Notes under the pieces: generated by a model
Databases searched by the model: none
Told to the model about the DNA's origin: nothing
Seen by the model: the letters and a program-made list of their open reading frames with translations, nothing else
Program-made: the position numbers and the translations under genes
IMG/VR virus record: IMGVR_UViG_3300031555_003522
Span: 143,862 to 207,861 of that record
DNA: 64,000 nt
Reading direction: 5' to 3' (one strand)
From: a virus
Taxonomy: Duplodnaviria > Caudoviricetes
Shown: positions 1 to 64,000 of the stretch, one piece after another
Numbering within the stretch: position 1 is the first letter of the stretch
How the letters are laid out: each line of letters starts with the position of its first letter

Positions 1-121
1 AAATGGGGAGCGTCCTATAAACGGTAACAGAATATAGGATGATGATATAGTCTAATCTATATGGTGACATATAGCAGCTTACAAGCGGTATAAGATTAAC
101 GACCTTATATGAATAAAAATG
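1..121 (+). mobile_element. Group I self-splicing intron, 3' part only (window starts inside it); interrupts DNA polymerase motif A
   Basis: P3' AAATGGGGAGC, P8 hairpin, S element GATGATATAGTCTA, P9 hairpins, terminal G at 121 directly followed by TTT GCT TCG CTA TAC CCA TCT (FASLYPS). Confidence 0.85.
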
Positions 122-580
122 TTTGCTTCGCTATACCCATCTTTGATCCGTCAGTTTAATATAGCAGCTAATACTATTATTGGTAAGCTGATGATTAATG
201 ACAAAGTTCATGACAAAGAAAATATTTCTGATATGGATAACTGGACTAGAGCTGGTGCATTTATGGAAGATATTCAGTCTCAGCAGTGGCTAGAGTTTAC
301 TTCCAGATGGTTTGGACTGCCAGATTATACTGTTCTGTATCATGAAGTAGAGAGATTCTTTACGCAGATTGCTAATGCGTATCTCGGTCTTAGGGTCTAC
401 GAAAGAGATGGAACTATAGAGCCTATCACATTTGATAAAGATGGTCTTATGTGTGAGCCTATTGTATTTGAAGATAACGAAAGAAGAGAGGTTATAGATA
501 CCTATATCCCTCAGAATCTAAATAAATGGATGGAGTGGAGAAATCATGCAATTATGTATCCGAACCAGCAATTTAAATAG
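122..580 (+). CDS. Family B DNA polymerase, motif-A-bearing subunit of a split polymerase, last exon (ORF track 119..580)
   Basis: FASLYPS = PolB motif A (D-x-x-SLYPS) lacking its Asp, which should end the upstream exon; motifs B and C are in a separate gene at 20022-23908. Confidence 0.85.
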   Translation, partial: FASLYPSLIRQFNIAANTIIGKLMINDKVHDKENISDMDNWTRAGAFMEDIQSQQWLEFTSRWFGLPDYTVLYHEVERFFTQIANAYLGLRVYERDGTIEPITFDKDGLMCEPIVFEDNERREVIDTYIPQNLNKWMEWRNHAIMYPNQQFK

Positions 581-584
581 TGGA

Positions 585-1346
585 ATGATTCCTATAGCAG
601 ATTTCAAATATCTCTATGAATTAGCAAAATGCAGTAAATGTCAAATGTTTATATTAAAGGATAATGTATTATATGGAGCAAGTGATGAATGTGCTTCTAT
701 TCATGAAATACCTGTTCCATATCAGACTAATACTGATTTAATGTTTAGAGTGGATATGGTACCCAAAGATATGCTAGATCAATATGATACATTCTTTATT
801 CCATCTGATTTTGATTGGGTTATTTTGCCATCATATTATTGGAATATGTATATCGCTGGTGATCTTGAAGCTCTATACTCTCCAGAAATTGATCAGTATG
901 TGGTTCTAGATAAAACTACGAAAATGCCTATACAGCAGATATTTATAAATAAATATAGATCTGTAGACGACTTTGCGAGAAAAAGAATGATAACCCAATT
1001 AGATGCATACTTTAATAGAACTAAAACATTATTACCGAGATATGAATTTAGAGACATTCATACAAATCCAGCAATTCAATATATCTTTGAATCTAAAACT
1101 ATAGCTGGAGAATCTTTAGTTCATCTATCCGATGGAAATAAAAATGTAGCTTTCTATTTGTTCAAAGGAATGTTTACGTTAGGTAAATCTGATGTACTCC
1201 ATGTAGATATAAGATTTGATGCATTCGATTCTAATCTATTTGTAGCTAGTTTTAAACCGGTAAAAAAGAAGAATCCTATGACACTCAAAACATATGGAGT
1301 TCCATTCAGTGAACAAATACATTGTATGTATATAAATTTGGTATAA
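585..1346 (+). CDS. Hypothetical protein, candidate DNA sliding clamp (PCNA/gp45-like size and pattern)
   Basis: ORF 546..1346, likely ATG at 585 (253 aa), immediately after the polymerase subunit; the clamp assignment is by-eye inference only. Confidence 0.45.
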   Translation: MIPIADFKYLYELAKCSKCQMFILKDNVLYGASDECASIHEIPVPYQTNTDLMFRVDMVPKDMLDQYDTFFIPSDFDWVILPSYYWNMYIAGDLEALYSPEIDQYVVLDKTTKMPIQQIFINKYRSVDDFARKRMITQLDAYFNRTKTLLPRYEFRDIHTNPAIQYIFESKTIAGESLVHLSDGNKNVAFYLFKGMFTLGKSDVLHVDIRFDAFDSNLFVASFKPVKKKNPMTLKTYGVPFSEQIHCMYINLV

Positions 1347-1350
1347 TAAT

Positions 1351-1392
1351 TAAACCCTGGAGGCTTATACTCCAGGGTTTATTTTTTTTTTA
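1351..1392 (+). terminator. Intrinsic terminator
   Basis: TAAACCCTGGAG-loop-CTCCAGGGTTTA followed by a T run. Confidence 0.85.
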
Positions 1393-1407
1393 TACCATTA
1401 TACCTTC

Positions 1408-1419
1408 AACATTTATATA
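1408..1419 (+). promoter_or_regulatory. Late (non-virion RNAP-type) promoter AACA-N6-TA upstream of portal
   Basis: AACA TTTATA TA; same motif precedes most structural genes; matches the AR9 late consensus. Confidence 0.7.
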
Positions 1420-1444
1420 AATTCAAGTTTTGAGGTGACTGAAT

Positions 1445-3856
1445 ATGGCTAGAAATGAAAGAGCTGCATCAGAAGCCAGTAAGAGACTACAGTCTATAGG
1501 TCAGGGTATTGCGTCTAATATGGATGCTCTATATAGAAGCACTTATATGACAACAACCACCCAGAGTAAAGACCTTCAGGATCTTACTGATAGAATTAAT
1601 GATAATATTGATCAAATAGTTGCTAGAAATAATGATGCTCATGGTATTCCTAGTGTTAGTACGCTGTATACCAGAATTGCCAGAAATAACTCAAAAGATC
1701 AGAAGAGTTCTGATTTTATAAATGGCTTAGAAAATATGTTTGATAATGGTATGGTTACAGATGATCTATATGACCTATTCATGAGTAATAGATATTTGAG
1801 AGAATTGGATAACGAAATAGATACCATTTGTAAATATATGCCTGATCTTGAAGAAGCATTGGCAGTTATGAAAGACTGTGTGCTTTCTGCAGATCACTTC
1901 TCCAAAGATTTTCTTAGCCTTACAACTACTTCATCTGGAGTTCAAGCAACTGTATTTTCCGAAAGGGTTAAAGACCTCAAGAAGAGATATAAACTTCTCC
2001 CTCTTGTAGAAGAGATATATGAAAATATGTCTAAATATGGTGAACAGTTTATCTATCGTGTACCTTATAAAGATGCTATAGGTAGACTATTATCTACAAA
2101 ACCAGATACTTCTCTTGTTATGCCTCATAGAGGATTGCATGAAAGTACTCAGGAAGAAGATAAAAACTCTCTGTTTATGCTTAGTATGAATAATGAATCC
2201 TGTACCATTATTGGCATGGATAATCATGAATATTTAAATGAGTCTGCGACTATTATTACAGAAGGTACAACTCATGTGTCTAATGGAGAGGATGTTACTA
2301 CTCCTATGCAGACAAGTATTCTTGATAAGAAAGAATCTTTCAATATAGGTATAGAAATATGTAGGTCTGGTGTCATAGAGAGTGTTATTTCTGGCTATAG
2401 AGATGCTATTGCTAAGAAAACAAAATACACAAATGAATCTATGATGAAAGCATATGCAGAATCTTCTAAGAAAAATATAGAAGCTAGTGGAAATATAACA
2501 CTTCCCAAAGATAAGACAGATGGTAGGATACTTACCAATGATGGTCTTATCGGAGGAAGTAGACCTGAACCTGTAAAAGTTGATCTTCCTGGTTGTGTTG
2601 TTAAAAAGCTTCGCAGAGATCATGTATATCCTATTTATATTGAAGATATATGTATGGGATATTATTACTTTGAACTCAGACAGACTGATGAAGCCGATGC
2701 TTTTATGGGCTTTAAGAATATATTGGGAGACGTAACCACTAATATGAGGAATAGTGGTAACGATGGTCGTACTCCCTTCAATGCTGTAGATAGCCAAAGA
2801 CAGGATAATACTATTAAGTATGTAGCTGCTCAGCTATCTAAATTTATTGATAAGCAGTTTGTAAATGCAAATCAGGATATTGGTAAAGAAATTTATATGA
2901 TACTGAAGTATAATGATCTTTTCAATACTCCTTCTATTGATTCTATCAAAGTTACGTTTATTCCTCCTGAAGATATCGTACATTTCTTCTTTAGACAGGA
3001 TCCGATAACCCATAGAGGTATTTCTGATCTTGAGAAATCTATGGTTCCTGCAAAGGTATATACTAGTTTGTATATCACATCTGCTATCGGTAATCTGACT
3101 AGAGGTTATGATAAGCGAGTATATTATGTAAAGCAAACTGTAGATACTAATATTGCTAAGAATCTACTCACAACTATATCTCAGATTAAACAGTCTAATT
3201 TTGGTATTAGACAATTCCAGAATATTAATCATATTCTAAATATTACTGGTAGATTCAATGATTTGGTTATTCCCACCAATGCTTCTGGAGATCCTCCTAT
3301 TCAGTTTGAGATTATGCCTGGACAAAATATAGAGGTTCCTACTGAGCTTATGGAAGAACTGAAGTCTAGTGCTGTTAGTAGTACTGGTATTCCTATTGAA
3401 ATTATTCAGGCTAGACAGTCTATAGACTATGCAATGCAGTTGACAATGTCTAGCTCCAAAGTTCTTAGACTTTGCTATAAGAGACAGGAGCTGTATGAAG
3501 AACAACTTGCTACATTAATAGCACCTATCTATAATTATCAATATGATGAAAATATTTCTATCAATATTGAACTTCCCCCTCCGACATTTATCAATGTGAC
3601 GAATACCAATCAGCTTGTAGATAATACTAAGAATTTGGTACAATCTTTTGTTGATGTAGATCTTGCTGGAGTGAATGATGATGCATTGAGACAGAAATAT
3701 AGTAAAGAGTTGTTCAAGCACTATATTGGTACTCATATGGACATCTCCAGACATCAGGATATTCTTGAAAGATGTAAAATAGAATTAGCAAAAGATAATG
3801 ATGAATCTCATAGTGATAATGCTGGAAATGAAAATACTGGAGACGACTATTATTAA
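1445..3856 (+). CDS. Portal protein
   Basis: 803 aa; T4/phiKZ portal-like segments KYGEQFIY, RGYDKRVYYV, DLVIP..IQFEIMPGQ; next to tube/sheath genes. Confidence 0.75.
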   Translation: MARNERAASEASKRLQSIGQGIASNMDALYRSTYMTTTTQSKDLQDLTDRINDNIDQIVARNNDAHGIPSVSTLYTRIARNNSKDQKSSDFINGLENMFDNGMVTDDLYDLFMSNRYLRELDNEIDTICKYMPDLEEALAVMKDCVLSADHFSKDFLSLTTTSSGVQATVFSERVKDLKKRYKLLPLVEEIYENMSKYGEQFIYRVPYKDAIGRLLSTKPDTSLVMPHRGLHESTQEEDKNSLFMLSMNNESCTIIGMDNHEYLNESATIITEGTTHVSNGEDVTTPMQTSILDKKESFNIGIEICRSGVIESVISGYRDAIAKKTKYTNESMMKAYAESSKKNIEASGNITLPKDKTDGRILTNDGLIGGSRPEPVKVDLPGCVVKKLRRDHVYPIYIEDICMGYYYFELRQTDEADAFMGFKNILGDVTTNMRNSGNDGRTPFNAVDSQRQDNTIKYVAAQLSKFIDKQFVNANQDIGKEIYMILKYNDLFNTPSIDSIKVTFIPPEDIVHFFFRQDPITHRGISDLEKSMVPAKVYTSLYITSAIGNLTRGYDKRVYYVKQTVDTNIAKNLLTTISQIKQSNFGIRQFQNINHILNITGRFNDLVIPTNASGDPPIQFEIMPGQNIEVPTELMEELKSSAVSSTGIPIEIIQARQSIDYAMQLTMSSSKVLRLCYKRQELYEEQLATLIAPIYNYQYDENISINIELPPPTFINVTNTNQLVDNTKNLVQSFVDVDLAGVNDDALRQKYSKELFKHYIGTHMDISRHQDILERCKIELAKDNDESHSDNAGNENTGDDYY

Positions 3857-3863
3857 AAAGAAT

Positions 3864-3893
3864 AATCCCCACTGGATAATTCCAGTGGGGATT
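3864..3893. terminator. Bidirectional terminator between convergent portal and tail tube genes
   Basis: AATCCCCACTGGA TAAT TCCAGTGGGGATT perfect inverted repeat. Confidence 0.8.
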
Positions 3894-3902
3894 TATATTT
3901 TA

Positions 3903-4760
3903 TTAGATACTGGTACGAGTAACAGAATCCTGAATCAGCTTAGTCTGAGCCAGACCACTATGAGCATCGCTAAGAGCAGCATAGTTGTAATCCCAGCTAT
4001 TACGGTGTACCATCTTGCTATTGGCAGAGGAGTTCATCCAATCGAGGATCTTCTTTGCACGAGCATTGATAGCGGAACCAGTAATGGGGAATCCACTAAA
4101 CTCAGCAGAGATTTCCTGGAACTGAACATCACCCTTATTGCCATTAAAGATAGACAACTGAGCGGTAGTGGGCATACAACCAACAAGGTAGACAGCTCTC
4201 TCAACCAGCAGACCAGTATTATCGGTATGCAGGTACAGGAAGCTAAAGCATTCCTTGTGGAAGCCAGCATCATTTGGCAGAATCTGTCCGTTTTCAAAAC
4301 CGATCATACCATTATAGGTCTTAAAACCGGTTGCAGGATCACGAACAGAACGCAGATACAGTTCATGCATCTTAGTAATAGTTGCACCAGACTTTTCCAT
4401 GTAGTTCATAGAGAAGTTGGAGCCACCCTGGCCATTAACCTTGGTAATGACATTCATAGCCTGGAGACCATTTTCGATAGGAGTAGAATCGGAACTCATA
4501 TCCTCCAGACCAGAGCCAAATCCACGGAATTCATACTCAAGAATATGAGTATAGGAATTAACCAGCTGAGCAACCTCAGTATCAGCTTCGGCCATCTTAC
4601 GCAAGAATTCGGGAATAGAAACCACGATCAGATAAGGATAACCACTCTCGTACAGATCAAACTGCTGAAGCTGAGTAAAGTCCGTAGTACCACGGAACAG
4701 CGTATAAGCAGTAATATCACGAGGGGTCTTCAGATCGGTAAACATATTATACTGACCCAT
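3903..4760 (-). CDS. Tail tube protein
   Basis: 285 aa directly downstream of sheath; strong codon bias; tube-like C-terminus (GCMPTTAQLS..EISAEFSG). Confidence 0.65.
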   Translation of the reverse strand: MGQYNMFTDLKTPRDITAYTLFRGTTDFTQLQQFDLYESGYPYLIVVSIPEFLRKMAEADTEVAQLVNSYTHILEYEFRGFGSGLEDMSSDSTPIENGLQAMNVITKVNGQGGSNFSMNYMEKSGATITKMHELYLRSVRDPATGFKTYNGMIGFENGQILPNDAGFHKECFSFLYLHTDNTGLLVERAVYLVGCMPTTAQLSIFNGNKGDVQFQEISAEFSGFPITGSAINARAKKILDWMNSSANSKMVHRNSWDYNYAALSDAHSGLAQTKLIQDSVTRTSI

Positions 4761-4784
4761 AAGTATTATTCTCCTTTCTTAAGA

Positions 4785-6638
4785 TTAAGATTCGATCTCT
4801 TCGGTAGAGAGAGCAACAACCTTAATCATTTCGGTCTGGATAAAGTCCTTATATGCGACCTTCAGAACAGCATAGAAGATCTTGTTGACAGAATAAGTTG
4901 CATCCTGGACGTACTCCAGAGTCAGAGTATTAAAGTTGCTACGATAAGCGGCAATGACTTCTTCAACATCAGCCTTATAAGCCTCGAGATCCTCACCCTC
5001 AAAGAAGGTATAACGGATAGCAGGGCAACGGGTACGGATAGCCTTAACAACTTCCTGAATACCCATGACGTTGTTGACAAAAGACCACTGACTGTACTTC
5101 TCCTGAGAGGTGTACAGAGCTTCAATAACCAGACGGTTGTCGATATAGGAAGCATAGTTTACACGCATATCCTCAAGGATTTCCTTCTGGTTGACAGTGG
5201 GACAGATAACAGGAGAGAAGGACAGAGTGCCATAAATGGCATTGTCAATACTCATGTTATACTTCATACCAGCAGTAGGCAGAATCCGACCATTGTTAAT
5301 ATGCTGGACAAGCTTGATAGCAATGTCGTAGCCAATGGTGACAGAAATCTGACGCTTGGTATAGGGATCAATGATATCATAAGACTGAGGATAGGTTGCG
5401 CAGAACATGCTCTTAGCCTCATCCTTACAATTAGATTCGATAGCATTGATAGTGGTAACCTTCAAGCCCTGATCACGGAAGTACATAAAGTCTTCACGGA
5501 ACATCGCCAGAGCTTCGATGGCACGCTTAACCTTTGCAGGATAGTTAGCATCGACAATAGCATCAATCTTATACTGATCCATATTGTAGATGACATTATC
5601 GAAAGTGCCGTTAAATGCTTCAACAGCCTGATCGGCCCAAGCATCAACAGCTTCGATGGGGTAGTCACCAAATGCGCCATTGGAACCACCAGACAACATC
5701 TGACCATACTCATACTGAAGGTTAATGCCATCAGCATCGAAAGTAATATTGGGCAGATCGGTACCACGATTGGTGCAGCCAAACAGCACATCGTACTTAT
5801 ACATAGCAGCGGCATCAATAGTGTCGTCGCCAGTAGCAGCAGCCAGAGCTTCAACATAAGCATCCAGCTGATCGGGGTATTCAATACACTGCAGCTGAGA
5901 GGAATTGGTAGAAACCATTCCCTGCAGAGAGATATTGACACCATTAGCAATCAGAGCATGGTTAGCACTGAAGGTCATAGATTCAACCTCAATATTACCT
6001 TCAAAGACCTGAAGAGTGTACAGAACATACTCCAGAGACTTAGAGACCTTATAGTTGGGGGTGATCTTAATACGCTTCTTGCTAGTACCACGACCATTGT
6101 CAGAAATGACATACAGAAGATACTCGCCCTCTGCCAGATTTTCGAGAATTGCATCAGCAGCCTCTTTGATAGTTGCGGTATTTTCTGCAGACTTGATGGA
6201 ATAAGTGACCTTATTCACAGTCTTGGAAACCATATAGGGAGTCTCAGTAACCTCAACAGTCTGGTTACCCTCGCTGTCAACATACAGCAGAGCGCCAGTT
6301 GCATCGGTACCCTGAACTTCGGTTTCCTCCTGAGTGATGGCGGCAACAATACCCATATTCGCCAGGGTTGCATCTTCAGCTACCAGACGCTTACACAACA
6401 GCTCTGCACCAGAGTTGATGGACATAGCGGCCTGCAGCAGAGGCTGACCATGACGCTTGAAGGAGATACTCTTGCCATACATCTTAAAGAAATCTTCGCC
6501 AGAGATACGGGTCCATGCTTCAGTACCCTTATCAGAACTAAATACAGCACAATACAGAGGCATATTACGGACTTCCGTAATAGGCAATGTAGAAATGCCG
6601 CTTTGGTCTTCATATTCAGCAATGAAACCAGGATACAT
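4785..6638 (-). CDS. Contractile tail sheath protein
   Basis: 617 aa; sheath-like features (MYPG start, LSGGSNG, IVDANYP, AMFREDFMYFRDQG); highly expressed codon usage; late promoter at 6713-6724. Confidence 0.8.
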   Translation of the reverse strand: MYPGFIAEYEDQSGISTLPITEVRNMPLYCAVFSSDKGTEAWTRISGEDFFKMYGKSISFKRHGQPLLQAAMSINSGAELLCKRLVAEDATLANMGIVAAITQEETEVQGTDATGALLYVDSEGNQTVEVTETPYMVSKTVNKVTYSIKSAENTATIKEAADAILENLAEGEYLLYVISDNGRGTSKKRIKITPNYKVSKSLEYVLYTLQVFEGNIEVESMTFSANHALIANGVNISLQGMVSTNSSQLQCIEYPDQLDAYVEALAAATGDDTIDAAAMYKYDVLFGCTNRGTDLPNITFDADGINLQYEYGQMLSGGSNGAFGDYPIEAVDAWADQAVEAFNGTFDNVIYNMDQYKIDAIVDANYPAKVKRAIEALAMFREDFMYFRDQGLKVTTINAIESNCKDEAKSMFCATYPQSYDIIDPYTKRQISVTIGYDIAIKLVQHINNGRILPTAGMKYNMSIDNAIYGTLSFSPVICPTVNQKEILEDMRVNYASYIDNRLVIEALYTSQEKYSQWSFVNNVMGIQEVVKAIRTRCPAIRYTFFEGEDLEAYKADVEEVIAAYRSNFNTLTLEYVQDATYSVNKIFYAVLKVAYKDFIQTEMIKVVALSTEEIES

Positions 6639-6712
6639 TAACGTTTCCTCCTTTATAATATTTATAATTTAAAAAGATCTTTAATGCATAAAATTAGAGC
6701 ATTACAGCTTTT

Positions 6713-6724
6713 TATTTTTATGTT
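6713..6724 (-). promoter_or_regulatory. Late promoter AACA-N6-TA (sheath/tube)
   Basis: minus strand AACA TAAAAA TA. Confidence 0.65.
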
Positions 6725-6736
6725 ATGAATAGCAAA

Positions 6737-7471
6737 TCATTCATGAGTACCCATAAGGAGTTTTTCAAGAGGGGAATTAGAATCCGCAGGATTCATAATT
6801 GCTCCAACAACGCCCAAATCCCAGTTCTCGCTACTAATAGAAGCATTGGGAGATATATACTTAGGTAGATCTTTTATACTAATAGCTCTATAAGCCATTT
6901 GATCTGTAAACTTAGTATGTCTGAAAGCTACAGAAGGATCTGATGCAGATCTAGACATTTCACTAACAACAACACCGAACATCTGCAGACTCATCCCATA
7001 AGAAGATCCATTTAATTCAATAGATTCTACAAAGTAATCCTGCAATTTATTATATGGTATTGTAGTAGGAAGTTTACCGGTAAGAAAGATTCTATAGAAG
7101 TCTTCTACGTTTGCAATATTCTGAGGAACCTTGGTAGATACTACAACAGCATCTCCCTTTTCAAATATTAGTAAGCGGTAATCTTGTGCTTCTGTAGCAT
7201 GCTTTAAACGTAAATTTTTAGATTTCTCGATTCTAGAAGGCTTACACAAGAAGACTGTGGGAAAGTAAAATCTCTTAAGTCCTATATTAGATCCATCTTC
7301 ATTAAAGATACTATAGTCTAATATTCCTAAAAGATTTACATATTCGCCCTTAATCTGTGCATCTCCTCTATCGAAGAAAATTTCAGGTACATAAAAAACA
7401 AATTGGCCATTTTGATTAAATAAGAGAGAATCTCCATCTCTCTTTAAAAAGCCAGGTACTTTATATGCCAT
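6737..7471 (-). CDS. RNA polymerase beta'-like extreme C-terminal fragment (probable virion RNAP subunit)
   Basis: SIELNG..MSLQMFGVVVSEMSR and YRAISIKDLPKYISPNASISSEN align by eye with beta' C-terminal motifs (VYRLQG..HIEVIVRQM; LGITKASL..SFISAASFQ); ATG at 7471 after AGGTGG. Confidence 0.55.
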   Translation of the reverse strand: MAYKVPGFLKRDGDSLLFNQNGQFVFYVPEIFFDRGDAQIKGEYVNLLGILDYSIFNEDGSNIGLKRFYFPTVFLCKPSRIEKSKNLRLKHATEAQDYRLLIFEKGDAVVVSTKVPQNIANVEDFYRIFLTGKLPTTIPYNKLQDYFVESIELNGSSYGMSLQMFGVVVSEMSRSASDPSVAFRHTKFTDQMAYRAISIKDLPKYISPNASISSENWDLGVVGAIMNPADSNSPLEKLLMGTHE

Positions 7472-7560
7472 ATAAATACCACCTTTTATAAGTATTAATT
7501 TAATGTAAAAATAATAAAAAACTAGAAGGGTGAGAATCACCCTTCTAATATATAATAGAC

Positions 7561-8046
7561 TTACCAGACTAGTACTCTACCTATAATATTATAAGTAGCT
7601 GGGGAGACATTAATTGTTAAAGACCCATTAGTACAGTTCACAGAGCAAGATTCAACTAAATCCAAGACAGAAAGATCTGGAATAAATTCTGCGTTAGAAC
7701 TACCTCTGATCCTAGAATCAGAAATAATTTTTGTTCCATTAATTACAAGAATATTATTTAACTCAAATCTATTTCCACTTAAATTTATCCACCCATTTGT
7801 TCCGCTATAGATATACAAAGTGCCCGAGTCTAATACAACATAGAGTTTATCAGTAATGGGGGCTAGAATTCTATCTTTTTCATCTTCTGTAGCAATAATT
7901 ATAGTATCGCTACTCATTTTAATACGCTCACCCTGAGTGGGACTATCAAAATAAATATTCTTACTATCGACGCAATAATACAAAGCTTCAGACTCATAAG
8001 GCTTTGCAGATACGTCATTTTCTGTAAGATCATAATACTTAATCAA
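7561..8046 (-). CDS. Virion/tail-associated protein
   Basis: 161 aa in the fibre cluster; repeated LYY..D...IY motif typical of fibre N-terminal modules. Confidence 0.5.
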   Translation of the reverse strand: MIKYYDLTENDVSAKPYESEALYYCVDSKNIYFDSPTQGERIKMSSDTIIIATEDEKDRILAPITDKLYVVLDSGTLYIYSGTNGWINLSGNRFELNNILVINGTKIISDSRIRGSSNAEFIPDLSVLDLVESCSVNCTNGSLTINVSPATYNIIGRVLVW

Positions 8047-8132
8047 GTCTATTCAACTCCTTTTTATAGTTTTATTATAATGTGGATAAAATAAGAAGAG
8101 AGATCTTTCGATCTCTCTTCTATTTATTTTAA

Positions 8133-9419
8133 TTAGAAGCTAGTCTTCCAAGTCAGAGCATCAACGACAGCCTTCTCAGAAGTAACCTTCTCGTCAGAAG
8201 CAGCATCAGCCTGAGCAGCAAATTCAGCAGAACCGACGATATCGGTCTTAGCTACGGCATAGCCCTGGACATAAGCCTGAGCACCAGCCTCGGTAGCCAG
8301 TACAGTAGCACCACCGGTCATGGTCTCGCCACCCAGAGTGTAACCAGAAGCTTCAGCATCGCCTTCAGCAGATGCGCGGATAACCTGGCCAGCAGCGGCA
8401 GCGTCGACCTTGTTCATCTTCTTATTGATGGACTCATTCAGAGCATCACGAACACCAGCAATGTGAGCGGCAACAGCGGCCTCAGTAGCCAGAGTAGTTG
8501 CATTGGGAGTCTCAGCCAGAGTAGCAGCACCAGCCTTAACACCAGAATCAGCAATGCCACCCTCAGCAGTCAGAGTTGCAACATTACCAGCAGTAGCACC
8601 AGCAACCTTATCAACCTTGCCAGACAGATCCTGAGCAGCAACATACAGACCATTGTCGGTCAGGGTCAGCATATTACCGTCTGCCTCGGAAACAATAGCC
8701 TCAGCGGTGAACTCATTACCAGTAACGGTCAGCTGAACACCCTTACCGCTCTTAGCAGTGTAGGTATCAACCAGATCGCCAACAGGAATCTCCAGATCTT
8801 CAGACTCATCATTGAAGGACAGGATGATCTTCTTAGTCTCATCATTATAAGTTGCAGATTCTACGAATCTTTCGAGATCCAGGTTAATAGCAGTACCCAG
8901 AGCAGTACCCTCAGCGTTCAGAATGGTCAGAGCGCCAGTAGAAGGATCATATGCCAGGGAAGCTGCAACATTGGTCATGGGCAGATCCTGAGTATTACCA
9001 TCACCAGTGGTAACCTTCAGAGTATTGGTAGCGGCGGTATAAGATACGCCAGTAACAACACTAGCAGAACCAGTAACATTAGCAATCTGCTCGGTGACAT
9101 AGTCGACAACAGCCTTGCCAGTTACGCCCTGAGTTTCATTGGATGCTTCGACAGTATTTGCAACAGGCTTAATGACGGTGGTCCAAGCGGTACCATTCCA
9201 TATACGGCCTTCCAGAGTTGCAGAGTCGATGTACAGCTTGCCCATGGCAATGCCAGTGGTGGGAAGCGTAGTATACAGCTCAACAGACTCATTGAACAAC
9301 TGAGTGCCGCGATACAGTTCGCCAGTATCTTCCAGGAAGCACAGCATGTCGTTGGTTACTTTGCCAGCCTGGACAGCAGCCTTATATGCGTCACTCTTAA
9401 TAAAATACCAAGATAACAT
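8133..9419 (-). CDS. Tail fibre-like virion protein, paralogue of 11114-13036
   Basis: 428 aa, Ala/Thr/Gly-rich; LCFLEDTGELYRG N-terminal module and LDLERFV shared with 11114-13036. Confidence 0.6.
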   Translation of the reverse strand: MLSWYFIKSDAYKAAVQAGKVTNDMLCFLEDTGELYRGTQLFNESVELYTTLPTTGIAMGKLYIDSATLEGRIWNGTAWTTVIKPVANTVEASNETQGVTGKAVVDYVTEQIANVTGSASVVTGVSYTAATNTLKVTTGDGNTQDLPMTNVAASLAYDPSTGALTILNAEGTALGTAINLDLERFVESATYNDETKKIILSFNDESEDLEIPVGDLVDTYTAKSGKGVQLTVTGNEFTAEAIVSEADGNMLTLTDNGLYVAAQDLSGKVDKVAGATAGNVATLTAEGGIADSGVKAGAATLAETPNATTLATEAAVAAHIAGVRDALNESINKKMNKVDAAAAGQVIRASAEGDAEASGYTLGGETMTGGATVLATEAGAQAYVQGYAVAKTDIVGSAEFAAQADAASDEKVTSEKAVVDALTWKTSF

Positions 9420-9524
9420 AATTTAGTTTCCTCCTTAAATTTAGGTTTAATAAAATGTTTAATTTTTTCCTCATATAGTGATATGTTTTTATATAATGGG
9501 GTGGAAAACCACCCCATCAATATA

Positions 9525-11096
9525 TTACATAGTAGTCTTCCACTGCAACATGCTCAGAAGCAGTTCTTCAGAAACTACCTTACCAGAAGATGCAGCTTCA
9601 GCAGACTCTGCAACATTAGCAGAAGTGACAATGTTGGAGACCAAAACAGCATTCTCATCAGTGTAAGTCTTTGCGCCAGCAATAGCTTCAGTCTTAACGC
9701 CTGCCAGAGTCTCAGTCAGACCAGTGATCTTAGACTGAGGAACAGCGTTAATAGAAGCAGTACCATTAGCATCGACACCGATAGTAGCACCATCGGGCTT
9801 AACACCACCAATGGAATTTACAGTTGCAACAGGAAGCTCATAGACCTTGACATCCTGACCGTCAACAGCAATATGACCATTGGTTTCACCAGCAACGACA
9901 CTCTGTACGGCAGTATCAGCCTTAGCACCCTGCTCAGCAGTAGCAAAAGCATCAGGATCGTAGGCATCAGTAACAGCCTTTACCTCAGCAATAGCATCAG
10001 CAAGCTCCTTTTCCTTGGCCATAGCACGAGTCTCTTCCGCTTTAACAGCCTCAGCAATGTAGCCAAATACAGTAGTAGCAGTAGCACCCTCGGGCAGAGC
10101 ACCAACCAGTTCTTCCAGAGCCTTAATAGCAGTAGCATTGCTATTGATATTTTCATTCATCTTGGTGACATCGGTTGCATGATTCTCAGCCCAATCAACC
10201 AGTTCCTTCAGAGTGTCGAGGCCCTCAGAGCCTTCACCATCCAGATAAGTACTAATAACCTGAGCAATCTTGTAATCGACGGAACCCTCAGTCTGAGCAT
10301 TGGCATTCAGAGTCTTAATATCATTTTCGGTCTTAGTAACACGATCAGACAGAGCACCTTCAGCATTAGTAGCACGCTCAACCTCTTCGGCCAGCGCCTC
10401 ATCCTGAGTAGTCTTGTTGTTATCAACCTTAGTGTTGATTGCTTCGACTTCCTTCTGCAGGGAAGACATACTGGAAGACAGACCTTCAACGGTAATACGA
10501 GAGGGCTCGTACCAAGCCAGCTCATAGCCATTACCGGCAGCATTAGCAACAGCCTTGGGCTCCAAGCCACCAACCCAGCCCTGGGTCAGTTCATAGTAGC
10601 CATTAGTCTGAGGAGTAGTAGTAGCCTGTGCCCAAGCACCCTCGAGATACTGATAATAGACATCGCCAATCTTGACATAGTCTCTTTCAGAAGGAGATTC
10701 GGGCATAGCATCGGGATAGGTATACTCGCCTTCCAGAACGACATCTTCCATGTACTTATAGTACTCGACGCCGAAAGCCTTCAGACCAATAGTGCCACCA
10801 TCGCCGACAGAAATTGTCTTATCATCACCAACAACACGAGCACCCAGCTCCTTCAGAGTCTTATCGGGCTCGATAGAGTAATGAGTAACAACACCGTTTT
10901 CATAAACGGTGATCTTCTGGCCGATATAATACTTAGTATTAGTAGAGCCAGCATTCTCAGCAGTCTGAGCCGCAGCAAAGGCTTCATTATAGCTACCAAA
11001 CATGCTTCTCACGTCAAGCGGGAATGCACTCTTGGGCTCAAAGCCAACGGCAAAGCTCAGAATATTAGTTACCTTTTCATAACTATTTGCGCTCAT
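9525..11096 (-). CDS. Tail fibre-like virion protein with coiled coil
   Basis: 523 aa; FPLDVRS N-terminus, ERATNAE/LDTLKEL coiled-coil repeats, LPVATVNSIGGVK fibre motif. Confidence 0.6.
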   Translation of the reverse strand: MSANSYEKVTNILSFAVGFEPKSAFPLDVRSMFGSYNEAFAAAQTAENAGSTNTKYYIGQKITVYENGVVTHYSIEPDKTLKELGARVVGDDKTISVGDGGTIGLKAFGVEYYKYMEDVVLEGEYTYPDAMPESPSERDYVKIGDVYYQYLEGAWAQATTTPQTNGYYELTQGWVGGLEPKAVANAAGNGYELAWYEPSRITVEGLSSSMSSLQKEVEAINTKVDNNKTTQDEALAEEVERATNAEGALSDRVTKTENDIKTLNANAQTEGSVDYKIAQVISTYLDGEGSEGLDTLKELVDWAENHATDVTKMNENINSNATAIKALEELVGALPEGATATTVFGYIAEAVKAEETRAMAKEKELADAIAEVKAVTDAYDPDAFATAEQGAKADTAVQSVVAGETNGHIAVDGQDVKVYELPVATVNSIGGVKPDGATIGVDANGTASINAVPQSKITGLTETLAGVKTEAIAGAKTYTDENAVLVSNIVTSANVAESAEAASSGKVVSEELLLSMLQWKTTM

Positions 11097-11113
11097 TATT
11101 CTTTACCTCCTTC

Positions 11114-13036
11114 TTACAGAGTTACAGAGTAGGTGTTTTCCTTAGTGCTGGGATCAGAAGCATCCTCGTAGAAGACTACATAAGGAACAGCCTGATATCC
11201 ATTAGCACCCTCGACATTCACCTGTACATTAAGGAAAGCGGTGTTGATCTGAGCCATCATACCATTGTTATCAATGACAGAAGCCAGAGCAGCAACACCA
11301 ATAGAAGCGGGAACAGCAATAACAGTTCTCAGAGTACCGACAGGAATAGTCATATCAAATGCATGACCAGCAGCAACAGCTGCATCAGACTTACTCAGAC
11401 CACGAATGACAGCAGAAGTCAGTTCAGTCTTAGCAGTCAGACAGCCATAGAACATGTTACGATAGCCAGTAATAGCGGAAGAAGTCTTAGACTTGCTGCC
11501 ACCTTTAATCTGACCTGCAGCATAGGGATTACAAGTATTGGTAACAGGAATAGCGCCATCACCATAAGTTGCAGTAGCAGAAACAGTATAGTTGGTGTCA
11601 TCGGTAACAGTAATTCCATCAAAGGAACCATTGTTGCTAGTAGAGGAACCACCATCGGAGTTAGTTACCTCCCAAGAGGTAGCAGTAACACCAGTAGCGG
11701 GGCCATAAGTATACTTACCAGCATTCAGAGATGCAGCATAAGTAACATCGACAGAAGTACCAACTTCATACTCGCCAGCCTGATTCAAGGTTATAGAAAC
11801 AGAGGGCTGAGTAGTACTGGGATTAGCTTCCTTAATATAGATAGAATTCCAGACATCAATCAGGTTCTTTCCCTTAGCAGGAATAGTAGCCTGACCATTG
11901 GTCAACTTAAAGTTGCCAATTGCAGTCGTAGTGCTCAGATCTTCAGGGAAGAATACATTAGCAGCACTGTAATTGCCATCCATAGCTTCCCATGCGGTGC
12001 CATTGAAGACATATGCAGTATGCTGATACTTACCAGTACCCTCACCGATCTCAGTACGAACAATGCAAATATCGTGCTCAACAGGTGTATTGCCAGCAAC
12101 AGCTTCATCGATAGAAGCACCGATATATACCTTAGAGTTGGAGCCCAGATCCTCGAAGTTCTTGCCAGAATCAACAGCCTGGCCATCAGCACCCAGAACC
12201 AGAATATTGCCCTCAACACCATCGGTAACCTTATCCATCTTACCAGAGATGTCAATGGGTGCAACATACAGACCATTTTCATCAACAGTAATCAGGTTGT
12301 CAGAAGCGGTAGAAATCTTGACAGCACCAGTAATAGTATTACCAGTAACAGACAGATCAAGAGTGGTACTACCCTCGGCTTTATAGATATCAACCAGATC
12401 TTCAACAGGAATAGTGACAAAGTCAGTCTTCTCAGCATCGAAATACAGGTAGATAGCCTTTTCATCTACATTATATTCACCAGAGCTAACGAAACGTTCC
12501 AGATCGAGCTTAACTGCATTACCCAGAACATTACCACTAGCATCCAGCATCTTTAACTCACCACTAGCGGCAGTATACTGCAGGCTTACACCGAGACCAT
12601 CGAATACGATACTTTCGGTGCTATCATCGCCCTTAGTAACAGTTAACAGATGCTCAGCACTGTCCCAAGACAGTGCACTAACGCTACCTTCTGCAGTAGC
12701 CATCTTAGCCAGTTCACTAGCAACATAGGCCACGACAGCCTTGCCAGAAACGGGCACCTTTGCCTCGTCGATAACAGAATCAGACACAGCATTAATAACA
12801 GTCTTCCAACCATTAACAGCGCCCTGCCAGATCTTACCTTCGAGAGTTTCAGAATTAATGTACAATCTATTCAGAGCGGGAGACGTCGGCAGAGTTCCAG
12901 TATACATGATAACAGACTCTGTAAACGGCTCAGAACCCCGATAGATTTCTCGAGTGTCACTCAAAAAGTACATATGCCCTTCCTGGGGCGTACCATTGTG
13001 AAACATCTCAGATGTGACAAAATGCCAATTAATCAT
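11114..13036 (-). CDS. Tail fibre-like virion protein
   Basis: ATG at 13036 after GGAGG; YFLSDTREIYRG module; Thr/Gly-rich Ig-like C-terminal half. Confidence 0.6.
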   Translation of the reverse strand: MINWHFVTSEMFHNGTPQEGHMYFLSDTREIYRGSEPFTESVIMYTGTLPTSPALNRLYINSETLEGKIWQGAVNGWKTVINAVSDSVIDEAKVPVSGKAVVAYVASELAKMATAEGSVSALSWDSAEHLLTVTKGDDSTESIVFDGLGVSLQYTAASGELKMLDASGNVLGNAVKLDLERFVSSGEYNVDEKAIYLYFDAEKTDFVTIPVEDLVDIYKAEGSTTLDLSVTGNTITGAVKISTASDNLITVDENGLYVAPIDISGKMDKVTDGVEGNILVLGADGQAVDSGKNFEDLGSNSKVYIGASIDEAVAGNTPVEHDICIVRTEIGEGTGKYQHTAYVFNGTAWEAMDGNYSAANVFFPEDLSTTTAIGNFKLTNGQATIPAKGKNLIDVWNSIYIKEANPSTTQPSVSITLNQAGEYEVGTSVDVTYAASLNAGKYTYGPATGVTATSWEVTNSDGGSSTSNNGSFDGITVTDDTNYTVSATATYGDGAIPVTNTCNPYAAGQIKGGSKSKTSSAITGYRNMFYGCLTAKTELTSAVIRGLSKSDAAVAAGHAFDMTIPVGTLRTVIAVPASIGVAALASVIDNNGMMAQINTAFLNVQVNVEGANGYQAVPYVVFYEDASDPSTKENTYSVTL

Positions 13037-13220
13037 AAGGTGTTTTTCCTCCTTTATAAAATAATTATAAATCGAAAAATTCATAGTCCCATAAGGAATC
13101 TATTACTCAAATGTTCATCATTGTAGGCATCTCTCGACCTTAGTTTTACCATCTATAAACCAACCAAAAAAAAATAAAATAAAAGATATAGAGGTCTCCA
13201 CTGGGAGACCTCTATATTAA

Positions 13221-14774
13221 TTACTTTTCACTTTCCCTTTTCTTACGAATCTTATAGGAGTTAATAAGAGATCTTGCACGACTTGCCTGAACTGCAAAGG
13301 CACGAGCAACCCTTTCAACATCTTTGCTCTCAAGAGCATCTTTCTGTGTTCTGGTAAGATGGCGGCTCTTACCGAGAATCATTCTGGGATTATAGTGGTT
13401 ATAGAGCATGCTTAAGAAGAATTCCTTATCTTCATCCATGACATTCTCTGGAACAGGCTTGGTACCATGAAGAATATCATAATGATTATTATAGGAATAC
13501 TTATAAGGCTCGCTCAAACGCATTACGACTGTATAGATATAAGAATCTATCACATTCTTACTGCAGGCTCTACCATTTGCAAAAGTATCTTGAAGATCTT
13601 CTTCATATGCTCTGTCTCCAAATACAACATAGAGAGGATTAAATGCAAGAATTCTATTGATCTTGCCGAGTATACCCTCTGCTGTGGCAAGACTACAGCG
13701 CTCATTGATATGGAACTCATTTACATCAGATCTTGCAGCATCAATGATGAGTTTCATATTTGCTGTAGATTTTATGGAACTTGTCATAATAATATCCCAT
13801 TTTACAATAGCAGCTTTATCATCTTTTTCTACTTCCATATCCTGATAGTAGCGTCTGATTCTATCTGCAGGGATATTACGATATTTGAAGATGGCGTCAT
13901 CAAGACTCATGCCAGATTCGTAGATTTCTTTAACCGTGATCTCCGGCTTTGTCCTAGTGGTAGGCTCTTTAGGATCAAAAAGTCTCTTAGCATTCTTCAA
14001 CATCTGACTTGCATCGCTCTTAGATACATTATACTTCTCAACAATCATAGCGATACTGGAGCAAGCAATGCTGATACATTCTGTCTCGCTAAATAAATGC
14101 CTTCTATTTTTTGCAGGAGCTCTATAGGAAGGATTATTATTCTTAGTCCTATCGTTTCCTACATTGTTTACAACAGGAGTAGGAAGCAGATCAAAGAATT
14201 GCTCGGCAGACTCTGTATTAGAATTATTAGTATAGATAGGAATTCCTGCTTCTTCTGCTTTACGAAGGATTTCGGAATTTGGAACTTCAAAGTCTACTGA
14301 GTCAGCATTCTGTTCAATGATAACTACAGCAGTCTTATCTTCCTTGGGCATTTCCTTTTTGACAGGAGATTCTACTACCTCCTTAGGAACTTCCTTTTTA
14401 GCTTCGGGAATATTAAGGGCTTCCTTATAGGGAACCTTATCAATATACTCGAAAGCGGTATCTTCGATAATAATATCTCCGAGATAAAGAGAGGAGATTG
14501 CATTGATGATGAGCACATATTGACGTCTGCTGAGCTTCTTATAAAGCTCATACTTGGTAGTACTCATCTTAGTCCAGGGTACATAGATGATACGATCGAT
14601 ACATACTGTACCCACAGTATCATCAATCTTCAGCTCGGGGATATTCGCATATACTTCCTGCACATAGTTATCTGTATTGCAGTAAGCAAATGTAGCTCCG
14701 AATTTTGTTGTGTTGAAAACAAGCATAAAGCTACCTCTGCCGTTTCCATAGACATTACCATTTTCAAGTCTCAT
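13221..14774 (-). CDS. Hypothetical early protein with a degenerate PemK/MazF-like N-terminal domain; paralogue of 26967-27575
   Basis: 517 aa; TVCIDRIIYV..LIINAISSLYLG; helical repeat shared with 26967; early motif and AAAGGAGA RBS upstream. Confidence 0.5.
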   Translation of the reverse strand: MRLENGNVYGNGRGSFMLVFNTTKFGATFAYCNTDNYVQEVYANIPELKIDDTVGTVCIDRIIYVPWTKMSTTKYELYKKLSRRQYVLIINAISSLYLGDIIIEDTAFEYIDKVPYKEALNIPEAKKEVPKEVVESPVKKEMPKEDKTAVVIIEQNADSVDFEVPNSEILRKAEEAGIPIYTNNSNTESAEQFFDLLPTPVVNNVGNDRTKNNNPSYRAPAKNRRHLFSETECISIACSSIAMIVEKYNVSKSDASQMLKNAKRLFDPKEPTTRTKPEITVKEIYESGMSLDDAIFKYRNIPADRIRRYYQDMEVEKDDKAAIVKWDIIMTSSIKSTANMKLIIDAARSDVNEFHINERCSLATAEGILGKINRILAFNPLYVVFGDRAYEEDLQDTFANGRACSKNVIDSYIYTVVMRLSEPYKYSYNNHYDILHGTKPVPENVMDEDKEFFLSMLYNHYNPRMILGKSRHLTRTQKDALESKDVERVARAFAVQASRARSLINSYKIRKKRESEK

Positions 14775-14940
14775 GATTCATTCTCCTTTAATTTGTTTAT
14801 TTTTATTTGTGTGTGGAGTTGAGTATAGAATTTAATATGTGTATGTGTGGTTTTGAATTATCCATACTCATAATTATAATATACAAGAAAAATAAATCAA
14901 AAATACAAGGGAAGGCTCTATTAAGCCTTCCCTTTATATA

Positions 14941-15981
14941 TTACATACCTTCAATAAATCCATTATCTGTAGAAGAATCGCCCATACCATTAGTCCAGCT
15001 GATAGCACTTTTAATGGTTGTCACTTCTTCCTTAAGTTCTGTAACATCCTTCTCAACAACAGTAACATCACCGATTTTGGTTAGCCATTCCTCTTCAGTA
15101 CCTTCAAACCCATTTTCTTTGGCAACCTCGTATGCAGATAAACCTCTAGGTCCACGGATACTTTCGAGCCATTCCTCTTCGGTACCTTCATAACCATGGT
15201 CAAGAGCAATCTCATAAGCAGATTTTCCATCTTTACCATTTTCTCCACTAGCACCCTTAAGAGACTCGAGCCATTCCTCTTCAGTACCTTCAAATCCATG
15301 CTCTACGGCAATTTCATAAGCAGACTTACCATCTGCCCCAGTACCGCCGCCACCAGCCATGATCATATTGATCCATTCTTCTTCAGTACCTTCATAACCG
15401 TATTCTACAGCGATCTCGTAAGCAGACTTACCATCTTTACCACGGATACTTTCGAGCCATTCTTCTTCGGTACCTTCATAGCCGTTATTTACTGCAATTT
15501 CATAAGCACTATAGCCTCGTTCACCCTTAAGACTTTCGAGCCACTCTTCTCTAGTACCTTCAAATCCGCAATCTACAGCAATCTCATAGTTATCCTTACC
15601 AGGATCACCCTTCAGAGATTCCAGCCAGTCTGTTACAGTACCAACGAAACCATGCTCAACAGCAATTCTATAAGCATCATTAGGAGTTACATCCTTTAAC
15701 AACTGCACCTGATGGAAGTAGATTCTTTCTTTTCTACTATTATTATCACAAGACCAGTCGAAAAGAATATAGCTATTCTGAGGCATAGCGCGATTCTGAA
15801 CCACGTTCAGAATCCTACCAGTACGGTTTACACTCTTACCGTCTTTAATATAATATAATTCATAAAGACCATCATCGGTAACAACAACATTCTCGACCAT
15901 TCCATGACCGAGAGTGACAGTAATTCTATATACCTTTTTATCAATAGGATCTGCGGAAATAATTGGCATTTCCTTAAGCAC
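14941..15981 (-). CDS. Virion protein with collagen-like GKSAYEIAV.GxEGTEEEWL repeats
   Basis: 346 aa, about 7 tandem repeats of ~29 aa. Confidence 0.7.
   Translation of the reverse strand: MLKEMPIISADPIDKKVYRITVTLGHGMVENVVVTDDGLYELYYIKDGKSVNRTGRILNVVQNRAMPQNSYILFDWSCDNNSRKERIYFHQVQLLKDVTPNDAYRIAVEHGFVGTVTDWLESLKGDPGKDNYEIAVDCGFEGTREEWLESLKGERGYSAYEIAVNNGYEGTEEEWLESIRGKDGKSAYEIAVEYGYEGTEEEWINMIMAGGGGTGADGKSAYEIAVEHGFEGTEEEWLESLKGASGENGKDGKSAYEIALDHGYEGTEEEWLESIRGPRGLSAYEVAKENGFEGTEEEWLTKIGDVTVVEKDVTELKEEVTTIKSAISWTNGMGDSSTDNGFIEGM
15090..15680 (-). repeat. Coding tandem repeat (~87-nt units)
   Basis: Repeated plus-strand ..CCATTCCTCTTC(A/G)GTACCTTCA.. units. Confidence 0.8.
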
Positions 15982-16052
15982 CTCCTTTAAGATTTTATTA
16001 GATAGTTAAGAGTAAGAAGCCCTATACCTAGCCAGGTATAGGGCTTTAAATT

Positions 16053-17210
16053 TTATACACCGAGATAGAACTTTAGAACTTCGCCCAAATCTACATCAAA
16101 CTTGGATTCTTTACTATTAACCGAAACTTTATCTCCATTCACAGAAACTTTATAATCACCCAAAAGATAGCATTTACCTTCAGGCTTAGGCTTATGTGGT
16201 CTAAAATGACCACAAGTTTCGGGTTTACAAGTTCCGCTATTATGAGAACAGCATGCACATACATTCTCTACGATATCACCCTCAGTTTCAGAAGATGCAT
16301 CTCCAGATACATACTTGCAGTCTCTAATGCTATCCAGAATAATTGTGGTGTAATGTCCACTAAAATCTTCAGAGGTATCAAAGATAAGCTTAACCTTCTT
16401 TACAGGATGAGCTTCCATGAAATCCTTTTTACTAGTACGAGATGTAATAATTTCATTATTACATCCAACAGTCTCTCTAACAAAGCCTTTACCATTTTTA
16501 CCAGGCTCGTCTATAAACTCATGAATAGATTCGAGTTTACCTCTAACCTCATAAATGGTATTATCTCTCTTAGAAAGATATGCGATATCATAAATATTTC
16601 CTACAGCTAAGTCTACATACTTAACAGCATCTTCAAGACAATCATCGAAGAACTCTAAATGTATAACTATAGCCTTAACCATAGTTGCAGAAATTCCAAG
16701 AATCATAACTCTAGTTCCCCTTTCGTGTTTTGGTTTATCATTAGGATCCATATTTTCTCTATTAAATCTAATATCAATAATATTATTTATTGGAATATAG
16801 ACAGTAATAGGAGATTCATATTTATCAGATCTAGGAGGATTCAAAACACAGTTGCAAATAGGAATAGATTTAGGATTACTCTTATTAGAGCAAGCCCTAA
16901 CACAGGACTTGCATTCTACTGTGCAAGACTTATTATCTTCTCTATACTTGAATTGAATGCATGGCTCAATTCGATCTCCTTCACCATATATAGCCTCAAC
17001 AAGTCCTACAAGATTCTTAACTGTACCAAGTTTGGTATCATAGTATTTAATAATGTATTCCATACCAGGAAATACAAGTATTTCTCTTAAATCATATCCA
17101 GGATTAAATAAAGAAGATATTTTAATCCTAGCATAATTGGATAACTCTGATGTCACATTACTTATTACGGTTGTGCATCTTTCCTGACTTGGATTTGTCC
17201 ACAGACTCAT
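16053..17210 (-). CDS. Hypothetical Cys-rich protein
   Basis: ORF 16053..17315, likely start MSLW at 17210 after GGAGG; C-terminal half resembles the N-terminus of 14941-15981. Confidence 0.6.
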   Translation of the reverse strand: MSLWTNPSQERCTTVISNVTSELSNYARIKISSLFNPGYDLREILVFPGMEYIIKYYDTKLGTVKNLVGLVEAIYGEGDRIEPCIQFKYREDNKSCTVECKSCVRACSNKSNPKSIPICNCVLNPPRSDKYESPITVYIPINNIIDIRFNRENMDPNDKPKHERGTRVMILGISATMVKAIVIHLEFFDDCLEDAVKYVDLAVGNIYDIAYLSKRDNTIYEVRGKLESIHEFIDEPGKNGKGFVRETVGCNNEIITSRTSKKDFMEAHPVKKVKLIFDTSEDFSGHYTTIILDSIRDCKYVSGDASSETEGDIVENVCACCSHNSGTCKPETCGHFRPHKPKPEGKCYLLGDYKVSVNGDKVSVNSKESKFDVDLGEVLKFYLGV

Positions 17211-18396
17211 TAAATTCATCCTCCTTATTGCGAATAAAGACGATTGTATCGCAAATATTATTAATAAGTTCAGTGGCAAAATCTGTCTTGGCTTCCTGGG
17301 TGTGCTTAAGTACAATGATATTCTTAATCATGTAGTACATATATGCAGCATCCACAACATTATTGGGATCAAGATTTCTACAAGATTCACAGATCAATAT
17401 ACAGAATTTGGTTACATCCTCAACAGTAAAGTCTAGATCAATTAACTTCTTATACTTCTCAGGAATCTCCTCTCCAGATTCTTCATGCATACTTGCAACT
17501 TGATGAGGTTCATTCATCAAGATATCTATAAGTATTTCTGGTATCTGCCTGACATCATTCATTTTAAAATTACTTCTGCTATTCAAAAGATTGAAACTGT
17601 CTAGGCATCTATTTCCTTCTCTCTCCCAACGACGAATAGCTTTACGTACTCGAGCATTAGTATCATAAGAATCCTTAGCAAAGCTAAAGGTATAAGATCT
17701 TATAAATGCATCTCTTACTTCTAATAAACGAGCAGCCTTATCGGGAAATTCATCCTTAATCTTTTCTGCCATCTCAGGAATATATGTCTCCATTACATTC
17801 TTTGTATGCTCGCTATACAAATCAATTACAGAAGGCATCTCTAATGCTTCATCAATAGCTTTCTCGAGATCAACAAAAGCATCATCTATTTTACTATCAG
17901 ATATAAACTCATCAAGTATCATACATGCTACACTATTCCAATTAGATGCAGGAATATTATTAGCTATTGCTAGCTGTCTAACAGTTTCCTTCATCGATTC
18001 AGGCATATTTTTATATACAGGATAATTTCTATCCTTTTTATACTTAGATATTAGACTAACAAATTCCATCATTTCCTCTTCATTCATCGGATTATCAGAT
18101 TCTGGCTGAGGAATAATAGAATTTTCAGGAATCTTTCCTCCATTTTCAAAAACTTCTTTAATAGCTTCTTCCATAGAGGTCTTTCCTGTTCCATTTTCGC
18201 CCATAATTAGTACTGGATGACTTGTCATACCAGTTACAAATGCAGGCTCTAATTCAGCATCGGGATTAATCTCTGTATTTACTTTTGCTTCGATAACTTT
18301 TTCATCATTAGATTCAGATGCTGTAGTAATAACAGCTTCAAGCTGCTCATCGGTCAATATAGTGGGATTTTTATTTTCCATTTCATTTTCCTCCAT
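17158..18396 (-). CDS. Hypothetical protein
   Basis: 412 aa ORF, acidic N-terminus, in an operon. Confidence 0.7.
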   Translation of the reverse strand: MEENEMENKNPTILTDEQLEAVITTASESNDEKVIEAKVNTEINPDAELEPAFVTGMTSHPVLIMGENGTGKTSMEEAIKEVFENGGKIPENSIIPQPESDNPMNEEEMMEFVSLISKYKKDRNYPVYKNMPESMKETVRQLAIANNIPASNWNSVACMILDEFISDSKIDDAFVDLEKAIDEALEMPSVIDLYSEHTKNVMETYIPEMAEKIKDEFPDKAARLLEVRDAFIRSYTFSFAKDSYDTNARVRKAIRRWEREGNRCLDSFNLLNSRSNFKMNDVRQIPEILIDILMNEPHQVASMHEESGEEIPEKYKKLIDLDFTVEDVTKFCILICESCRNLDPNNVVDAAYMYYMIKNIIVLKHTQEAKTDFATELINNICDTIVFIRNKEDEFNESVDKSKSGKMHNRNK

Positions 18397-18398
18397 AT

Positions 18399-19223
18399 TT
18401 ATTCTACTTCACCTTCAGAATTAGATACATGCTGAGGAGCTCCATCGATATCTGTAGTAGCCTGATCATGTACCATAGCAATTTCCTGAAGCTTAAATCT
18501 AATTGCCGTAATTATATCAGCTCTAATATCGCTATTAAGAACTCTTACATATGCTACTTGGAAGAAGTCATTTTCTGCAGATAGAATGCTTGTAATAAAC
18601 TTCTTCTTATCAGAGTTATTTCCAAAAATAGTAGAGATGATTAAATGGTAAGGAATATCCATAGAACAGACACCACTTACAACAGCATCAATATTAGCAT
18701 TAATTACAGCGAGTTTAATATCTTTGTATATCTTCTTGCCATAAATAGTGCTACTATCTTTATTTTTCTTCATCTCAGAAAGATTGAAATTGTCATAGAT
18801 ATAGGATCTTTCTTTATAAATAAAATTAGCAAAGAAAGACACCATATTTTCTGTAAAGCTGGAGACCATTAATTCATATAAATGATAAGCTGCAGAATAT
18901 AGATCTACAGTGTCATCAATAGTGAAATTCATTCCAAATTCTTTACAAATAGTATCAATGATTTCAGAGTATGTTTCATTTCTGACTCTCATCACTTCTT
19001 CTTTACTACTATCGCCATACTGAGCTATAATAGCTTTGAAGTTCTGCTCCCACCCAGCAACCACATTAGGATATGCTACAACAGGAACATTCATAAATCT
19101 GTATTTTAGGCATTGATCAATAATACTGAAAACGAAATCGGAGTTATAGTGAGATAAAACCTCCGCTAATTCGTTTTCAGTAACCACATTGTATACCTGG
19201 GAATTTGCAGTAAAACTACTCAT
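18399..19223 (-). CDS. Hypothetical protein (probably late/structural)
   Basis: 274 aa; AGGAG RBS; AACT-N6-TA upstream. Confidence 0.7.
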   Translation of the reverse strand: MSSFTANSQVYNVVTENELAEVLSHYNSDFVFSIIDQCLKYRFMNVPVVAYPNVVAGWEQNFKAIIAQYGDSSKEEVMRVRNETYSEIIDTICKEFGMNFTIDDTVDLYSAAYHLYELMVSSFTENMVSFFANFIYKERSYIYDNFNLSEMKKNKDSSTIYGKKIYKDIKLAVINANIDAVVSGVCSMDIPYHLIISTIFGNNSDKKKFITSILSAENDFFQVAYVRVLNSDIRADIITAIRFKLQEIAMVHDQATTDIDGAPQHVSNSEGEVE

Positions 19224-19324
19224 TATTAAGCTCCTTTCAAATTATACAATTTTACCAATAAGTTCAGCAAAAAATAAATATGGAAAAGAATAGACCATCT
19301 AAGTTTCCTTAGATGGTCTATAAT

Positions 19325-19921
19325 TTAATTTGTTGGTACAAAATGAATATCATCAGGATCTAATATGGATTCGGCTATAATGCCAAATTCAGTATAGATC
19401 TTTTTGTAATCATCTTTATAATTTGTTCCATAATCGCATATAATTTGGTTAAGATAATCGGTATTGGCATGAAGCGTGATTCCCAAGATAGGTTTTCCCA
19501 TACTATCCTTTTCTATCACACTTCCAAGAATTGTATTTAAATAAAACGGATTAGCGTCAGAAGGACTAATAGTTATCGTATGCCCATTATTCATATCGAT
19601 ATTGCTAGAAGATTTAAGTCTAGTCATTGATGGAAGGAAATGATCTTTGTTATCATTTATAAATCCGACTACAGAAATTGCTGGATGCCCACATACGCCT
19701 ATTTTGGAAATATCAATTTTTAAATTAGATTGAATGTTTATAAAGATATTGATGGGTTGATCAATATGAGCTTCTACAGAATCCTTTACCCTTATACACC
19801 TTAATACTTCATTAATGTTTCGATCTATAACGATCACGTAGCCAGAATCTGCTGCAGTATGAATAGAATAATTCCCATTCAGCATACTTTCCATTAAAGT
19901 GATGATATCAAGTTTATCCAT
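19325..19921 (-). CDS. Hypothetical protein
   Basis: ATG at 19921 after AGGAGG; early-type motif upstream. Confidence 0.6.
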   Translation of the reverse strand: MDKLDIITLMESMLNGNYSIHTAADSGYVIVIDRNINEVLRCIRVKDSVEAHIDQPINIFINIQSNLKIDISKIGVCGHPAISVVGFINDNKDHFLPSMTRLKSSSNIDMNNGHTITISPSDANPFYLNTILGSVIEKDSMGKPILGITLHANTDYLNQIICDYGTNYKDDYKKIYTEFGIIAESILDPDDIHFVPTN

Positions 19922-20021
19922 TATAAAAATACCTCCTAAGTATTTTATTATATTCATAATTATAGTATCTAATAAAAAATAAAAAGAATTCCCCATCCTA
20001 TTTCTAGGATGGGGATAATCA

Positions 20022-20724
20022 TTAGAACTGAATCATATTTGTAGAATTATTATTAGAGCCACCTCTAAATATTCCGATAGATTCTATCGGGAAACCCTTC
20101 AGATTGTTATTAATGATTTCATCATAATTAACAAATGGAAGTATCCAAGCAGGAACTGGTTCATTTAGAGGAATAGCTATAGCATCTATTCCAGTAGCAT
20201 ACTCTTTCTGCTTCATAAGCTCCACAGCCTTTTCATATACATAAGGATGAGACTCTCTAATTCTATCAATATTCTTAGGGGTTATATTAACTTTAGCAAC
20301 ATCGATAGAATTCCGAATACTCATATCCAATGCTTCTGTCCCAGGCTCATGAAGAGCATTATAAGCTTGAGATGCTACTATACCTTGAATTCTCATGGGA
20401 TTTTCATATGCTGATAGAGATTTTACCTTAAGAGGCTTAAAGAATTTCTTCTCACCACTCTGAATAGATTGATATATTTTCTTTTCCTCTTTAGCCAAAT
20501 CTCTAAGAACAACAATAGGATCTATAGATTCCACATTCAATATATCTTCTGCAAGTATTCGCTTTAAGTCAGCCTGAATAGTTGGATTGACTGTAGACTT
20601 AACAAATACTTCCATGCCTTTTGCATCAATAGATTTTGCATCAGGAACCTGGTTTCCTTCCTGAAGCTCAACCTTATATGCATAGTGTTTCTTTGCATGA
20701 CTAGATAGAAGAACACGCTTGAAT
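20022..20724 (-). CDS. DNA polymerase exon 6 (KKHY motif, thumb)
   Basis: Reads FKRVLLSSHAKKHYAYKVELQEG..KGMEVF into ORF 20022..20615. Confidence 0.85.
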
Positions 20725-23700
20725 CGTTTATTACTTTATATCACTATAAAGACTAGACTATATCTTCATCTTAAATACTATTACCATATTTGAGATGCTC
20801 CCCATTTCGAACTCTATCAAGAGCCCTACTCTACTCGGTTATTCTCATAGATCTTTCTTCTATGATATCCTTTCGATAGTCGTTGAACCTTCCTCTATTG
20901 AGGCTTGGCTGCTGATTGTCTCAATGAGAGTTCCCAGCAATTAAAGGAGATTCTACATAATGTCACCACTATGCAGCCCTATTCTTAAGGAATTCGTTCT
21001 TCATTGTAATTAGGCATGCACGCTCATTATCAGAGTGAGCATTTGTGCAGTATCTATCCATAAAATCATTCAAAAGAATACCTACACAATATGCAAGAAT
21101 ATTTATAATGGAATATCTTAATCCATCCTGAGGTATAATTACCATTGGGTCAACTAATCTATCCATCTCAATCATATCATCATCAACAAAACTATATTCT
21201 GTAACCTTTCCAATTACAGGTTCTGTCTTTATTTCTCCATCATCGATAAACGTAGCAGCATCTACATTTTGTGTCTTAATCTTCATAGGAATCTCACAAC
21301 ACATTTGTCTTACATACTGATACCATCCATCAAATGATACAATTGCACTCGCTTTGTTCATATAGGATCGCAACTCCATACAGTTCTCTTATGAACTTCT
21401 ATATGTTTCCATATAGGCCAGACTATATCATCACCCTACTATGGGTGCCTCCCATTTCGATTTAAAAGGTCTTATTTGGACATCGCCTTACCCCATTATA
21501 AGCTTGGGCTCTACTCTACTAAGTTCATCTATAGATGCTTTTCGATAGTCGTTGAACGTTCCTCTGTGCGAGGATTCGCTGCTGATTGTCTTTTATAAAT
21601 TAATAAGAAGATTTTCCAGCAATTAGAGAGGTTATCGACGCATGTTTCCATGCAAAGGGACGTAAATATCTTCATCCGTGTCCTGAATAATACTGACAGA
21701 TCTGACTAGAGAATCCATCTTAGCCAATCTATCAATAATCTGCTTATTATAATATACATACTCATACAAGATATCTGTTAGAGCTTTAAGCGGCTCTATA
21801 ATATTCTCTGGAGGCTCATTAGGATCCATAAATGGAGCATCGAGACTCTGAAGTATGAATAGTATAGCTTGTGTGACAGGAGCGTTATCAATGAAATGAT
21901 ATAGATTATTCTTATAGAAGAGTCTATCGAGTTCATCTTGATTGAGCTTAGATAGAATTTCCCAAATTATATGCATTTCATCTTCACTAGGCACCCATCC
22001 ATATCCAGTACTAGAAAGTAACTGGAAGAAGGTTTCTTCAATAGAAGCATGAATAGTAATAATACCATTACTATTGAAATGATGCTCTTCTGTAAGCACC
22101 GTATGAATAAATTCAACGAGTTCATTCATGGAACTCATTGGTACATTATTATTTAAGAAAGATTCTAGGAATAGCGCGGCAGCACTATTGCAAGATCTAC
22201 CTTGAGTTGTAACACTGGAAGCAGTATAAAGATTATAGAAAATACAAGAATACTGCCCAGTAGCTCCATAAACAATATATTCAAGTGGTTCATTACTCCA
22301 CCCAGTTCTCTTATGAACTTCTTTAGCTTTCACCAAAGTTTAGACTATATCTTCATCCATAAAGGATGTCCAGTACAGGATCTCATGATTTGAGACCTCT
22401 TAGTCGTTGAACCTTCCTATTTCTAGGCTCGGCTGCTGATTGCCTATTGTACCATCCTTCTACTATTTCCATTTAGGCAAGAAGGCTTTAAGGTGTCCCA
22501 GCAATTCTCTGGATTTAATCGATACCATTACTGGTAAAGTGGACCTTAGTTAATCCATTCATCTGGAGCTTTAAAAATACCATCATTTTCATGATGGGTT
22601 AGACTATATCTTCATTCATTTAAGAATGGTCTCTGTTTCGAGCATTAAGCCCTACGTCTTTCGACTAGTCGTTGAACGTTCCTCTAAACAAGGCTTCGCT
22701 GCTGATTGTCCAATCTCTATATTTTCAAACATTCACGATTACTCTTTCAAGTTGCGTTGTAGTTATAGAGCTCTAAGGAGTTTCCAGCAATTAAGAGACT
22801 TTAACGACACCAATGGATTTAATTTAGCGTCGATCTTACGCAAGTACCTCATATCGCTATGAGGGCTAGACTATATCTTCATCTATATCTCTATTACCAA
22901 GATATAGATGCTCCCCATTTCGAGTTCACTAGAACTCTACTCTACTCGGTTATTCTCATAGATCTTTCTTCTATGATATCCTTTCGATAGTCGTTGAACC
23001 TTTATAAATCAGAATCAGTAATACAGAATTTCATATTAGTTTTTTCTTTCACAACTATGGCTACAATCTGATATTCATCTCTGTATACTATTTCAAGATT
23101 AGAACCATCAGACTCTAATCTTATCACATTGATGCTTTTATTCAATGCCGCTTTCTTTATTTCTCGAATAGCTTTATTGAATTTTCGATTACCTTTCTCT
23201 GTAAAGTAAGATATAGTACCATGAAGTATATCAAAAGGTCTTTCTAAATATCTATCAAAATACCATGATAATCTAAATGCTTCATCTTCATCGAAGATAT
23301 CATCGAGACCAACAAGAATTCCAGTATGTGGTCTACTACACCCAGATTCATATTCATATCTATAATACACATATCTCACTTCCTTTCTGATTTATACTTG
23401 GCTGCTGATTGTCTCAGTGAGAGTTCCCAGCAATTAAAGGAGATTCTACATAATGTCACCACTATGCAGCCCTAAAATTAAGGAGTAGCTGAAGTAGATT
23501 ATATTTCTCAAAATCTTCAGATCCTTTAGGATACTTGAACATTTCTTTCTTCATAGCTTTTCTATCATTTATAAAGCCATCGATCATTCCATACAGTGGA
23601 TTAGGAACAGTTCCGTGTCTCTTAAACAATACACCATAGGAAGTTATAATAGGTTCTTTATCCATGATATAGTTTGCCATATAACTCAAGGTAGAGTTGA

Positions 23701-23908
23701 TTTGTTTGTGGGTATAGTTATTATCCACCACCACAGGAGTATCTTTAAAATGTTGCGAAATAGACCAATCTATTGCAGCAGATAATTCTCCCTCAGATAG
23801 TAGCGGGAAGTTAAAGTGCAGCATATCCATACATATTCGCTTGTATTCTGCTAGTGCTTTTACATCCGGATATGTCGCATATACTGTTCTATTCGTTATA
23901 AAACCCAT
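20022..23908 (-). CDS. Family B DNA polymerase catalytic (motif B/C) subunit, spliced from 6 exons: 23908-23481, 22838-22826, 22559-22553, 22272-21674, 21349-20988, 20724-20022 (703 aa)
   Basis: Exon lengths 428+13+7+599+362+703=2112 nt in frame; reconstitutes QLLLKIDANGFYGATG (motif B), QDTDSAIV (motif C) and KNEFLFKR..KKHYA. Confidence 0.9.
20725..20987 (-). mobile_element. Group I intron pol-I5 (263 nt, no ORF)
   Basis: P AATTGCTGGGAA, Q AATCAGCAGC, R GTTCAACGACTA, S AAGATATAGTCT; P1 CCU/GGG with U.G; P10 GAAU/AUUC; ends in G. Confidence 0.9.
20988..21349 (-). CDS. DNA polymerase exon 5
   Basis: SAIVSFDGWY...ITMKNEF; part of ORF 20969..21379. Confidence 0.85.
21350..21673 (-). mobile_element. 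Group I intron pol-I4 (324 nt, no ORF), splits DTD|S
   Basis: P/Q/R/S elements present; P1 GGAU/GUCC; terminal G followed by AGT (Ser). Confidence 0.9.
21674..22272 (-). CDS. DNA polymerase exon 4 (YG of motif B to DTD of motif C)
   Basis: YGATGQYSCIFYN...SIIQDTD; part of ORF 21632..22336. Confidence 0.88.
22273..22552 (-). mobile_element. Group I intron pol-I3 (280 nt, no ORF)
   Basis: P AATTGCTGGGA, Q AATCAGCAGC, R GTTCAACGACTA, S AAGATATAGTCT; P1 UGGAU/GUCCA; ends ..ATATTG. Confidence 0.88.
22560..22825 (-). mobile_element. Group I intron pol-I2 (266 nt, no ORF)
   Basis: P/Q/R/S present; P1 GACGCU/GGUGUC; P10 AAUCCAUU/AAUGGAUU; ends ..CCAGATG. Confidence 0.88.
22839..23480 (-). mobile_element. 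Group I intron pol-I1 (642 nt) carrying an ORF in the P6 loop
   Basis: P/Q/R/S present; P1 CCU/GGG; P10 AUUUUA/UAAGAU; core nearly identical to pol-I5. Confidence 0.9.
23002..23379 (-). CDS. Intron-encoded protein of unknown function (no homing endonuclease motif recognised)
   Basis: 125 aa with AAAGGAAG RBS, enclosed by a 12-bp stem (23003-23014 / 23385-23396); no LAGLIDADG, GIY-YIG or HNH motif seen. Confidence 0.7.
   Translation of the reverse strand: MRYVYYRYEYESGCSRPHTGILVGLDDIFDEDEAFRLSWYFDRYLERPFDILHGTISYFTEKGNRKFNKAIREIKKAALNKSINVIRLESDGSNLEIVYRDEYQIVAIVVKEKTNMKFCITDSDL
23481..23908 (-). CDS. DNA polymerase exon 1
   Basis: ..NDRKAMKKEM..YNLLQLL, pre-motif-B helix; AGGAGAG RBS; AACT-N6-TA at 23936-23947. 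Confidence 0.88.
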
Positions 23909-24047
23909 AAAACACTCTCCTTTATTATTTTAAATTACTATAAAGTTTTAGATCGAGTCAATGTCAACCATTTACACTCATAATGACAATATGTAATTAA
24001 TCAACATTTAATTAAAAATCGTACCCTATCTGAGGAGGTTATATTAT

Positions 24048-24503
24048 ATGATTTTTAAGAATGATGCTCCTAATGACGCTTTCAAAGAGAGCGTTCTTGG
24101 TGGAACTAATGTAGTTATGGAAAATACTCTTCGCGATCCTAATCAGTATCGTGAAGCTGTTCTTTTTGAAGCCCTTGCAGGTATGCCTGCTAAGCGTATT
24201 CGCGAATTTGTCATCTCTCCCGAAGCTAAGATGATGGTTAATGAAGGTATTATGAAGCAGGAGGCAATCGATCGTCTTGCTTCTCATCATGATAATAAGA
24301 TCCTTAATACTACCATTTGCCAGCTTGCTAAGGAAGCAGATGACCCGCTGTGGCAGGAATTTGTTGCTGCTCGCATCCAGGAACGTAGGGTAATGAACGA
24401 ATTGCTCGAAAAGTATGGTGCTCAGGCTCATACTGTTGCAGATAATGCATATGAGAATTTTGTTGCCCCCAACCTGCCTAAATATTTTGATGATAATGCC
24501 TAA
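24048..24503 (+). CDS. Hypothetical late protein (probable head protein)
   Basis: 151 aa; GGAGG RBS; AACA-N6-TA at 24003-24014; xxE-S/A/G protease-type sites. Confidence 0.65.
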   Translation: MIFKNDAPNDAFKESVLGGTNVVMENTLRDPNQYREAVLFEALAGMPAKRIREFVISPEAKMMVNEGIMKQEAIDRLASHHDNKILNTTICQLAKEADDPLWQEFVAARIQERRVMNELLEKYGAQAHTVADNAYENFVAPNLPKYFDDNA

Positions 24504-24548
24504 AAATAATGGGATAGCTTAAAGCTATCCCATTTTTTCTTTTAGATA

Positions 24549-24599
24549 TATATTATTAGTATGAAAGTACTTTATTATTCTTCCTGAAACAATAAAGTA
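24549..24599 (+). promoter_or_regulatory. Tandem early (TATATTAT..TGA) and late (AACA-N6-TA) promoter motifs upstream of the RNAP subunit
   Basis: TATATTATTAGTATGA at 24549-24564; AACA ATAAAG TA at 24588-24599. Confidence 0.6.
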
Positions 24600-24620
24600 A
24601 CGCAGAAAGGAGACTGACAT

Positions 24621-26840
24621 ATGGAAAGTGCAAAAGAATTAGGGTGTTTAAGATACCCAGAAAACTATGGTATGTATGCCGACATCATAGAAGGTAAGCA
24701 AGTCTGTATTCATACAGATGATCTTACTACTGGCACTTGGGACAGACATTATACATCTGTGTTAAATCTATTTAAAGATGGAATTGCTACAGAAGAAGTC
24801 CAGGGTGCCTTTATTCATGTACACTTTATAGATGGAGTAGATCTTGAGATTGCTCTTACAGATTATTTGCTTAATCTTATTATGTGGAATATGCTTATAA
24901 GAACGGGAACCCTTATCTGTTCTTATCATGTATTTTTCGCCGATGAGATCAAGAAAGATACAATTAAGGATTATATTGATAAGTTTCTTATTGATGAAAA
25001 TCGTAAGAGATATACTAATATGGAACTTAATAACATCATTGACGATACTCTTTATAGAATTCATGATATAGATGAATTCGCATTCTTCTTTGCAAATACT
25101 GTTAATCTTGAAGATAATGTATTCTTGATGCAGAGATGTGAAGAATTCAATGAATGTATGCATGCAGATTTGTCTGGTGTAGCTATTGAAGATGTAAAGT
25201 CTGTTGGCATGGGATATGCTAATAAAGCTATCCATATTATGAAGAATGCTAGTCAATATCTTGGATTCGATCACTGCTTAGCGGATGCATGTAGAGCATC
25301 AGAAGGCATTAACCCTAAACAGTTTAAAGAATTTACTATTAATATTGGTAGTAAACCTGATGGTCATGGAGGTATCTTCCCAGCCATTATCAACAAGTCT
25401 TTTATTAATGGTGGTGTTTCTACACCATTAGACTATTTTATTGAGTCTTCTACAGGTCGTACAGCTCAGATAATCAAGTATAATAACGTTGGTTCTTCTG
25501 GTCATTTTGCACGGCTTCTTGGACTTAATAACATGGATTCTTATTTGAATGAGAATCCAAATTATGACTGTTATAGTCGTAATTTCTTGGTCATCACTAT
25601 CAAGGATAAGAAGACCCTTAAGATGCTTAATAACAGATATTATAGACTCAATCCTAGGGGTAAAGAGTTGTTAATATCTGCATCGAAAGATAAGCATCTT
25701 ATAGGAAAAACAATTTATCTTAGATCTCCAGTTACTTGTGCATCTGCTGCAAGAGGTCAGGGAATCTGTTATAAATGCTATGGTGATTTAGCTTATACTG
25801 TCTATGATGCAGAGGTGCAAGCTGGTGTCAATATAGGCCGTATTGCTAGTGAGACACTATCATCTAGCCTAACCCAGAAATTGTTGTCTGCTAAACATCT
25901 TCTCGAAACATTTGCAGAAAAGGTTTCTTGGGTTAGAAAATTTAATGAACTCTTTGAAGTTGAAGGTAATGTGATTAAGCTTAATTCTGAAATTGAATAT
26001 AAGGGATTAAGATTAATAATTGATCCTGAAATGATTGAATTAGAGAATGAAGAAGATGACGATCTTGGATTTTCTGATGATGATGAGGAAGGCGGCGCAC
26101 CTATCTATAATGAGTATATTGTAGATTTTGATGTTATCGACGAGAATATTCCTGAATATCATCATATCTCAAATGATAAAAACGTTAAACTTTATATCTC
26201 TAATGAATTGAGATCTATTATTCGTAGAAAAGGTGAGCCAATAGAGGGAAAGCATTTTATAGATTTCACAGATATTAAGGATGCTCCTATATTTATTATG
26301 CCCATTCAGAATAATGAACTCTCTAAAACTCTTGAGCACCTTGAAGGATTGCTTAATAAAAATAATACGATGAAAGGTATGAATCTAAACCAGCTTCTGC
26401 AGTCTCTTATTGACACGGTTATTGAAGGTAGACTTAGTGTAGCATCTACTCATCTTGAAGTAATTCTGTCAAATCAGGCTCGAGATCCTGATAATATTCT
26501 CGAAAAACCTAAGTGGTTCTTGTTTAATCCTGGTTATGAGATTCTATCTCTTAATAGGGCTCTTACATTGAACCCTGCAGTTACTATATCTTTGAGTTAT
26601 CAAAAGGTAGGTAAGTCTCTATATAGTCCTATTACATTTAAGAAGAAAGGTTCTTCTTTTATGGATCTATTCTTTATGGAGAAACCGCAATATGCAATTA
26701 GTGGAAAAGAGCCTCCTGTTAAAGATGAATATATTCCTACTCCTGGAGAGCTCTATGAACCTATTACCTTTATTGATGATCCAGATAAAGTTACAGTATC
26801 TGCTCAATCTCTTTCTGATGATGAGGAGGAAGAGGAATAA
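24621..26840 (+). CDS. Multisubunit RNA polymerase beta'-like C-terminal subunit (probable non-virion RNAP)
   Basis: LRSPVTC..GICYKCYG zinc site, NIGRIASETLSSSLTQKLLSAKH trigger loop, THLEVILSNQ; bridge-helix-like SSGHFARLL. Confidence 0.88.
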   Translation: MESAKELGCLRYPENYGMYADIIEGKQVCIHTDDLTTGTWDRHYTSVLNLFKDGIATEEVQGAFIHVHFIDGVDLEIALTDYLLNLIMWNMLIRTGTLICSYHVFFADEIKKDTIKDYIDKFLIDENRKRYTNMELNNIIDDTLYRIHDIDEFAFFFANTVNLEDNVFLMQRCEEFNECMHADLSGVAIEDVKSVGMGYANKAIHIMKNASQYLGFDHCLADACRASEGINPKQFKEFTINIGSKPDGHGGIFPAIINKSFINGGVSTPLDYFIESSTGRTAQIIKYNNVGSSGHFARLLGLNNMDSYLNENPNYDCYSRNFLVITIKDKKTLKMLNNRYYRLNPRGKELLISASKDKHLIGKTIYLRSPVTCASAARGQGICYKCYGDLAYTVYDAEVQAGVNIGRIASETLSSSLTQKLLSAKHLLETFAEKVSWVRKFNELFEVEGNVIKLNSEIEYKGLRLIIDPEMIELENEEDDDLGFSDDDEEGGAPIYNEYIVDFDVIDENIPEYHHISNDKNVKLYISNELRSIIRRKGEPIEGKHFIDFTDIKDAPIFIMPIQNNELSKTLEHLEGLLNKNNTMKGMNLNQLLQSLIDTVIEGRLSVASTHLEVILSNQARDPDNILEKPKWFLFNPGYEILSLNRALTLNPAVTISLSYQKVGKSLYSPITFKKKGSSFMDLFFMEKPQYAISGKEPPVKDEYIPTPGELYEPITFIDDPDKVTVSAQSLSDDEEEEE

Positions 26841-26966
26841 ATATATAAGGTGGACAATTTTGTCCACCTTATTTTTTTTTTGAAAAAATTAACCTTTTCA
26901 GGGATATAATATAACTATGAAAGCATATAAATCTAAGAAATCTTATATGTGTAAAAGGAGAATCAT

Positions 26967-27575
26967 ATGAAAATTAAAATGACAATGGATGAGAGAGTAG
27001 TATATGAGACTGATAAAGGATATCAGTTTCTCGTTATGTATGTAAATCAATTTGGGGCTATCATAGCTCCGTTAAGAGAGAAAAAATATTATCACATTAG
27101 TGATTTAAGTATTGGAGACATGGCTGTAGCTATAGACCAAATGGCTATGCATGAATTCAAATGGTTCTATAAAGCTGGAGTGAAAGAAGTCCTTCAGGTC
27201 GATAATGTGCAATATACAAAAATCATCAATGCAGTTCAAAGAATGCTTATGGGCGATACTAAAAATATGCCTGGCATTGGACTTTGTTTTTCTGATGAGG
27301 CTGAAGACATTGCAGAAAAGCTTGTAGAATCAAGATCTCCTGAAGCCATAAAGATGTCTATGAAATATTTTGATCTCTTAAAGGGTTGCGATCTAACTGA
27401 CAGATCTGGACGCAAATATCCTAGAAGGAAAATGTATTCTGGATCTGAAACTATTACCATTTCTCTGCAAAAAGTTGATAAACTCATTGAGATGTATGAT
27501 GTAGATAGAACTACAGCAGAGATTATGATTAAAAATGCAAAAGAGAAAGTTGATTACTTTAAAAGTAATCAATAA
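26967..27575 (+). CDS. Hypothetical early protein, degenerate PemK/MazF-like fold plus helical repeat
   Basis: FLVMYVNQFGAIIAPL..AIDQMAM..IINAVQRMLMG; paralogue of 13221-14774. Confidence 0.5.
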   Translation: MKIKMTMDERVVYETDKGYQFLVMYVNQFGAIIAPLREKKYYHISDLSIGDMAVAIDQMAMHEFKWFYKAGVKEVLQVDNVQYTKIINAVQRMLMGDTKNMPGIGLCFSDEAEDIAEKLVESRSPEAIKMSMKYFDLLKGCDLTDRSGRKYPRRKMYSGSETITISLQKVDKLIEMYDVDRTTAEIMIKNAKEKVDYFKSNQ

Positions 27576-27630
27576 TTGTATATTATCAAATTGAATAAGG
27601 ATGATTAATCATCTTTGTTTAATATAATAT

Positions 27631-27748
27631 GCGGGTAGGAGCATGGTATACTCATTCTCCTACCAGTTCCTAACCCGTGGTAGAATGTGGCTACCCGGGA
27701 TCGCCTGGTTATCCGGGCGACCGTTAATTACCAGCATAGCTGGATTAT
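27631..27748 (+). ncRNA. Candidate structured RNA or 5' leader (GC-rich, four hairpins)
   Basis: GGTAGGAG/CTCCTACC; CCCG-GGTAG/CTACC-CGGG; TCGCCTGG/CCGGGCGA; CCAGC/GCTGG; possible closing GCGG/CCGT. Confidence 0.5.
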
Positions 27749-27768
27749 AAATAAAGGAGAATGAAATT

Positions 27769-27990
27769 ATGAGCGAATTTGAAAAAACTAATGAAAGTAA
27801 TCTTACCGAAGCTATGATCATCGAAGATGAAAAGGTTACCGCCAAAAAGAAGGAAACATGGGATATGATTTTTCTCATTTGTCCTAATCAGGCAGAAGTC
27901 CTAATTAAGGCATACGAAGAAAAAGGCCCTGAGTTTCTGAGCAAGGCAAAAATTATTATTGAATCAGAACCCGCTGAAGCTCCGGCATAA
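27769..27990 (+). CDS. Small hypothetical protein
   Basis: 73 aa, AAAGGAGA RBS. Confidence 0.65.
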   Translation: MSEFEKTNESNLTEAMIIEDEKVTAKKKETWDMIFLICPNQAEVLIKAYEEKGPEFLSKAKIIIESEPAEAPA

Positions 27991-28131
27991 GTTTCAGTGG
28001 CCCAATCATCTCCTTCTTTGGTACTAGGTACCAGAAAAGAAAAGCATCTTCGGGTGCTTTTCTTTTTTTTTTTGTCTAATTGGCCCATTTTAGGTTTATA
28101 TAGGATCTTTAACTATTAATTGAGGTGATAA

Positions 28132-29652
28132 ATGATGACAAAAATCATTATATATCGTACCCATATAGAAATTACAGATTATATGATGGGAGATTGTCCT
28201 ATTGTAGAGAAGACCTTCTCTATTTATGATATGACTTATCATAAAAGATTTCCAAAAGGAATGCTTTATGATAAAGAAAGAAAAGTATTAATGCTTCCAA
28301 GAGGTATTAATATTGGTTTTTTAGAACGAGTATTTCAAGTAGAGCCTATAATAGATAGCACAGTAGATCCTATTGGTGATATTGGAGAGGTTATGCTTAG
28401 ATATAAACCAAGGGATGAAGATCAAAAAGAGGCTATAAAGTTTATGCTTAGTATGGATAAGTATTTCCGTAATGAGCACGCTACCATGATGTCTGTTAAT
28501 CTAAATACTGGTAAAGGTAAAACATATTGTGCTATAGCTGTAGCAGCATTCTTAAGAATTAGATCTATAGTTATAACTGATAGTATAGGATGGCTAGACC
28601 AGTGGAAGAAGTTCTTTATGGAGTATACAGATATTAAAGAAGAAGAAATATATATGATATCTGGAGCTCCATCTCTTATGAAATTATATAATAGAGATAT
28701 GACTAAGTATAAAGTTATTCTTTCTACTCACTCTACTATTAGAAGCATAGGAGACAGCCAAGGATGGAATAAAATAACAGATTTCTTTAGATATTGCCAA
28801 ATTGGTATCAAATTCTATGATGAAGCTCATTTAAATTTTGATAATATGTTTCAGATAGATTGCTATACCAATACTAATGTCACATATTATCTTACGGCTA
28901 CACCTGGTAGAAGTGATATGAAAGAAAATGCAATATTCAATTTATACTTCAAAAATGTACCATCTATAGATCTATTTAATAGAGATGTAGATCCTCACAC
29001 GAAATATGTAGGTATAAGATTTAACTCAAATCCAACTCCGATTGAAGTATCTAGATGTAAGAATAATTATGGACTTAATAGAATAGCATATACGGATTAC
29101 ATTGTGAGGAATGAGAACTTCCAAAAATTGCTCACAATACTGGTTACTATGGCTATTAAGAAACCAGGAAAACATTTATTCTATATAGGAACTAATGATG
29201 CAATCTTATATGTAAGAAATTGGATATATGAGCATTTTCCAGAACTGATTAATCAGGTTGGTATATATACCAGTATTATTCCAGCAGAAAAGAAAGCTGA
29301 ACAACTAGAAAGAAAGATAATTCTAAGCACTACAAAATCTGCTGGAGCTGCTATGGATATAAAAGGTCTTGTAGAAACTGTAAATCTTGCAGAACCTTTT
29401 AAATCCAGAGTGCTAGCTCAACAAACGTTTGGACGAACTAGAGATGCTGATACAATATATAAGGATATTGTAGATAATGGATTTCTTTATACAAAATCAT
29501 ATTATGATTTTAAGAAACCTGTATTTAAGAAGTATGCTACAGAATGTCTTGAAGTTCGTATGCTTGATAGTGAATTAGATAGTAGACATCAAAGTATACT
29601 ATTTGAAAGATCTAAATTAGAGCAACCAATAGAATTTGATATAAAGGACTGA
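28132..29652 (+). CDS. Superfamily 2 (UvsW/XPB-like) DNA helicase
   Basis: Walker A LNTGKGKT, motif II YDEAH, motif III TATP, motif VI QTFGRTR. Confidence 0.88.
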   Translation: MMTKIIIYRTHIEITDYMMGDCPIVEKTFSIYDMTYHKRFPKGMLYDKERKVLMLPRGINIGFLERVFQVEPIIDSTVDPIGDIGEVMLRYKPRDEDQKEAIKFMLSMDKYFRNEHATMMSVNLNTGKGKTYCAIAVAAFLRIRSIVITDSIGWLDQWKKFFMEYTDIKEEEIYMISGAPSLMKLYNRDMTKYKVILSTHSTIRSIGDSQGWNKITDFFRYCQIGIKFYDEAHLNFDNMFQIDCYTNTNVTYYLTATPGRSDMKENAIFNLYFKNVPSIDLFNRDVDPHTKYVGIRFNSNPTPIEVSRCKNNYGLNRIAYTDYIVRNENFQKLLTILVTMAIKKPGKHLFYIGTNDAILYVRNWIYEHFPELINQVGIYTSIIPAEKKAEQLERKIILSTTKSAGAAMDIKGLVETVNLAEPFKSRVLAQQTFGRTRDADTIYKDIVDNGFLYTKSYYDFKKPVFKKYATECLEVRMLDSELDSRHQSILFERSKLEQPIEFDIKD

Positions 29653-29784
29653 TATTTACCCGTAGAGAGATAATGCTCTCTACGGGTATTTTCGTTAAAT
29701 AAAATAAGTTTAAAGATATAATATAATTATGAATAGATGAGAAATATTTCTCATCTATATCATTTATTTAAGGAGGCCAGAAAA

Positions 29785-31611
29785 ATGGCAAAGAGTAAGT
29801 ACTACGGAGTCCGTTTCACCGATGCCGTGAGATATTGGTGGATGGACAGAACTTTCGACATTGAAAAACATGTCGATAAGATGCGTAGAGATCGCGTGAA
29901 CCGTGCAGCCGGTACAAATTGCGAAGCCAAGGAGACTAATAGTGTCTCTAATAATAACAATGCTGCAACAACAACCGCTACCGAGACTAGTGTCAAGGAA
30001 GCTCCCGCTACCGATACTAAGAAGGAAAAGAAGAATATTTTCTCCAAAGTATTTGGTAAGAAAAATACTGAAGCTACAAGTACTTCTGAGGATCCTGTAG
30101 CCGAAGAATCCGAAGAAGTTATCGCCGCTTCTAAGGAAGCACCTGCAGAAGAACCCGGTGCAGAAAAAATGGAAAACAATAACGATCCCATTGTAGGCGA
30201 TATCTGTTCTGCCAATCAGCAGAATGGCCAGAACCCTGTCGAGGGTATCAACATTGGTGGTATCCATTTTGACATGGATATGACTGTTGAAGAAAAAGTA
30301 GAACCTAGTCTTCTTAAGCAGACATCTGTGAGTGATCAGAACAATATGTTCAATCAGCCTCAGGTATTCCCTGGGCAGCAGCCTGTGATGCAGAATTCTG
30401 CATTTGTACAGCAACCCGTTATGGGAACACATCAGATGAATGTTCCCTCGGGAACACCTCAGATAAATGTTCCCCCTATTCAGCAGCCCATTGTTAATCA
30501 GCCTATGACAACACCTCAGCAGCCCCCCATTCATCGAGTGGATGCACCTCCCAAGGTCATTACTCCCAAGCCTCCCAGAGCTGAAGCGGATCATGTAGAG
30601 GTAAGCAATACAAATATCGCTCAACCCTTCGTTGATCCGAATAAGCACAATAAGGTTATTCGTGATCAGCATCCTGATATCATTCAGAAGGAGACACCTC
30701 ATATTCCGGATAAGCCTTCTGAACAGTTGTACGACAACAGCTTGCTGATTGCAGCATTTCCCTATCTTGGAGAAATCCAGAGAATCGCATTGAAGCATCA
30801 TATCCAGCTTAAGATGGAAATGCTGGGTTATGCTGCAAATCCCATGATTCAGACTGGCATGGTATTGTGCTATGCATTCAATGATGGGACGAATATCTTC
30901 AATGAACTCAAGAGCTTTACGATCGATACCGGAAATATCATCGATCGTAGACCCAAGTTGTTCACAGGCATCGTTCTGAATGGGTTTGAAGATATGCCTG
31001 CATACGCTATCCAGATCAATGACAAGATCAATAAGAATAAGTATAACTTCAATGAAGAAATGTTCGAAAAGATCTTCGTTGGAGGTATCACTATGCTTGA
31101 TGGTCGCGGTATGTACACCCAGCAGTATCGCAAGCTCAATAAGATCGTTGATCTGAGCACTATGCCCACCAAGTTGATGAACGGTGAGCGCCGCAAGGCA
31201 GTTCAGGACCGTCTGGTAAAGGCTTTGACTGCCGGTGTATTCGACAAAGCTATTGCAATGGCACCTGGTTCCAGATTCGAGTTCAAGGATGATTCTTACG
31301 ATAAGGATCGTGGAACCTTCGTCCTGACCAATGTCAATGTACCTGTGACATTCAACGGACCTATCGTAAATACGATTCCTACCGAGATCACCTTTAAGAC
31401 CGGCGCCCAGGTGTTTGTCCACTCTCCCAATAATCCGCCTGCAGATACAGCTTCTTCTGATACCGCTCAGGAAGCCGAAACTCCTAAGCAGGAAAAGAAG
31501 ACAAAGAGCGGAAGCAAGAAATCCAATAAGAAACAGAATGAGGATAAAGTAGAGACAGAAGCCACTACAGAAACATCCTCTTCTAATGCCGCTAATACTA
31601 GCGAGAATTAA
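29785..31611 (+). CDS. Hypothetical early protein with long low-complexity (Q/P, E/T) linkers
   Basis: ATG at 29785 after AAGGAGG; terminator downstream. Confidence 0.7.
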   Translation: MAKSKYYGVRFTDAVRYWWMDRTFDIEKHVDKMRRDRVNRAAGTNCEAKETNSVSNNNNAATTTATETSVKEAPATDTKKEKKNIFSKVFGKKNTEATSTSEDPVAEESEEVIAASKEAPAEEPGAEKMENNNDPIVGDICSANQQNGQNPVEGINIGGIHFDMDMTVEEKVEPSLLKQTSVSDQNNMFNQPQVFPGQQPVMQNSAFVQQPVMGTHQMNVPSGTPQINVPPIQQPIVNQPMTTPQQPPIHRVDAPPKVITPKPPRAEADHVEVSNTNIAQPFVDPNKHNKVIRDQHPDIIQKETPHIPDKPSEQLYDNSLLIAAFPYLGEIQRIALKHHIQLKMEMLGYAANPMIQTGMVLCYAFNDGTNIFNELKSFTIDTGNIIDRRPKLFTGIVLNGFEDMPAYAIQINDKINKNKYNFNEEMFEKIFVGGITMLDGRGMYTQQYRKLNKIVDLSTMPTKLMNGERRKAVQDRLVKALTAGVFDKAIAMAPGSRFEFKDDSYDKDRGTFVLTNVNVPVTFNGPIVNTIPTEITFKTGAQVFVHSPNNPPADTASSDTAQEAETPKQEKKTKSGSKKSNKKQNEDKVETEATTETSSSNAANTSEN

Positions 31612-31701
31612 TAAAAGATGGGGAGACTCCTCCCCATCTTTTTTTTTTTGATTTGTATAAACTCTACAACTCTATAGTAACCTATTTTGAGGAGAATAGA
31701 C

Positions 31702-32484
31702 ATGGCAAAAAGAGTTCTAGAAGAACCTATTGAGTTCTTTAAGATAGATAAAATATCGGATGATGTTTATGCATTAGGTCCGAATGTGGTATTAAAATTT
31801 AATGTATCTCTTTCCAAGGTGGCGAATGGAAAGAGATATCATTTTCATAAAGAATATGAATATCCTTCTAAGTGTAATGATATTCCTACAGTTGCTACAA
31901 TCAAAAGAAGTTTTGATTATTATCTTTCTATAGAGAATATTCAGAAAGATGATAATGGAAATAAAGCATTTATAAGAATTGGAGCTCAAGAGTATATGAT
32001 ATTTAAACGCGCTTTAGATGTCGTAACCTCTTGGTTCACTTCTGAAGAATTTAAATACCTTTTTGCAAGAAATAAAGGTAAACTTATTATAACTAATCCT
32101 ATTCCAGAGTTTACTATATCAAATTTACCTATGCAGAAGGTTATAACATTTGTACCTACAATAATAGATAAAGGTATAGCTAATGATGATAAAGAACCTG
32201 GCATAAGAATGTATATAGGCGATAATTCATCTTTTGTAGATATGGATTTAGATCGATTTATGGGATTATATTATGTATTCTCATGCTTCAATATGTATCA
32301 AGCTGCAACCATTATGATAAATTATCTAGAAAGACCAGAACTTGGTACAAATAGATTCGTAATGGATGTACCTCAACAATCTTATAATTATAATAAAGAA
32401 TCTAAGAGTGGAGCTGAAGGTATAACCGGAAGAGTTGTCACTCCAAAGAATTCAAAAAATAATATAAGTGCATTAGGAGGATAA
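31702..32484 (+). CDS. Hypothetical protein
   Basis: ATG at 31702 after GAGGAG; AACT-N6-TA upstream; N-terminal EPIEF motif. Confidence 0.7.
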   Translation: MAKRVLEEPIEFFKIDKISDDVYALGPNVVLKFNVSLSKVANGKRYHFHKEYEYPSKCNDIPTVATIKRSFDYYLSIENIQKDDNGNKAFIRIGAQEYMIFKRALDVVTSWFTSEEFKYLFARNKGKLIITNPIPEFTISNLPMQKVITFVPTIIDKGIANDDKEPGIRMYIGDNSSFVDMDLDRFMGLYYVFSCFNMYQAATIMINYLERPELGTNRFVMDVPQQSYNYNKESKSGAEGITGRVVTPKNSKNNISALGG

Positions 32485-32488
32485 TAGA

Positions 32489-33151
32489 ATGGATTATACA
32501 TATATTCATCCCATGTTTACTGAAGATGATGAGGATATAGCTATAGATTATTTGGCTAATCGAATGGTAAATACTGCAGATATAGCATTATATAATGGAG
32601 AAAATGAAGATGGCCAACCAAACCTTATATCTGCTCAACATTTAAATAAAGATTTTTTAAAAGAAATGACAAAGCAGATGGTTATAAGATTATATGGTGT
32701 AAATATAATTACTATGGCAAACTACGCGCAAGTTCAAGATATTTTCTACGATAAGTATTCTGCTTATCTTATCAAATATTTAAACTTTTGTGGAATAAAA
32801 GCAAGTTTTGTCATGTTTACACCATCATCTATAACACCATATGCTATGAGTAAATATATAGCAAAGAATCCTAATAAGCCATTGGCTCATTATAATCCCA
32901 ATAGACCTTGGACTTTTAACGTTACGAAGGATATCGGAATTAATTTAATGAATCCATTAAATGGTATGGATATTGTTATATTACGCCTCGAAGGTATAAA
33001 GGAGTATATGCCAATTCTCATAAAACACATGTTTCAAAGAGAACCTACTCCTGATGAACTGGAATATGATAACTTAGATCTAAAGATATTGCCTAGTTCT
33101 ACTATATCAGATCTATTAGATCTAGTTAGAATATTAAATATAGTTTTCTAA
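32489..33151 (+). CDS. Hypothetical protein
   Basis: 220 aa, AGGAGG RBS. Confidence 0.65.
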   Translation: MDYTYIHPMFTEDDEDIAIDYLANRMVNTADIALYNGENEDGQPNLISAQHLNKDFLKEMTKQMVIRLYGVNIITMANYAQVQDIFYDKYSAYLIKYLNFCGIKASFVMFTPSSITPYAMSKYIAKNPNKPLAHYNPNRPWTFNVTKDIGINLMNPLNGMDIVILRLEGIKEYMPILIKHMFQREPTPDELEYDNLDLKILPSSTISDLLDLVRILNIVF

Positions 33152-33170
33152 AGAAAGGCGCAGAGGAGAT

Positions 33171-33521
33171 ATGGAGTTTATATTGAGTAGATTTAGAACT
33201 TTTCTTGAAATGCATAAAATTTTTCATATGGAAGAAGTGACTTTTAAAGGAGAGGTATTTGTAGACATGATAATAGAAGATGATGAATTACGTCATCTTT
33301 TGTTAGACTGCAATTACAATTCTTTAAACTATGAAGATGGTTTACAAGAGTTAACAGTCGATAATAGATACGATACTTCTAAATACATAAAGCCTATTGC
33401 TTCTATTCCTGAAAATAGATCTTCAAAATGTGTTCGTATTATTTGTGATGACCATTATGCAATCAAGGTAAACAAGGCTAGTCATATTATTATGAACTAC
33501 CATTCAAAGCATTCAATCTAA
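33171..33521 (+). CDS. Hypothetical protein
   Basis: 116 aa, GAGGAG RBS. Confidence 0.6.
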   Translation: MEFILSRFRTFLEMHKIFHMEEVTFKGEVFVDMIIEDDELRHLLLDCNYNSLNYEDGLQELTVDNRYDTSKYIKPIASIPENRSSKCVRIICDDHYAIKVNKASHIIMNYHSKHSI

Positions 33522-33565
33522 TGAAAACTTAGAGGATAGGACAAACGTCCTATCCTCATTTTCTT

Positions 33566-34330
33566 TTATACTGTAAACATCAATGGTTGATTACTATTGG
33601 CCGCAGATACATAAGAATCTTTTAGCTCTGCAAGAATATCGCCTCTAGTAGATGCTTTAGACTCAAGATCTCCTAATTTAAGATCTATATTTGCATAAAC
33701 AGTCTCCAGGCCATCATAATACTTCAATTCCTCGTAAAGGAATCTAGCAACATCGGCCTCTGCCAATGCCTCTAAGGTTTCCATCATAGTGGCAGGAATT
33801 GTCATTAGATTGGGAGCATGTTTAATAAGAAGATCTACAGGAAAAGTATTCATACCTCTAGTTATATCAGCTCCAGTAACTGTAGAAAGCTTTATCATAT
33901 TGGGTGGCTTAAACTCCACATAGATCTGGTTATTAAATAGCGACATATGGTCAGCTCTCATCTGCAGGAGCATGACATCATCGAGTCCATATTGATTGGT
34001 CATGAAATCATAAGTTCCATAACCCTGAGCCTCTTGAAGTCGGAGACTATCTTTAGAGAATAAAGACCAATCTATATCCCTAACTCCAATAACTTCAATA
34101 TTATCAGCAAGATGTTCATCAATAAGATAATATCCTTGAGCATTTCTTTGGGAAAGATCTAAAAGTACTTTCATAGAATTAGGGAAATATCTACTGAAAG
34201 TGTCTAGTGTATCTTCTATAATAACTTTAGCCCAATTATCTTTTGTAAGATAATCAGGGAGATTTAATTGTCTAGTGCCTAATCTACGCTCTAATTTATC
34301 AAGGAGCGCATTCATCTTATTAGGTGGCAT
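33566..34330 (-). CDS. Virion structural protein (possible neck/head-completion protein)
   Basis: 254 aa; late promoter AACA TTTATT TA; N-terminal RRLG..L.L pattern reminiscent of T4 gp13-type neck proteins. Confidence 0.5.
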   Translation of the reverse strand: MPPNKMNALLDKLERRLGTRQLNLPDYLTKDNWAKVIIEDTLDTFSRYFPNSMKVLLDLSQRNAQGYYLIDEHLADNIEVIGVRDIDWSLFSKDSLRLQEAQGYGTYDFMTNQYGLDDVMLLQMRADHMSLFNNQIYVEFKPPNMIKLSTVTGADITRGMNTFPVDLLIKHAPNLMTIPATMMETLEALAEADVARFLYEELKYYDGLETVYANIDLKLGDLESKASTRGDILAELKDSYVSAANSNQPLMFTV

Positions 34331-34441
34331 TATATCATCTCCTTTTAAATAAATGTTGAAATAGCTATATCTAACATTTTTAAATATATACTATAGATGT
34401 GATAATGAGGAGATTTAAAAACTTTATAATAAATAAAAAGA

Positions 34442-34666
34442 ATGGAGGGACAGGTTTTGTTAATTAAGACTAGAGTTATTGATGAATTTATAGTACGTCT
34501 CATTAATGATGATCATCGCAATATGTGGATTGGTAAGTTTGATACGTCTACTATTGAAAATGTATATGCCGATACGGAAGGAGATCTGTATAAAGAGATC
34601 TATAATGCTATTGCAAAGTATAAAGGCCTTCCCATTCCATATCCTGATGATAAAGAAGAAGAATAA
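34442..34666 (+). CDS. Small hypothetical protein
   Basis: 74 aa; early-type motif upstream. Confidence 0.55.
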   Translation: MEGQVLLIKTRVIDEFIVRLINDDHRNMWIGKFDTSTIENVYADTEGDLYKEIYNAIAKYKGLPIPYPDDKEEE

Positions 34667-34702
34667 GAAGGTAGAGATAAAACTCTACCTTCTTATTTTT
34701 TT

Positions 34703-37283
34703 TTATTTTATGAATTGAGCAAGATTACCGGCTAATACAGAGTATGGTTGTTCATCTTCATCATTATAGAAGTTATCAAATACTTCATTAGGAATAGTTT
34801 GCACTTGTGAAGACATCTGAGGTATCATCATTTTATACCTATCAGATATAGATTTTTGTACAGCCTTATCAGATAGCAATCTTGTCATGCATTCTTCGTC
34901 CTTTTGTTGCTCTTGACGCATCCAATCTTCATAAAGAAGTTTACCAGGAGCATTTTCCATTGCTTGAACAGCTTGCTGGATTTCTTCATTATCGCTTACA
35001 TCAAGATCGGTAACAACTTCTTCATTATCTTCATGTATATCTACAACAGCCTCTTCAAGATCAGCATCTGTACGGAGCACCCTCTTTGTGATACCCCAAT
35101 TGTTCATCAAATCTCCACCGTTGTAATATACGAACAATCCCCACAGCCAAGAGAATACCTGGTCATCGTGAGTATTACTCGAATGCTCAATCTTACCATT
35201 CTTCTTAACCTCTAGGCCGCATAATTCTTCATAAATTGTAGGAGATATAATCTTATCTTTATGATATTCAACACGGTCTCTCAGAATTTCCATTAGGTTC
35301 TCGCGTTCTGCCTTTGTAGAATCGGAGCCATATACTTTAGTCTTTTGAGTGCGTTTATGTATCGCAGCACCAACTATTCTCTCTTCGATAACTTTATCTT
35401 TTATAGTATAGAATAGATTCTTTCTAATAGAAGTCTGTAAAAGACGCGCGATTACTGACGCGCCGAAACCCATTTGTTTATTACTGGACGCAACTCCAAT
35501 AACCTTGGCTCATTCCAAGCAGTTCCATTACAGAACCTGTGCAGATCATTTGTCATTCTAAACAGCCGTTAGAACGGGATTTTTCTTCCGCCATTAGCTT
35601 GCGGTTCTACTCTCTCGTCAAGAGATGATCGTTGAACGTTTATCTTATAAGATGTGGTATTCTTATAAGATATTTCGCTGCTATACATGGACTTGTCAGT
35701 GAATATTTAGGATTTAACCTTGTATTCATCCTTACTACTTTTTTATGCTTTCGCAACCATCACGCTCATCTTTACAGATCACGTTGTGGTGAGTAAGGCT
35801 CTTAACCCACTTCATAGCAATTAACACCTTGAAACATAAAGATCACTCTTTATGCTGCGATTGCTGTATAAGCTACGCCGTTTCGTTCGATATTTACTAC
35901 TGCATTAGGCATCCATTTTGAAACAATGTCATGGATTACCATTGCTAGTTCTGGGGTTGATATAAAATTACTATTAAGCTCTGCTGTTACTCTTGTGCTG
36001 AAAGAATCAATTATAGTAATTGCAGAGGAGTCTCTTTGATAACCGCCAGAGACGTCAACTCCAATAATGGGCGGATACTTCATATTAATCTTCTCATAAA
36101 TTTTGAGTTCATACTTATTGAGAAGAAGCACTGTATTGATAGGATGCTTAAGTAGACCCTTAATAGTATCCAAATCTTCTGCTCTGAAAGGAGAGTTCTC
36201 AGAAGAATTAGACCATTCAAGCAAAACTTCTCGACGGATTGCATCCCAGTCTTTACGCATTGTAATACAGAGATCTCTAAACCACTGTTCGCTCTTACCG
36301 AGTTGCTGGTATGTATACTTAATGTAAATAAAGTTAGAGTTGGTATTACTATTGACGATATCATAAATCTGTTCCTTGGTAAGGTCATACCATCTTTCAC
36401 TGAAGGGAGTAGCATTCTCCTTCATATTGAAAGCTTCTACGCCTTCATCTGTAGTAAGCATACCAGGAGTAGTAGTAACCAGCATTCCATAAGGACTACC
36501 ATTTCTCTTAGCATTCTGAGAAGCAGTATTAAATGCAGGAACCATGTTAGTATAAATAATGGAGTTATATTGAATAAAGCCATACTCGTCGATATAGATA
36601 ATCGGAGTTGTACGACCACGCATCAGGCTAGCTGCAGCAACTTTATTTCTTGCAGAAGCAACGGTTCTGATACGGTTATTATTTACAGGATGCTGTAATG
36701 TCTCAACGTTATTCTTACCCTTGATTCTAGATCCATCAGGAGCAAATGCTTGATCCATCTTGAGCCAAGAAGGTAATAATGCTCTAAGTTCTCGAATACG
36801 CTGTAAGTTTAATTTAGAGTCATCAAGCTTCTTATTAAGGAAGCTCATTTCAGCATTGGCTGTGCCAAAATTAAACAGATACAAATACCAGCAAAGACTA
36901 GACATAGTCTTACCAGTCTGACGAGGCATCTCTAAGAATGTATTCAAGTTAAGCATTAGGGCAAAAATTAATGCAAGGTTACCTCTAGAGAGCTCAAATT
37001 TAACACCTGTAGCTTGGCCAGAATCTGGAATTCGTACTATTTCTCTAAAGAAGTACCAAGGGTTAAAGATACACTCTCTAAGAACCTTAGTCTTCATCAT
37101 AGCACTTAAATTAGGATCATATGGATCTATTCTTGCTAGATCAGGATCCAATAAAACTAGCATAAATCTATTGTTTTCTATACCAGCATCTTTAAGATAT
37201 CTGTGTACTTCTAGAAAACTTTTATTGGTTGTACTCATATGATAATACACTGTGGTCTGAGTTTGACCATACATAATAGCCAT
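34703..37283 (-). CDS. terL: Terminase large subunit, spliced (exon 1 37283-~35877, exon 2 ~35470-34703)
   Basis: Walker A MPRQTGKT, Walker B IYIDE, coupling motif TTTPG, nuclease IGVDVSGG, NIERNG|GFGASV, HDDQVFS. Confidence 0.88.
35471..35876 (-). mobile_element. Group I intron in the terminase nuclease domain (~406 nt, no ORF; boundaries +/-3 nt)
   Basis: P AATTGCTATG / Q TATAGCAGC, R GTTCAACGATCAT / S ATGATCT (compensatory changes); P9 hairpins; ends ..AACAAATG. Confidence 0.8.
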
Positions 37284-37380
37284 AGAAGTTCCTCCTTTCA
37301 TATGAGTAGCAAAGATATTAATTATAAGTTGACTTCTATACCCCTTATTCGAGCTAATGGTAATTAGAGAAATGAATGAT

Positions 37381-37398
37381 AATATATTATAAATATGA
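37381..37398 (+). promoter_or_regulatory. Early (virion RNAP-type) promoter motif
   Basis: AATATATTATAAATATGA; identical 18-mer at 40461-40478. Confidence 0.6.
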
Positions 37399-37442
37399 AA
37401 TAATATGATACTCAAGTATCAAAATAAAAGGAGAATGAAACT

Positions 37443-38114
37443 ATGCCAAAAATAAACTTTTTAAGGCCAGTAGTAATACAAGAACACGTATTTCTAAACC
37501 AAAAAACTGACCCAATTTTTAATTGGAATGTGGTTATGGCTGTCAATGCTATTGTAGATGACTATGTATATGCTCTCACGTTATCTAAGAATATGCTTAA
37601 AGTTCTATACCGTCTCATTACAACGGGAGATTATACTCCTAAGATTTCTATCATCGAAAACTTTGATAAGAGCCGGGTGTCTTATGATGAAAGCGATGAT
37701 GGACTTTATGGATTTATTAGATATCATTTTTCCGATGACTGGCAGAAGTATACAGATGAAGATGATGAATTCTATAATAATACCATCCTGATCTTTATGA
37801 GCACATATATAGATCTTCAGGAATATGTTTTTGATGACAGCGATCGTGATAAATACGAATATTATGAGGCTAGTGAAGTAGATTGTGATATCAGTAATGA
37901 AGGATCTTATTTCATAAGCTATTTCGAGGGTCTTTATTATGCCATTTCTCTGAGTGATTTTAGAGACGGAGTAGTTGGGGTATCTAATACATTACATGGA
38001 GCAGTAGCAAAACTAGAGAAGTATCTGTCTGATACTTTTAACCTCCCTGAATGTATTTATTTTGATTGCGATGTTAAGGAGGGTAACGTATGGATATCAA
38101 AGAAGGAGCAATGA
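37443..38114 (+). CDS. Hypothetical early protein (acidic)
   Basis: 223 aa, AAAGGAGA RBS. Confidence 0.65.
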   Translation: MPKINFLRPVVIQEHVFLNQKTDPIFNWNVVMAVNAIVDDYVYALTLSKNMLKVLYRLITTGDYTPKISIIENFDKSRVSYDESDDGLYGFIRYHFSDDWQKYTDEDDEFYNNTILIFMSTYIDLQEYVFDDSDRDKYEYYEASEVDCDISNEGSYFISYFEGLYYAISLSDFRDGVVGVSNTLHGAVAKLEKYLSDTFNLPECIYFDCDVKEGNVWISKKEQ

Positions 38115-38446
38115 CCTATATCGATCTATTCAGACGACACGGATGGGTTGTAGATATCTTAGGCCATAACGACTTCATTGCTTATAATGATGTCTACTTC
38201 GTTGCATTTTCTGTATATAACAGATATGCATCTGCAGTATCTTATCTTCTTTGCGATAAAGAAGAATTTATTAGAGAATGGAAAAGTAAATCAAGCTACC
38301 AAGCTATTGGTAGCTTTGCTTTCCATGATTATATGCTTGGAAGAGCACAATCTAAATTCAATCAGTTTGGAGGAATCGCTAATCACGATCATGACACATT
38401 TGAGATCGAGAGATGGCTTATCAAATTGGAGGAGAATAGAAAATGA
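38111..38446 (+). CDS. Hypothetical early protein
   Basis: ATGA overlap with the upstream stop; AAGGAG RBS. Confidence 0.6.
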   Translation: MTYIDLFRRHGWVVDILGHNDFIAYNDVYFVAFSVYNRYASAVSYLLCDKEEFIREWKSKSSYQAIGSFAFHDYMLGRAQSKFNQFGGIANHDHDTFEIERWLIKLEENRK

Positions 38447-39000
38447 ATACAGAATTGAAAAAACCTATAGCATATACCTTTATTCGTCGCTCCTATATGA
38501 TGAATAGTTCAAGGCCCTTTATCAGCTCTAAGGCTAAGCTTTATAAGGATAAAAACAACTGTAGCAAGGCTTTGGATAAAATCCTTAATCATGATTATGC
38601 AGTAATATCTAAACAAGCCGAGTCTGAATGTTGGGCCCATAGGTTTATCGACATCGACGAGTGTTCTGGTAGAGCTGAGTATGAGATCCGTGGATATGAA
38701 TCTGAAGATCACGATAGCGAATTCGTACTTCTATATCAATATATGATTTATCCTATCTATCATTATGCAGATTCTGATCGGTATTGTTATAGAGGCTATT
38801 ATATAACTGGAAGGATAGTTGAAGATCCTGAGTATGGCATCGATAATGAATATGTAGCGATCAGTTATACTGGAGATGATCTTCCCATTCCGGCAGCTAA
38901 TACAATCAGTGTTCTGCTCAATAATATCAATAACTTTATTGAGTACATGAAAGCAATTGGAATGCAGACAGAAAAGGAGGAAGAGTATGATCCAGATTGA
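38443..39000 (+). CDS. Hypothetical early protein
   Basis: 185 aa, translationally coupled. Confidence 0.6.
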   Translation: MNTELKKPIAYTFIRRSYMMNSSRPFISSKAKLYKDKNNCSKALDKILNHDYAVISKQAESECWAHRFIDIDECSGRAEYEIRGYESEDHDSEFVLLYQYMIYPIYHYADSDRYCYRGYYITGRIVEDPEYGIDNEYVAISYTGDDLPIPAANTISVLLNNINNFIEYMKAIGMQTEKEEEYDPD

Positions 39001-39475
39001 TGAGGATGAAGTAATCGTTGGTAAGCGATTGTTCTCTGCCGGATTCAATGATGATGGTTCTGTTAAACAAATTGATAGTACTGATGTTATTTATGAATCT
39101 TTTGAGGAAGCATTCGAGGACGTTAGTAATCCCCTTAATATTCTCTATGGTGGTATGACTGATGAGAGTGTATCTGATGAATTTAAGGGAATTATCACGT
39201 TTAAAAGGAGCGACAAAGATATTGACAATGTCGGGCATAGCATGATTCTTGATATCTATAAACATGGCAGAAAGAAAGCTCAATATTGCATCCTTCCTGT
39301 AGTTATTAATAAACTGCAGATAATTGCTTATAGAGGAATGTTTATTCAGCCATTTGATATCGGTAAGTATCTTATTTGTAGGCGAGATCATAAAGAGCTC
39401 TCTGTGAAGAAGTCTCTTGATCTGGCATTTTCATTTATCGATACCTATCTGCTCATTAATCCGGAATGGCAATAA
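38987..39475 (+). CDS. Hypothetical early protein
   Basis: ATG at 38987 after AAGGAGG. Confidence 0.6.
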   Translation: MIQIDEDEVIVGKRLFSAGFNDDGSVKQIDSTDVIYESFEEAFEDVSNPLNILYGGMTDESVSDEFKGIITFKRSDKDIDNVGHSMILDIYKHGRKKAQYCILPVVINKLQIIAYRGMFIQPFDIGKYLICRRDHKELSVKKSLDLAFSFIDTYLLINPEWQ

Positions 39476-39513
39476 ATAAAGAGGGAGTCTTTCGACTCCC
39501 TCTTATTTTTTTT

Positions 39514-40353
39514 TTACTTATTAGACATCGCTTTAGCCATTTCTAAGCAGAAACCTTCAATTTCATTATGGATATGATTCTCCAGATTAACAACAAAAAT
39601 GTCACCAGTCTTAGCAACAAGCTGCACTTTGCTACCACCGTCAATCAGGGTAGAAGATTCATACATAAAGTCAATCTGATTCAGTAAAGACTTAATATTT
39701 GCAGACTCGCTCTTAATGTAGGAAAGAACACTTTCATTTGTAATAGGAATCAATCTGCCATTATTATTTATACGCTCTATTTCAATCTCAGTACTAATAG
39801 TGCCAGACTCAGTGACTAATCTAGTGGTATAAGCATGAGGATGAGACGGGTAAATAACCCTATCCCATGTAATAACGCGCAGATTCTTAACGACATTACG
39901 ACCATGAAGATTCTCTAAAGAACCAAGAGCTCTCAAAGACCAGCTAGGCAGAACACCTTCGCGAAGATCCTGATCAAACTCTTCACCCTTTTCATTATTA
40001 GTGCCCTTGAACTGAGCCATGACATTATTACCATCCATCCAAATCTTGGTAAAGCGAGCAACAGTGTTATTAGGATCAATAGTCTGCTGACGCATCATAG
40101 AAGTGTCCATAGGATGGCCATTCTCAGACAGCATATTACCAGTACTTAAGAGCTCAATAGTACGAGGACAGTTAATTTCTCTAAGCAGATCGGGCTGTAA
40201 ATAACAGCGGCCGTTACGATTTTCTTCTTCTGCAGTCTGGATAATACCCTCTCCAAGAACTCTCTTGCCAGTATCGGAAATAACCTTAGCCTGGGGGATT
40301 TCAATAGGAGCACTTTCCAGAATGACAAAACCAATAGTTGGTTTATTAGACAT
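39514..40353 (-). CDS. Prohead core protease (T4 gp21-like)
   Basis: NRNGRCY, ENGHP (His), SWSLRALGS (Ser), ITWDRVIYPSHPHAY (Asp). Confidence 0.85.
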   Translation of the reverse strand: MSNKPTIGFVILESAPIEIPQAKVISDTGKRVLGEGIIQTAEEENRNGRCYLQPDLLREINCPRTIELLSTGNMLSENGHPMDTSMMRQQTIDPNNTVARFTKIWMDGNNVMAQFKGTNNEKGEEFDQDLREGVLPSWSLRALGSLENLHGRNVVKNLRVITWDRVIYPSHPHAYTTRLVTESGTISTEIEIERINNNGRLIPITNESVLSYIKSESANIKSLLNQIDFMYESSTLIDGGSKVQLVAKTGDIFVVNLENHIHNEIEGFCLEMAKAMSNK

Positions 40354-40521
40354 AATATAAACCTCCCGAATTTTAATTCAATTATCGATATGTTGGCTAA
40401 TTTGATTGCTTTAGGCTATTTGAATTTATTTATACAAATGTGAAACTTATCTTATATGAAAATATATTATAAATATGAGTAGACAAAAACCACAACTACT
40501 AATGACAAGGAGAATGAAATC

Positions 40522-41274
40522 ATGGGCAACTATAAGTTTTTCACAAAAGAGGAAGATCAGCTTATCCTGGATAACTATCAGACTATGGGATCTAGAATCA
40601 CAGATCTATTTCCTAATAGATCCAAGGCATCTGTTATGGGACGTGCAAATAAGTTAGGAGTTCATATCAGCAAAACTGTTTCTGATTGGACAAATGAGGA
40701 AGAAGATATCCTTAGAAAGCACTATCCTAAAATTGGAGTTAAGGTAATAGATATGCTACCGAATAGAAGCGAGTATGCTATTAAAAATCGCGCTTCAGTT
40801 TTAAAGATTAAAGGTCCTTCTGCATGGACCAAGGAAGAAGATTATCAGATAAGAAAGCATAATATGGAAATTAGTAAAGAACTGATGGAATTGCTTCCTG
40901 GTAGATCTGAAGGTGCTATAAGAATTAGAATTAAGCAACTTCAGACCGCTAAATTGACATCTAATAAAGATAAATATACTTATATGAGTTATCCTCTCAA
41001 TATTTATATATTGGTATTTGGAACTCATAAAGGATATGATAAAATCTATCCTGAATTTGATAGCATAATTACTAAGCATCTTGATGCGATTATTAAGCAT
41101 AATCCCGATAAAATTGATTATGCAACCAAGATGGTAGAAGCATTTGATTTGAGGTTTAAGAAGCATCTCCCGGCATATGATATTTCAAGGGAACTAAATA
41201 TATCTGAAGATATGGTAAATAAACTTTGTGTACAATGCATCAATATCTTTAAACGCACAATGGTTAAACACTAA
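40522..41274 (+). CDS. DNA-binding protein with three Myb/SANT-like repeats and a C-terminal HTH
   Basis: (F/W)TxEE..I...Y......L.(N/G)RS..(A/S)(I/V)..R x3; C-terminal AFDLRF..YDISRELNISE..V sigma4-like HTH. Confidence 0.7.
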   Translation: MGNYKFFTKEEDQLILDNYQTMGSRITDLFPNRSKASVMGRANKLGVHISKTVSDWTNEEEDILRKHYPKIGVKVIDMLPNRSEYAIKNRASVLKIKGPSAWTKEEDYQIRKHNMEISKELMELLPGRSEGAIRIRIKQLQTAKLTSNKDKYTYMSYPLNIYILVFGTHKGYDKIYPEFDSIITKHLDAIIKHNPDKIDYATKMVEAFDLRFKKHLPAYDISRELNISEDMVNKLCVQCINIFKRTMVKH

Positions 41275-41340
41275 TATGATAAAAGGCTCTGAAAGGGGCC
41301 TTTTATTTTTTATTAAATAAAAAATATTAAACTTATGTAT

Positions 41341-41703
41341 AAGAGAGTAATCACGATATATTGAGCAAGACATTCAGGGCTTGGGAGATATATACTTTTT
41401 AAAATATATAGGAAGTGGTGAGCCTGTATATTTTTCAGATTACTCTTTCATTCTTTATTGTGCGTGGAGAACACAATAAAGAGATGAGGCGAAATGATTA
41501 TGGAGTATAATGATGAAAGGATCTTTTATACAAGATCCGGATTATTACAGATGCCTGATCAGCATCTGTAATAATTTTTGTTTTAATCATCTTAACATAT
41601 CATTGAGCTGAATTATGGTGGATATTTGGTTTGGCATGGTTGAAATTTCCTTTCGTAAAATGAGTCTAGTGTCTTTTTAGGCACTAGACTCATATCTTTT
41701 TAT
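41341..41703 (+). ncRNA. Candidate late-transcribed structured ncRNA (~360 nt)
   Basis: AACT-N6-TA motif puts +1 at 41341, the start of a long closing stem; at least 5 hairpins; G.U pairs valid only on +; ends in a terminator; no ORF in the track. Confidence 0.55.
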
Positions 41704-41813
41704 AGACGTATATTATATTCACGAGTATATTACAAATTAATCTAATTCTCCACAATAAAATAAATGAGAGCATTTGTAGTGTACTCATTAAAAATATTAA
41801 AGGAGAAATTGAC

Positions 41814-42581
41814 ATGAAAAAGAATCACAAATGCAAAAATCCTAATGGATGTACTTGCGATAATAACCATGAAAATGAGGTTACTATTGTAGAAATGCAT
41901 CCTGCAATTCCTACAGCCATTAATGGCGATAATAATGGCTATGATCCCAATCGTCCCTATGCTATTCCTGTAACGTGTGTTGAATGCTTTGGTGCACATT
42001 CTAATGCTCAGCCGATTTGTATACCTGATAAATATTGGGGTAATCTCGACAGCCATGTGGAATATATGGCTGGACATTTGGAAGATACAACTCGGCTAAT
42101 TAGATATATGGGTAGAAGTTTTGGTGCACCAGATTCTTATGTATGTACTAAGGATAACAAACTTGGTTATGGAGTAACTAATCCGGCTTCTGGACGTTTT
42201 ATGTATGGTATGGAGTTTGGTGGTAGTGATGATACTCTTCCTGTTGATACCGTTATTACATTTACAGAAAATAATGGTTTGCGCCATGCTGCAATGAATA
42301 GTAATGATGAGATTATTGATCTCGGCCCTGTAACCAACCCTGTAGTTATTGGCCCCAGAAGCCACCCTCAGGCACTGGTAGTTCCTATGGCAAATATCTC
42401 TGCTGTTACTAAAGCTGAAGATATGCTGTATAATGCTATTATAAACCATATTGAAGATCAGTCTGCTAATCCTTGTCCTAGAATTGAAGAAAATAAGAAA
42501 TTGGAAAAGGTAGCAGATTCTAAATGCATTCATACTCTTCCTATGGTTAAGCATTTTGAAGAAGACAAATTACCTTTCTGA
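41814..42581 (+). CDS. Hypothetical late protein (Cys/His/Pro-rich N-terminus)
   Basis: 255 aa, AAGGAG RBS. Confidence 0.65.
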   Translation: MKKNHKCKNPNGCTCDNNHENEVTIVEMHPAIPTAINGDNNGYDPNRPYAIPVTCVECFGAHSNAQPICIPDKYWGNLDSHVEYMAGHLEDTTRLIRYMGRSFGAPDSYVCTKDNKLGYGVTNPASGRFMYGMEFGGSDDTLPVDTVITFTENNGLRHAAMNSNDEIIDLGPVTNPVVIGPRSHPQALVVPMANISAVTKAEDMLYNAIINHIEDQSANPCPRIEENKKLEKVADSKCIHTLPMVKHFEEDKLPF

Positions 42582-42705
42582 TATAAACTATATAAGAGAG
42601 AGCTATATGGCTCTCTCTTATTTTTTTTTCTAATTGATCCTGGTTTCTATTAATTAGGCTCTAACTTATAAATAAATTAATCATAAAAGGCAGGTAAGTG
42701 TAAAT

Positions 42706-45159
42706 ATGAGAATGATTACAATCCATGATATGCAAAGACGAATTAATGGTCTTCGCGAATTAGAATCTGAATCTACACTTTCAAATACTACCTTTATAGA
42801 AAGTGCTAATGCTCTTTCTAAATCCGGAAGATCTCAAGATATAGTAAGACTTATAGAGAGTATGGCTAAATCTTCTTCCGACATACCATTTAGATATTAT
42901 ATGAAATTATACGATGCACTACTTGAGCAAGGAAGTATGAGTATTTCCAAGAAAATGGCTGGATTTGTAAATAATGAGGTTATGCCTAAGGTTAGAGATG
43001 CTATGCAGACACTACATCTTATTCATAGACGGCTTGGCAAAACCAAGTCTAAAGCTGGTAATACTTCTTATATCCATAAATCTCAAGAAAACCTACAAAC
43101 CTCTATTACTTCTCCTCTCACTTCCACAGGCCAGCTATATACTCCTCCCGGAAGTACTGTTCATGTTAGTCATCAGGCCGATGAGGTTGCAAATGAAGCA
43201 TATCAAGCTATGTATGATAGCTTGTTTATTTATTCTCATTGCGATAGAGTTCTCGAAAATTATGATAGAATTTCTAAAAGATTCAATTTAGAGATGCTCT
43301 TTAATGAGAATACTAGACAAAATGATGTTTATGATACTGTAGTAGAATTATGTGGATTTATTGATACATACAATATGCCTACAGATATTAAATTTAATAC
43401 AGTAATAGAAACTGCATGGTATGGATTTGAATCCAATACTATCGATTATGAAAGAAAAGATATTCTAGAAGCTGCTGTAGAATATTTTGCTTTTAAGGAA
43501 AATGGAATATCTGCATGTAGGGAGATTATCGAAACTACTTTATTCTTTGATAAAGATGAAGATACTAAGAATATCGATATTCTTATGGAAGAAGAACCTG
43601 AAGAGGATACTAAACCTAGTATAAGTGAATCTGTAATGAATTATTGTATTCATATTACGGAGACTATGAATACTAAAACGGATGAAGTAGACTTTGATAA
43701 AATATTTGCAGATTTTAAGAAAAAAGAATTAAATGATGATGCTACAAAAAACAATAAGCTTAAGAATTTGGTTACCAGATTGTATTCTAAGAATGTATCT
43801 AATATAGTTGGAGAAACACCAAAATTCTTCAGATGGATAAGATCTTTCTTTATTATAGGATCTGCAACCGTACCTGTAATAGGCCCTGTTCTTATGGCTG
43901 TAAGTTATATAGCAGATAGATGTATCACTCTAAGTCTTGAAAGAAAAGAAGTAGAACAAATGGTAATCTGTTTCAATAAAGAAATAGAAAGCTCTAAGGC
44001 TAAGCTTGCTTCCACTAAAGATGAACAAACCAGAGAAAGACTTGAGAAATATATCGAAACTCTTACTGAAGCATCTTACAAGATTAAAAATTACTATAAT
44101 GATCTATTTGATGGCAATGAAGACCATCCTGACCCTGATGATCTTGGTACCGAGAAACAGGATGATGAGTGGTTTGTAAATGAAGCTCTTATTAATAAAA
44201 TCGCTAATATGCTCGAAAAAGAATATGAGCATATTGGGGTTAAGAATAATGTACTTAATGAAGATACTATTTATAGATTGATAAGATTTGGTAAGATAGC
44301 TAATGATGATATAGTCAATATTGCTACGGCTGCTGCCAAGTTCCCCAGCGCATTCTATAAAGACACTGTAACTAAAGCAATTAGAGATTCTATTGAAGAT
44401 ATCGATAATGGAACAAAAGAATTTGATACTACTATAGATAAATATATTGCTGTTGATAATCTGAATACTTCTTTTAATATATTAAAGAATACAGATCCTG
44501 TTCCTGAAACAGAAAATCTGAATGAGGCTATATTAAATGCTGAGTGTATTTTAGAAGCAAATTCTGCTATTTGTACTCTTATTAATAATATGGAAGACAA
44601 TAGGGGATCTATGCTAGAGGCATCCTTCCTAAATACTCTTAGAATGGCTTCTATGAAACTTAAGAATGCCATGACAAAAGCTAATGATAGAGAAAGATCT
44701 ATGTCTAAAAATCTTGATGCTGCTGTAAACAATCTTACAAAGGGAGTAGAAAGAGCTCTAACAAATGATAACAGAGAAGCTGTTGTCAAAGGAACCTTCT
44801 TACCTTCTGCATCTAAGGTTATTAAGATTTGCTTATCTATTGCAGCTATTGGTGGATCTATAGGTTTAGCCACTGGCACTGCAGTATATGGTATTGCTGC
44901 TGCTGTTATTTCTCTTATTGGATATATTGGTTGTAGCGCTAAATTTAAAGCCAAGGAACGACAAATGGTTATCGATGAAATAGAAATAGAGTTGAAAATC
45001 TGTAAGAAATATATTGAAATTGCTGAAAGCAAGAACGATATGAAAGCTCTTAGAGAACTTTTATCTATTCAGAGAAATCTTGAACGTCAGCTACAACGTA
45101 TTAAATATAAGATGAAGGTAAACTTTGGCCAGAAATACTACGATTCTAAAGCAGATTGA
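42706..45159 (+). CDS. Large virion (inner head) structural protein
   Basis: 817 aa upstream of the capsid gene; multiple xxE-A/S sites; two hydrophobic-helix + coiled-coil modules. Confidence 0.6.
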   Translation: MRMITIHDMQRRINGLRELESESTLSNTTFIESANALSKSGRSQDIVRLIESMAKSSSDIPFRYYMKLYDALLEQGSMSISKKMAGFVNNEVMPKVRDAMQTLHLIHRRLGKTKSKAGNTSYIHKSQENLQTSITSPLTSTGQLYTPPGSTVHVSHQADEVANEAYQAMYDSLFIYSHCDRVLENYDRISKRFNLEMLFNENTRQNDVYDTVVELCGFIDTYNMPTDIKFNTVIETAWYGFESNTIDYERKDILEAAVEYFAFKENGISACREIIETTLFFDKDEDTKNIDILMEEEPEEDTKPSISESVMNYCIHITETMNTKTDEVDFDKIFADFKKKELNDDATKNNKLKNLVTRLYSKNVSNIVGETPKFFRWIRSFFIIGSATVPVIGPVLMAVSYIADRCITLSLERKEVEQMVICFNKEIESSKAKLASTKDEQTRERLEKYIETLTEASYKIKNYYNDLFDGNEDHPDPDDLGTEKQDDEWFVNEALINKIANMLEKEYEHIGVKNNVLNEDTIYRLIRFGKIANDDIVNIATAAAKFPSAFYKDTVTKAIRDSIEDIDNGTKEFDTTIDKYIAVDNLNTSFNILKNTDPVPETENLNEAILNAECILEANSAICTLINNMEDNRGSMLEASFLNTLRMASMKLKNAMTKANDRERSMSKNLDAAVNNLTKGVERALTNDNREAVVKGTFLPSASKVIKICLSIAAIGGSIGLATGTAVYGIAAAVISLIGYIGCSAKFKAKERQMVIDEIEIELKICKKYIEIAESKNDMKALRELLSIQRNLERQLQRIKYKMKVNFGQKYYDSKAD

Positions 45160-45248
45160 TAAATAAAATAATGGGAGAGTGACTAACTCTCCCATTTTCT
45201 TTTTGATCGTGCAACATTCAAATAATTAAAATGATAGGAGGTATTCCT

Positions 45249-45905
45249 ATGGCTGGATTCTTTGCAGCTAAATTTGGCATTTTCAGAGAAGTTGAAACCG
45301 AGCCAGATCCTAACGCACAGCAGCCTCAAGTACAGGAGCAGCAACCTGCTCAAGAGCCTGAGCAACAGCAGCAGGATCAACAGGGATTGGAACAACCTGC
45401 TGAAAATCCAGAACAGAATTCTAATCAGCAAGATCAGGGCGAACAATCTCAGAATGGTGGAGATACTCTACAGGATATAAATCCTGCTGAAGATCCCTCT
45501 ACCGAGCCTGATCCTGGTCAAGATCCTCAAACTTCTGATCAAAATCAACCTGAGGAAAAGGTTGATGAGATTAAAGAAAAAGAAGAGGAAATCTATTCAA
45601 ATTTAACACCAGAGCAATTAGATATAAAGCATAAAGAGCTCAAATCTCAATTTTTAGCAATGTTTGATATGACAACTGAAATTGTACAGAGAATAAACAA
45701 TATAGCTCTAGATGCAAAGGATGTTCCTGTTGTTGAATATGTATCTAATAATTTGTCTAAATTAAGAAAAATGATTACAGATTATATGCAGTCTGTATAT
45801 AAAACTAAATCTTATACTGAGAATTATATAAATTATAATAGATTCCTTGCTACATTGAATGGAATAAGTAAAATTCTTGAAGAAATTAACAAAAACGAGG
45901 ATTAA
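45249..45905 (+). CDS. Head-associated protein, Q/E/P-rich (possible scaffold)
   Basis: ATG at 45249 after AGGAGG; AACA-N6-TA; directly before the capsid gene. Confidence 0.6.
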   Translation: MAGFFAAKFGIFREVETEPDPNAQQPQVQEQQPAQEPEQQQQDQQGLEQPAENPEQNSNQQDQGEQSQNGGDTLQDINPAEDPSTEPDPGQDPQTSDQNQPEEKVDEIKEKEEEIYSNLTPEQLDIKHKELKSQFLAMFDMTTEIVQRINNIALDAKDVPVVEYVSNNLSKLRKMITDYMQSVYKTKSYTENYINYNRFLATLNGISKILEEINKNED

Positions 45906-45932
45906 TTTAGTCCTTACAATTCAAGGAATTAT

Positions 45933-45944
45933 AACATCATGGTA
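45933..45944 (+). promoter_or_regulatory. Late promoter AACA-N6-TA (major capsid)
   Basis: AACA TCATGG TA. Confidence 0.65.
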
Positions 45945-46023
45945 AAATATTGTCCCTTGTGACGTATTTACAGATACAATCTCTATATTTTATTAAGCTT
46001 AGTAAGAAAGGAGCATAAATATT

Positions 46024-47811
46024 ATGCCTATTGTTGGTAATCGCAAGTCTACTGTATCGATGGGTAATCATTATGGTTATGATGCCCTTCATGCATATGC
46101 AGAGAGCTTCCGTGAGTGCGCCAATGAGATTCGTCACGAAGGTGTTGACCTGTTCATTGAGCCTCATAAGGCCCTTATGCTGCCCGCAACCCGTAACGCT
46201 CTGAAGAACTTCTATGTCGAAAATTGCTTCGATCAGAACGAGTTCACTAAGACCGATCCTGGCCATGCTGCCGCACTGGCCGAAGATGCTCGCCTGATGG
46301 CTGAAGCTCAGTTCGAGAACGATCTGGACGCTATCAACGAGCATACCAACCTGGCTGCCGCTAACCCTGTTATCGGTATGACCTTCCCCCTGCACAAGAA
46401 TATCATGATGAACAACGTCTTCGACAAGGGTGCTATTCCCAAGTTCGTTGCACGTGAGCCCAAGTTCACCATCTCCATGGAGAAGCGCATTCTGGTTACT
46501 CCCGAGGGTGAAGAGATCGATATGTTCAAGGAACAGTATCGGATCCGCGATGCTATCGCCGCTACCGCTCCCTATCATGTTCTTGAGCTGACCCTGCCCC
46601 AGACCGACGGCCAGACCGACGTTCTGCTGGCTTGTGGTGGTACTGATGGTGACAACCTGTCCATCGATACCTATATCTCCGCTGTTAAGGTTACTGGCGT
46701 GACCCTGGCTGCTGGCGATATCAACCCCGAAACTGGCCTGCCTGTTGATGCTGAAGGTCAGTACGACTTCTGGATGCCCGTCAACCTGAAGTTTGCCCCC
46801 TCTTATGGTGAGATCGATCGCGCTATCGTCGAAGAAGTCCAGCTGACTGCTCGCGATGCTGCTGATACCACCAAGACTGTCGTTATGAAGGACGTTATTA
46901 CCGGTTACATGCGGAACAACAAGTTTATGCTGGCTGCTTCCACTGGTCTGGTTTCTGCCGTTCGTCTGAGCGCCCGTCTGGATACCTCCAGCGCTATGGT
47001 CAAGACCTGCTCTGTCCGCTGGAAGGTTAATACCGATATCGTTGAAATCGGTTCTGCTATCCCTGTTAACACCACTGTCTCTCCCGAGGAAGTCAAGGAT
47101 CTGGGTGCACTGTACAATGTTAACCAGCTGTCCAAGATTCTGTCCCTGATGAAGACTGTTCTGGGTGAGTACAAGGATGGCGAGATCAAGAAGCATCTGG
47201 ATAACTCTTTCATGACTATGCCTGCTTCTAACAAGATCGCTACCACTTTCGACTTCGCTCCTCGTCAGGGCTACGCTCTGGACCACGTCGAGTGGCGTTA
47301 TAAGACCTTCATGGACTTCCTGGATTCTGTCACCACTGGCATGTTCCAGGTCCTGAATGATCCCAACATGACTGTCACCATCTTTGGTGCTCCCGAGCTG
47401 GTTCGTAAGATTACTCCTACCGAGTACACCTACCAGACTCCTTCCAATATCGGTCCTGTTGAGCTGGACTTCGTTAAGACCGTCGTTACTTCCGACAAGC
47501 GCGTCTATCAGTTCATCTCTTCCGATAAGCTGCGTGGTAACAACAATCTGATCATCGTTCTGTGCCCCCGCAATACCAACCGTATTGTTTACCGCATCTA
47601 CGACTATCAGATGTACGTTTCCAACGAGATCCGTAACATGAACAATCCTGCTCTGCCCGCTATCCATGCGTTCGAACGCTGGAAGTTCGTCGAGTATCAG
47701 CCTGTTCAGGGTCGTATCCAGATTAAGCATCCCACTGGTCTGACCGAGATCGCTCCCAATGAGGATCCCATCGGCGGTCAGTACATGAGTGACTTTAATC
47801 TGCTGAAGTAA
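46024..47811 (+). CDS. Major capsid protein precursor
   Basis: 595 aa; very strong codon bias; N-terminal propeptide-like segment ending about AINE; own promoter and terminator; in the head cluster. Confidence 0.8.
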   Translation: MPIVGNRKSTVSMGNHYGYDALHAYAESFRECANEIRHEGVDLFIEPHKALMLPATRNALKNFYVENCFDQNEFTKTDPGHAAALAEDARLMAEAQFENDLDAINEHTNLAAANPVIGMTFPLHKNIMMNNVFDKGAIPKFVAREPKFTISMEKRILVTPEGEEIDMFKEQYRIRDAIAATAPYHVLELTLPQTDGQTDVLLACGGTDGDNLSIDTYISAVKVTGVTLAAGDINPETGLPVDAEGQYDFWMPVNLKFAPSYGEIDRAIVEEVQLTARDAADTTKTVVMKDVITGYMRNNKFMLAASTGLVSAVRLSARLDTSSAMVKTCSVRWKVNTDIVEIGSAIPVNTTVSPEEVKDLGALYNVNQLSKILSLMKTVLGEYKDGEIKKHLDNSFMTMPASNKIATTFDFAPRQGYALDHVEWRYKTFMDFLDSVTTGMFQVLNDPNMTVTIFGAPELVRKITPTEYTYQTPSNIGPVELDFVKTVVTSDKRVYQFISSDKLRGNNNLIIVLCPRNTNRIVYRIYDYQMYVSNEIRNMNNPALPAIHAFERWKFVEYQPVQGRIQIKHPTGLTEIAPNEDPIGGQYMSDFNLLK

Positions 47812-47920
47812 TTCCTTCTGTGTAAATAACGAGGAGAGCTCTACTTGGAGCTCTCCTCAATCTTTTATACTTCCAACTATTAAGTAAGATTTTAAAACTC
47901 TTAATGGAGGGATATTTATA

Positions 47921-49093
47921 ATGGAAAAGATCCTTTATGATTTCAGTGGTTTTACTGAAGCTTTAACAAATATGATCACATCTGGTACAGCAACCAGCGA
48001 GAATCTTGCTATGTTAAAGAATGAATTAAACAAATTCTTTAAAGATTCTACTTGTAAAGAAGTTCTCTTTACCACAAATACAGACAAAATGTTCTTCGGC
48101 ATCAAACTCATTCCTGTTATCGATGCTGATGATATTTATGATTATCTCGTAGATGATGAACCTCAGCGCATTACTAAGTATCTTATGGAGATTGATTCTA
48201 AGCTTCTTGATCCTATTATGGCCTTGAGTGCTGCTGAGATTATGGCAATCATTATGTATGAGGTAAGCCATTTGATAGGAACATCTGAGCCTATTGAGAA
48301 TGCTAGAGACGCTTTACATGCATATCTTGCTTCTAATAAAGAGCATATTAAGGTTACACAGTCCATTCATTATAAGGAAATCTTAGCATATGGATTAAAG
48401 GATTATTTGTCCAAGAGTGCATCTCTATTTTATGAATCCGATCCTTCTAAGATTACAGGCGATGAATTCTGCTTTATGCATAATCATGGAGATGAGCTTT
48501 ATAGTGCATATTCTAAGATAAGTAAGAATAATATCAAACTCTATGAGAATTGTGAGATAAGCAAATTCATTACATTTGGTTGGACATTGTCTCTTTATAA
48601 GAATATCCGTATTCGTAGAATTGGTTCTTTGAAGACTCTTGGCAGAGCCAAGCAATTGACTGGATCTCGTTTAGAGAAAATGGAAATTGATAATGTGATT
48701 CGTAGAATTAACAGAATTGATGATGATGCTATCTTAGAAGCATCTGGTACAATGGAAACTGTGCGTATTAAGATGCGCGAAAAGATGAGAAAGCATCGCA
48801 TTAATAATCTGCGTACTATCGATAGTTCTTACTATGAACTGAATATGCAGGTTAGAAATGTTGAGGATGAGAATGATGCTCTTTATCTTATGCGTCAGAT
48901 CAATACCAATATTGCCATTATAGATGAATATCGTAATTCTCCCGATTGTGATGATGTGGAAAAGGCTAAGTGGGATCAGGCTATGGATAAATTCGTTCAG
49001 CTTCGTGATAAGCTCTCTTCTACAACTGTCTACAAGAATAAGAATTATGGTCTCTTTGTCAACTATCCTGATATAGTCGAAAATAGATATTAA
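47921..49093 (+). CDS. Virion protein with a degenerate zincin motif (YEVSH)
   Basis: 390 aa; EIMAIIMYEVSHL in HExxH context; late promoter. Confidence 0.55.
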   Translation: MEKILYDFSGFTEALTNMITSGTATSENLAMLKNELNKFFKDSTCKEVLFTTNTDKMFFGIKLIPVIDADDIYDYLVDDEPQRITKYLMEIDSKLLDPIMALSAAEIMAIIMYEVSHLIGTSEPIENARDALHAYLASNKEHIKVTQSIHYKEILAYGLKDYLSKSASLFYESDPSKITGDEFCFMHNHGDELYSAYSKISKNNIKLYENCEISKFITFGWTLSLYKNIRIRRIGSLKTLGRAKQLTGSRLEKMEIDNVIRRINRIDDDAILEASGTMETVRIKMREKMRKHRINNLRTIDSSYYELNMQVRNVEDENDALYLMRQINTNIAIIDEYRNSPDCDDVEKAKWDQAMDKFVQLRDKLSSTTVYKNKNYGLFVNYPDIVENRY

Positions 49094-49212
49094 CTATATC
49101 AATGATATTACATAAACCTCTTTCTTTAATTCGTTTTTCGGATTATCTTTCTCCTTAGCATGTAATATCAAAAAGAAACAGCTAGAGATTCAATCTCTAG
49201 CTGTTTTTATTT

Positions 49213-49599
49213 TTATTCTGTATATGGTGCTATAACTCTTGGTTTGGTAATATCTCCTCCGACAAATACTATTATCCATTTAGATCCACTTGGTATAAAC
49301 CTATCGTCATCTGCAATATAGAACATAGAGCATACCTCTCTCGGAATCTTAATAGTAATATAATTACTTACGCTCAATGTCTCTATTTCTATATTTTTAT
49401 TCTTATTCATTAGACTACTTTTATTTTGATGAATCTTAGATTCAATTAAACGAGAGTTATCCATATTTGGAGTTAATACAGGGATTATAAATTTTACCTC
49501 ACCAGGGTTAAGTCTATCTATTTGTTGCATAGCTATTCCTATTTCAGGATATCTGAGATCCATATTATCATAAAAATTTATAATAGAATCCATAATCAT
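49213..49599 (-). CDS. Baseplate hub/spike OB-fold protein (T4 gp5 N-terminal-like)
   Basis: VKFIIPVL..IPSGSKWIIVFVGGDITKPRVIA pattern. Confidence 0.5.
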   Translation of the reverse strand: MIMDSIINFYDNMDLRYPEIGIAMQQIDRLNPGEVKFIIPVLTPNMDNSRLIESKIHQNKSSLMNKNKNIEIETLSVSNYITIKIPREVCSMFYIADDDRFIPSGSKWIIVFVGGDITKPRVIAPYTE

Positions 49600-49725
49600 T
49601 TCACCTCTTATTTGTAAGTTAAATTTTGTAATTAATACCTTCTATAACTTTAAAAGTAATAATATATTATATTTGAGATAATAAAAATATTATCATAAAA
49701 ATAAATTTAAAAGGAGAATTTAATT

Positions 49726-51213
49726 ATGCTTTGTTGTTATCATCATACTGATATGGATGGAAAGAGTGCAGCTTATGTAATCCATCGTAATAAGCCTGAT
49801 ATGATTGAGGATTCACCTTATGGATACATCCCTACAAATTATGGGGATAATTTTGATAAACATACGGAAAAAGATGATGTATTCATCGTAGATGTCTCCA
49901 TTTCTGAAGGGGATTATAGTAAATTAATCAATACTTGTAAGACTGCTAGAAGTGTTACTTGGATTGACCATCATGCTACATCCCTTCAGACTATCGCCAA
50001 GCATAAAGAAGAACTTCAGCGTACTTCTAACCTCACCTATTTTGTTTCTACTTGTGCATGTGGTGCTGCATTAGCATATGCATATTTACATATCCCTCAG
50101 AAAGATCTAATGGATATCAGAAACACTTCTGAAGATGAGTTTTATAACATTGAAGCAGAATATAAGAACGGCACAATCTGCTTAATTATGAGCAAGCGCA
50201 ATATCAAGTCTGAAAGTCATCCTGCATACAAATGGTATGACTACGAATTTACTCTTCCTCGTTGGTTATACCATGTGGATGATTTTGATTGCTGGAAAAA
50301 GTTAAATACTAATAGCGATCTTCTTAAATTGGCTTTTGATGCCTGTGATACAAGGTTTACCAAACCTGATGCTGATAATAGGGATACTAGAATTTTCAAT
50401 AATTTCTATGAAAATCTTAATAGTAATCCTAATTGTGTGGGCGATTTGATTAAGAATGGCCGTCATATTCATAAGTATATTCATTCTAAATATTCTTCTG
50501 AGTTAGGAGATTGCTTTGAATGGGAACGTGATGGTGTTAAATTCCTTTGTAAAAATGGTCGAGATAATTCTTGGGAATTTAAGCATAAGATTAAAGAATA
50601 TCCCGCATGTATCTTATTCCATTATTCTGGAAAGACTGGTATGTGGAGTTATTCTGTATATTCTGATGAATCTTCCACTTTTGATTGTAGTGCATTTGCT
50701 GCTAAATTCGGAGGTGGAGGTCATGTTCACGCATCTGGATTCTCCACTAAATATCTTATCTTCACTACAGCTAAAGAACAGGAAAAGGCTAAGTTATCTA
50801 ATACTATTTTCCTTGGAGGAACTTGTGGAGAAGATACATGGAGACAGAGATTTATTAAATATTGGAAAAATTCCTATATTGGAGAAGAAGATATTGAACT
50901 CTTCAATCCCGTTGTTGAGGAATGGACTGATGAATGTCGTTTGAAGGAAGACAAAGTCAAAGCTACAGCTCGTATTAATTTGTTTGTCATTACTCCTGAA
51001 CAATCTGGTCCCTATTCCTTTGTAGAAGCAGTAGAATCTGCTATTACATTACCTGGTAAAACCATGCTTCTTATTTATAATGATGAAACAACTGGTGCAA
51101 AAGTTGCAAAATCTGTTGATGCTGTTGGTGCAAGAGTAGTAGCCAATGGTGGTATTTTTAAAAGATATGATAGTATGCAATTGCTCGTAAATGATGTAAT
51201 TGATGCTCTCTAA
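49726..51213 (+). CDS. DHH/DHHA1 phosphoesterase fused to a nucleoside 2-deoxyribosyltransferase-like domain
   Basis: HTDMDG, IVDVS, WIDHH, GGGGHVHASGF; C-terminal IFLGGTC..WR..FNPVVEEW..LFVITP..S..E. Confidence 0.8.
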   Translation: MLCCYHHTDMDGKSAAYVIHRNKPDMIEDSPYGYIPTNYGDNFDKHTEKDDVFIVDVSISEGDYSKLINTCKTARSVTWIDHHATSLQTIAKHKEELQRTSNLTYFVSTCACGAALAYAYLHIPQKDLMDIRNTSEDEFYNIEAEYKNGTICLIMSKRNIKSESHPAYKWYDYEFTLPRWLYHVDDFDCWKKLNTNSDLLKLAFDACDTRFTKPDADNRDTRIFNNFYENLNSNPNCVGDLIKNGRHIHKYIHSKYSSELGDCFEWERDGVKFLCKNGRDNSWEFKHKIKEYPACILFHYSGKTGMWSYSVYSDESSTFDCSAFAAKFGGGGHVHASGFSTKYLIFTTAKEQEKAKLSNTIFLGGTCGEDTWRQRFIKYWKNSYIGEEDIELFNPVVEEWTDECRLKEDKVKATARINLFVITPEQSGPYSFVEAVESAITLPGKTMLLIYNDETTGAKVAKSVDAVGARVVANGGIFKRYDSMQLLVNDVIDAL

Positions 51214-51270
51214 ATAAGTCTTAAATGCCTAGCAAACAATCGAATAAGATTATAAAAGGAGGAAAAAACC

Positions 51271-52071
51271 ATGTCTCTCGGAAATACCTACAATAACCCC
51301 AGCAACACCACTGGAAACCAGTCTAAGGTGTTCGATCCCACTGTGTATTCTGCTTATCGTATGAATAATGCAGAATCTGCAATTGATCCTACTTGCCTCA
51401 CATTCAGATTCTGGAAGAACAATTTATGTATTGGAATCTTCCCTCGAAAGAATACTGGAACTGATGAAGTTCAGTTTGATATGGATAATGGTATTACTAT
51501 TTATCTGTCTCATACTAAAGCTCGTATTCTTGCAGATGAATTGAAGAAGTATCTGCAGAATCCTGTTGCATATAATGGCGCTGGCGTTCCTTCCGGTCAG
51601 GCCGCTATTAGTATTTCTAATGGCGCCGAATATGGAAAGAATGCTGATGTACTCACTATTCGTAAAGTAAATGATAATGGTGAAGTTGCAGCAAGTTTCG
51701 CTTATGAGTTTAAGCGTGACTATCACTTCTCCATTCGTGGATATATCGGAGAATCCTTTACTAAGGTTTATGAAGATTATCAGAAAATTGAAATCGAGCA
51801 GGTAATTACTGTTCTCGAAGAGTACTATAAGGCTATTACAAATGCTGTAGCATTTACTGTCATGGATCAGCGTAAGTTCTCTGCAGCTCGCACAGAGAAT
51901 AAGATTGATTCTATTGCAGCAGCTCTTGGCGTTGAGACCAACCGTTCTAGTGGCGGTCAGCGCCGCTACAATAATAACTCTTACTTCAATGGAAATAATG
52001 GTGGATCCAACAATTCCAGTTATTCCTCTGGTGTTGCCTATGGTACTGCCAGTCTTGAAGATATTGAGTAA
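51271..52071 (+). CDS. Probable single-stranded DNA-binding protein
   Basis: 266 aa; beta-rich core, G/N/S-rich disordered tail ending acidic (LEDIE); inference. Confidence 0.45.
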   Translation: MSLGNTYNNPSNTTGNQSKVFDPTVYSAYRMNNAESAIDPTCLTFRFWKNNLCIGIFPRKNTGTDEVQFDMDNGITIYLSHTKARILADELKKYLQNPVAYNGAGVPSGQAAISISNGAEYGKNADVLTIRKVNDNGEVAASFAYEFKRDYHFSIRGYIGESFTKVYEDYQKIEIEQVITVLEEYYKAITNAVAFTVMDQRKFSAARTENKIDSIAAALGVETNRSSGGQRRYNNNSYFNGNNGGSNNSSYSSGVAYGTASLEDIE

Positions 52072-52137
52072 TTGATATATAGAAAGGTTGATCGCTTATG
52101 TGGTCAACCTTTCTTTTTTGTATTCGAGGTGAATATA

Positions 52138-52806
52138 ATGGCAAAAGGTTTTAATTCTATCTTATTTGATTTCTCATCCATTCTTGATCCGGAAATAACT
52201 GCTATTAATTGGATGAGAGATGAATTTAGAGATATTGCTTTAGATAATTTTGATAAGCATAAATTATTATATACTAGCTTAGATAGTATGAAATTTCATA
52301 GAGTTTATGGTGTAGAAGATGTATTTTCATCTATGATTGTAAACTCTGAAATGAAAGAAAATTGGGTTACGACTCTTAGTTCTATTTACAAGGAATATGA
52401 AAATGAAATCTTAAAAAAGAAATATGCTTGTCTAACCCAAATGTGCGTACTTATCAATGCTTATAAAAAGGCTGGAGATGGAATAATAAAAACTGCAGTT
52501 AGATGTAGTAATGAAGCTCAAAAGAATTTTATAAAAGAAATTCTGCCAGATGCTTATATAGAATTTGGAAATCCAGATGAAATAGATATGAGTAAGTATG
52601 GTAGATTAATTTGTGGTAACTATAAAATCGCTCTTATGTATAAACTCAATGAACCCAAGAGTGTTCTTATCCTTAATTTTAGAGAGAATTTTATAGAAAA
52701 TGACATTACCAAACTACAGCCTGAACTAATTATTAGTCTAGGAGATATACATGATATTCAAATAATATCTGCATTCTCAGAAGAAATAAATGATCCTAAA
52801 GGATAA
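52138..52806 (+). CDS. Hypothetical protein (possible degenerate HAD fold)
   Basis: SILFDFSSILD N-terminus. Confidence 0.55.
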   Translation: MAKGFNSILFDFSSILDPEITAINWMRDEFRDIALDNFDKHKLLYTSLDSMKFHRVYGVEDVFSSMIVNSEMKENWVTTLSSIYKEYENEILKKKYACLTQMCVLINAYKKAGDGIIKTAVRCSNEAQKNFIKEILPDAYIEFGNPDEIDMSKYGRLICGNYKIALMYKLNEPKSVLILNFRENFIENDITKLQPELIISLGDIHDIQIISAFSEEINDPKG

Positions 52807-52827
52807 ATTGAAAGGAGAACAACCAAT

Positions 52828-54600
52828 ATGTCTACACTGATTTCTAATAACGTGGTTACAAAAGATACCATTAGAAAGATTCAGAGCAAAACTCTTAGAG
52901 AGTTGTCTTCTATTTTGGTAAACTCTTTTGGCCCTAATGGCTCTAATGCATGTATTAAGAAAGAAAATGCACTTTCTAGATATACAAAAGATGGTCATAC
53001 TATTATTGGTGCTTTACATTATAATGGTATTATCGAGCAGTCTATCAAAGACGATATTGAATCTATTACTCGCCATATTGTTAAGACAGTTGGTGATGGT
53101 ACTACATCTGCAGTAATTCTGTCTTCTCTTATTCTTGAAGCTGTTATTAATCTTGAAAAGGAAGGTTATAATCCTTCTAAGATTACTAGAACTTTTGAAG
53201 AAGTTGTTAAAGAGATATCTGATAAGATCAAGGAATCTGCTACAGATCTTACTTTAAAAGATGTATACGACATTGCTATGATTTCTACTAATGGTAATGA
53301 GTTCGTATCCAAAACACTGCAGGATATTTATAATGAATTTGGCAATTCTGTATTTATCGATGTAACACCTTCCACTGGTGAAGAGTTTGTTATTAAGAGT
53401 TATAATGGTATGACACTTAATAGTGGATTTGCCAATTCCTGCTATATTACCAATACCAAGAATAATTCTGTAGAGGTTCCTAATCCTGAAGTATATTTCT
53501 TCGAGCATCCTGTAGATACTCAGGAAATGGCAGTATATCTGGATTCTATTATCTCTCGTAATATTATTATGCCGTTTAATCAGCAGGATTGGGATAGCAT
53601 GATTCCTACTGTCATCTTTGCTCCCACTATCTCTCAGGATCTGTGTGCAACAATTGATAGCTTGGTATCTGTTATGGAACAAATGCCTACTAATAATAAA
53701 TTGCCCATTTGTCTTATTGTCAATCTTCATGAGCCTGAGCAGCTTGTTGATCTTGCTCGTATGTGCGGATCTAAAATGATTCGTAAATATATTGATGCTA
53801 AGATTTATAAGCAGGATGTTGAAAAGGGAGTAGCCCCCACTCCTAATACTATCTTTAACTGGGCTGGTCATTGTGATAAGGTTATCTCTTACTCCGATAA
53901 GACTACATTTATTAGGCCTAGCAAGATGTATAATGAAGACGGATCTTATAGCGAGCTTTATAATAATCTTGTAAACTTCTTAGAAAGCGAGATTTCTATT
54001 AATGTTGCCGATGGCGGAGATATTCGTGAAGTTGGTACATTAAAACGTCGTCTTCATTCTCTGAAATCTAACATGGTAGAATTATTTGTCGGTGGTATTA
54101 CTCAGGCTGATCGTGATGCCGTTCGTGATCTGGTTGAAGATGCTGTTTTGAATATTCGCTCTGCTGCACAGAATGGTGTAGGCTTAGGAGCCAACATGTC
54201 TGCATCTATCGCTATTAGAAATATGGCAAATAATGTTCGTTATATTGCTGAAGAGGATAATAAGTGCCTTGAAAATGCCAAGCCGTTTAGCTTGCATGAT
54301 AAGATCTTGTTTGAAATCGAGAATGCATATTCTAATCTTGTTGACATTTTGTATTCTGGTACAGGAGTTGGCAACGGGGTCTATCCTCATGCTGATACAG
54401 CTATAGAAGACCTCTGCTCTCATTATATGAGCTATGGTACAATCTATAATATTAGAGAATGTGTATGGACAGATAACGTTAAGACATCTATAAAGTCTGA
54501 TATCGTTATTCTCGATACCGTATCTAAGATTATTACCATAATGGGTACATGCAATCAGTTTATTGTTCCTACTGCTATGCACAACGTATACGAAAAGTAA
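52828..54600 (+). CDS. groEL: Phage GroEL-like chaperonin
   Basis: SFGPNG, TKDGHTI, GDGTTSA, EDAVL..A..G motifs. Confidence 0.88.
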   Translation: MSTLISNNVVTKDTIRKIQSKTLRELSSILVNSFGPNGSNACIKKENALSRYTKDGHTIIGALHYNGIIEQSIKDDIESITRHIVKTVGDGTTSAVILSSLILEAVINLEKEGYNPSKITRTFEEVVKEISDKIKESATDLTLKDVYDIAMISTNGNEFVSKTLQDIYNEFGNSVFIDVTPSTGEEFVIKSYNGMTLNSGFANSCYITNTKNNSVEVPNPEVYFFEHPVDTQEMAVYLDSIISRNIIMPFNQQDWDSMIPTVIFAPTISQDLCATIDSLVSVMEQMPTNNKLPICLIVNLHEPEQLVDLARMCGSKMIRKYIDAKIYKQDVEKGVAPTPNTIFNWAGHCDKVISYSDKTTFIRPSKMYNEDGSYSELYNNLVNFLESEISINVADGGDIREVGTLKRRLHSLKSNMVELFVGGITQADRDAVRDLVEDAVLNIRSAAQNGVGLGANMSASIAIRNMANNVRYIAEEDNKCLENAKPFSLHDKILFEIENAYSNLVDILYSGTGVGNGVYPHADTAIEDLCSHYMSYGTIYNIRECVWTDNVKTSIKSDIVILDTVSKIITIMGTCNQFIVPTAMHNVYEK

Positions 54601-54647
54601 ATAAATTAAACCGCTAGGGATTTATACCCTAGCGGTTATTTTTTTTT

Positions 54648-57293
54648 TTAATTAGATTCTGGCATACAATATACACCAATTTTATTGATGTTGCTTATAG
54701 CTCCTTTAAGCATAGCGTCATATCCATCAGGACCATCAGGGTCTATTGTAATAATTACATTACAATTCTTACCACTGCTAGATAGCTTAATAGGATTAGA
54801 AGTTATCTGTAAGTGGTTGGAATTTGTATCCGCATTTTTATCTGCAGATATTCCACTTACATCATCAATCTTTATACCCAATTCATTTTCGGCTCTATCT
54901 ATCATTCTTATAGCAATAGCTTTATTTGTATGGGTATTTTTCGAATCACTTCTTTCAAAAGCTTTATCATCATCTACTACATCATCTATTTCGAAATCAT
55001 CTACAACAGGTTCAGTTGAAGTGAGCTTTCTAAGATTGATTTTGAATCTAGGAAGATTTTTCATATCGAATGTCTTAAAATCGACCTTAAAATATCCTCT
55101 AGTACCAACAAAAATTATATCTTTATCTCCCCATGCCTTCCTGAGAGCCTCAGGATTGGTACGTATAAGACGCAAGATAATTGAAATTGGATTTAGATTT
55201 TTCCTAAAGTCGTATAAGTCACTCATAGGCTGTGCGGGCCATACACCTGGATCTATAGGAATAAATATTGTCTGTTTCTTATAAGAAGCATTCAATTCTT
55301 TATTATTTATAAGACGATTAATGAATTCAAAATAGAAATTAACGGCCTTATCTAATTTGAACTGAATATTCTTGAGAAATAGTCCATGATAGTAAGAAAG
55401 ATCTACAAAAAGATTTAATCCCTTATACATCTCTATTCTCGGATACATTTTAGTGATTTCAGGATTAAGAACTTTCATACTCTCATAATACTTCATAACT
55501 TCTCTACTATTTTTAAGGCGTTCACTATACAGATATTTTCTAAGCTTATTAGAATACATACTTTCATCACCTTCTGTGAAGATAGCCATGTTTTCACTAA
55601 TAATCATATTATCTGTATTATATAGGCCACTTTCAAATCTACTATCTGGAGTAATATGAGAAGGAAGAATATTAGGAGCCGCCATATCTTTATTTAGATA
55701 TTTCACAAAAATCTTTCTTCCATATACATCCTTATTACCAGTATCTTCAAATCCGTTGTTTCTTGCCAAATACTGAGATGCTAAATTATCATCATGAGCA
55801 GTCCAATAATATGTATTAAATCCATGCTTTATGCCGAGATCGCATCCAAGCATTTCTTTAACCATAGAACTGGCTATACCCATATCTCTATAATCATTCG
55901 AAACTGCTAAAGTAATTTGAGCAATTCCTGGAGAAGACGGGAATCTATACACGTCTAAAAATCCTGCAGGATTCCCATCTACTTTATGGATAATTCTCTT
56001 AATTATAAAAGGAGAATTCTCATATTCATTTTTGAATGTAATTCTCTTTAACTCATCTTGAGTAAGAGAAGAACAAATCTTCTGTACATCATCAAAGTTT
56101 GAACATTCTGGATTATCTTCTATAGCAGATTCCTTTGTCACTTCAGATTTAGCGCAAGTGTATTTATAGATTTTAGATTTGGTATAATAACTTCTAAATC
56201 TATTAGATGCACTAACTCTAATATCTGTCATACCAAATTTCTTAATCTGTTTGATTATATTTTCAGCTAATTCTTTTTCCTCATCAGCATCGCAAGAATT
56301 AAACATTTTTATTGCTAATCTTACATGCTCTTCATCATGTATAGGATACTTCCTTTTATCTGGTATACCAAATTGAGAGGGGAGCAATCTCTGTCTTTCA
56401 GAGTAGCTTAGACCCTCTGAGAATATCTTACGAAAAGCCATAATATCATTACCAATAATAAATTTGGTAAATATTCTTATATCTGCAGTATTAATATATT
56501 TGGTTATACCACGATAGCCTTCAACCTCTGTCATTCTATTAATAACTTTTAGTATTTTCTTTTCATCGCCAAAATCTACTTGACCATTATTCTCCTTATC
56601 CCAATTGGATAATCCGGACACATTTGCTGCTATTGCGTAAACAATTTTAGCACTAAGATCTATATTATAAGATGCCATTATACAACTTGCAAGAGCAGAA
56701 GCAAGATACATATCATAAGGGCCATACATTAATCTCTCATCATATGCCATAGAACTTACCACGCAAATATGCGAATCTCTTACATAGTAATATAATTTAT
56801 CCTTATCAGACTTACCGTTATAACTCTCCCTAAGAGCTCTAATATTAGGATATACCTTAACATTAATTTCCTCTGGAATTTTCGAGAGTCCTAAAAGAGC
56901 TGCATAGTCTTTAACAAGATTGGAAGTATATATCTTTTTAAGATATCTCATATCCATCATAGATATTCCATCTTCAAATTTGATCTTAGTTTTTCCTCCG
57001 AATGCACTAATCATAGTTTCGGACAAAGTTTCTTCCTCAACAGGATCAAAATTAAGTACCTCTTCTGGTACATTTTCTATATATGCCGTTACATTCCTAT
57101 CGATATAGAAAGATCTATAGATCATTGGATTTATAAGATACGGAAGTCTCATAAGCTGACTACTAACCTCCATACTCGGGGTTAATAGAAGTATAGCAGA
57201 TCCCTTCTTTCTATCTTTCTCATTTATAGGAACATAGACCTTTTTATTGGCAGAATATAAAAATAGAGGTTTAAGTTCATCCATCATTCTCAT
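54648..57293 (-). CDS. Large late/virion protein with an internal GNAT acetyltransferase domain
   Basis: 881 aa; LAVSNDYRDMGIAS (acetyl-CoA motif A), NLASQYLARNNGF (motif B); FGIPDKRKYPIHDEEHV module; AACT-N6-TA upstream. Confidence 0.7.
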   Translation of the reverse strand: MRMMDELKPLFLYSANKKVYVPINEKDRKKGSAILLLTPSMEVSSQLMRLPYLINPMIYRSFYIDRNVTAYIENVPEEVLNFDPVEEETLSETMISAFGGKTKIKFEDGISMMDMRYLKKIYTSNLVKDYAALLGLSKIPEEINVKVYPNIRALRESYNGKSDKDKLYYYVRDSHICVVSSMAYDERLMYGPYDMYLASALASCIMASYNIDLSAKIVYAIAANVSGLSNWDKENNGQVDFGDEKKILKVINRMTEVEGYRGITKYINTADIRIFTKFIIGNDIMAFRKIFSEGLSYSERQRLLPSQFGIPDKRKYPIHDEEHVRLAIKMFNSCDADEEKELAENIIKQIKKFGMTDIRVSASNRFRSYYTKSKIYKYTCAKSEVTKESAIEDNPECSNFDDVQKICSSLTQDELKRITFKNEYENSPFIIKRIIHKVDGNPAGFLDVYRFPSSPGIAQITLAVSNDYRDMGIASSMVKEMLGCDLGIKHGFNTYYWTAHDDNLASQYLARNNGFEDTGNKDVYGRKIFVKYLNKDMAAPNILPSHITPDSRFESGLYNTDNMIISENMAIFTEGDESMYSNKLRKYLYSERLKNSREVMKYYESMKVLNPEITKMYPRIEMYKGLNLFVDLSYYHGLFLKNIQFKLDKAVNFYFEFINRLINNKELNASYKKQTIFIPIDPGVWPAQPMSDLYDFRKNLNPISIILRLIRTNPEALRKAWGDKDIIFVGTRGYFKVDFKTFDMKNLPRFKINLRKLTSTEPVVDDFEIDDVVDDDKAFERSDSKNTHTNKAIAIRMIDRAENELGIKIDDVSGISADKNADTNSNHLQITSNPIKLSSSGKNCNVIITIDPDGPDGYDAMLKGAISNINKIGVYCMPESN

Positions 57294-57478
57294 AAGGATA
57301 TCAACTCCTTTATTTTCTTATTTATAAGTTAAGATGCTCCCAAGTTAACCTTTACAGAGCTATTTACATTTGAGTAACTAGAAGCTTTTCTAAAGTTATT
57401 GATTTCAATAGGTTTAGAAATGTATACCTTTAATTATGTATATACTATTACATAATCCGGTATAAGGAGATTTTTAGT

Positions 57479-57658
57479 ATGAAAAAAGATTCTAAAAATA
57501 ATAAACCAATAATAGCAAAGCAAGATTTTATTAAATTTCTTGCAAGCGCAACACCAGAAGAGATAAATAATTACATAGCCGAAAAGGGTAAACCCGCAAG
57601 GTTAGTAGAACCTATTATCTTTTTTGATGATAAGACTAAAAATAATGAATTGGCTTAA
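57479..57658 (+). CDS. Small hypothetical protein (59 aa, below the ORF-track cutoff)
   Basis: AAGGAG RBS; MKKDSKNNKPIIAKQDFIKFLASATPEEINNYIAEKGKPARLVEPIIFFDDKTKNNELA. Confidence 0.65.
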   Translation: MKKDSKNNKPIIAKQDFIKFLASATPEEINNYIAEKGKPARLVEPIIFFDDKTKNNELA

Positions 57659-57711
57659 TAAGCTTTTCATAATAATTAAAACATGTTTATTTAAACAAGG
57701 AGGAAACTACT

Positions 57712-58245
57712 ATGAGCGAAAATATTACTGTAAAGGGTCTTATTGATGAGATTTCTACTGGTTTATCTCAGGTAAGCTCTTCTCGTAAGGATGAGATTCG
57801 CATTATGCAGGCAATGCTTAGTGATGATAAGTATTCTGTATCTATCTATGGTAAAGATGGAGTAGAGGGTACTTATTCTCCCGCAGAAGATTTCCGTGCT
57901 ATGTGTGCATCTGTTATCTCCAATGCTGCTAAAGTTCCTATGGCTGAAGCAACCCAGTTGATGGAAGGTTATGCTGTCCGTAAGGGCGAGGCTACTGCTA
58001 TGGTTAACATCTCTAAAGAGTTTGTTAATACCTATCTGCAGACTGGTCGTAAGCTTCCTCTTGGAGCTCGTGAAAAGTCTGATGTTTCTCTGAGCTTGAA
58101 GAAGGTAGATGCAAGCACTCGTCTGTATCCTCAGAAGGTTGGGGTTAATGATGATGGGTCTGATCGCTATTCCAAGACTGCAACAACTGTTCCCGCACAT
58201 GAAAGTGTTCGTGTACACGCTCCTTGCCCCTCTTGGGTGAAGTAA
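57712..58245 (+). CDS. HU/IHF-like DNA-binding protein
   Basis: EATAMV..FVNTYLQTGRKLPLG..SLSLKKV..RLYPQ..VPAHESVRV follows the HU helix/beta-arm pattern; AGGAGG RBS. Confidence 0.55.
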   Translation: MSENITVKGLIDEISTGLSQVSSSRKDEIRIMQAMLSDDKYSVSIYGKDGVEGTYSPAEDFRAMCASVISNAAKVPMAEATQLMEGYAVRKGEATAMVNISKEFVNTYLQTGRKLPLGAREKSDVSLSLKKVDASTRLYPQKVGVNDDGSDRYSKTATTVPAHESVRVHAPCPSWVK

Positions 58246-58291
58246 AAAAAATAAAGGTCTAGAGTAGAAATACTCTAGACCTTTTGCCTTT

Positions 58292-58825
58292 TTATTTGCA
58301 TGATTTATAATTAAAATTATCTCCAGTCTTAGGAGATCTCATAAACATCACTATTGGGCTTCCATTTTGAAGATAGGGATATAGTTTAAAATTATTATCC
58401 ATTAAAGCGTAATACATCGGATCAGTATTGGCTACAGGACACTTGGGAACAAAGAATGTAAATCCATCATTTTTGTCGTTAACCGCAATGCCTATCATAT
58501 CTGTAAGAGCCTTTTTCTGAATGTCATGAGAATACATATCGAAAACATGCATAAATTCTATAGAGTATAAGACTCCATGAGATTGACAATAGTATTCCAA
58601 TTTATGCACATTTATTTTATCCATAGTTGTCCTTCTAATTCCGATAATACCTCGAATATTCTTAACAGGGTCATTATGTGAAGTACAAACATAGATATCA
58701 CATTCTTCAAAGACCTGTTTTTCAAGGTTAATATAAGAATTACAATCAGCTTTTAAAAAATTAAATAAAGTGTCTATTAAAACTTCATCTAATCTATTTA
58801 TTCTGGTAATTTCATAATGATTCAT
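58292..58825 (-). CDS. Hypothetical protein, possible GNAT fold
   Basis: IRGIIGI..YSIEFMHVF..ALMDNNF pattern. Confidence 0.5.
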   Translation of the reverse strand: MNHYEITRINRLDEVLIDTLFNFLKADCNSYINLEKQVFEECDIYVCTSHNDPVKNIRGIIGIRRTTMDKINVHKLEYYCQSHGVLYSIEFMHVFDMYSHDIQKKALTDMIGIAVNDKNDGFTFFVPKCPVANTDPMYYALMDNNFKLYPYLQNGSPIVMFMRSPKTGDNFNYKSCK

Positions 58826-58906
58826 ATATCATTCACCTCTATAAACTAGATTAATATAAGGTTGGTTTAATATTATACCCCTGCCAGATTTTTGGCAGGG
58901 GTAAAT

Positions 58907-59716
58907 TTATTTAGCAAAAACCATTGCATTGCATAAAGGATTGGATATATTAATCTTCATAATAGTTGTAGAAGATCCATCCGTAGAACGATACTCATCT
59001 ATATCTATTCTATACGTATCATAATATCCGGCATACTTATACACTAGATCATTAAATAAATGGATACTGTCTTCTATATATCTACCATTACTCTTTATAG
59101 TAACTTCATCTATTCCATTAAATACGAGCACTATATTTTTAGAATGATCATCATCAGTAAATGGTTTAATAGAATAAAATACATCTAGATCTCTAATAAT
59201 TATATTAGCAATAGTCTGTAAATAGTACTGCTGAATAGATGCTCTCTTATAACTAGTATTACCATTAAGAAATGGAGAAGTGAGCTTTCTTATAGAGCAA
59301 TTAAATCCGCCTATTGCAGATAATTCTTCAGAATGTAAAAATACCCAATCATGACTTGCTTGATCTACCTGCTCCTCAACCATTGTTTTATATTCTGGTG
59401 TTTTATACATTATCATAGATATTAATTGATCTGCATGGTGAAGCTCATGACATAAAGTCCAGGAGAGCAAAGTACCAATATAATCATTTCTATTAATTAT
59501 ATTAGAATATTTTCTCTCATTATACGAATCAATTATAGTTCCTATGAATAGAGTAATATAATTTGGATATCTAGTACCAGCATTTGTATTAGTTACAAAA
59601 TCATACATATCTATTATCAGATGACAATTAGAATTGAGTATATTCACTTTACCATTCATAAAAGCAAATACTCTTTCTGCCATAGCTGAATAATGATTAA
59701 ATTCTTCAATAGTCAT
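58907..59716 (-). CDS. Zincin-like metalloprotein (HExxH)
   Basis: TLCHELHHADQ..VEEQVD. Confidence 0.6.
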   Translation of the reverse strand: MTIEEFNHYSAMAERVFAFMNGKVNILNSNCHLIIDMYDFVTNTNAGTRYPNYITLFIGTIIDSYNERKYSNIINRNDYIGTLLSWTLCHELHHADQLISMIMYKTPEYKTMVEEQVDQASHDWVFLHSEELSAIGGFNCSIRKLTSPFLNGNTSYKRASIQQYYLQTIANIIIRDLDVFYSIKPFTDDDHSKNIVLVFNGIDEVTIKSNGRYIEDSIHLFNDLVYKYAGYYDTYRIDIDEYRSTDGSSTTIMKINISNPLCNAMVFAK

Positions 59717-59827
59717 TTAAATCACCTTTCCTTTCATTAATATTATATACAAATGTGTGTTATTTTTAGCATTTTAAACTTTTTTATACATCCTAATAAA
59801 TACCAAATATTTAGGAGGTTAAAAAAT

Positions 59828-60598
59828 ATGCAATTTCCGAGAGGAGAAATTATAGCGTTTGAAGGACTCGATTGTTCCTTTAAAGAGACAAACTTTAAAC
59901 GATTTGTAGATTACTTAAAGTGTACATACCCTAAAGAAAGTAAACAAGGCCTTATAACGGCATCATTTCCTAGATATAATGAATCTTCTTGTTTTATGGT
60001 GAAAGAATATCTAGACAATAAAATTAATTCTGCAAGACTTAGAGCTAACTACAGCGATGCAGTATGCTCTTTTTATTCCATAGATAGACTTCATTTCTGG
60101 AATCAATTTTATCCATATAGAAATATTCAACTGACAAATCTTGATATTCGCAGAATTCCTTCTGCATGCTTCGTATTTGATAGATATTCTCTCTCAAATG
60201 CTATTTATAATCCGGATAATGGAGAATGTATTACAAGAGATGATATTATTAAAGAGAAAGAGAAGTTTGGTAATCCATTACCTACGATACTGGTGTGGTT
60301 TAGAATGAGAGATAGACAAACATATCTCAATATTTTAAACAATAAATCTGGTAAGGATTTTAATGAATCTGATGTTGATTTTATGGCTACAGTATGGGAT
60401 AGAACAAATAAATTCTTCAAATCTCATATTCTTGAAGATTGTGACATCATCCCAGTAATCATAGAATGTTTAGATGAAAATCTTAATATTCGTTCAAAAG
60501 AAGATATCTTTAAAGATGTTCTTGATGGAGTTCAAAAGGCTATTGATATGAGGGAATGTGGATATAATATCGATATGTCACCGAAACCAAATTCATGA
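59828..60598 (+). CDS. tmk: Thymidylate (dNMP) kinase
   Basis: IIAFEGLDCSFKET P-loop variant, SFPRY, FYSIDR, FDRYSLSN. Confidence 0.75.
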   Translation: MQFPRGEIIAFEGLDCSFKETNFKRFVDYLKCTYPKESKQGLITASFPRYNESSCFMVKEYLDNKINSARLRANYSDAVCSFYSIDRLHFWNQFYPYRNIQLTNLDIRRIPSACFVFDRYSLSNAIYNPDNGECITRDDIIKEKEKFGNPLPTILVWFRMRDRQTYLNILNNKSGKDFNESDVDFMATVWDRTNKFFKSHILEDCDIIPVIIECLDENLNIRSKEDIFKDVLDGVQKAIDMRECGYNIDMSPKPNS

Positions 60599-60626
60599 TC
60601 ATCAGATTTTTAGGAGGTGAAGATGG

Positions 60627-60824
60627 ATGAATAAAAGAAAGTATAAACACAACTATTTAAAAGAATTATGGTATAATAGACCATGGAAATATATTCCAGA
60701 GGTTATTAGATTCATAAAAAACTATCCTTTTGATAAGTATAAAGGCAATTTTCTTATTTGGTTTAGAAATTGTTTATATGTAAATTGGCAAGTTTGTTTA
60801 ATGGAGGAAAATGAAAATGGCTAA
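60627..60824 (+). CDS. Small hypothetical protein
   Basis: 65 aa, AGGAGG RBS. Confidence 0.5.
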   Translation: MNKRKYKHNYLKELWYNRPWKYIPEVIRFIKNYPFDKYKGNFLIWFRNCLYVNWQVCLMEENENG

Positions 60825-62211
60825 AAAAGAAACTAATCCGTTGGTTGATACTGGTCTTCTTGGTAAGATCAAAACAAGTGTCAGTAGCAAAAAAGCTAAT
60901 GCTGAATCTACTGTAAAGAATGGTAGTATTTATGCTGCATTTGTTGCTATGAATGATGCAATGAGAATTTGTGCAGAGACTTCTGCATGCTGTTGGGATA
61001 AGCCCATTCCTGAAGAGTATGCTGATAAGGCAGAATATGTTGCTAAGCGTGTTCGTGTTGGTCATACTTCTGTCATGGAGCATTCCAATTTTGTTACCTA
61101 TTTCCGCGTCCCTATGAATTACATAGAAGATCTTGTTACATTCTTAACGGAGTGTGATTATTTGAGTACTTGGTCTCATACTACTAAGAATGGCGATGGA
61201 TTCCATCTGCTGATTGGTGGTTCTCTGAGAGGCTACTCAGATCTCTATAGAGAAACTAGTGATCTCAATAATGTAATTCTTAAAGCCATTACAGGTATAC
61301 TGAAGGTATATTCTAATTCTGCAGCATTTGCAGATATTGGTAAGCTTGGCTTGATTGATATCGATGGATTTATGAATGTCGATCCTATGATCAATGAAGC
61401 TGATGTTATTTCTACTCTTAACGTAGAATCTTGTGATCAGTTCGATGTTGTATCTATGGATTCTATGAATAAGCTAGTTGAAAAGATTTGGGCTATCGAT
61501 CCAGAAATTGTCCCCATGCTGAAGGTCTATGATCTGCTTCCCTTCTTGAGTATTACAATCAACTTCAAGAATATGAGCCGTATTATCACTCAGCAGCTAT
61601 GCCGTCATAGAAACGGCATCACTCAGGAGTCTCAGCGCTATGTAGATTATTCTAAGAGTGCTTTTAATTCTCCTGCTAAGTATGTATCTAAATATGACGA
61701 TACTCATAAGTATGCTGTTCGTTTTGGCTCTTCTAGTCCCCTTATGCACTTGACACTTCAGGAGATTGGTGAAGCTATGGGTTCTGTATATGAGCAGCTG
61801 AATAATCCGGCTATTACTGGTAATAATTATGCCCTGAAGCGTGAAGATGCCCGAGCATATCTGCCCAATAATACCATCTGTCGGAAGATTTATATGACAT
61901 TCACATTCAAGAGCTTGCTTAAGTTCCTTGACTTGAGAGAAGACTCTGCAGCTCAGGCTGAGATTCGTTTCTATGCTACAAAGATTGGTGACTGGTGGAG
62001 ATCTGTATCTCCTTTTACCTCCAAGGAAGCCTGTCAGGAGTATATTAAGCCGAAGCTACTGTGCGCTCACAATATTGCATTCTATCTCGGTGATCTCGAG
62101 ACTGCTGAAGAGGTTGTTGATATTACTGAGGAGGATTATATTAAGGCTGCCGGTCTCGATAAAGAGATGGAAGCAGAAGCGGCTGCTGGTGGACTTCAGT
62201 CTGCAACCTAA
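60817..62211 (+). CDS. thyX: Flavin-dependent thymidylate synthase (extended)
   Basis: GHTSVMEH, SRIITQQLCRHR, QESQRYV, EDARAYLP, LR..AAQAEIR. Confidence 0.88.
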   Translation: MAKKETNPLVDTGLLGKIKTSVSSKKANAESTVKNGSIYAAFVAMNDAMRICAETSACCWDKPIPEEYADKAEYVAKRVRVGHTSVMEHSNFVTYFRVPMNYIEDLVTFLTECDYLSTWSHTTKNGDGFHLLIGGSLRGYSDLYRETSDLNNVILKAITGILKVYSNSAAFADIGKLGLIDIDGFMNVDPMINEADVISTLNVESCDQFDVVSMDSMNKLVEKIWAIDPEIVPMLKVYDLLPFLSITINFKNMSRIITQQLCRHRNGITQESQRYVDYSKSAFNSPAKYVSKYDDTHKYAVRFGSSSPLMHLTLQEIGEAMGSVYEQLNNPAITGNNYALKREDARAYLPNNTICRKIYMTFTFKSLLKFLDLREDSAAQAEIRFYATKIGDWWRSVSPFTSKEACQEYIKPKLLCAHNIAFYLGDLETAEEVVDITEEDYIKAAGLDKEMEAEAAAGGLQSAT

Positions 62212-62287
62212 ACATTATAAAGGTAGGAAGATTAAATTCTTCCTACCTTTCTCAGTTGCTTGATTTAGGTTAACATAGGATTAAAGG

Positions 62288-63028
62288 ATGGTGATTTTTG
62301 TGAGAGATCCCGATAGTATTGTAAAAGGGTATGAGTTGGAAGCACCACCTGCAGTTATAGAAATGCGGGATATTCCAGAATATAACCTTTATGACTTTGA
62401 TCTTAATGATGAAAAATCTTTTAAAAAATATATGCAAGCCATAGAGAAATGTGTACGCACATCATTCGAGTATAAAGCTATGGTAAGCTACTTAAGAGAG
62501 TATATGGATATGAATCAATGCGCTTTCTACTCCAATGTGAATAATATAGATAGTACTAAAATTCATATCGAGATACATCACGAGCCTCTTAGTTTGTATG
62601 ATATTTGTATTATTGTCTACAATAAGAGAGTTGCATTCAATGAACCTCTTGATGAAGAGTATGTAGCAAAGGAAGTAATGTATCTTCATTATAATTTAAT
62701 GGTAGGCCTTATTCCTCTTGCAGAAACTGTTCATCAGTTAGTTCATGCCCAATATTTATTTGTTCCTACAACTGCTGTTTTAGGATACTATAAAGAGTTT
62801 GTATCTAGATATCAGCCCTATATGCTCCCAGAACAGATAGAGGTGTTGGAGCATATTGAAAAAGCTACAGAAGTATATAATAGCGATGATGCTAAAACAC
62901 TTCTGTCTACTAATTATATTTATATGGATATGTCCGGAGCATATAATATGCCAAAGACAGAAGATATTATAGGTATGGTAAAAGGCCGTATAAAAGAAAT
63001 ATTTGATGAAAAGAACGCCCAAAATTAA
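62288..63028 (+). CDS. HNH-like nuclease-fold protein
   Basis: C..IEIHHEP...LIPLAETVHQLVH. Confidence 0.5.
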   Translation: MVIFVRDPDSIVKGYELEAPPAVIEMRDIPEYNLYDFDLNDEKSFKKYMQAIEKCVRTSFEYKAMVSYLREYMDMNQCAFYSNVNNIDSTKIHIEIHHEPLSLYDICIIVYNKRVAFNEPLDEEYVAKEVMYLHYNLMVGLIPLAETVHQLVHAQYLFVPTTAVLGYYKEFVSRYQPYMLPEQIEVLEHIEKATEVYNSDDAKTLLSTNYIYMDMSGAYNMPKTEDIIGMVKGRIKEIFDEKNAQN

Positions 63029-63156
63029 TCATTTTATCATAAATCGTCCATTATATGGTCGATTTAAATAGTTTTTAACTACAACATATAAATAAAATTC
63101 CATACAATTTTCGGAATTGATCAATTCATAACCAAAAATATAAGGAGGAAATAGAA

Positions 63157-63777
63157 ATGTTGTTTTCTACCCATCCCCGCAAGCTGCTGTCTGAGGCTGC
63201 TGCTGCGGATTTGCTGGATCCCAAGGTCAGTGACGAGGTTAAGGAAGTCATTGATGATATGGAAGACATTCTGACCAATAATATCGAAGAGGTCAAGGAT
63301 GAAGATAAGACCACTAATGGTGGTGTTCCCGTTGTTGCTGAAGCTGTTGCTATGCTGGAGTCTACCAATACTTATGGTAAGGCCAAGTATCTGATTACTC
63401 TGGAGTCTGTTATCGCTGTTATGGAGAATGAGGGCGAGAAGCTGGCTGCTGAAGCTGAAGAGGTCGAACCTGGTGAAGCTCCCGCTCCCGAGGCTGTTGA
63501 AGCTCATGAGCCCCATGCCGCTAACGTTATCGAGGATATCGCAAATCGTAATGGCGTTGAGGCTGATCAGGTCGCTGTTGTTATTAGCGCTGAGAACTTC
63601 CGTTTCCTGGCTGAGATGGCTCTGCTGGAAGCTAAGTGTGGTAAGGCTCCTGAGGAGTGCGAGGCTGCCAAGAAGCTTGGCAAGGCTCGTAAGGTTGCTA
63701 AGGAACTGCAGTCTGGCGATGTCGCTATGGTCGTTGCCAAGAAGAAGGCAGTTAAGAAGGCCAAGAAGGCAAAGTAA
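63157..63777 (+). CDS. Abundant late protein, acidic body with Lys/Ala-rich tail (probable internal head protein)
   Basis: Strong codon bias; AACA-N6-TA; LSEA/MLES/LLEA sites; C-terminal AKKKAVKKAKKAK. Confidence 0.65.
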   Translation: MLFSTHPRKLLSEAAAADLLDPKVSDEVKEVIDDMEDILTNNIEEVKDEDKTTNGGVPVVAEAVAMLESTNTYGKAKYLITLESVIAVMENEGEKLAAEAEEVEPGEAPAPEAVEAHEPHAANVIEDIANRNGVEADQVAVVISAENFRFLAEMALLEAKCGKAPEECEAAKKLGKARKVAKELQSGDVAMVVAKKKAVKKAKKAK

Positions 63778-63919
63778 GTCTTTTTCATAATTTTCATTCC
63801 TTTCTGTCTTGAGGTAGTGGAGAAATCCACTACCTCAATCAATTTTGTAATACTCCTATTGGTTAGATATTATATCTTTGGAAACAACAAAATAAAATTA
63901 TCTATAAGAAGGTGAAAAT

Positions 63920-64000
63920 GTGGTAATTAATCTATTTTGTGATGCATCTATTGATTTAGATAAAAAGGTAGCATGTGGAGGTTGCTATATTACATGTCAA
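63920..64000 (+). CDS. Ribonuclease H-like protein, partial (5' end)
   Basis: GTG start after GAAGGTG; MVINLFCDAS..ACGG resembles the first RNase HI catalytic strand. Confidence 0.55.
   Translation, partial: MVINLFCDASIDLDKKVACGGCYITCQ

Follow-up and report, generated by a model that had tools for sequence, protein, structure and literature searches.

The polymerase locus and its spliced product

In this uncultured gut jumbo phage, the sole replicative DNA polymerase gene occupies the minus strand between positions 23908 and 20022 of the window (the whole 64,000-nt stretch of DNA analysed here) and comprises six exons and five group I introns, three of which are placed in motif B, one in motif C and one just before the KKxY motif (Table 1). 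None of the exons contains an internal stop or a frameshift, and once joined they form an open reading frame of 2112 nt with a single stop, encoding 703 aa. The junctions read QLL(L)/KIDA/NG/FYG, DTD/S and NEF(L)/FKRVLLSSHAKKHY (slashes mark splice junctions), and the product contains the restored motifs KIDANGFYG (motif B, K-x3-N-x2-YG), QDTDS (motif C, DTDS) and KKHY (KKxY). An earlier note on this DNA had claimed a single family-B polymerase of 703 aa, interrupted in QLLL/KIDA/NG/FYG, in DTD/S and before KKHY; both the product and these placements are borne out.

The 703-aa product is a predicted divergent family-B DNA polymerase, namely the catalytic subunit of the AR9 g152 type. Exon 6 matches the Pfam family PF20286 (divDNApol) at 57.3 bits (cut-off 25.7; profile positions 467-700), exon 4 aligns with positions 154-285 at 20.2 bits, which alone is below the cut-off, and PHROG 2927 is matched by exons 1, 4 and 6. 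As anticipated in the earlier note, the spliced product aligns colinearly with AR9-type polymerases, from end to end with AR9 g152, BpSp gp217, S6, SA1, phiR1-37 g167 and the homologue at locus L021. The latter is intronless (710 aa), agrees with the 703-aa product at every junction and also contains the 47-aa clade-specific insertion of exon 5, which is genuine protein. In searches with exons 4 and 6, identity to AR9 and MarsHill-type phages was only about 26-32%. In the closest relative, L027, the spliced coding sequence is likewise 2112 nt long, and the exons of the two phages differ with a dN/dS of 0.037 at a dS of 0.72, which argues that the polymerase gene is not a pseudogene. The contig, which is 84% complete, contains a single divDNApol gene as its only catalytic PolB gene, and no family-A polymerase (PolA) was found in it; it is therefore reasonable to suppose that all five introns would have to be spliced for replication to occur.

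The surroundings of the gene have an AR9-like synteny, with a small virion protein upstream, an ORF in the RNAP beta' position and a separate exonuclease/motif-A subunit. The last lies at 141.3-144.4 kb of the genome, as in a split-polymerase arrangement, and the gene of this companion PolB subunit is itself interrupted in motif A (DFD/FASLYPS) by a sixth group I intron. In full, this intron covers genome positions 142840-143982 (1143 nt) and bears an HNH_3/NUMOD4 ORF. The position of the 739-aa ORF is that of the RNAP beta' gene in AR9, BpSp and L021; by this position and its likeness to the L021 ORF, it is a putative divergent RNAP beta'. Another cluster of five intron hits is present elsewhere in the same genome.

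Table 1. Features of the polymerase locus and of the companion subunit gene (window positions)
Feature	Position	Strand	Description
Sixth group I intron, 3' end	1-121	+	terminal G at 121
Companion PolB subunit, downstream exon	122-580	+	starts FASLYPSLI (motif A); colinear with BpSp gp206
Exon 6	20022-20724	-	703 nt with stop; KKHY and thumb
Intron 5	20725-20987	-	263 nt; group I; exon UCCU, guide AGGG; ORF-less; 3' splice site 20725
Exon 5	20988-21349	-	362 nt; includes the 47-aa clade-specific insertion
Intron 4	21350-21673	-	324 nt; group I; exon GGAU, guide GUCC; 49-nt 3' tail; ORF-less
Exon 4	21674-22272	-	599 nt; motif B remainder through DTD (motif C)
Intron 3	22273-22552	-	280 nt; group I; exon GGAU, guide GUCC; 48-nt two-hairpin 3' tail; ORF-less
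Exon 3	22553-22559	-	7 nt, AAUGGAU
Intron 2	22560-22825	-	266 nt; group I; P1 GACGCU/GGUGUC
Exon 2	22826-22838	-	13 nt, U AAG AUC GAC GCU
Intron 1	22839-23480	-	642 nt; group I; ORF in P6 loop; exon UCCU, guide AGGG
Intron-1 ORF	23002-23370	-	122 codons; GTG start 23370; AGGA 11 nt upstream
Exon 1	23481-23908	-	428 nt; aa 1-142 plus 2 nt; ATG 23908, GGAG ribosome-binding site upstream
151-aa ORF	24048-24503	+	matches a virion-protein PHROG
739-aa ORF	24621-26840	+	putative divergent RNAP beta'

Intron cores, splice sites and occupancy in relatives

A scan with the Rfam covariance model RF00028 (gathering score 50 bits) retrieved four of the five introns, each over model positions 1-253: intron 2 at 94.3 bits (22580-22835), the best of the five, intron 5 at 92.2 bits (20734-21000), intron 4 at 88.1 bits (21399-21683) and intron 3 at 75.7 bits (22321-22562). 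Intron 1 was recovered as two half-matches (23273-23497, 22 bits; 22847-23016, 36.6 bits), each below the gathering score owing to the 395-nt ORF insert in P6. Without this insert, intron 1 shares 88% identity with intron 5, and P8 and P9 contain compensatory changes between the two; its nt 1-636 are 87% identical to the site-5 intron of L027. Five group I elements are thus present on the minus strand where they had been claimed. The RF00028 alignments stop 8-49 nt upstream of the proposed 3' splice sites. A resemblance to subgroup IA2, to which typical phage group I introns belong, is seen in core stretches with 83-96% matches to Twort-like and AR9 introns and in the two-hairpin 3' tails of introns 3 and 4.

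Empty alleles of all five sites exist among relatives from gut metagenomes, and the nucleotide alignments end exactly at the predicted exon ends, with BLASTN breakpoints precisely at CDS nt 448/449, 1047/1048 and 1409/1410; these alleles fix the exact splice sites that had been proposed. For instance, exon 1 is contiguous with exons 2-3 in L027 and L026. L027 has empty sites 1 and 2, and L026, with sites 1, 2, 3 and 5 empty and one intron, has the same enzyme. Site 4 is empty in P0003, P0004, P0024, P0049, L021, L031 and L033, and the empty alleles of site 5 read NEFLF(R/K/Q)RV (L026, L030, L034, L021). Other sites are occupied in relatives: L030 has a homologous intron at site 2, and sites 3, 4 and 5 are occupied in a close relative as well, by ORF-bearing introns. 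HNH_3/NUMOD4 ORFs are found at sites 3 and 4 in L026, L027 and L033; intron 3 corresponds, without an ORF, to the HNH-bearing introns in L027 and L033, and intron 4 to the HNH_3-bearing ones in L026 and L027. Of the nine loci compared, this phage's alone has an intron at site 1. Either a gain in this lineage or a loss in that of the relative would account for sites 1 and 2. In the clade as a whole, at least eight insertion sites are used in the polymerase gene, with one to five introns per genome, the maximum being reached in this phage.

At the positions set in this way, every intron has the U.G 5' site and the terminal G claimed in the earlier note: a U paired with G in P1 immediately precedes the 5' splice site, and the last nucleotide before the empty-site breakpoint is G. 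P1 pairs exon CCU with AGGG in introns 1 and 5, GACGCU with GGUGUC in intron 2 and (U)GGAU with GUCC(A) in introns 3 and 4. P10 comprises 4-5 bp in introns 1, 3 and 5 (GAAU/AUUC in intron 5) and is negligible in intron 4 (-0.7 kcal/mol), while AUCCAUU of intron 2 pairs with the entire exon 3 (7 bp, -7.7 kcal/mol). The two smallest exons are used twice. In exon 2, nt 1-5 act as P10 of intron 1 and the final 6 nt as P1 of intron 2; in exon 3, all 7 nt act as P10 of intron 2 and UGGAU as P1 of intron 3. Two of these pairings covary with the exon. The exon GGAU and guide GUCC of site 3 are replaced by exon GGGU and guide GCCC in L027 and L033, and the site 2 P10 AUCCAUU/AAUGGAU becomes ACCCAUU/AAUGGGU in L030, which indicates that the pairings are under selection.

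Taken together, the gene is very probably a catalytic PolB gene interrupted by five canonical group I introns, whose ligated message would comprise 2112 nt and encode 703 aa. For each intron, a guanosine would attack after the U of the P1 U.G pair, and the 5' exon would then attack after the terminal G, resulting in exon ligation. All five are presumed to splice efficiently in vivo. Because exon 3 belongs both to P10 of intron 2 and to P1 of intron 3, these two reactions would be mutually exclusive in time and hence sequential.

Origin of the introns and competing readings

The introns are very probably selfish mobile elements gathered at the most conserved codons of the polymerase. They represent at least three lineages, one with exon UCCU and guide AGGG (introns 5 and 1), one with exon GGAU and guide GUCC (introns 4 and 3), and intron 2 as the third; intron 1 is an ectopic copy from the site-5 family. 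Introns with guide GUCC occur at four different sites, all ending in GGAU, and those with guide AGGG at two sites ending in UCCU, whereas the 3' exons are unrelated among the sites of a same guide lineage. This is the pattern expected of reverse splicing rather than of endonuclease homing, and it occurs here in a phage gene that codes for protein. One could accordingly view the polymerase gene of the clade as a natural record of guide-directed intragenic intron transposition, the 122-aa ORF of intron 1 as a new family of mobility or splicing proteins and the 7-nt exon as imposing an obligatory splicing order; we consider this view possible but doubtful.

The 122-aa ORF is also central to the proposal, which we consider unlikely, that the introns are not autonomous in vivo and need a protein helper, the ORF possibly encoding a maturase that acts on related introns lacking an ORF. 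This ORF, which begins with ATG in relatives where the present phage has GTG, is conserved (dN/dS of 0.10 relative to the L027 copy) and moves with introns of the UCCU-guide family in several phages. It is a predicted conserved protein outside known families: no Pfam or PHROG match and no PDB sequence match was obtained, and no nuclease domain is recognisable. Its AF2 model has a pLDDT of 86.5, and fold searches with this model yielded nothing better than a Foldseek E of 0.2 or a VIA Z of 3.3, and no lead in the Atlas; it could still be a nuclease, and nothing ties its fold to RNA binding. Moreover, the intron cores score as complete group I ribozymes, and L026, L030 and L034 have polymerase introns with no such ORF noticed among the ORFs viewed.

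Ordered or conditional splicing might instead gate polymerase output, whether by way of the 7-nt exon or by exon skipping between the similar introns of pairs 3/4 and 1/5. Exon 3 is indeed common to two mutually exclusive helices, and PMC10136302 reports exon skipping between similar introns in Twort orf142. Yet occupancy varies freely between close relatives, from one to five introns over at least eight sites, a pattern that marks selfish gain and loss rather than a conserved switch, and the one-intron relative makes the same enzyme. A regulatory pile-up of this kind is quite improbable.

There is even less reason to suspect a decaying gene, in which at least one insertion, most plausibly intron 1 or 2, does not splice and the polymerase is a pseudogene in a metagenomic variant. 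Such a suspicion may arise from the two empty sites of L027, from the occupancy of site 1 in this phage only and from the nature of the contig, a metagenome assembly whose viability is unproven. However, the exons are open and under strong purifying selection, intron 2 has the top score and a 7-bp P10 that covaries with the exon in L030, intron 1 keeps its compensatory P8 and P9 pairs and an ORF under purifying selection, and the contig has no other polymerase; this makes decay highly improbable. Finally, the idea that some 3' splice sites coincide with the ends of the Rfam model can practically be dismissed: it is in frame only for intron 5, where Rfam aligns G 20734 as the terminal G and the 9-nt shift would add NKR before FKRVLL, but every empty-site allele lacks this insertion, P10 suits 20725, the site-5 introns of L027, L033, L032 and L029 end in G immediately before AUUU or AUUC, and for the other four introns the frame would be broken or a stop created.

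Interpreted as five spliced selfish introns, the locus has consequences for annotation. The polymerase is present in public protein collections only as fragments of 115-349 aa, which implies that replication genes of this human-gut jumbo-phage clade are mis-annotated; the exon map given here is the correction. When the sixth intron, in the partner subunit's motif A, is counted as well, a mobile element adjoins every catalytic motif of the replicase, which is consistent with a role in competition between co-infecting phages. The clade also offers a compact natural experiment, with one and the same intron found both with and without an ORF, covariation of exon and guide, and exons of 13 and 7 nt that act simultaneously as coding sequence, P10 and P1. 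The colonisation of new sites (by endonuclease or reverse splicing), the order of tandem splicing and exon skipping by look-alike introns are thereby made testable.

Comparison with known systems

Several group I introns in one phage gene, including a near-identical pair, and a micro-exon are reminiscent of Twort orf142, which has three introns, two of them near-identical paralogues, and a 23-nt exon between tandem introns (Landthaler & Shub 1999, summarised in PMC10136302). Compared with that account, the present gene has five introns and exons of 13 and 7 nt, and two competing helices take up the whole of the 7-nt exon; exon skipping, which was shown in Twort, is only a conjecture here. Uncultured gut phages of other lineages, the crAss-like Zeta and Jug phages, have 14-18 group I introns per genome and fragmented core genes that defeat gene callers, for instance an MCP in five fragments; the available portions of these sources (PMC7886860, PMC12880540) describe no micro-exons or catalytic-motif triplets. 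HNH-bearing group I introns are known to invade phage DNA polymerase genes in the Bacillus phages SPO1, SP82 and Bastille, where the ORFs encode HNH nicking endonucleases (Bastillevirinae survey, PMC11878797); HNH_3/NUMOD4 ORFs likewise occur in the polymerase introns of L026, L027 and L033. The polymerases of those Bacillus phages belong to other families, however, with no more than three introns in any gene, whereas most introns here are ORF-less.

Related introns at several sites of one polymerase gene were also described in Bodo saltans virus, in which a 'parental' intron with an endonuclease seeds 'offspring' introns elsewhere in the same essential genes, polr2a and polr2b, a situation read as selfish spread or as competition between viruses (Deeg, Chow & Suttle 2018, PMC5871332). 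That case concerns a eukaryotic giant virus and an RNA polymerase gene, with splicing confirmed by RT-PCR; furthermore, the ectopic copy (intron 1) retains its ORF here and the copy at the ancestral site (intron 5) has lost it. AR9- and MarsHill-like phages represent the same type of lineage, in which PolB is split and there are two multisubunit RNAPs. [quoted passage not shown] The annotation of the Machias polymerase joins three pieces, and neither of its two interruptions matched RF00028 in our scan. AR9 g152 is intronless, unlike the polymerase gene of the present phage, which originates from gut metagenomes.

The intron density, called extreme in the earlier note, does stand out among published phages (at most three introns per gene in the literature surveyed), but phenomena of this kind were already known. 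What appears to be new here is the use of at least eight sites within one clade, the ectopic copy with a conserved ORF in intron 1 and the sixth intron in motif A. The five-intron gene is thus an extreme case of a habit known from AR9-like phages and giant viruses.

Exon map and product of the interrupted polymerase gene

The window forms the final 64 kb of a 207,861-bp IMG/VR viral contig (84% complete). The minus strand of the window carries four ORF fragments from 23908 to 20022, and Rfam assigns the stretches between them to group I introns. The earlier note had called five such introns, and all five are borne out: four match RF00028 at its gathering threshold, and the fifth, intron 1, was recovered by a more sensitive scan as two half-matches flanking an ORF that occupies the expected position of the P6 loop. 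Once a 395-nt insert is taken out, intron 1 is 88% identical to intron 5, and where the two differ in P8 and P9 the changes are compensatory. When the locus was compared with phage genomes by megablast, only short intron-core matches came up. Joined at the coordinates proposed earlier, the six exons give the expected 703-aa product (2112 nt, a single terminal stop); introns make up 46% of the gene span.

Features of the two polymerase genes (window coordinates unless marked as genome)
Feature	Position	Strand	Length (nt)	RF00028 match
Exon 1	23908-23481	-	428	
Intron 1	22839-23480	-		23273-23497 and 22847-23016 (half-matches, sensitive Rfam scan)
Exon 2	22838-22826	-	13	
Intron 2	22560-22825	-		22580-22835, 94.3 bits (gathering threshold)
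Exon 3	22559-22553	-	7	
Intron 3	22273-22552	-		22321-22562, 75.7 bits (gathering threshold)
Exon 4	22272-21674	-	599	
Intron 4	21350-21673	-		21399-21683, 88.1 bits (gathering threshold)
Exon 5	21349-20988	-	362	
Intron 5	20725-20987	-		20734-21000, 92.2 bits (gathering threshold)
Exon 6	20724-20022	-	703	
Partner PolB subunit gene (spans window start)	1-580, reaching upstream to genome 141.3 kb	+		

Exons 4 and 6 match Pfam PF20286 (divergent family-B DNA polymerase) and PHROG 2927, and tblastn matches include the catalytic subunits of AR9, PBS1, BpSp, Staphylococcus jumbo phages and phiR1-37. The spliced product is colinear over its entire length with five proteins of this type, as had been predicted for AR9-type polymerases, and the alignment confirms the proposed placement of three introns in motif B, one at DTD/S and one before KKHY (slashes mark junctions). 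Motif B reads KIDA/NG/FYGATG where homologues have KLLANSFYGAT, the motif C junction is QDTD/SAIV and the last junction is MKNEFL/FKRVLL..KKHY. Unlike the window gene, AR9 g152 and BpSp gp217 are uninterrupted; both have as neighbours a gene for a divergent RNAP beta' and one for a small virion protein, an arrangement that the window appears to share. A 41% identical homologue in a 259-kb viral contig (L021) is a continuous 710-aa gene with the same residues at each junction, and an Rfam scan of its locus gave no intron match. A 47-aa insertion in exon 5, considered as a hidden element, was rejected: it is in frame, too short to be an intron and kept in the intronless L021 protein. Between the exons and those of the gut relative L027, whose spliced CDS is also 2112 nt, dS is 0.72 and dN 0.027 (dN/dS 0.037). 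The 84% complete contig contains no further divDNApol match and no family-A polymerase. The polymerase gene is very unlikely to be a pseudogene.

As in AR9-like phages, the polymerase is divided between two genes, the partner gene encoding the exonuclease domain and motif A. Its upstream exon ends with ..NCVDFD at genome 142839 and is followed by a group I intron of 1143 nt, which contains an HNH_3/NUMOD4 ORF and has its terminal G at window 121; the downstream exon restarts with FASLYPSLI at window 122, so that the gene is split directly after the motif-A aspartate (DFD/FASLYPS). BpSp gp206 is colinear and runs without a gap over this junction (..DNCVDFDLAALYPSI..). With this sixth intron in motif A of the partner and five in the catalytic subunit, none of the replicase motifs A, B and C is left uninterrupted, and neither is its KKxY region.

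Eight more RF00028 matches lie outside the window (genome 54185-57443, 95764-96103 and 107796-108430), five of them clustered within 3.3 kb at 54-57 kb and two merely 20 nt apart. In Staphylococcus phage Machias (L002), the polymerase CDS (2078-4368) is annotated as a three-piece join; the locus has no RF00028 match at E <= 0.01, and these two interruptions, which thus have no Rfam confirmation, may be of a different kind or too divergent for the model. The N-terminal PolB subunit of Bacillus phage BpSp (L035) is annotated as two CDSs, gp207 and gp206, and the 280 nt between them (1384-1663) may be an unannotated intron.

Splice sites and empty-site alleles

The U.G 5' sites and terminal G reported previously are seen at all five introns. 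The 5' site CCU/ of introns 1 and 5 pairs with AGGG, its terminal U opposite G; GACGCU/ of intron 2 pairs with GGUGUC, and GGAU/ of introns 3 and 4 with GUCC. The Rfam alignments fall short of the 3' splice sites by 8, 20, 48, 49 and 9 nt (introns 1-5), and the extra 48-49 nt in introns 3 and 4 folds into two hairpins. The Rfam ends were rejected as genuine 3' splice sites: in four introns they would lead to a frame break or a stop codon, and that of intron 5 would insert NKR, which is absent from every empty-site allele.

The exon/guide pairings covary between relatives. At site 3, the window exon AAUGGAU faces guide GUCCA, and L027 and L033 combine AAUGGGU, a synonymous change, with GCCCA in P1; at site 2, the window P10 guide AUCCAUU faces exon 3 (AAUGGAU), and L030 combines ACCCAUU with AAUGGGU. 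These two covariations show that the pairings matter. In exon 2, the first 5 nt form P10 of intron 1 and the last 6 nt P1 of intron 2, without overlap. All 7 nt of exon 3 form P10 of intron 2 (-7.7 kcal/mol), and the final 5 nt of this exon double as P1 of intron 3. These two helices are mutually exclusive, so exon 3 would not be available simultaneously to intron 2 for its second step and to intron 3 for its first; the two introns could splice in either order.

Exon 4 was compared with 5.8 billion proteins and found 58 relatives (47-100% identity), every one a fragment of 115-349 aa. P0008 is uninterrupted across sites 1-3 (..QLLDKIDANGFYGA..) and ends at DTD; P0003, P0004, P0024 and P0049 continue through site 4 (DTD-SAIVSFDGW) and end in a NEFLxxRAA read-through tail, the same as that of window exon 5. 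Among viral contigs, exon 4 recovered six loci (41% identity) and exon 6 no relatives. In the gut relative L026 (~71% amino-acid identity), nt 56-1047 and 1048-2112 of the spliced CDS are each contiguous, and its single intron (1208 nt) is at site 4. In L027 (87-89% nucleotide identity), CDS nt 1-446 is contiguous and introns lie precisely at 448/449, 1047/1048 and 1409/1410. Each of the five proposed junctions thus has a matching intronless allele at nucleotide resolution.

Intron lineages and the intron-1 ORF

Occupancy was compared at nine loci, the window and eight relatives. The clade has at least eight insertion sites in the polymerase gene, five of them within ~30 nt of motif B, and the window phage carries the highest number of introns.

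Occupied insertion sites in the polymerase gene
Locus	Sites
Window	1, 2, 3, 4, 5
L027	3, 4, 5
L026	4
L030	2, 4
L033	3, 5
L031	3b (after FYG), 5
L034	1b (after KI), 4' (IQD/TDS)
L029 (272-kb Hadza gut contig)	1b, 3b, 4', 5
L032	5, plus one further interruption

In L032 (3369-5846), tblastn matches to aa 1-178 and aa 148-470 overlap across a 975-nt gap, and the proteins P0037 and P0041 begin with MNNNVPFG; together these suggest either that part of an exon is duplicated or that introns have one more insertion site, after ..ESF.

Introns 3 and 4 lack ORFs but correspond to introns in L027, L026 and L033 that bear HNH_3/NUMOD4 endonucleases. Because intron 1 is 87% identical to the L027 site-5 intron over its full length, ORF included, it is a site-5 lineage member copied to an ectopic position; the window site-5 intron has itself lost the ORF. 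The GUCC-guide lineage occupies four sites (3, 3b, 4' and 4), each ending GGAU, and the AGGG-guide lineage two, ending UCCU. A 4-nt guide match is not enough to account for site choice, as the CDS has 18 GGAT and 15 TCCT, occupied only in catalytic motifs, and the contig encodes no reverse transcriptase, which could aid reverse-splicing mobility. We therefore keep two possibilities: spread by reverse splicing, or endonucleases of relaxed target specificity, with selection for splicing acting afterwards. The case for reverse splicing into ectopic sites is still circumstantial (PMC3984707).

The intron-1 ORF encodes 122 aa and is preceded by AGGA. Its start is most likely GTG 23370, where relatives carry ATG. 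An ATG at 23372 (window 23244-23372, minus strand) is ideally spaced from the AGGA, yet opens a frame of only 42 codons; the conserved 122-codon frame begins two bases past it, leaving start choice ambiguous in this phage. The ORF has 13 homologues, all metagenomic, a homologous ORF lies in the site-1b intron of L029, and dN/dS is 0.10, indicating purifying selection. The L029 site-3b intron (4575-5014) holds an ORF for a different small protein of 70 aa, which starts MEKTILIDNL and shows no evident kinship to the 122-aa family. The fold of the 122-aa protein is predicted confidently (pLDDT 86.5); no credible family was found in Pfam, PHROGs, PDB sequence search, Foldseek/PDB, VIA-wide or ESM Atlas searches. 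A degenerate GIY-YIG domain (YRY...GIL) was rejected, the putative catalytic Glu being variable and no GIY-YIG structure appearing among fold matches. The protein may act in splicing as a maturase or in homing as an endonuclease of a new family, or its gene may be cargo.

Comparison with known multi-intron genes

Several group I introns in one gene are reported for Twort orf142, with paralogous introns, a 23-nt exon and exon skipping (as summarised in PMC10136302). In Bodo saltans virus, parental introns seed offspring introns inside polymerase genes (PMC5871332); there splicing was proven by RT-PCR, and for the window gene it is predicted from sequence. AR9 and MarsHill-like phages have numerous intron-split genes, including DNA polymerase, with varying exon boundaries (bioRxiv 10.1101/2020.12.14.422802). 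Bastillevirinae polymerases have at most three introns (PMC11878797), and crAss-Zeta and Jug phages 14-18 per genome (PMC7886860, PMC12880540). Both the observation of the earlier note and its interpretation hold, the window gene being an unusually crowded case of a known phenomenon. To what is known, it adds a single replicase with five plus one introns, exons only 13 and 7 nt long, direct covariation between exons and guides, an ORF-bearing intron copy at an ectopic site, and an uncharacterised intron protein.

Follow-up and report, generated by a model that had tools for sequence, protein, structure and literature searches.

Three predicted group I introns around 13- and 7-nt micro-exons in motif B of a giant-phage DNA polymerase gene

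A polymerase gene interrupted by five group I introns

The window analyzed here is a 64,000-nt stretch of DNA from an uncultured giant phage that has AR9 (a Bacillus phage) and PBS1 among its relatives, and all positions are numbered from its first letter. Positions 23908-20022 on the minus strand constitute a divergent family-B DNA polymerase gene that is interrupted by five group I introns (Table 1). Family B membership is judged by a KxxxNSxYG motif B that shares its frame with a DTDS motif C, and joining the exons restores both motifs, as KIDANGFYG and DTDS, in a single reading frame. The exons match PF20286, and full-length homologues carry PF00136 together with PF20286. Three of the five introns fall in motif B, where the exons between them measure only 13 and 7 nt. 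The letters that the first-pass annotation assigned to these two micro-exons are confirmed on re-reading the sequence.

What identifies the interruptions as group I introns? The Rfam RF00028 covariance model recognizes a P3-P9 core in introns 2-5 with scores above the gathering score of 50 bits, and the hits to introns 2 and 3 represent full-length ribozymes (22835-22580 and 22562-22321). An ORF divides intron 1, so the model matches it only in two separate pieces that score below the threshold (36.6 and 22 bits); outside the ORF, intron 1 shares 89% identity with intron 5. The exons upstream of introns 1-3 end with a U (23481, 22826 and 22553) that forms a U.G pair within P1, and these introns terminate with an omega-G, as they do in the relatives. 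On these features, we assign introns 1-5 to group I and predict that they are self-splicing. Complete ribozymes flank the short exons, as in tandem group I introns of the Twort orf142 type, in which an internal exon of no more than a few tens of nt is kept in the mRNA; here, inclusion in the mRNA is judged by codons. A twintron organization, where one intron lies inside another and the inner one has to be removed first, is rejected, given that coding bases separate the introns and that relatives carry each of them singly, at its own position in the exons.

Table 1. Exons, introns and guide sequences of the polymerase gene, in the order of transcription
Feature	Position	Strand	Sequence or content	Evidence
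Exon 1	23481..23908	-	ends ...CUACUCCU, phase 2	ORF; ungapped match to P0180/P0181 and L137
Intron 1, group I	22839..23480	-	125-aa ORF at 23002-23379; final G 22839	
Intron 1 guide	23470..23480	-	UAAUUUUA (P1 distal part / P10), then GGG (P1 with exon CCU)	
Exon 2, 13 nt	22826..22838	-	UAAGAUCGACGCU; with 2 nt of exon 1, codons L-K-I-D-A	
Intron 2, group I, 266 nt, without ORF	22560..22825	-	final G 22560	RF00028, 94.3 bits
Intron 2 guide	22805..22825	-	P10 strand AAAUCCAUU (22820-22812); P1 strand GGUGUCG (22811-22805)	
Exon 3, 7 nt	22553..22559	-	AAUGGAU; codons N-G and first base of F	
Intron 3, group I, 280 nt, without ORF	22273..22552	-	final G 22273	RF00028, 75.7 bits
Intron 3 guide	22540..22552	-	UAACUAAG (loop / weak P10, 4 bp), then GUCCA (P1 with exon-3 UGGAU)	
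Exon 4	21674..22272	-	starts UUUAUGGAGCU = (F)YGA..., ends ...GACACGGAU = DTD	
Intron 4, group I	21350..21673	-	splits DTD/S	RF00028, 88.1 bits; junction set by ungapped alignment
Exon 5	20988..21349	-		ungapped alignment to P0180/P0181; collinear with L137
Intron 5, group I	20725..20987	-	paralogue of intron 1	RF00028, 92.2 bits
Exon 6	20022..20724	-	C-terminal part	PF20286 match; alignments to P0180/P0181 and L137

Splice junctions and guide pairings

The six exons join into 2112 nt that encode 703 amino acids. The spliced protein aligns with the uninterrupted 703-aa proteins P0180 and P0181 with 0 gap columns and 91% identity, and it is identical to them across YNLLQLLLKIDANGFYGATG. At the nucleotide level, the spliced coding sequence runs collinear with L137:278-2389, a gene free of introns (84.6% identity), and the window motif B is identical to that of the intron-less L011. 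The 13 and 7 nt encode L-K-I-D-A and N-G-(F), residues that are conserved in the intron-less homologues. The ungapped alignment and the collinearity with L137 establish that the junctions of the first-pass annotation are correct. In a search of the protein collection for a spliced transcript of the window phage, no protein reached 97% identity across the junctions; among the long proteins considered as a possible spliced product, the best match, 91% identical, represents a different genome and not a cDNA. We infer that splicing takes place in the window phage, and likewise its efficiency and its order.

All five introns carry 3' tails that extend past the end of the Rfam model, and the called 3' sites of introns 1-3 lie 8, 20 and 48 nt from the respective model ends. 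When the model ends are taken as 3' splice sites (22847, 22580, 22321, 21399 and 20734), in-frame stops, frameshifts or insertions arise, and comparison with the homologues likewise yields stops, frameshifts or indels for the other alternatives (3' sites 22841 and 22563; 5' site after 23487). The alternative 3' site of intron 2 at 22563, which adds AUG, is in frame, yet with it P10 falls out of register and motif B loses its K+4=N spacing. The alternative 5' site of intron 1, located after CAGCU (23487), removes two residues kept by all homologues, and its pairing is missing in L014 and L016. In the window, CAGCU pairs with GGCUG at -6.2 kcal/mol, the strongest duplex there, and could provide a cryptic 5' site 6 nt upstream of the called one.

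Across five genomes, the 3' tails consist of structured intron RNA that is conserved. The tail of intron 3 contains a conserved hairpin and a second, covarying hairpin (L010, L014, L134 and L136), and its final G always precedes (A/U)UUAUGG. Intron 1 of L014 and L016 occupies the same site and ends in the same type of 3' tail. Although the offsets from the Rfam model ends might suggest wrong junctions or a decaying pseudogene, with the micro-exons as an artefact of a forced reading frame, such a reading is extremely improbable and is largely refuted by the gap-free match of six open exons to a 703-aa homologue, the collinearity with L137, the failure of the alternative sites and the conservation of the tails.

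P10 generally helps group I introns to choose the 3' splice site but is not required. In intron 2, P10 is formed by AAUGGAUU and AAUCCAUU, which make 8 Watson-Crick pairs (9 bp with the spliced exon 4) in the exact register adjoining P1, with a chance probability of ~3e-5. Among the 790 G residues of the gene, more than four matching bases follow only the called 3' splice site. In the covariation table, cognate P10 sequences of intron 2 form 8.4 of 9 pairs versus 6.9 of 9 for non-cognate ones. P1 of intron 2 forms all 7 of its base pairs in all 7 genomes, with compensatory changes. The first-pass annotation described exon 2 as exactly tiled by P10 of intron 1 and P1 of intron 2, with 6 nt each around a spacer C. 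The two guide helices do cover exon 2 fully, but they split it into 6 + 7 nt because the supposed spacer C pairs with a G, a pair that covaries between C-G and A-U in the 7 genomes, and P1 of intron 2 is thereby 7 bp long, not 6. P1 of intron 1 is very short, consisting of CCU with GGG and two added intron pairs (hairpin CCUUA/UAGGG, -2.7 kcal/mol), and its P10, UAAGAU with AUUUUA, is weak (-0.8 kcal/mol); 5 of 6 P10 positions pair in L014 and fewer in L016.

Exon 3 serves two guides. P1 of intron 3 consists of UGGAU with GUCCA (5 bp), which changes to UGGGU with GCCCA in L010 and L136; in L014, 4 of the 5 pairs are kept (GGGU with GCCC). Exon-3 position 6 displays a three-way covariation, as it is an A opposite U in both guides of the window and L134, and a G opposite C in both guides of L014 and L136. 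Since this position covaries with the guides of both introns, both pairings are evidently maintained in genomes holding introns 2 and 3. P10 of intron 2 and P1 of intron 3 use the same exon-3 bases and can never coexist on one molecule, in agreement with the earlier claim that they are mutually exclusive. By calculation, the P10 duplex of intron 2 has -7.7 kcal/mol and the local P1 hairpin of intron 3 (5-6 bp) has -4.9 kcal/mol. Cognate P1 and P10 duplexes are far stronger than non-cognate exon-guide duplexes. Taken together, the compensatory changes in P1 of intron 2, its cognate P10, the covariation in P1 of intron 3 and exon-3 position 6 argue that the guides are under selection.

Intron occupancy of motif B and the origin of the micro-exons

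The protein collection and its contigs supplied the informative relatives. When the region was compared with phage records by megablast, only short stretches of intron core matched. Scanning IMG/VR and JGI metagenome contigs for the intron 2 guide pattern gave an unrelated intron (L017/L040) and chance hits, but no polymerase locus of relevance. Motif B is free of introns in L011, L137 and L004. A single intron is present in L016 (intron 1), in L012, L133 and L135 (intron 2) and in L010 (intron 3), introns 2 and 3 are combined in L134 and L136, and all three occur in L014 and the window. Introns homologous to intron 2 reside at the identical site in six relatives (L012, L014, L133, L134, L135 and L136). 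The 7-nt exon between introns 2 and 3 recurs in three other genomes, as AATGGGT in L014 and L136 and as AATGGAT in L134, and the 13-nt exon between introns 1 and 2 recurs in L014 as AAAGATAGACGCT. Moreover, among the 120 N-terminal polymerase fragments listed, the protein breaks off after at least 8 different motif residues. These data indicate that introns favour motif B of this polymerase family as an unusually dense insertion hot spot, since ~40 nt contain at least 8 insertion sites.

We propose, with a probability of roughly 0.78, that three different mobile group I introns inserted independently into the motif B hot spot and that the micro-exons are by-products of this multiple occupancy. 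The insertion sites would lie 13 and 7 nt apart within the motif B codons (K-I-D-A-N-G-F-Y-G). Each ribozyme would locate its splice sites with its own short guide, pairing P1 with the last 3-7 exon bases up to the U.G pair and P10 with the opening bases of the following exon. The guide footprints would fall wholly within the micro-exons, save 1-2 distal pairs of the intron 2 P10, so each intron should be able to splice alone, whatever the state of its neighbours. Ordinary exon-inclusion splicing would thereby restore the 703-aa polymerase. Exon 3 is shorter than its two footprints, and thus the second step of intron 2, which uses P10, cannot coincide on one RNA with the first step of intron 3, which uses P1. 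This conflict is presumably settled kinetically. The likeliest route would be 5'-to-3' and co-transcriptional, in which, with intron 2 already complete, its P10 of 8 bp outcompetes the P1 hairpin of intron 3 before the 280-nt intron 3 core has been transcribed; the reverse order would also be possible. On the 13-nt exon, two ribozyme cores docked on abutting helices with no spacer may clash.

Splicing order, exon skipping and known tandem introns

Does the shared exon impose a fixed order of intron removal? In such a scheme, the exclusion between P10 of intron 2 and P1 of intron 3 would dictate the order in which the introns leave, and the resulting delay or inefficiency would time or limit DNA polymerase synthesis, which we regard as unlikely. 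The exclusivity is real, and covariation keeps both pairings where both introns are present. In three of the four genomes with both introns, the intron 2 guide also forms 1-2 more base pairs with exon 4 than with the 5' end of intron 3, which would fit removal of intron 3 first, but in L134, the fourth, the relation is inverted (8 bp spliced versus 9 bp unspliced). The length of P10 in the spliced versus the unspliced context was accordingly rejected as a read-out of order, its values being mixed (9/8, 9/7, 8/9 and 8/7 bp). The extra guide pairs are also found in genomes that contain only intron 2 and are thus probably inherited. Furthermore, close relatives cope with 0, 1, 2 or 3 introns at the same sites, and the arrangement is therefore not conserved as a regulatory feature. 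Introns 1, 2 and 3 each occur alone at their own sites, with no dependence on a neighbour, which lends no support to the obligatory splicing order that the first-pass annotation predicted as an alternative to exon skipping. A similar 'molecular on-switch' idea is raised for phage introns in the discussion of PMC11878797, whereas both kinds of splicing intermediate were observed for the 1-nt exon of placozoans (PMC5436844).

A related idea is a kinetic gate. Exon 3, too short for both footprints, would enforce a fixed sequence of events in which intron 2 completes before intron 3 starts, or the reverse; a mis-ordered start would free the 5' fragment as a dead end, and the three-intron stack would set the rate and amount of polymerase mRNA maturation. 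We consider this gate unlikely, and the view of the introns as a timer or brake on replication is purely speculative.

Frequent exon skipping, which would produce frameshifted and truncated polymerase fragments, whether useless or functional in their own right, is very unlikely. The earlier arithmetic is right in that loss of 7, 13 or 20 nt changes the reading frame, but the skipping that it anticipated is not favoured. Skipping has precedents in tandem group I introns, namely around the 23-nt exon of Twort orf142 and the 34-nt exon of Coxiella 23S rRNA (both summarized in PMC10136302), and in phage SIOphi (PMC11878797). In the window, the intron cores have P4, P6 and P7 sequences in common and are 65-68% identical overall, and AUGGA of exon 4 can pair with the intron 2 guide at -5.1 kcal/mol. 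However, this AUGGA is 3 nt out of register relative to the 3' splice site. The guide sets are distinct, and the 5' exon ends pair with downstream P1 guides at only 0.2 to -3.3 kcal/mol, compared with -4.7 to -8.5 kcal/mol for the cognate P1 helices of introns 2 and 3. A chimeric P3 helix is less stable than a cognate P3 by 3-4 kcal/mol. In an engineered tandem system, differentiated splice-site elements suppress skipping nearly completely (PMC10136302).

Independent insertion with ordinary inclusion of the micro-exons, the reading that we prefer, places the locus among a few known tandem introns. According to the summaries in PMC10136302 and PMC11878797, orf142 of Staphylococcus phage Twort contains three self-splicing IA2-like group I introns, and its introns 2 and 3 flank a 23-nt exon. 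Like the present locus, it is a phage gene in which two complete ribozymes enclose a short internal exon. The Twort exon, however, has room for separate P10 and P1 footprints, whereas the exons here measure 13 and 7 nt, with two guides sharing the 7-nt one. Twort introns 2 and 3 are also highly similar and exon skipping is observed, unlike the introns here, which differ in guides and P3 and are known from sequence alone. Coxiella burnetii 23S rRNA, likewise summarized in PMC10136302, is similar in that two unrelated group I introns lie close together in an essential gene, but it differs in being an rRNA gene with a longer exon (34 nt) and observed skipping. For the Bastillevirinae, PMC11878797 reports that DNA polymerase genes hold as many as three introns, that the reductase gene of phiNIT1 contains a small exon and that exon skipping occurs in SIOphi; the text consulted neither states the size of the phiNIT1 exon nor analyzes overlapping guide use. 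The Bastillevirinae are comparable to the window in the concentration of group I introns in phage DNA polymerase genes and in the small exon between two introns, and heterogeneous splicing products are reported for them as well. They differ in phage group and in polymerase family.

The mitochondrial cox1 gene of placozoans carries a single-base micro-exon between two group IB introns, for which RNA-seq identified both splicing intermediates (PMC5436844). There, as proposed here, the exon is shorter than the guide footprints of the flanking introns as a result of a second insertion beside the first. The window case differs as a phage gene with 7- and 13-nt exons, three introns and guide covariation, recognized from sequence. 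Tetrahymena introns engineered in tandem on either side of a 24-nt exon, which defined the features behind skipping or inclusion (PMC10136302), likewise join two ribozymes through a common short exon, but they are artificial and use identical or engineered introns. The natural guides here are already differentiated, and by the criteria of that study inclusion should be favoured.

The locus thus offers a natural case, recurrent in several phages, in which the guide helices of three tandem ribozymes tile or overlap on 13- and 7-nt exons. The exons are longer in the published natural cases with tested splicing that were found for bacteria and phages, at 23 nt in Twort and 34 nt in Coxiella, and shorter ones are known from mitochondria. 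With ~1.6 kb, the locus is a compact system for addressing how neighbouring self-splicing introns avoid interference, and the natural variants with 0, 1, 2 or 3 introns provide built-in controls. Gene callers and published annotations will overlook exons of this kind and report the polymerase as several fragments.

Exon structure of the polymerase gene

The window forms the last 64 kb of an IMG/VR virus record of 207,861 bases and contains a split family-B DNA polymerase gene. Among named proteins, those closest to its product (24-32% identity) are catalytic polymerase subunits from giant phages, namely AR9/PBS1 (Bacillus), S6/Machias-type (Staphylococcus) and phiR1-37 (Yersinia). Rfam recognizes five group I introns in the gene: four at full length and a fifth (I1) as two halves on either side of a 125-aa ORF. 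Across the whole record, group I matches number at least 13. Introns I1-I5 separate six exons, two of which are micro-exons.

Are the micro-exons real? The base calls and junctions of the first-pass annotation are both confirmed. When joined at these junctions, the exons yield a CDS of 2112 nt (703 codons and a stop), whose protein aligns with the uninterrupted 703-aa homologues P0180 and P0181 at 91% identity without a gap column over the full length and matches them exactly across all three junctions in the catalytic motif B (YNLLQLLLKIDANGFYGATG). The collinear, intron-less P0180 gene has the same length and 84.6% nucleotide identity, with indels at none of the five junctions. The ungapped motif recurs in more distant intron-less homologues (L011, QLLDKIDANGFYG; L004, QLLEKLNANATYG; AR9 g152, KLLANSFYG). 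In group I introns, U precedes the 5' site and the last intron base is G. Because of these rules, the junctions are placed to the single nucleotide, and shifting any of them violates one rule or the other. Other candidate splice sites were rejected because they give stops, frameshifts or indels.

Coordinates of the polymerase gene and related features
Feature	Position	Strand	Remark
Polymerase gene	23908-20022	minus	pieces match divergent family-B DNA polymerase family PF20286
Exon 1	23908-23481	minus	
Exon 2	22838-22826	minus	13 nt, UAAGAUCGACGCU, between I1 and I2
Exon 3	22559-22553	minus	7 nt, AAUGGAU, between I2 and I3
Exon 4	22272-21674	minus	
Exon 5	21349-20988	minus	
Exon 6	20724-20022	minus	
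125-aa ORF in I1	23002-23379	minus	family unassigned
CAGCU of exon 1	23487-23491		
GGCUG of I1 guide	23467-23471		
3' tail of I3	22273-22320		
3' tail of I4	21350-21398		
Window equivalent of insertion region	23491-22262		
P0180 gene	L137:278-2389		
phrog_25005 gene region	L009:1860-1900		G000:C1 (record of the same phage) ~55359-55399, outside the window
phrog_25005 introns (Rfam)	55109-55371, 55391-55619		19 nt apart
Two-intron gene of L017	L017:4413-5200		

The 3' sites of I1, I2 and I3 lie 8, 20 and 48 nt past the end of the Rfam model, and these introns carry extra 3' hairpins beyond it. The I3 tail, common to I4, is conserved: its hairpin covaries in five genomes and ends each time in G before (A/U)UUAUGG. 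An identical 18-nt element (AAGUUCAUAAGAGAACUG), a small hairpin past the model end, occurs in I3 and I4 and also terminates I3 in four other contigs (L010, L014, L134, L136) and one intron in L009. It has the look of a peripheral module that these introns have in common.

Guide pairings on the micro-exons

The guide of I2 pairs with the end of the 5' exon (P1) and with the start of the next exon (P10). P1 comprises 7 bp (CGACGCU with GGUGUCG; GAUUCU with GGAAUC in L136), and the exon-2 base previously read as a spacer is instead part of it, forming C-G in four and A-U in three of the seven genomes where this site holds an intron. P10 (AAUGGAUU with AAUCCAUU) directly adjoins P1 with eight Watson-Crick pairs, or nine when the first two exon-4 bases are included. 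The chance of eight such pairs in fixed register is ~3e-5, and among the 790 G residues of the gene, only that at 22560 precedes more than four bases matching the guide in register. Cognate guide-exon combinations form 8.4 of 9 pairs versus 6.9 of 9 for non-cognate ones, with compensatory changes from GGA/UCC to GGG/CCC and from AAU/AUU to AAC/GUU.

I1 is the weak point among the guide pairings. Its P1 (CCUUA with UAGGG, -2.7 kcal/mol) takes in only CCU of the exon, and its P10 (UAAGAU with AUUUUA, -0.8 kcal/mol) consists of six A-U or G.U pairs, of which five are formed in L014 and fewer in L016. The notion that exon 2 is tiled exactly thus holds as geometry (6 + 7 = 13), but its first tile, I1 P10, is soft. 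CAGCU of exon 1 can also pair with GGCUG of the I1 guide, and at -6.2 kcal/mol this duplex surpasses the canonical P1; the pairing exists in the window genome and in neither L014 nor L016. It makes a cryptic 5' site possible 6 nt upstream, whose use would remove two leucine codons in frame.

Exon 3 serves two guides. In the window and L134, I3 P1 is formed by UGGAU and GUCCA; in L010 and L136 the partners are UGGGU and GCCCA, and in L014 four of the five pairs remain (GGGU/GCCC). Exon-3 position 6 is A in the window and L134, where both guides have U opposite it, and G in L014 and L136, where both guides have C. It therefore covaries simultaneously with two different guides, which offers the best evidence that both helices matter where both introns are present. 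The inference that I2 P10 and I3 P1 exclude each other is correct.

Origin of the micro-exons

The collection of proteins includes 488 N-terminal fragments of this clade's polymerase, together with many exon-4-sized ones; the gene is therefore interrupted close to motif B in most relatives. Across the 120 fragments listed, the frame ends after residue 4, 5, 6, 7, 8, 10, 11 or 13 of QLLLKIDANGFYG (18, 3, 10, 9, 27, 38, 5 and 5 clusters, respectively, among the matches listed). Motif B of this clade is an intron hot spot, with at least eight insertion sites in ~40 nt. Other site combinations, such as sites after KID and KIDA, may leave still shorter exons.

Occupancy among the comparison contigs is mixed: no intron in L011, L137 and L004; I1 only in L016; I2 only in L012, L133 and L135; I3 only in L010 (97% identity to the window in exon 4); I2 and I3 with the 7-nt exon in L134 and L136; and all three with both micro-exons in L014. 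The sequences of I1, I2 and I3 (mutually 65-68% identical) mark them as different intron lineages; I1 and I5 are 89% identical. Intron-less L137 (91% protein identity) differs from the window at recognition bases (GAUGCC versus GACGCU) and has no U at the would-be I2 5' site. Given these distinct lineages, the mixed occupancy and the L137 differences, the micro-exons would most simply be a by-product of independent hot-spot invasion. At L137:690-740, synonymous differences fall exactly on guide-recognition bases (CUGUUA AAG AUC GAU GCC versus CUCCUU AAG AUC GAC GCU in the window), which would fit either exon-flank co-conversion with the introns or empty-site resistance.

The I1 ORF has a 51%-identical homologue in the I2-type intron of L133 (L133:3096-3425), the I1 of L014 carries an unrelated 114-aa ORF without a Pfam match, and the I3 of L010 carries a 266-aa ORF whose sole Pfam match, terminase-like, is sub-threshold. 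The cargo genes are therefore mobile from one intron backbone to another.

Splicing order and exon skipping

The guide footprints all lie inside the micro-exons, except for one or two distal I2 P10 pairs, and none of the introns depends on whether a neighbour is there; the sole conflict falls on exon 3. The second step of I2 and the first step of I3 would thus be separated in time on any one RNA. At -7.7 kcal/mol unspliced and -8.1 spliced, I2 P10 exceeds the local I3 P1 hairpin (-4.9) in strength, and I2 would be complete ~280 nt before transcription reaches the I3 core; splicing in 5'-to-3' order during transcription would therefore involve the least conflict. Were I3 to start first, exon 3 could be taken off the 5-bp P1 of the cleaved I3 by the stronger I2 guide, leaving a dead-end fragment. 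Continuation of the I2 guide into exon 4 (spliced) or the I3 5' end (unspliced), a possible in silico read-out of order, points in mixed directions in the four genomes with both introns (9/8, 9/7, 8/9 and 8/7 bp). Both intermediates were found for a placozoan 1-nt exon (PMC5436844), which argues against a very short exon alone forcing an order.

Skipping is described in PMC10136302 for a 23-nt exon of Twort orf142 and a 34-nt exon of Coxiella 23S rRNA, and PMC11878797 gives the phages SIOphi and phiNIT1 as examples of skipping and a small exon. The engineering study ascribes skipping either to similar introns combining into a single large ribozyme or to resemblance between splice-site elements, and differentiating these elements suppressed it in the engineered system (PMC10136302). 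In the window, non-cognate 5'-exon/guide duplexes (0.2 to -3.3 kcal/mol) are weak beside the cognate P1 helices of I2 and I3 (-4.7 to -8.5), and P3 helices lose 3-4 kcal/mol when chimeric rather than cognate, so skipping would not be expected to dominate. None of the functional ideas of the first-pass annotation (obligatory order, skipping, replication timer) is supported, and some of the evidence speaks against them.

The Twort and Coxiella exons are longer than those of the window, and the placozoan exon, which was followed in RNA, is shorter. No phage exon as short as 13 or 7 nt was found in the literature searched; the layout in the window takes a known phenomenon to an extreme.

The phage has another gene with several introns, phrog_25005, which is RNA-polymerase-like. 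Between its two group I introns lies a candidate exon, ~21 nt by eye (AAATATAGGTACGATGGAAAT), with a downstream P1 of GGAAAU with GUUUCC. A pattern scan also found, in an unrelated GC-richer virus contig (L017, L040), a gene unrelated to the polymerase with two group I introns ~250 nt apart whose P5-P9 regions are nearly identical.

Follow-up and report, generated by a model that had tools for sequence, protein, structure and literature searches.

The window, as the analysed stretch of 64,000 nucleotides is called here, carries a divergent family B DNA polymerase gene that is split into six exons by five group I introns, two of the exons being micro-exons of 13 and 7 nt. Once the five introns are removed, an open frame of 703 aa is obtained, and this spliced frame agrees with the intron-less junctions of the relatives L014, L016 and L018. 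In this phage genome 14 group I introns were recognised, i.e., 13 Rfam matches, three of which score below the gathering threshold, and the intron here called I1. The introns of the genome split essential genes, the DNA polymerase included. In practice, genes with five introns and with exons as short as these (13 and 7 nt) are mis-annotated as several hypothetical proteins. The polymerase gene and the two introns considered here lie at the following positions of the window:

20022..23908, minus strand: host gene, divergent family B DNA polymerase (PF20286 / phrog_2927), six exons and five group I introns
22839..23480, minus strand: intron I1 (site S1), a 642-nt group I intron, 5' splice site after CCU
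20725..20987, minus strand: intron I5 (site S5), a 263-nt ORF-less group I intron, RF00028 match

I1 is inserted after the CT of Leu143, in the exon context ..CUCCU / UAAGAU.. and with the motif KIDANGFYG just downstream; two things fix its boundary, the junction without an intron seen in L014 and L016, and the frame that stays open after splicing. I5 is inserted after the CT of Leu470 (..UUCCU / AUUC..), with the motif KKHY just downstream, and its junction is confirmed by an intron-less allele in L018.

With the Rfam covariance model RF00028, whose gathering threshold is 50 bits, I5 scores 92.2 bits. I1 as a whole is missed at this threshold because of a 401-nt ORF-bearing insert in its P6; taken separately, its two halves reach 22 and 36.6 bits, and they can be aligned 1:1 with I5, base for base. 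In both introns P1 is formed by the exon CCU and the guide GGG, with a U.G pair at the 5' splice site, and the terminal G is found at 22839 (I1) and at 20725 (I5). Among 11 introns, compared over P7, P7.1, P7.2, P8 and P9 of the 3' half, double compensatory changes are present in 23 of the 36 predicted pairs and P7 is invariant; the differences between I1 and I5 in P8, P9 and P7.2 are compensatory. By this comparison the ribozyme is under structural constraint. The two co-varying hairpins between P7 and P3' (alignment columns 24-44 and 63-80) are P7.1/P7.2, an IA2-like trait, and I1 and I5 are predicted from their sequence to be self-splicing group I introns of the phage type bearing P7.1/P7.2.

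The two introns can be divided into shared tracts and parts of their own, as follows:

23397..23474, minus strand: I1 copy of the 5' shared tract (P1 3' strand, P2-P5, P6 base), 77/78 identical to 20904-20981
22937..23002, minus strand: I1 copy of the 3' shared tract (J6/7, P7 5' strand, P7.1, P7.2 5' strand), 66/66 identical to 20826-20891
22839..22936, minus strand: diverged 3' part of I1 (P7.2 tip, P3', P8, P7', P9, tail GUACUUGCG), 71% identical to I5 and 85% to the S1 intron of L014
23475..23477, minus strand: P10 guide triplet UUU of I1, in UAAUUUUAGGG (23480..23470)
23002..23370, minus strand: cargo ORF of I1, 122 aa, GTG start, its stop overlapping the P6 3' arm
20904..20981, minus strand: I5 copy of the 5' shared tract, a putative I1-type conversion tract
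20892..20903, minus strand: short P6 hairpin of I5's own (CCUC AAUA GAGG), where I1 carries its ORF
20826..20891, minus strand: I5 copy of the 3' shared tract, identical to I1
20725..20825, minus strand: diverged 3' part of I5 (P7.2 tip, P3', P8, P7', P9, tail GUAAUAAACG), S5 type
20982..20984, minus strand: P10 guide triplet GAA of I5, in UAAGAAUAGGG (20987..20977)

The copies in I1 and I5 are direct repeats 2.1 kb apart, and repeats of 66-78 nt are far beyond chance in 64 kb. The initial annotation of this DNA had described twin introns that share a 78-nt block with one mismatch and an identical 66-nt block, lie at different sites both following CCU, differ at their 5' ends by 3 nt of guide and pair each with its own 3' exon, and all of this was confirmed, the 78-nt block having exactly one mismatch. 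Directly after the exon ...CCU, I1 starts with UAAUUUUAGGG from 23480 and I5 with UAAGAAUAGGG from 20987. The P10 between AUUUUA of I1 and its own 3' exon UAAGAU comprises 6 bp, that between GAAU of I5 and its own 3' exon AUUC 4 bp, and the swapped combinations of guide and exon give 1-2 bp only. The P6 hairpin that separates the two shared blocks in I5 is unique to this intron, which argues against an assembly collapse. In the 3' shared tract a derived G (GAAAGAUC) is found, among the aligned introns, only in I1, I5 and the S5 intron of L016.

What had gone unnoticed is that the similarity drops outside the shared tract, where I1 and I5 differ at 28 of 98 ungapped columns (29%), vs. one of 137 inside it. 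By partition, the two introns are identical at 3/6 positions of the guide, 136/137 of the tract and 70/98 of the rest, and the contrast between tract and rest gives a Fisher p of 6e-11 with gap columns counted, a value that, like those of the AU tests below, is optimistic, since the partitions were picked after inspection of the alignment. Some heterogeneity along a group I intron is expected regardless, since P8/P9 evolve faster than the catalytic core; the identical tract, however, takes in the P5 loop and the peripheral P2.

The partitions also differ in their closest relatives. In the tract, the paralogs of the window (136/137) are closer to each other than the S1 orthologs of the window and L014 are (132/137); in the rest, I1 and I5 are 71% identical and the same S1 orthologs 85%. 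The guide of I5 is 6/6 identical to that of the L014 S5 intron, which is also the best match of the I5 rest (81%), and the I5 tract matches the L014 S5 intron at just 82% (113/137) but the I1-type introns found in L014 and L016 at 96%. ML trees, built on short alignments of 92-152 columns and with several nodes unresolved, are in conflict: the tract tree pairs I1 with I5 as sisters (82/86), I5 + L014_S5 being rejected by the AU test (p 0.001), and in the rest I1 falls with L014_S1 and L016_S5 (99/99) and the AU test rejects I1 + I5 (p 0.006). Among distant relatives the rest is not cleanly clustered by site (L018_S1). A third intron of the genome (genome positions 55109-55371), which also follows CCU, was considered as the donor of the tract and rejected, being just 83-92% identical.

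Relatives of the gene were reached only by protein look-ups in ENA and Logan assemblies; a query with exon 4 against viral contigs gave no relatives, the exact P3-P5 core pattern gave 0 matches in viral and metagenome contigs, and megablast against a phage collection gave no close genome, just short intron-core matches in Bacillus, Staphylococcus, Vibrio and Acinetobacter phages. In the relatives, which come from other metagenomes and whose polymerase is just ~70% identical in protein, host identity reaching down to ~59-72%, S1 holds an intron in L014, L018 and L023, and S5 in 8/9 full loci (L014, L016, L020-23, L025-26). Alleles that have no intron at S1 or S5 have no CCU there either, and both occupied exons of the window end in UCCU. 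The more distant L035 (44% identity) carries a group I intron at S5 or within a few nt of it and was left out, its splice sites not being confidently placed.

Insertion sites and guides were tabulated over these relatives, as the initial annotation had proposed, and for the most part the guide follows the site, GAAU-type at S5 and AUUUUA-type at S1, L016, L029 and L023 being the exceptions. The S5 intron of L014 has the same guide UAAGAAUAGGG as I5, and those of L020-22 have it as GAAUAGGG, all of these introns being otherwise strongly different from I5; the I1 guide recurs among S1 introns in that of L018 and, altered at one position, in that of L014. At S5, guide and 3' exon co-vary (GAAU/AUUC, GAAU/AUUU, GAAU/GUUC, AAAU/GUUU, AAAAU/AUUUU), the introns of L023 and L025 included. 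Since the same site-specific guides are present in diverged relatives, each guide is ancestral to its own site and was retained. The guide retargeting suggested earlier does not fit these data, the GAA guide already being present in otherwise diverged S5 introns (L014, L020-22), and for this reason an origin of the three guide differences as new mutations was rejected. S1 and S5, as judged from their occupancy, are long-standing intron sites; part of this "old" occupancy could be due to horizontal homing. The earlier reading had set against itself the case of two ancient introns merely homogenised by gene conversion, and it is to this case that the relatives, with S1 and S5 both occupied, point.

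Similar chimeras occur in other genomes. In L016 and L029, which come from two samples, S1 is empty and the S5 intron carries the guide, the ORF and the P8 of S1 introns but an S5-type tail, its own P10 being reduced to just 1 bp. In L023 the intron at S1 and its twin at S5 agree at 96% of positions over the aligned 5' half, the S5 guide included, and the P10 of the S1 intron itself has 2 bp. In L014, the introns at S1 and S5 do not differ at any of the 64 nt that lie 3' of P6. These reciprocal chimeras and the L014 block suggest that ectopic conversion is recurrent in independent lineages. With a P10 guide mismatched to their own 3' exon, the chimeras of L016, L029 and L023 are natural test cases for the importance of P10 in vivo.

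The twin look of I1 and I5 is most plausibly the outcome of recent ectopic gene conversion between old paralogous introns that retained their guides. I1 and I5 would be old paralogs at the established sites S1 and S5 of the PolB gene, both with the same minimal P1 for the 5' exon and with a site-specific P10 guide for their own 3' exon, and in a recent non-reciprocal exchange ~140 nt of I1-type sequence flanking P6 would have replaced the I5 counterpart, leaving untouched in I5 the guide triplet, the P6 hairpin, the P7.2 tip, P8, P9 and the 3' tail. The direction of the transfer, I1-type into I5, and the mechanism, recombination at the DNA level, are what we infer. Since a crossover between the direct repeats deletes essential polymerase exons, conversions alone would survive. 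The exchange may have been triggered by general phage recombination or by a break near P6, and the presence of an ORF in the P6 of the donor but not in I5 could be explained by two tracts, by an ORF-less donor or by later loss of the ORF. Of the interpretation first offered, which had combined recent ectopic transposition (e.g., by reverse splicing) or inter-intron recombination with a rewritten guide, the recombination is favoured, and the sharp mosaic, the conflicting trees and the old guides speak against the transposition and the rewriting. Twin introns at two sites usually serve as the circumstantial case for a recent jump; this locus indicates that gene conversion of old paralogs can produce them instead.

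A special form of the same conversion would involve the protein encoded in P6 of I1, whose ORF sits in a loop closed by a perfect 12-bp P6 stem (23396..23385 with 23014..23003). The protein belongs to a small family of 13 clusters; it has no Pfam or PDB sequence match, its PHROG matches are weak (E 0.02-0.035), its AF2 model (pLDDT 82.7) has no fold match (best E 0.23 with Foldseek against the PDB, best Z 3.4 with VIA-align), and an ESM Atlas feature search gave nothing usable. The absence of a match to a recognised endonuclease family (LAGLIDADG, GIY-YIG, HNH, His-Cys box, PD-(D/E)XK, EDxHD) does not rule out a nuclease. The ORF module and its P6 stem are found at S1 (window, L014), at S5 (L016, L029), in an I2-type intron at S2 (L028) and in introns of other genes (L030-34), always directly after CAGCAGCCAAG. 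If the cargo protein were a new homing endonuclease that cuts, close to P6, related introns lacking an ORF, repair templated by the ORF-bearing intron would convert the flanking sequence as well, regardless of the exon site of the target, and the protein would have triggered the conversion seen here. This is rather unlikely, even if the shared blocks directly flank P6, the identical 64 nt of the L014 introns lie 3' of P6 and one module is spread over S1, S5, S2 and introns of other genes. Neither a nuclease motif nor a Pfam, PDB or fold match is found; I5 is ORF-less beside an ORF in the same genome, which would need a resistant I5 P6 or a dead enzyme; the twins of L023 were homogenised without this ORF; and the window ORF starts with GTG, those of the relatives with ATG. 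It is just as doubtful that the cargo ORF represents a new class of intron-encoded endonuclease aimed at the conserved intron core and not at the exon. Such a core-targeting enzyme, if real, would home from intron to intron, dragging along the ribozyme flanks and sometimes the guide and leaving mis-guided chimeras, and would offer a DNA-level route for the reshuffling of group I introns and for their spread between sites with only a 3-nt P1 match.

A recent transposition of the whole intron, by reverse splicing into CCU or by endonuclease-driven insertion, followed by three guide substitutions, is highly improbable. CCU precedes both sites and one P1 serves both, the first 64 nt differ at only 3 nt, and a short P1 match suffices for reverse splicing (review PMC3984707), but this course of events predicts even similarity along the intron and not one difference in 137 positions vs. 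28 in 98. Moreover, both sites and both guides are already present in distant relatives, the exact ancestral S5 guide would have had to reappear through three adjacent substitutions, and the chimera of L016 keeps an S5-type tail, which indicates an exchange inside the intron there too. Such a transposition may well lie at the deep root of the S1/S5 paralogy, and the P1-guide match at both sites also fits an ancient one; the arrival of group I introns at new sites has been argued from circumstantial cases, reverse splicing being without direct support (PMC3984707). Hardly credible is an explanation by metagenome mis-assembly (a collapsed or chimeric repeat) or by purifying selection on the ribozyme core. 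The window being a viral contig from a metagenome, short k-mer assemblers could be misled by blocks of 66-78 nt, and hardly any variation is seen across the family in core elements like J6/7-P7, but each block is flanked by unique sequence (exon and guide, own P6, own P8/P9) and is shorter than a read, similar mosaics are present in independent assemblies of other samples (L016, L029, L023), and the tract spans P2 and the P5 loop, which are variable between orthologs.

The closest parallel to the proposed conversion is the domain shuffling of T4 introns by recombination at conserved core sequences, reportedly described by Bryk and Belfort in Nature in 1990; that case is said to have been laboratory-selected, with crossovers that deleted the DNA between the introns. 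In both systems non-allelic phage group I introns exchange via short shared core elements and give rise to chimeric introns, but the exchanges proposed here would be natural, non-reciprocal, within one gene and recurrent in a phage population, with the guide sometimes carried along. As to their type, I1 and I5 resemble in sequence the self-splicing P7.1/P7.2 introns of phages (T4 td/nrdB/nrdD, SPO1, Bastille DNA polymerase, Twort) that lie in a conserved motif of an essential replication gene, with which they also share the RF00028 core, P7.1/P7.2 themselves, an optional ORF in a peripheral stem and the occurrence of several introns per gene (PMC3984707). Unlike in those phages, five introns are found here in one gene, together with micro-exons of 13 and 7 nt, P1 reads just 3 exon nucleotides, and the cargo ORF has no match among known homing endonuclease families. 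The Jug phages, intron-rich jumbo phages of the gut with ~18.5 group I introns per genome (PMC12880540), are likewise metagenomic jumbo phages in which many group I introns split essential genes, DNA polymerase included; in that study introns were counted, and paralogous twins, guide swapping and inter-intron conversion were not described. According to the review PMC3984707, which cites Bhattacharya et al. (2005, PMC1299323), the presence of related group I introns at two rDNA sites has been read as speaking circumstantially for reverse splicing. On the same account, the rDNA introns are, like I1 and I5, paralogs at different positions of one gene with a common P1-binding sequence, whereas the host is here a protein-coding phage gene, and the mosaic favours conversion at the DNA level over an RNA-mediated move of the whole intron.

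The window is the final 64 kb of a 207,861-bp viral contig (completeness estimate 84%) and carries a divergent family B DNA polymerase gene whose exon translations match PF20286 and phrog_2927. At the gathering threshold, Rfam recovers four of the gene's group I introns; the fifth, I1, is not among the 13 RF00028 matches in the whole record (10 above the gathering score), and was missed because of a 401-nt insert in P6, its two halves scoring 22 and 36.6 bits against RF00028 and aligning base for base with I5. With exon boundaries set from relatives without individual introns, the gene is organized as follows.

23908..20022, minus, polymerase gene
23908..23481, minus, exon E1
23480..22839, minus, intron I1 (642 nt)
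22838..22826, minus, exon E2 (13 nt)
22825..22560, minus, intron I2
22559..22553, minus, exon E3 (7 nt)
22552..22273, minus, intron I3
22272..21674, minus, exon E4
21673..21350, minus, intron I4
21349..20988, minus, exon E5
20987..20725, minus, intron I5 (263 nt)
20724..20022, minus, exon E6

Joining the exons yields a 703-aa open frame that contains the motifs KIDANGFYG, DTDS and KKHY. I1, I2 and I3 all interrupt one 20-nt stretch that codes for the KIDANGFYG motif (window 22553-22838, minus), leaving micro-exons of 13 and 7 nt; E3 must double as P10 partner of I2 and P1 partner of I3.

I1 and I5 had been singled out as twins in the initial annotation, and all the facts given there are correct: the introns have in common a 78-nt block (1 mismatch) and an identical 66-nt block, exon CCU directly precedes both, the 5' ends are UAAUUUUAGGG (I1) and UAAGAAUAGGG (I5), and the guide, the P10 sequence near the 5' end, pairs with its own 3' exon by 6 bp in I1 (AUUUUA/UAAGAU) and 4 bp in I5 (GAAU/AUUC). 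With the exon of the other site, each guide pairs by 1-2 bp only. What was overlooked is the strong divergence of the final third: the stretch between the P7.2 tip and the 3' end has 28 differences in 98 ungapped columns, versus 1 in 137 in the shared tract, or 30/100 versus 2/138 with gap columns counted (Fisher p = 6e-11, indicative only, the partitions being post hoc). Most of the differences in P7.2, P8 and P9 are compensatory.

About 20 related loci (L014 and so on) were collected from independent ENA and Logan assemblies via protein look-ups with exon 6 and the I1 ORF. An alignment of 12 introns from S1 (the site of I1) and S5 (that of I5) was divided into the guide (positions 1-6), the tract (from the P1 3' strand to P4, and from J6/7 to the P7.2 5' strand) and the rest (the remainder).

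Identities between introns in the three partitions
I1 vs I5: guide 3/6, tract 136/137, rest 70/98
I1 vs L014_S1 (orthologs): guide 5/6, tract 132/137, rest 81/95
I5 vs L014_S5 (orthologs): guide 6/6, tract 113/137, rest 76/94

The tract is thus closer between the window paralogs than between orthologs, and the rest tracks the site. The ML tree of the tract places I1 and I5 as sisters (82/86), and there the AU test rejects I5 with L014_S5 (p 0.001), whereas in the tree of the rest I1 groups with L014_S1 and L016_S5 (99/99), I1 with I5 is rejected (p 0.006) and I5 with L014_S5 is not (p 0.37). Given short alignments and partitions chosen after inspection, these p-values are indicative only. I1 and I5 also have in common two derived states absent from the L014 S1 intron, the P5 loop A(C/U)UG and a G in P7.1. 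I5 is a mosaic of guide, tract and rest with different affinities, and the exchange probably ran from I1-type sequence into I5, since the tract is 96% identical to the I1-type introns of L014 and L016 versus 82% to the L014 S5 intron.

The S5 guide co-varies with the 3' exon.

S5 guides and their 3' exons
Window: guide GAAU, 3' exon AUUC
L014: guide GAAU, 3' exon AUUU
L020-22: guide GAAU, 3' exon GUUC
L023: guide AAAU, 3' exon GUUU
L025: guide AAAAU, 3' exon AUUUU

The first 13 nt of I5 equal those of the L014 S5 intron, which elsewhere has a different P2 and a long P5 extension; the S1 guide AUUUUA is common to the window (facing UAAGAU) and L018 (facing UAAAAU), L014 having ACUUUA. Each guide is site-specific, old and ancestral to its own site. 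Since site-matched guides occur in relatives (I5-type in L014, I1-type in L018), the 3 nt separating I1 from I5 are not the rewrite that had been proposed.

S5 is occupied in 8 of 9 whole-gene loci (L014, L016, L020-23 and L025-26; L018 is the sole empty one), the exon-6 protein of the occupied relatives being 59-94% identical to the window's polymerase; lengths of 314-407 aa, enough for fused exons 5 and 6, suggest S5-empty alleles in about 24 of 100 exon-6-search clusters as well. S1 is occupied in L014, L018 and L023 (the latter two about 70% identical in protein) and empty in L016, L029 and L020-22. Intron-less alleles at S1 or S5 are also without CCU: in L016:2940-2975, L020:5330-5360 and L018:7340-7370, synonymous differences from occupied alleles leave the CCU needed for P1 absent (e.g., CUU CUC AAA vs CUC CUU AAG). 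This difference could reflect exon-flank co-conversion or resistance to re-invasion.

A whole-intron move, by reverse splicing and cDNA recombination or by endonuclease-driven insertion, would also make twins, and a recent jump of this kind had been suggested. It predicts even similarity and complete replacement, but similarity is uneven, I5 and the L016 S5 intron have internal junctions, and both sites are occupied in relatives; the twin observation is real, and the idea of a recent jump with guide rewriting finds no support. The internal junctions point instead to exchanges between intron DNAs, in which ectopic conversion would have brought an I1-type tract into I5, guide and rest being kept. 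Thus, of the proposed inter-intron recombination with guide retargeting, the recombination holds (mosaic structure, conflicting trees) and the retargeting does not (ancestral guides). Tabulated by insertion site and guide, the relatives show two old sites with introns homogenized by conversion, an outcome that the initial annotation had set against its own reading. I1 and I5 form direct repeats at a spacing of 2.1 kb. Crossing over between them would remove exons 2-5 from an essential gene, which leaves non-reciprocal conversions as the only events that can be seen. Initiation by breaks near P6, where cargo genes sit, fits the shared tracts flanking P6, although I5 is still ORF-less beside its ORF-bearing twin. 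The S1/S5 paralogy itself (same P1, both sites after UCCU) may derive from an ancient transposition.

Chimeric introns are found in further relatives. In L016 and L029 (two samples), with S1 empty, the S5 intron has an S1-type guide (UAAUUUUAGGG or UAACUUUAGGG) and the I1 ORF; that of L016 combines an I1-type P8 with an S5-type tail (GUAGUAAACG), its computed P10 with its own exon being 1 bp, and the L029 contig stops soon after the ORF. In L023, the aligned 5' halves of the S1 and S5 introns match at 96%, and both a ~90-nt P5 extension and the S5-type guide fall within this match, so that P10 of the S1 intron with its own 3' exon is a mere 2 bp; the two introns differ in P9, which in the S5 intron resembles that of the L020-22 S5 introns. 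At the I2 site of L028, an I2-type 5' half meets an I1-type P6 and ORF module at CAAUCAGCAGC, and in L014 the S1 and S5 introns are identical over 64 nt 3' of P6, their 5' halves being only 69% alike. Judging by these chimeras, introns of this phage group commonly exchange segments with one another at conserved core sequences, in both directions, and P10 mismatches persist. One more intron of L023 (L023:3819-5360) has an HNH ORF in P6 and occupies a new site, which follows ..GCUACUGGU and lies 2 codons beyond the YG of motif B; the ~110-nt P3-P5 block of this intron repeats that of the S1 and S5 introns, which makes three homogenized introns in a single gene.

The cargo ORF looped out of P6 in I1 belongs to a family of only 13 clusters, with invariant motifs including YRY, GIL..LD and F.KGNRKF.KAI.

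23370..23002, minus, I1 cargo ORF (122 aa; start GTG in the window, ATG in relatives)
Copies in relatives: L014:4290-4658, L016:6359-6727, L028:5001-5369, L030:5001-5366, L034:5001-5366

Across at least four intron contexts, the ORF keeps one position, in P6 immediately after CAGCAGCCAAG. Its host introns occupy three different sites of the polymerase gene and also occur in other genes. The protein has no match in Pfam, PDB sequences or fold comparison, despite a confident AF2 model (pLDDT 82.7); a basic helix suggests nucleic-acid binding. Another cargo of ~240 aa occupies P6 of S5 introns with a P5 extension (L014:5800-6891, L021:5794-6894), and the two appear to travel together; L020 and L022, with the same exon-6-encoded protein fragment, have a short ORF-less S5 intron.

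Like several introns elsewhere in this genome, I3 and I4 continue 3' of P9 with an extension (AAGUUCAUAAGAGAACUG...) whose GUUCAU/AUGAAC stem precedes the true 3' splice site, so Rfam ends all of these introns 25-50 nt early.

Window 21350-21400 and 22273-22325, minus, P9 3' extension
Genome 54766, 55619, 57002, 107991 and 108430, P9 3' extension

In another gene, outside the window, the intron at C1:55109-55371 follows CCU and has a UAGGG guide; this intron and its neighbor in that gene (55391-55619) both have the P5 loop CUCACUG, which is specific to the window, and match I1 at 91-95% over a P3-P5-P4 block of 43-59 nt, and homogenization may reach between genes. The 3' half of a further group I intron from this family, 85% identical to that of I1, straddles the window start (window 1-74, genome 143769-143935, plus).

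Phage polymerase genes with several introns are already documented, as are jumbo phages rich in introns (PMC3984707, PMC12880540). The I1 and I5 ribozymes are of the ordinary phage P7.1/P7.2 group I type, and the locus illustrates well how paralogous introns evolve in concert. Bryk and Belfort (1990) reportedly described the shuffling of T4 intron domains in the laboratory; the novelty here is descriptive, a natural and population-wide record of ribozyme segments, and sometimes guides, being swapped between two intron sites of a single gene.

Follow-up and report, generated by a model that had tools for sequence, protein, structure and literature searches.

A stem-closed gene cassette in a phage group I intron carries a conserved protein family without a known nuclease signature

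A protein gene inside a phage group I intron is taken, nearly by definition, to be a homing endonuclease gene. In phage T4, the td intron (group IA2) encodes I-TevI, a GIY-YIG enzyme of 245 aa whose DNA-binding domain is separate. The I-Bth0305I/EDxHD and Vsr-like families were later placed in the PD-(D/E)XK/Vsr nuclease superfamily. In SPO1-like and Bastille-like Bacillus phages, introns of the DNA polymerase gene encode HNH-NUMOD endonucleases of the I-HmuI and I-BasI type (PMC11878797), and T4 SegB is a free-standing GIY-YIG homing endonuclease located within a tRNA gene cluster (PMC2330249; PMC13096335). Polyvalent proteins, found in phages and conjugative elements, are described as injected conflict effectors (PMC7824862, citing Iyer et al. 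2017).

The intron described here, pol-I1, is inserted at motif B of the DNA polymerase gene of a giant phage, within a stretch of 64,000 nucleotides (the window). A prior reading of the letters alone (the sequence-only reading) had proposed that this intron carries a cargo gene that is not a recognisable homing endonuclease. At many sites in related phages, the slot in question is filled by a strongly conserved protein family that has neither a nuclease signature nor a relative of solved fold.

The host intron and its cargo cassette

The Rfam group I intron model RF00028 matches pol-I1 in two halves that flank the ORF (22847-23016, 36.6 bits; 23273-23497, 22 bits). Both scores fall below the gathering score because the loop, at 401 nt, splits the match. 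The group I core motifs AAUUGCUGG, AAUCAGCAGC, GUUCAACGACUA and GAUAUAGUC are all found in pol-I1. Its 5' splice site lies after CTACTCCT (23481), and its 3' terminal G is position 22839. The resulting junction, CTCCT^ ... G^TAAGAT, agrees with that in the relative L002 and with the intron-less relatives L042-45, which are uninterrupted across it (QLLLKIDANGFYG or QLLLKIDSNGFYG). When CTACTCCT is joined to TAAGAT, the translation reads QLLLKIDA..., which matches L002 past its own I1 as well as L042-45. By its conserved catalytic core and the restored frame of the host gene, pol-I1 is predicted with confidence to be a complete group I intron. The exons that separate introns I1, I2 and I3 are 13 and 7 nt long.

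Table 1. Features of the intron and cassette (nucleotide positions in the window) and of proteins that contain the domain (residue positions)
Feature	Position	Strand	Basis or remark
Group I intron pol-I1, 642 nt	22839..23480	(-)	Rfam half-matches, I5 identity, exon-junction comparison
pol-I1 5' ribozyme half (P1-P5 and 5' strand of P6)	23397..23480	(-)	last letters AAUCAGCAGCCAAG
P6a stem, 5' arm UAUAAAUCAGAA	23385..23396	(-)	same arm in L002, L050, L051
Shine-Dalgarno site AGGAAGUGA / AGGAAGTGA	23376..23384	(-)	immediately 3' of the 5' arm
Cargo CDS, most likely 122 aa	23002..23370	(-)	start GTG 23370
P6a stem, 3' arm UUCUGAUUUAUA	23003..23014	(-)	covers codons S-D-L and two stop-codon bases
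pol-I1 3' ribozyme half (P6', P7, P3', P8, P9)	22839..23002	(-)	contains GGUUCAACGACUA and GAUAUAGUC
Exon 2, 13 nt, UAAGAUCGACGCU (K-I-D-A), separates I1 from I2	22826..22838	(-)	L002 comparison
Twin intron pol-I5, no ORF	20725..20987	(-)	P6a is a 12-nt hairpin
P0072, 1592 aa	domain 3-101		E 4.7e-11; followed by three P-loop kinase-like domains, NUDIX, GNAT
L026 ORF, 828 aa	domain 266-372		E 2.1e-10; NUDIX 653-721
L024 ORF, 986 aa	domain 485-578		E 1.6e-11
P0057, 656 aa	domain 292-398		E 4e-13; neighbour genes ADP-ribosyltransferase, metallophosphatase, Tpt1

The twin intron pol-I5 (exon junction GAATTCCT^ATTCAAGCG) matches RF00028 with 92.2 bits. Without its cassette, pol-I1 is 83% identical to pol-I5, and the two 5' cores differ only by 3 nt in P1 (loop) and 1 nt in P5. 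In place of the cassette, pol-I5 carries GCCUCAAUAGAGG, consistent with the small hairpin that the sequence-only reading had placed there. The genome of the window has 13 RF00028 matches, 10 of them above the cut-off, and a single copy of the family ORF.

That reading had also reported a 125-aa ORF looped out by a perfect 12-bp stem, and both elements are confirmed. The mechanical ORF (23002-23379, minus strand) is open for 125 aa from a GTG at 23379. The stem arms are complementary at 12 of 12 positions with 370 nt between them; one abuts the Shine-Dalgarno site, and the other overlaps the last codons and the stop. Translation most likely begins at the GTG at 23370, which sits 8 nt past AGGAAGTGA (23384-23376), because close homologues are 122 aa long and begin MYYRYEY. 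The P6a stem leaves the Shine-Dalgarno site unsequestered, and a site with comparable spacing precedes the gene in every intronic homologue examined. In 8 of 10 ORF-bearing introns of other phages, a closing stem of at least 9 bp (9-14) is present at the same place; these stems have five unrelated sequences, and the remaining two introns have only 5-6 bp. A closing stem around the intronic ORF occurs more than by chance. In a promoter scan, sigma-70-like sites were not above those in shuffled sequences, and none was positioned to drive the ORF.

Conservation, family searches and predicted fold

The ORF has 18 close homologues and belongs to a family of at least 57 clusters at 50% identity. For the ORF, dN/dS is 0.07-0.16 at dS values of 0.7-1.0, and none of ~35 loci showed a decayed copy. 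Judged by this pattern of substitution, the ORF is a real gene under purifying selection. The conserved core spans ~105 aa, with the motifs YRYE, GILxGLD, FxxxLxxP, SYFTEKGNRKFxKAI and IxYxDEYQ(I/V), and the C-terminal DSDL is retained among close homologues. Family proteins are acidic overall, with a median pI of 5.3, and have a strongly basic central helix whose median net charge is +5. D101 is invariant and is not followed by (D/E)xK. Among the invariant and near-invariant columns of 60 sequences, there is no His or Cys.

Searches of Pfam, PHROG, NCBIfam and PADLOC with the ORF and 60 members assigned no family and returned scattered chance-level matches only, and Pfam gave the ORF itself zero matches at E<=10. 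Specifically, no Pfam HNH profile matched the ORF at E<=10 or the 60 members at E<=1, and the PHROG HNH match of one member in 60 (E 0.0046) is at chance level. PF01541 (GIY-YIG) matched neither the ORF nor the 60 members; the YRY-x11-GIL stretch is superficially GIY-YIG-like, without the second Tyr and the downstream Arg. The ORF and the 60 members have neither the LAGLIDADG motif nor a Pfam match to it, and the predicted order of elements (strand, helix, strand, helix, three strands) is unlike the LAGLIDADG alpha-beta-beta-alpha-beta-beta-alpha core. By motif and profile, the protein does not qualify as HNH, GIY-YIG or LAGLIDADG, nor does it qualify as His-Cys box, since the zinc-ligand His and Cys are not conserved in the 60 sequences. 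These results bear out the claim that the cargo is not recognisable as any of the four types. A match to a known endonuclease family, or a lack of homologues, would have overturned the sequence-only reading; we found no such match and many homologues under purifying selection.

The same reading had suggested a fold search on a predicted structure. An AlphaFold2 model of the cargo protein (pLDDT 91) is a compact alpha/beta structure. Compared with the PDB by Foldseek and by a wide VIA-align search with a second look, it had no solved-fold match; the best Z was 3.4-3.5. The top weak PDB rows are ligand-binding ferredoxin-like domains (ACT, CutA, PII and RAM). Rows with Z>=2 include no homing endonuclease, PD-(D/E)XK, GIY-YIG, HNH, Tad, Acb or other sponge fold, which is an absence of match and not an exclusion. 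The best hit in a profile search of PDB sequences was an uncharacterised protein (4ycs, E 0.04), BFVD matches were uncharacterised phage proteins only, and the protein atlas, searched for named clusters only, gave no usable match.

HAD-IIB phosphatases are a recurring weak theme that we regard as a lead only (MPGP and SPP; two members each, E 0.006-0.02). SPP, T6PP and PMM are the top Foldseek rows, with poor superposition (TM ~0.2), and the ESM Atlas gave TM 0.72 to one domain of a 365-aa HAD hydrolase cluster. The homodimer prediction score of 0.01 counts neither way. The family is unnamed in the copies of Pfam, PHROG and NCBIfam that were searched, and it merits a name. The literature searched contained no description of the cargo-ORF family or of phage intron-borne tRNAs.

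Intronic, tRNA-array and fused settings

Inspection of the genomic context of homologues, also suggested earlier, revealed three settings. In the first, family ORFs lie in P6a loops of group I introns at six or more sites: four of the five in the DNA polymerase gene, and others in genes for an RNA polymerase subunit and for topoisomerase II/gyrase B. Across relatives, the same sites are variously empty, ORF-less or ORF-bearing, and in sister phages the same P6a slot holds HNH/NUMOD4 genes. For example, pol site I3 carries the family ORF in L022 and HNH in L046 and L051, and pol site I5 carries the family ORF in L051, HNH in L002 and no ORF in the window. Residence in a self-splicing element or as a free-standing gene, at variable sites and with patchy occurrence, is the pattern of homing endonuclease genes, and the family shows it.

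Identity to the window's protein is 85-87% for the intronic proteins of L050 (pol I2) and L051 (pol I5) and 80% for the L002 protein at I1. The exon flanks at I1 and I5 have only TCCT in common. The L050 intron is a chimera, whose I2-type 5' half is joined to a cassette and 3' side of the I1 type. A P6a loop contains a tRNA-Leu gene in the window's own genome as well as in L004, L006 and L012. The ORF-bearing intron of L004 and of L012 adjoins a tRNA-Leu-bearing intron in the same gene.

Other members reside within phage tRNA arrays, in the order tRNA-His, ORF, tRNA-Met with gaps of ~10-25 nt, and the few kb examined around them contain no intron core motif. Lysinibacillus phage LC76P1 has one member and no RF00028 match in 165 kb. 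In the third setting, the domain is a module of four giant proteins (656-1592 aa) from jumbo-phage contigs (Table 1). The context tree has poor resolution, with 12 of 20 forks open; it interleaves intron with tRNA-array members and places three fusions in a divergent clade with LC76P1. Because three of the four fusions fall in this divergent sub-clade, they are less telling about the intronic sub-family.

Possible roles of the cargo protein and comparison with known systems

The sequence-only reading had offered three functions, namely a new endonuclease, a maturase or a passenger gene whose translation might be coupled to splicing. None is established, and what holds from that proposal is that the cargo is real, conserved and unrecognised. 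We tentatively favour the passenger option, in which the cargo protein is a trans-acting accessory protein, and introns and tRNA arrays are neutral landing pads. Inside the P6a loop, the cassette of closing stem, Shine-Dalgarno site and gene would form a self-contained unit, and the surrounding group I intron, itself functional, would serve as vehicle only. The 12-bp P6a stem may shield the ribozyme core from disturbance by the 370-nt insert, and the gene, without a promoter of its own, would be translated from the pre-mRNA or the excised intron. Cassettes could move among introns via recombination in the conserved flanking core sequences CAGCAGCCAAG and GGUUCAACGACUA. Intron loops and tRNA arrays are presumably places where an insert is free of cost to the phage, since processing removes the RNA around it.

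We infer that the protein is made and that it most likely acts in trans as an accessory or conflict protein; it would then be a binding or small catalytic module whose target is an RNA end, a host factor or some nucleotide-derived ligand. We think that it is not a site-specific DNase for its own insertion site. An accessory role is suggested by the recurrence of the domain as a module of four large phage proteins, by the plainly non-endonuclease cargo (tRNA-Leu) in P6a loops of the same phages, and by the lack of a nuclease signature in sequence or fold searches. It is also suggested by near-identical proteins at sites I1, I2 and I5, despite exon flanks at I1 and I5 that are little alike, by low dN/dS with no decayed copy, and by the member in a genome without a detectable intron.

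To our knowledge, almost all conserved ORFs studied in phage group I intron loops are homing endonucleases, which weighs against an accessory role. The main rival explanation, unlikely in our view but a serious one, is that the family comprises new, unusually compact homing-type DNA endonucleases or nickases. Such a protein would cut intron-less or ORF-less polymerase alleles during co-infection, recombinational repair would copy the intron or cassette in, and free-standing tRNA-array copies would behave like T4 SegB. The niche fits this option: the family occupies the exact slot that, at the same sites, HNH/NUMOD4 genes fill in sister phages, and its presence at six or more sites in polymerase and topoisomerase genes, with patchiness between relatives, is a classic homing pattern. 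Purifying selection and a basic central helix, which would suit nucleic-acid binding, point the same way. The tRNA-array habitat has an endonuclease precedent in SegB (PMC2330249), and earlier endonuclease families, too, were discovered through their context alone (PMC2677866). However, the core is only ~105 aa and has no separate DNA-binding module, conserved His or Cys, or HNH, GIY-YIG, LAGLIDADG or (D/E)xK motif. No nuclease fold is found among the Z>=2 matches, although this is not an exclusion. Moreover, near-identical proteins reside at sites with unrelated target sequences, and the domain lies mid-chain in NUDIX, kinase and GNAT polyproteins. The net acidity of the family is a weak point against DNA binding, because co-resident HNH proteins are themselves near-neutral (pI 6.5-7.7).

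The maturase option is the weakest of the three. A maturase or chaperone that aids folding of group I ribozymes, and maturation of tRNA precursors, would explain why structured, processed RNAs make up two of the three habitats, and why an ORF-bearing intron sits beside a tRNA-Leu intron in one gene of L004 and L012. The basic helix and the RNA-repair-type neighbours and fusion partners (Tpt1, metallophosphatase, PNK-like kinases) are also consistent with an RNA-binding cofactor. Nevertheless, we consider this role improbable. Members are not confined to intron-bearing settings, as LC76P1 and many tRNA-array members demonstrate, the single ORF copy faces 13 RF00028 matches in the window's genome, and relatives have the same introns without the ORF. 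The protein is also net acidic, and our searches found no known RNA-binding fold or motif.

A minimal NAD-using domain resembling ADP-ribosyltransferases (ARTs), which would modify a host target or, most speculatively, make a site-specific DNA lesion that triggers recombination, is very improbable. By our own reading, the strand-helix order, with YR in strand 1, S/T in strand 2 and then the helix N-terminus, and D/Q at the start of strand 5, resembles the R-S-E layout. Weak rows recur for the Tpt1 C-lobe (nine entries, Z 2.0-2.4), DarT1 (Z 2.8) and MbcT (Z 2.7), and neighbours or fusions have an ADP-ribose theme (ADPrib_exo_Tox, Tpt1, PARG, NUDIX). However, no Z score rises above noise, hhalign comparison with the ART-like stretch of P0057 and with a Tpt1 fragment gave a probability <2%, only one member in 60 touched the Enterotoxin_a profile (E 0.15), and the domain is far smaller than any known ART domain. 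Least credible of all is a decaying remnant or untranslated ORF that is functionless today. The GTG start and an overlapping out-of-frame ATG (23372), which opens a 42-aa frame, would be compatible with such decay, but the dN/dS values, the invariant motifs across 57 clusters, the Shine-Dalgarno site in all intronic copies examined and the confident model speak against it. The comparative sequence data already contradict this explanation.

Returning to the accessory reading, a broader and more doubtful proposal is that group I introns of gut jumbo phages carry accessory genes as well as endonuclease genes. The same P6a loop carries HNH, tRNA-Leu or the ~105-aa domain, and this domain might be a new-fold conflict or anti-defence module, binding for instance damaged RNA ends or a nucleotide signal, and might pass back and forth among intron loops, tRNA arrays and polyvalent proteins that are injected. 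The ORF thereby stands for one of two things, a new kind of intron cargo or a new family of endonucleases. An endonuclease would represent a new catalytic family and the smallest known, with relevance to intron mobility and as a compact scaffold for DNA targeting. A protein of another kind would, together with intron-borne tRNA-Leu, indicate that phage self-splicing introns can carry useful cargo. This outcome would change the annotation of intron ORFs and add a new candidate domain for phage-host conflict.

The I-Bth0305I/EDxHD family and the Vsr-like family of 'fractured genes' (PMC2677866) are similar in that their candidacy came from location in self-splicing elements and patchiness, with no known motif. 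Unlike those families, the cargo model has no PD-(D/E)XK/Vsr relation at Z>=2, which is not an exclusion. T4 SegB resembles the tRNA-array members, each being a protein gene wedged among phage tRNA genes; the family has no sequence or fold relation to SegB and is not known for any cleavage activity. I-HmuI and I-BasI share the same class of host gene, and HNH/NUMOD4 genes occupy the same loop at I5 of L002 and at I3 of L046 and L051. In contrast to those enzymes, the cargo protein has no HNH/NUMOD match and no conserved His or Cys, and it is at most half their size. Compared with I-TevI, the cargo protein has a core of only ~105 aa and neither a GIY-YIG profile match nor a fold match. The td intron itself resembles pol-I1, with the same core sequences, an ORF in a stem-closed P6a loop with its own ribosome-binding site, and an essential host gene of nucleotide or DNA metabolism. 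The module was not found named in the searched part of the polyvalent-protein literature. As in polyvalent proteins, the domain recurs beside NUDIX, GNAT, P-loop kinase and other domains, whereas the window's copy is a stand-alone 122-aa protein inside an intron.

Intron I1 and its cassette

The window covers the right-hand end (64 kb) of an IMG/VR viral contig that measures 207,861 bp and is 84% complete; it comes from a jumbo phage with genes of the multisubunit-RNAP type. Its DNA matches to AR9, PBS1 and other phages are short and at the intron level only. Five group I introns interrupt a divergent family-B DNA polymerase gene on the minus strand (PF20286 in relatives). Four of the five exceed the Rfam gathering score; Rfam picks up pol-I1, the fifth, in two halves (36.6 and 22 bits) flanking the family ORF, the cargo gene in its P6a loop.

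Splice sites of I1 were set independently, by aligning the window to relatives L002 (without I2-I4) and L042-45 (motif B intron-free). Because ...CTACTCCT joined to TAAGAT... yields QLLLKIDA..., the same reading as in L002 and the intron-less relatives, I1 has the extent listed in the table. Junctions across the motif B trio, derived independently from L002, are QLLL/KIDA/NG/FYG.

The sequence-only reading had I5 as a twin of I1 with a small P6 hairpin in place of the ORF, and their alignment bears this out. Without its cassette (closing stem, Shine-Dalgarno site and ORF), I1 is 83% identical to I5 (20725-20987); their only differences through P1-P5 are three bases in the P1 loop and one in P5, and CCUCAAUAGAGG occupies in I5 the exact position of the cassette. 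The stem proposed to loop out the ORF also holds, with arms (23385-23396 and 23003-23014) complementary at 12 of 12 positions. AGGAAGUGA lies directly 3' of the 5' arm, and the 3' arm overlaps the final codons plus two bases of the stop codon. A stem of 9-14 bp, in five unrelated sequences, is in the same position in eight of ten ORF-bearing introns of other phages; such retention is good comparative support for P6a.

Because close homologues are 122 aa long from MYYRYEY, and an ATG in L002 aligns with the window's GTG at 23370, the true CDS is most likely 23002-23370. All intronic copies examined have a Shine-Dalgarno site; a promoter scan inside the intron found no site that stands out. An out-of-frame ATG (23372) overlaps the likely GTG start (window 23368-23372) and begins a reading frame of 42 aa (23244-23372); in L002 an in-frame ATG takes the place of the GTG. 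The overlap may reduce or tune translation in the window's phage.

Cargo of P6a loops in related phages

In intronic loci, the family ORF is always between AAUC-GCAGC(C/U)AAG and GUUCAACGACUA. Six further members are also assigned to introns, because their reading frames extend into P7 and finish with ...STT..., translated from GUUCAACGACU. The chimeric intron of L050 (2330-2898) joins an I2-type 5' half (108 of 139 positions identical) to an I1-type cassette and 3' side; its P6a cassette and the next 29 nt are identical to I1 and I5. Judged from these sequences, the chimera points to recombination of introns via their conserved cores.

Sister phages carry HNH_3/NUMOD4 genes of 240-349 aa in the P6a slot at sites also used by the family ORF, and in L042-45 the sites are empty. 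Across relatives, the same sites of a single polymerase gene are seen in empty, ORF-less, HNH-bearing and family-ORF-bearing states. The window's own genome (G000) has 13 RF00028 matches in total. The earlier claim that the introns are without canonical homing endonucleases stands for the window's complete introns and fails for the genome, where three canonical HNH/NUMOD4 genes outside the window adjoin group I intron matches.

The tRNA-in-P6a arrangement is kept across divergent jumbo phages, and the literature searched contained no phage precedent for an intron-nested tRNA. Because HNH genes, tRNA-Leu and the family ORF are all found there, the P6a cargo in this phage group is endonuclease genes, tRNA or the family ORF. 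In L004 and L012, the tRNA-Leu intron is immediately upstream of the family-ORF intron. L004, a 259-kb phage contig, also has a microbial PARG-like (poly-ADP-ribose glycohydrolase) gene (6762-7682), 2.4 kb downstream of its ORF-bearing intron.

Introns, P6a cargo and domain-bearing proteins in the window, its genome and relatives (L-numbers)
Feature	Location	Gene or site	Remarks
Intron I1	22839-23480, minus	DNA polymerase	Exon junction by comparison with L002, L042-45
Intron trio I1-I3	22273-23480, minus	Motif B	Back to back; intervening exons are 13 nt (22826-22838) and 7 nt long
Family ORF	Window, L002	pol I1
Family ORF	L050	pol I2	Chimeric intron
Family ORF	L022	pol I3
Family ORF	L051	pol I5
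Family ORF	L004, L012	RNA polymerase subunit
Family ORF	L010	Topoisomerase II large subunit
Family ORF	L035	Gyrase-B-like
Family ORF	L032		Intron in gene without identity
HNH/NUMOD4 gene	L002:5556-6580	pol I5
HNH/NUMOD4 gene	L046:3981-5030	pol I3
Putative HNH gene, 266 aa	L051:236-1400	pol I3	Inferred from length equal to L046's
HNH/NUMOD4 gene	L035:514-1680	Gyrase-B-like
HNH/NUMOD4 genes	G000:C1 55914-56222, 106896-107198, 143089-143361		Last is just left of window start
tRNA-Leu(UAA) in group I intron	G000:C1 54185-54766		Outside window; between P6 5' strand and P7
tRNA-Leu(UAA) in P6a	L004:2779-3392	RNA polymerase subunit	Long closing stem
tRNA-Leu(UAA) in P6a	L006:478-1091
tRNA-Leu(UAG) in P6a	L012:1148-1745	RNA polymerase subunit
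Domain in multi-domain protein	P0072		With kinases, NUDIX, GNAT
Domain in multi-domain protein	L026 ORF		With NUDIX
Domain in multi-domain protein	L024 ORF
Domain in multi-domain protein	P0057, 656 aa; L011:1-7971		72.9-kb contig

The protein family, its predicted fold and its other contexts

The family ORF is a real gene, with 18 close homologues and, when the family is grouped at 50% identity, 57 representative clusters. Among four copies (80-87% identity), dN/dS is 0.07-0.16 at dS 0.7-1.0. In a 60-sequence alignment F59, T60, G63, D101 and Q104 are invariant, R7, Y8, G20, F41, L45, P48, F67 and Y99 are near-invariant, and none of the conserved positions is His or Cys.

Pfam, PHROGs, NCBIfam and PADLOC gave no consistent match for the family. 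The AlphaFold2 model from the family alignment (pLDDT 91.3, pTM 0.81) has the predicted order strand, helix, strand, helix, three strands. Foldseek found no PDB match at E<=0.001, and VIA-align, run exhaustively over 48,161 representative chains, reached a best Z of 3.4 (3.5 on a second look), a result that leaves room for distant relationships. The best-scoring rows, all weak, are ferredoxin-like domains that bind ligands (ACT, CutA, PII, RAM), and Tpt1/DarT/MbcT recur weakly (Z 2-2.8). Good structural matches are uncharacterised phage and bacterial proteins, with one exception in the ESM Atlas, where a HAD hydrolase cluster (365 aa) matches through one of its domains (TM 0.72). With no catalytic motif of a known endonuclease family, no consistent family-library match and no nuclease fold match, the ORF is indeed, as first read, not recognisable as a known endonuclease. 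In the model, SYFT-x-x-G falls where a strand passes into a helix and YxDxYQ lies at a hairpin, a placement that hints at, rather than proves, a pocket.

Genomic contexts cover about 35 loci, a subset of the family. The order tRNA-His, family ORF, tRNA-Met is found in L028-31 and L040, with similar arrangements in L041, L013 and Lysinibacillus phage LC76P1; ORF-to-tRNA gaps are about 10-25 nt. In one metagenomic array, ARAGORN reports a tRNA-like gene (L031:1891-1963) whose anticodon has four bases (gtgg); it directly separates tRNA-His from the family ORF. Among the large proteins, P0057 has two ART-like H-x-T...GL stretches (by eye), and the genes neighbouring it encode an ADP-ribosyltransferase-toxin-like protein, a metallophosphatase and, as a split gene, Tpt1 (RNA 2'-phosphotransferase); these surroundings are NAD and RNA-repair themed. 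In the family tree, intron and tRNA-array members are interleaved, and three of the fusions form a divergent clade with LC76P1.

Possible roles of the protein

Of the functions first proposed (new endonuclease, maturase or passenger gene), we tentatively favor the passenger: a trans-acting accessory or conflict protein, carried in a neutral slot, whose binding target and activity we infer. A maturase is unlikely because LC76P1 carries a family member with no detectable intron. A role as RNA cofactor, ranked third, seems improbable; an ART-like enzyme is more doubtful still, and a relic is the least credible reading.

The second-ranked reading, a new compact homing endonuclease, is possible but somewhat less probable than the first. 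Intron ORFs raise a strong prior expectation of one, the slot is common to the family ORF and HNH genes, the targets are essential genes, and the family's distribution is patchy. However, the core measures only about 105 aa and lacks an added DNA-binding part, the searches gave no catalytic motif of a known endonuclease family and no match to a nuclease fold, and near-identical proteins occur at sites whose exon flanks have only TCCT in common. The very low dN/dS and the lack of decayed copies among the loci surveyed also count against it, as does the tRNA-Leu cargo in the same loops. Moreover, the domain is a module next to NUDIX, GNAT and kinase domains in large multi-domain phage proteins of a type described as injected conflict effectors (PMC7824862). 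This balance places an accessory or conflict protein ahead of an endonuclease, in whose favour T4 SegB (PMC2330249) counts as a precedent: it resides in a tRNA array, as do the family's tRNA-array members.
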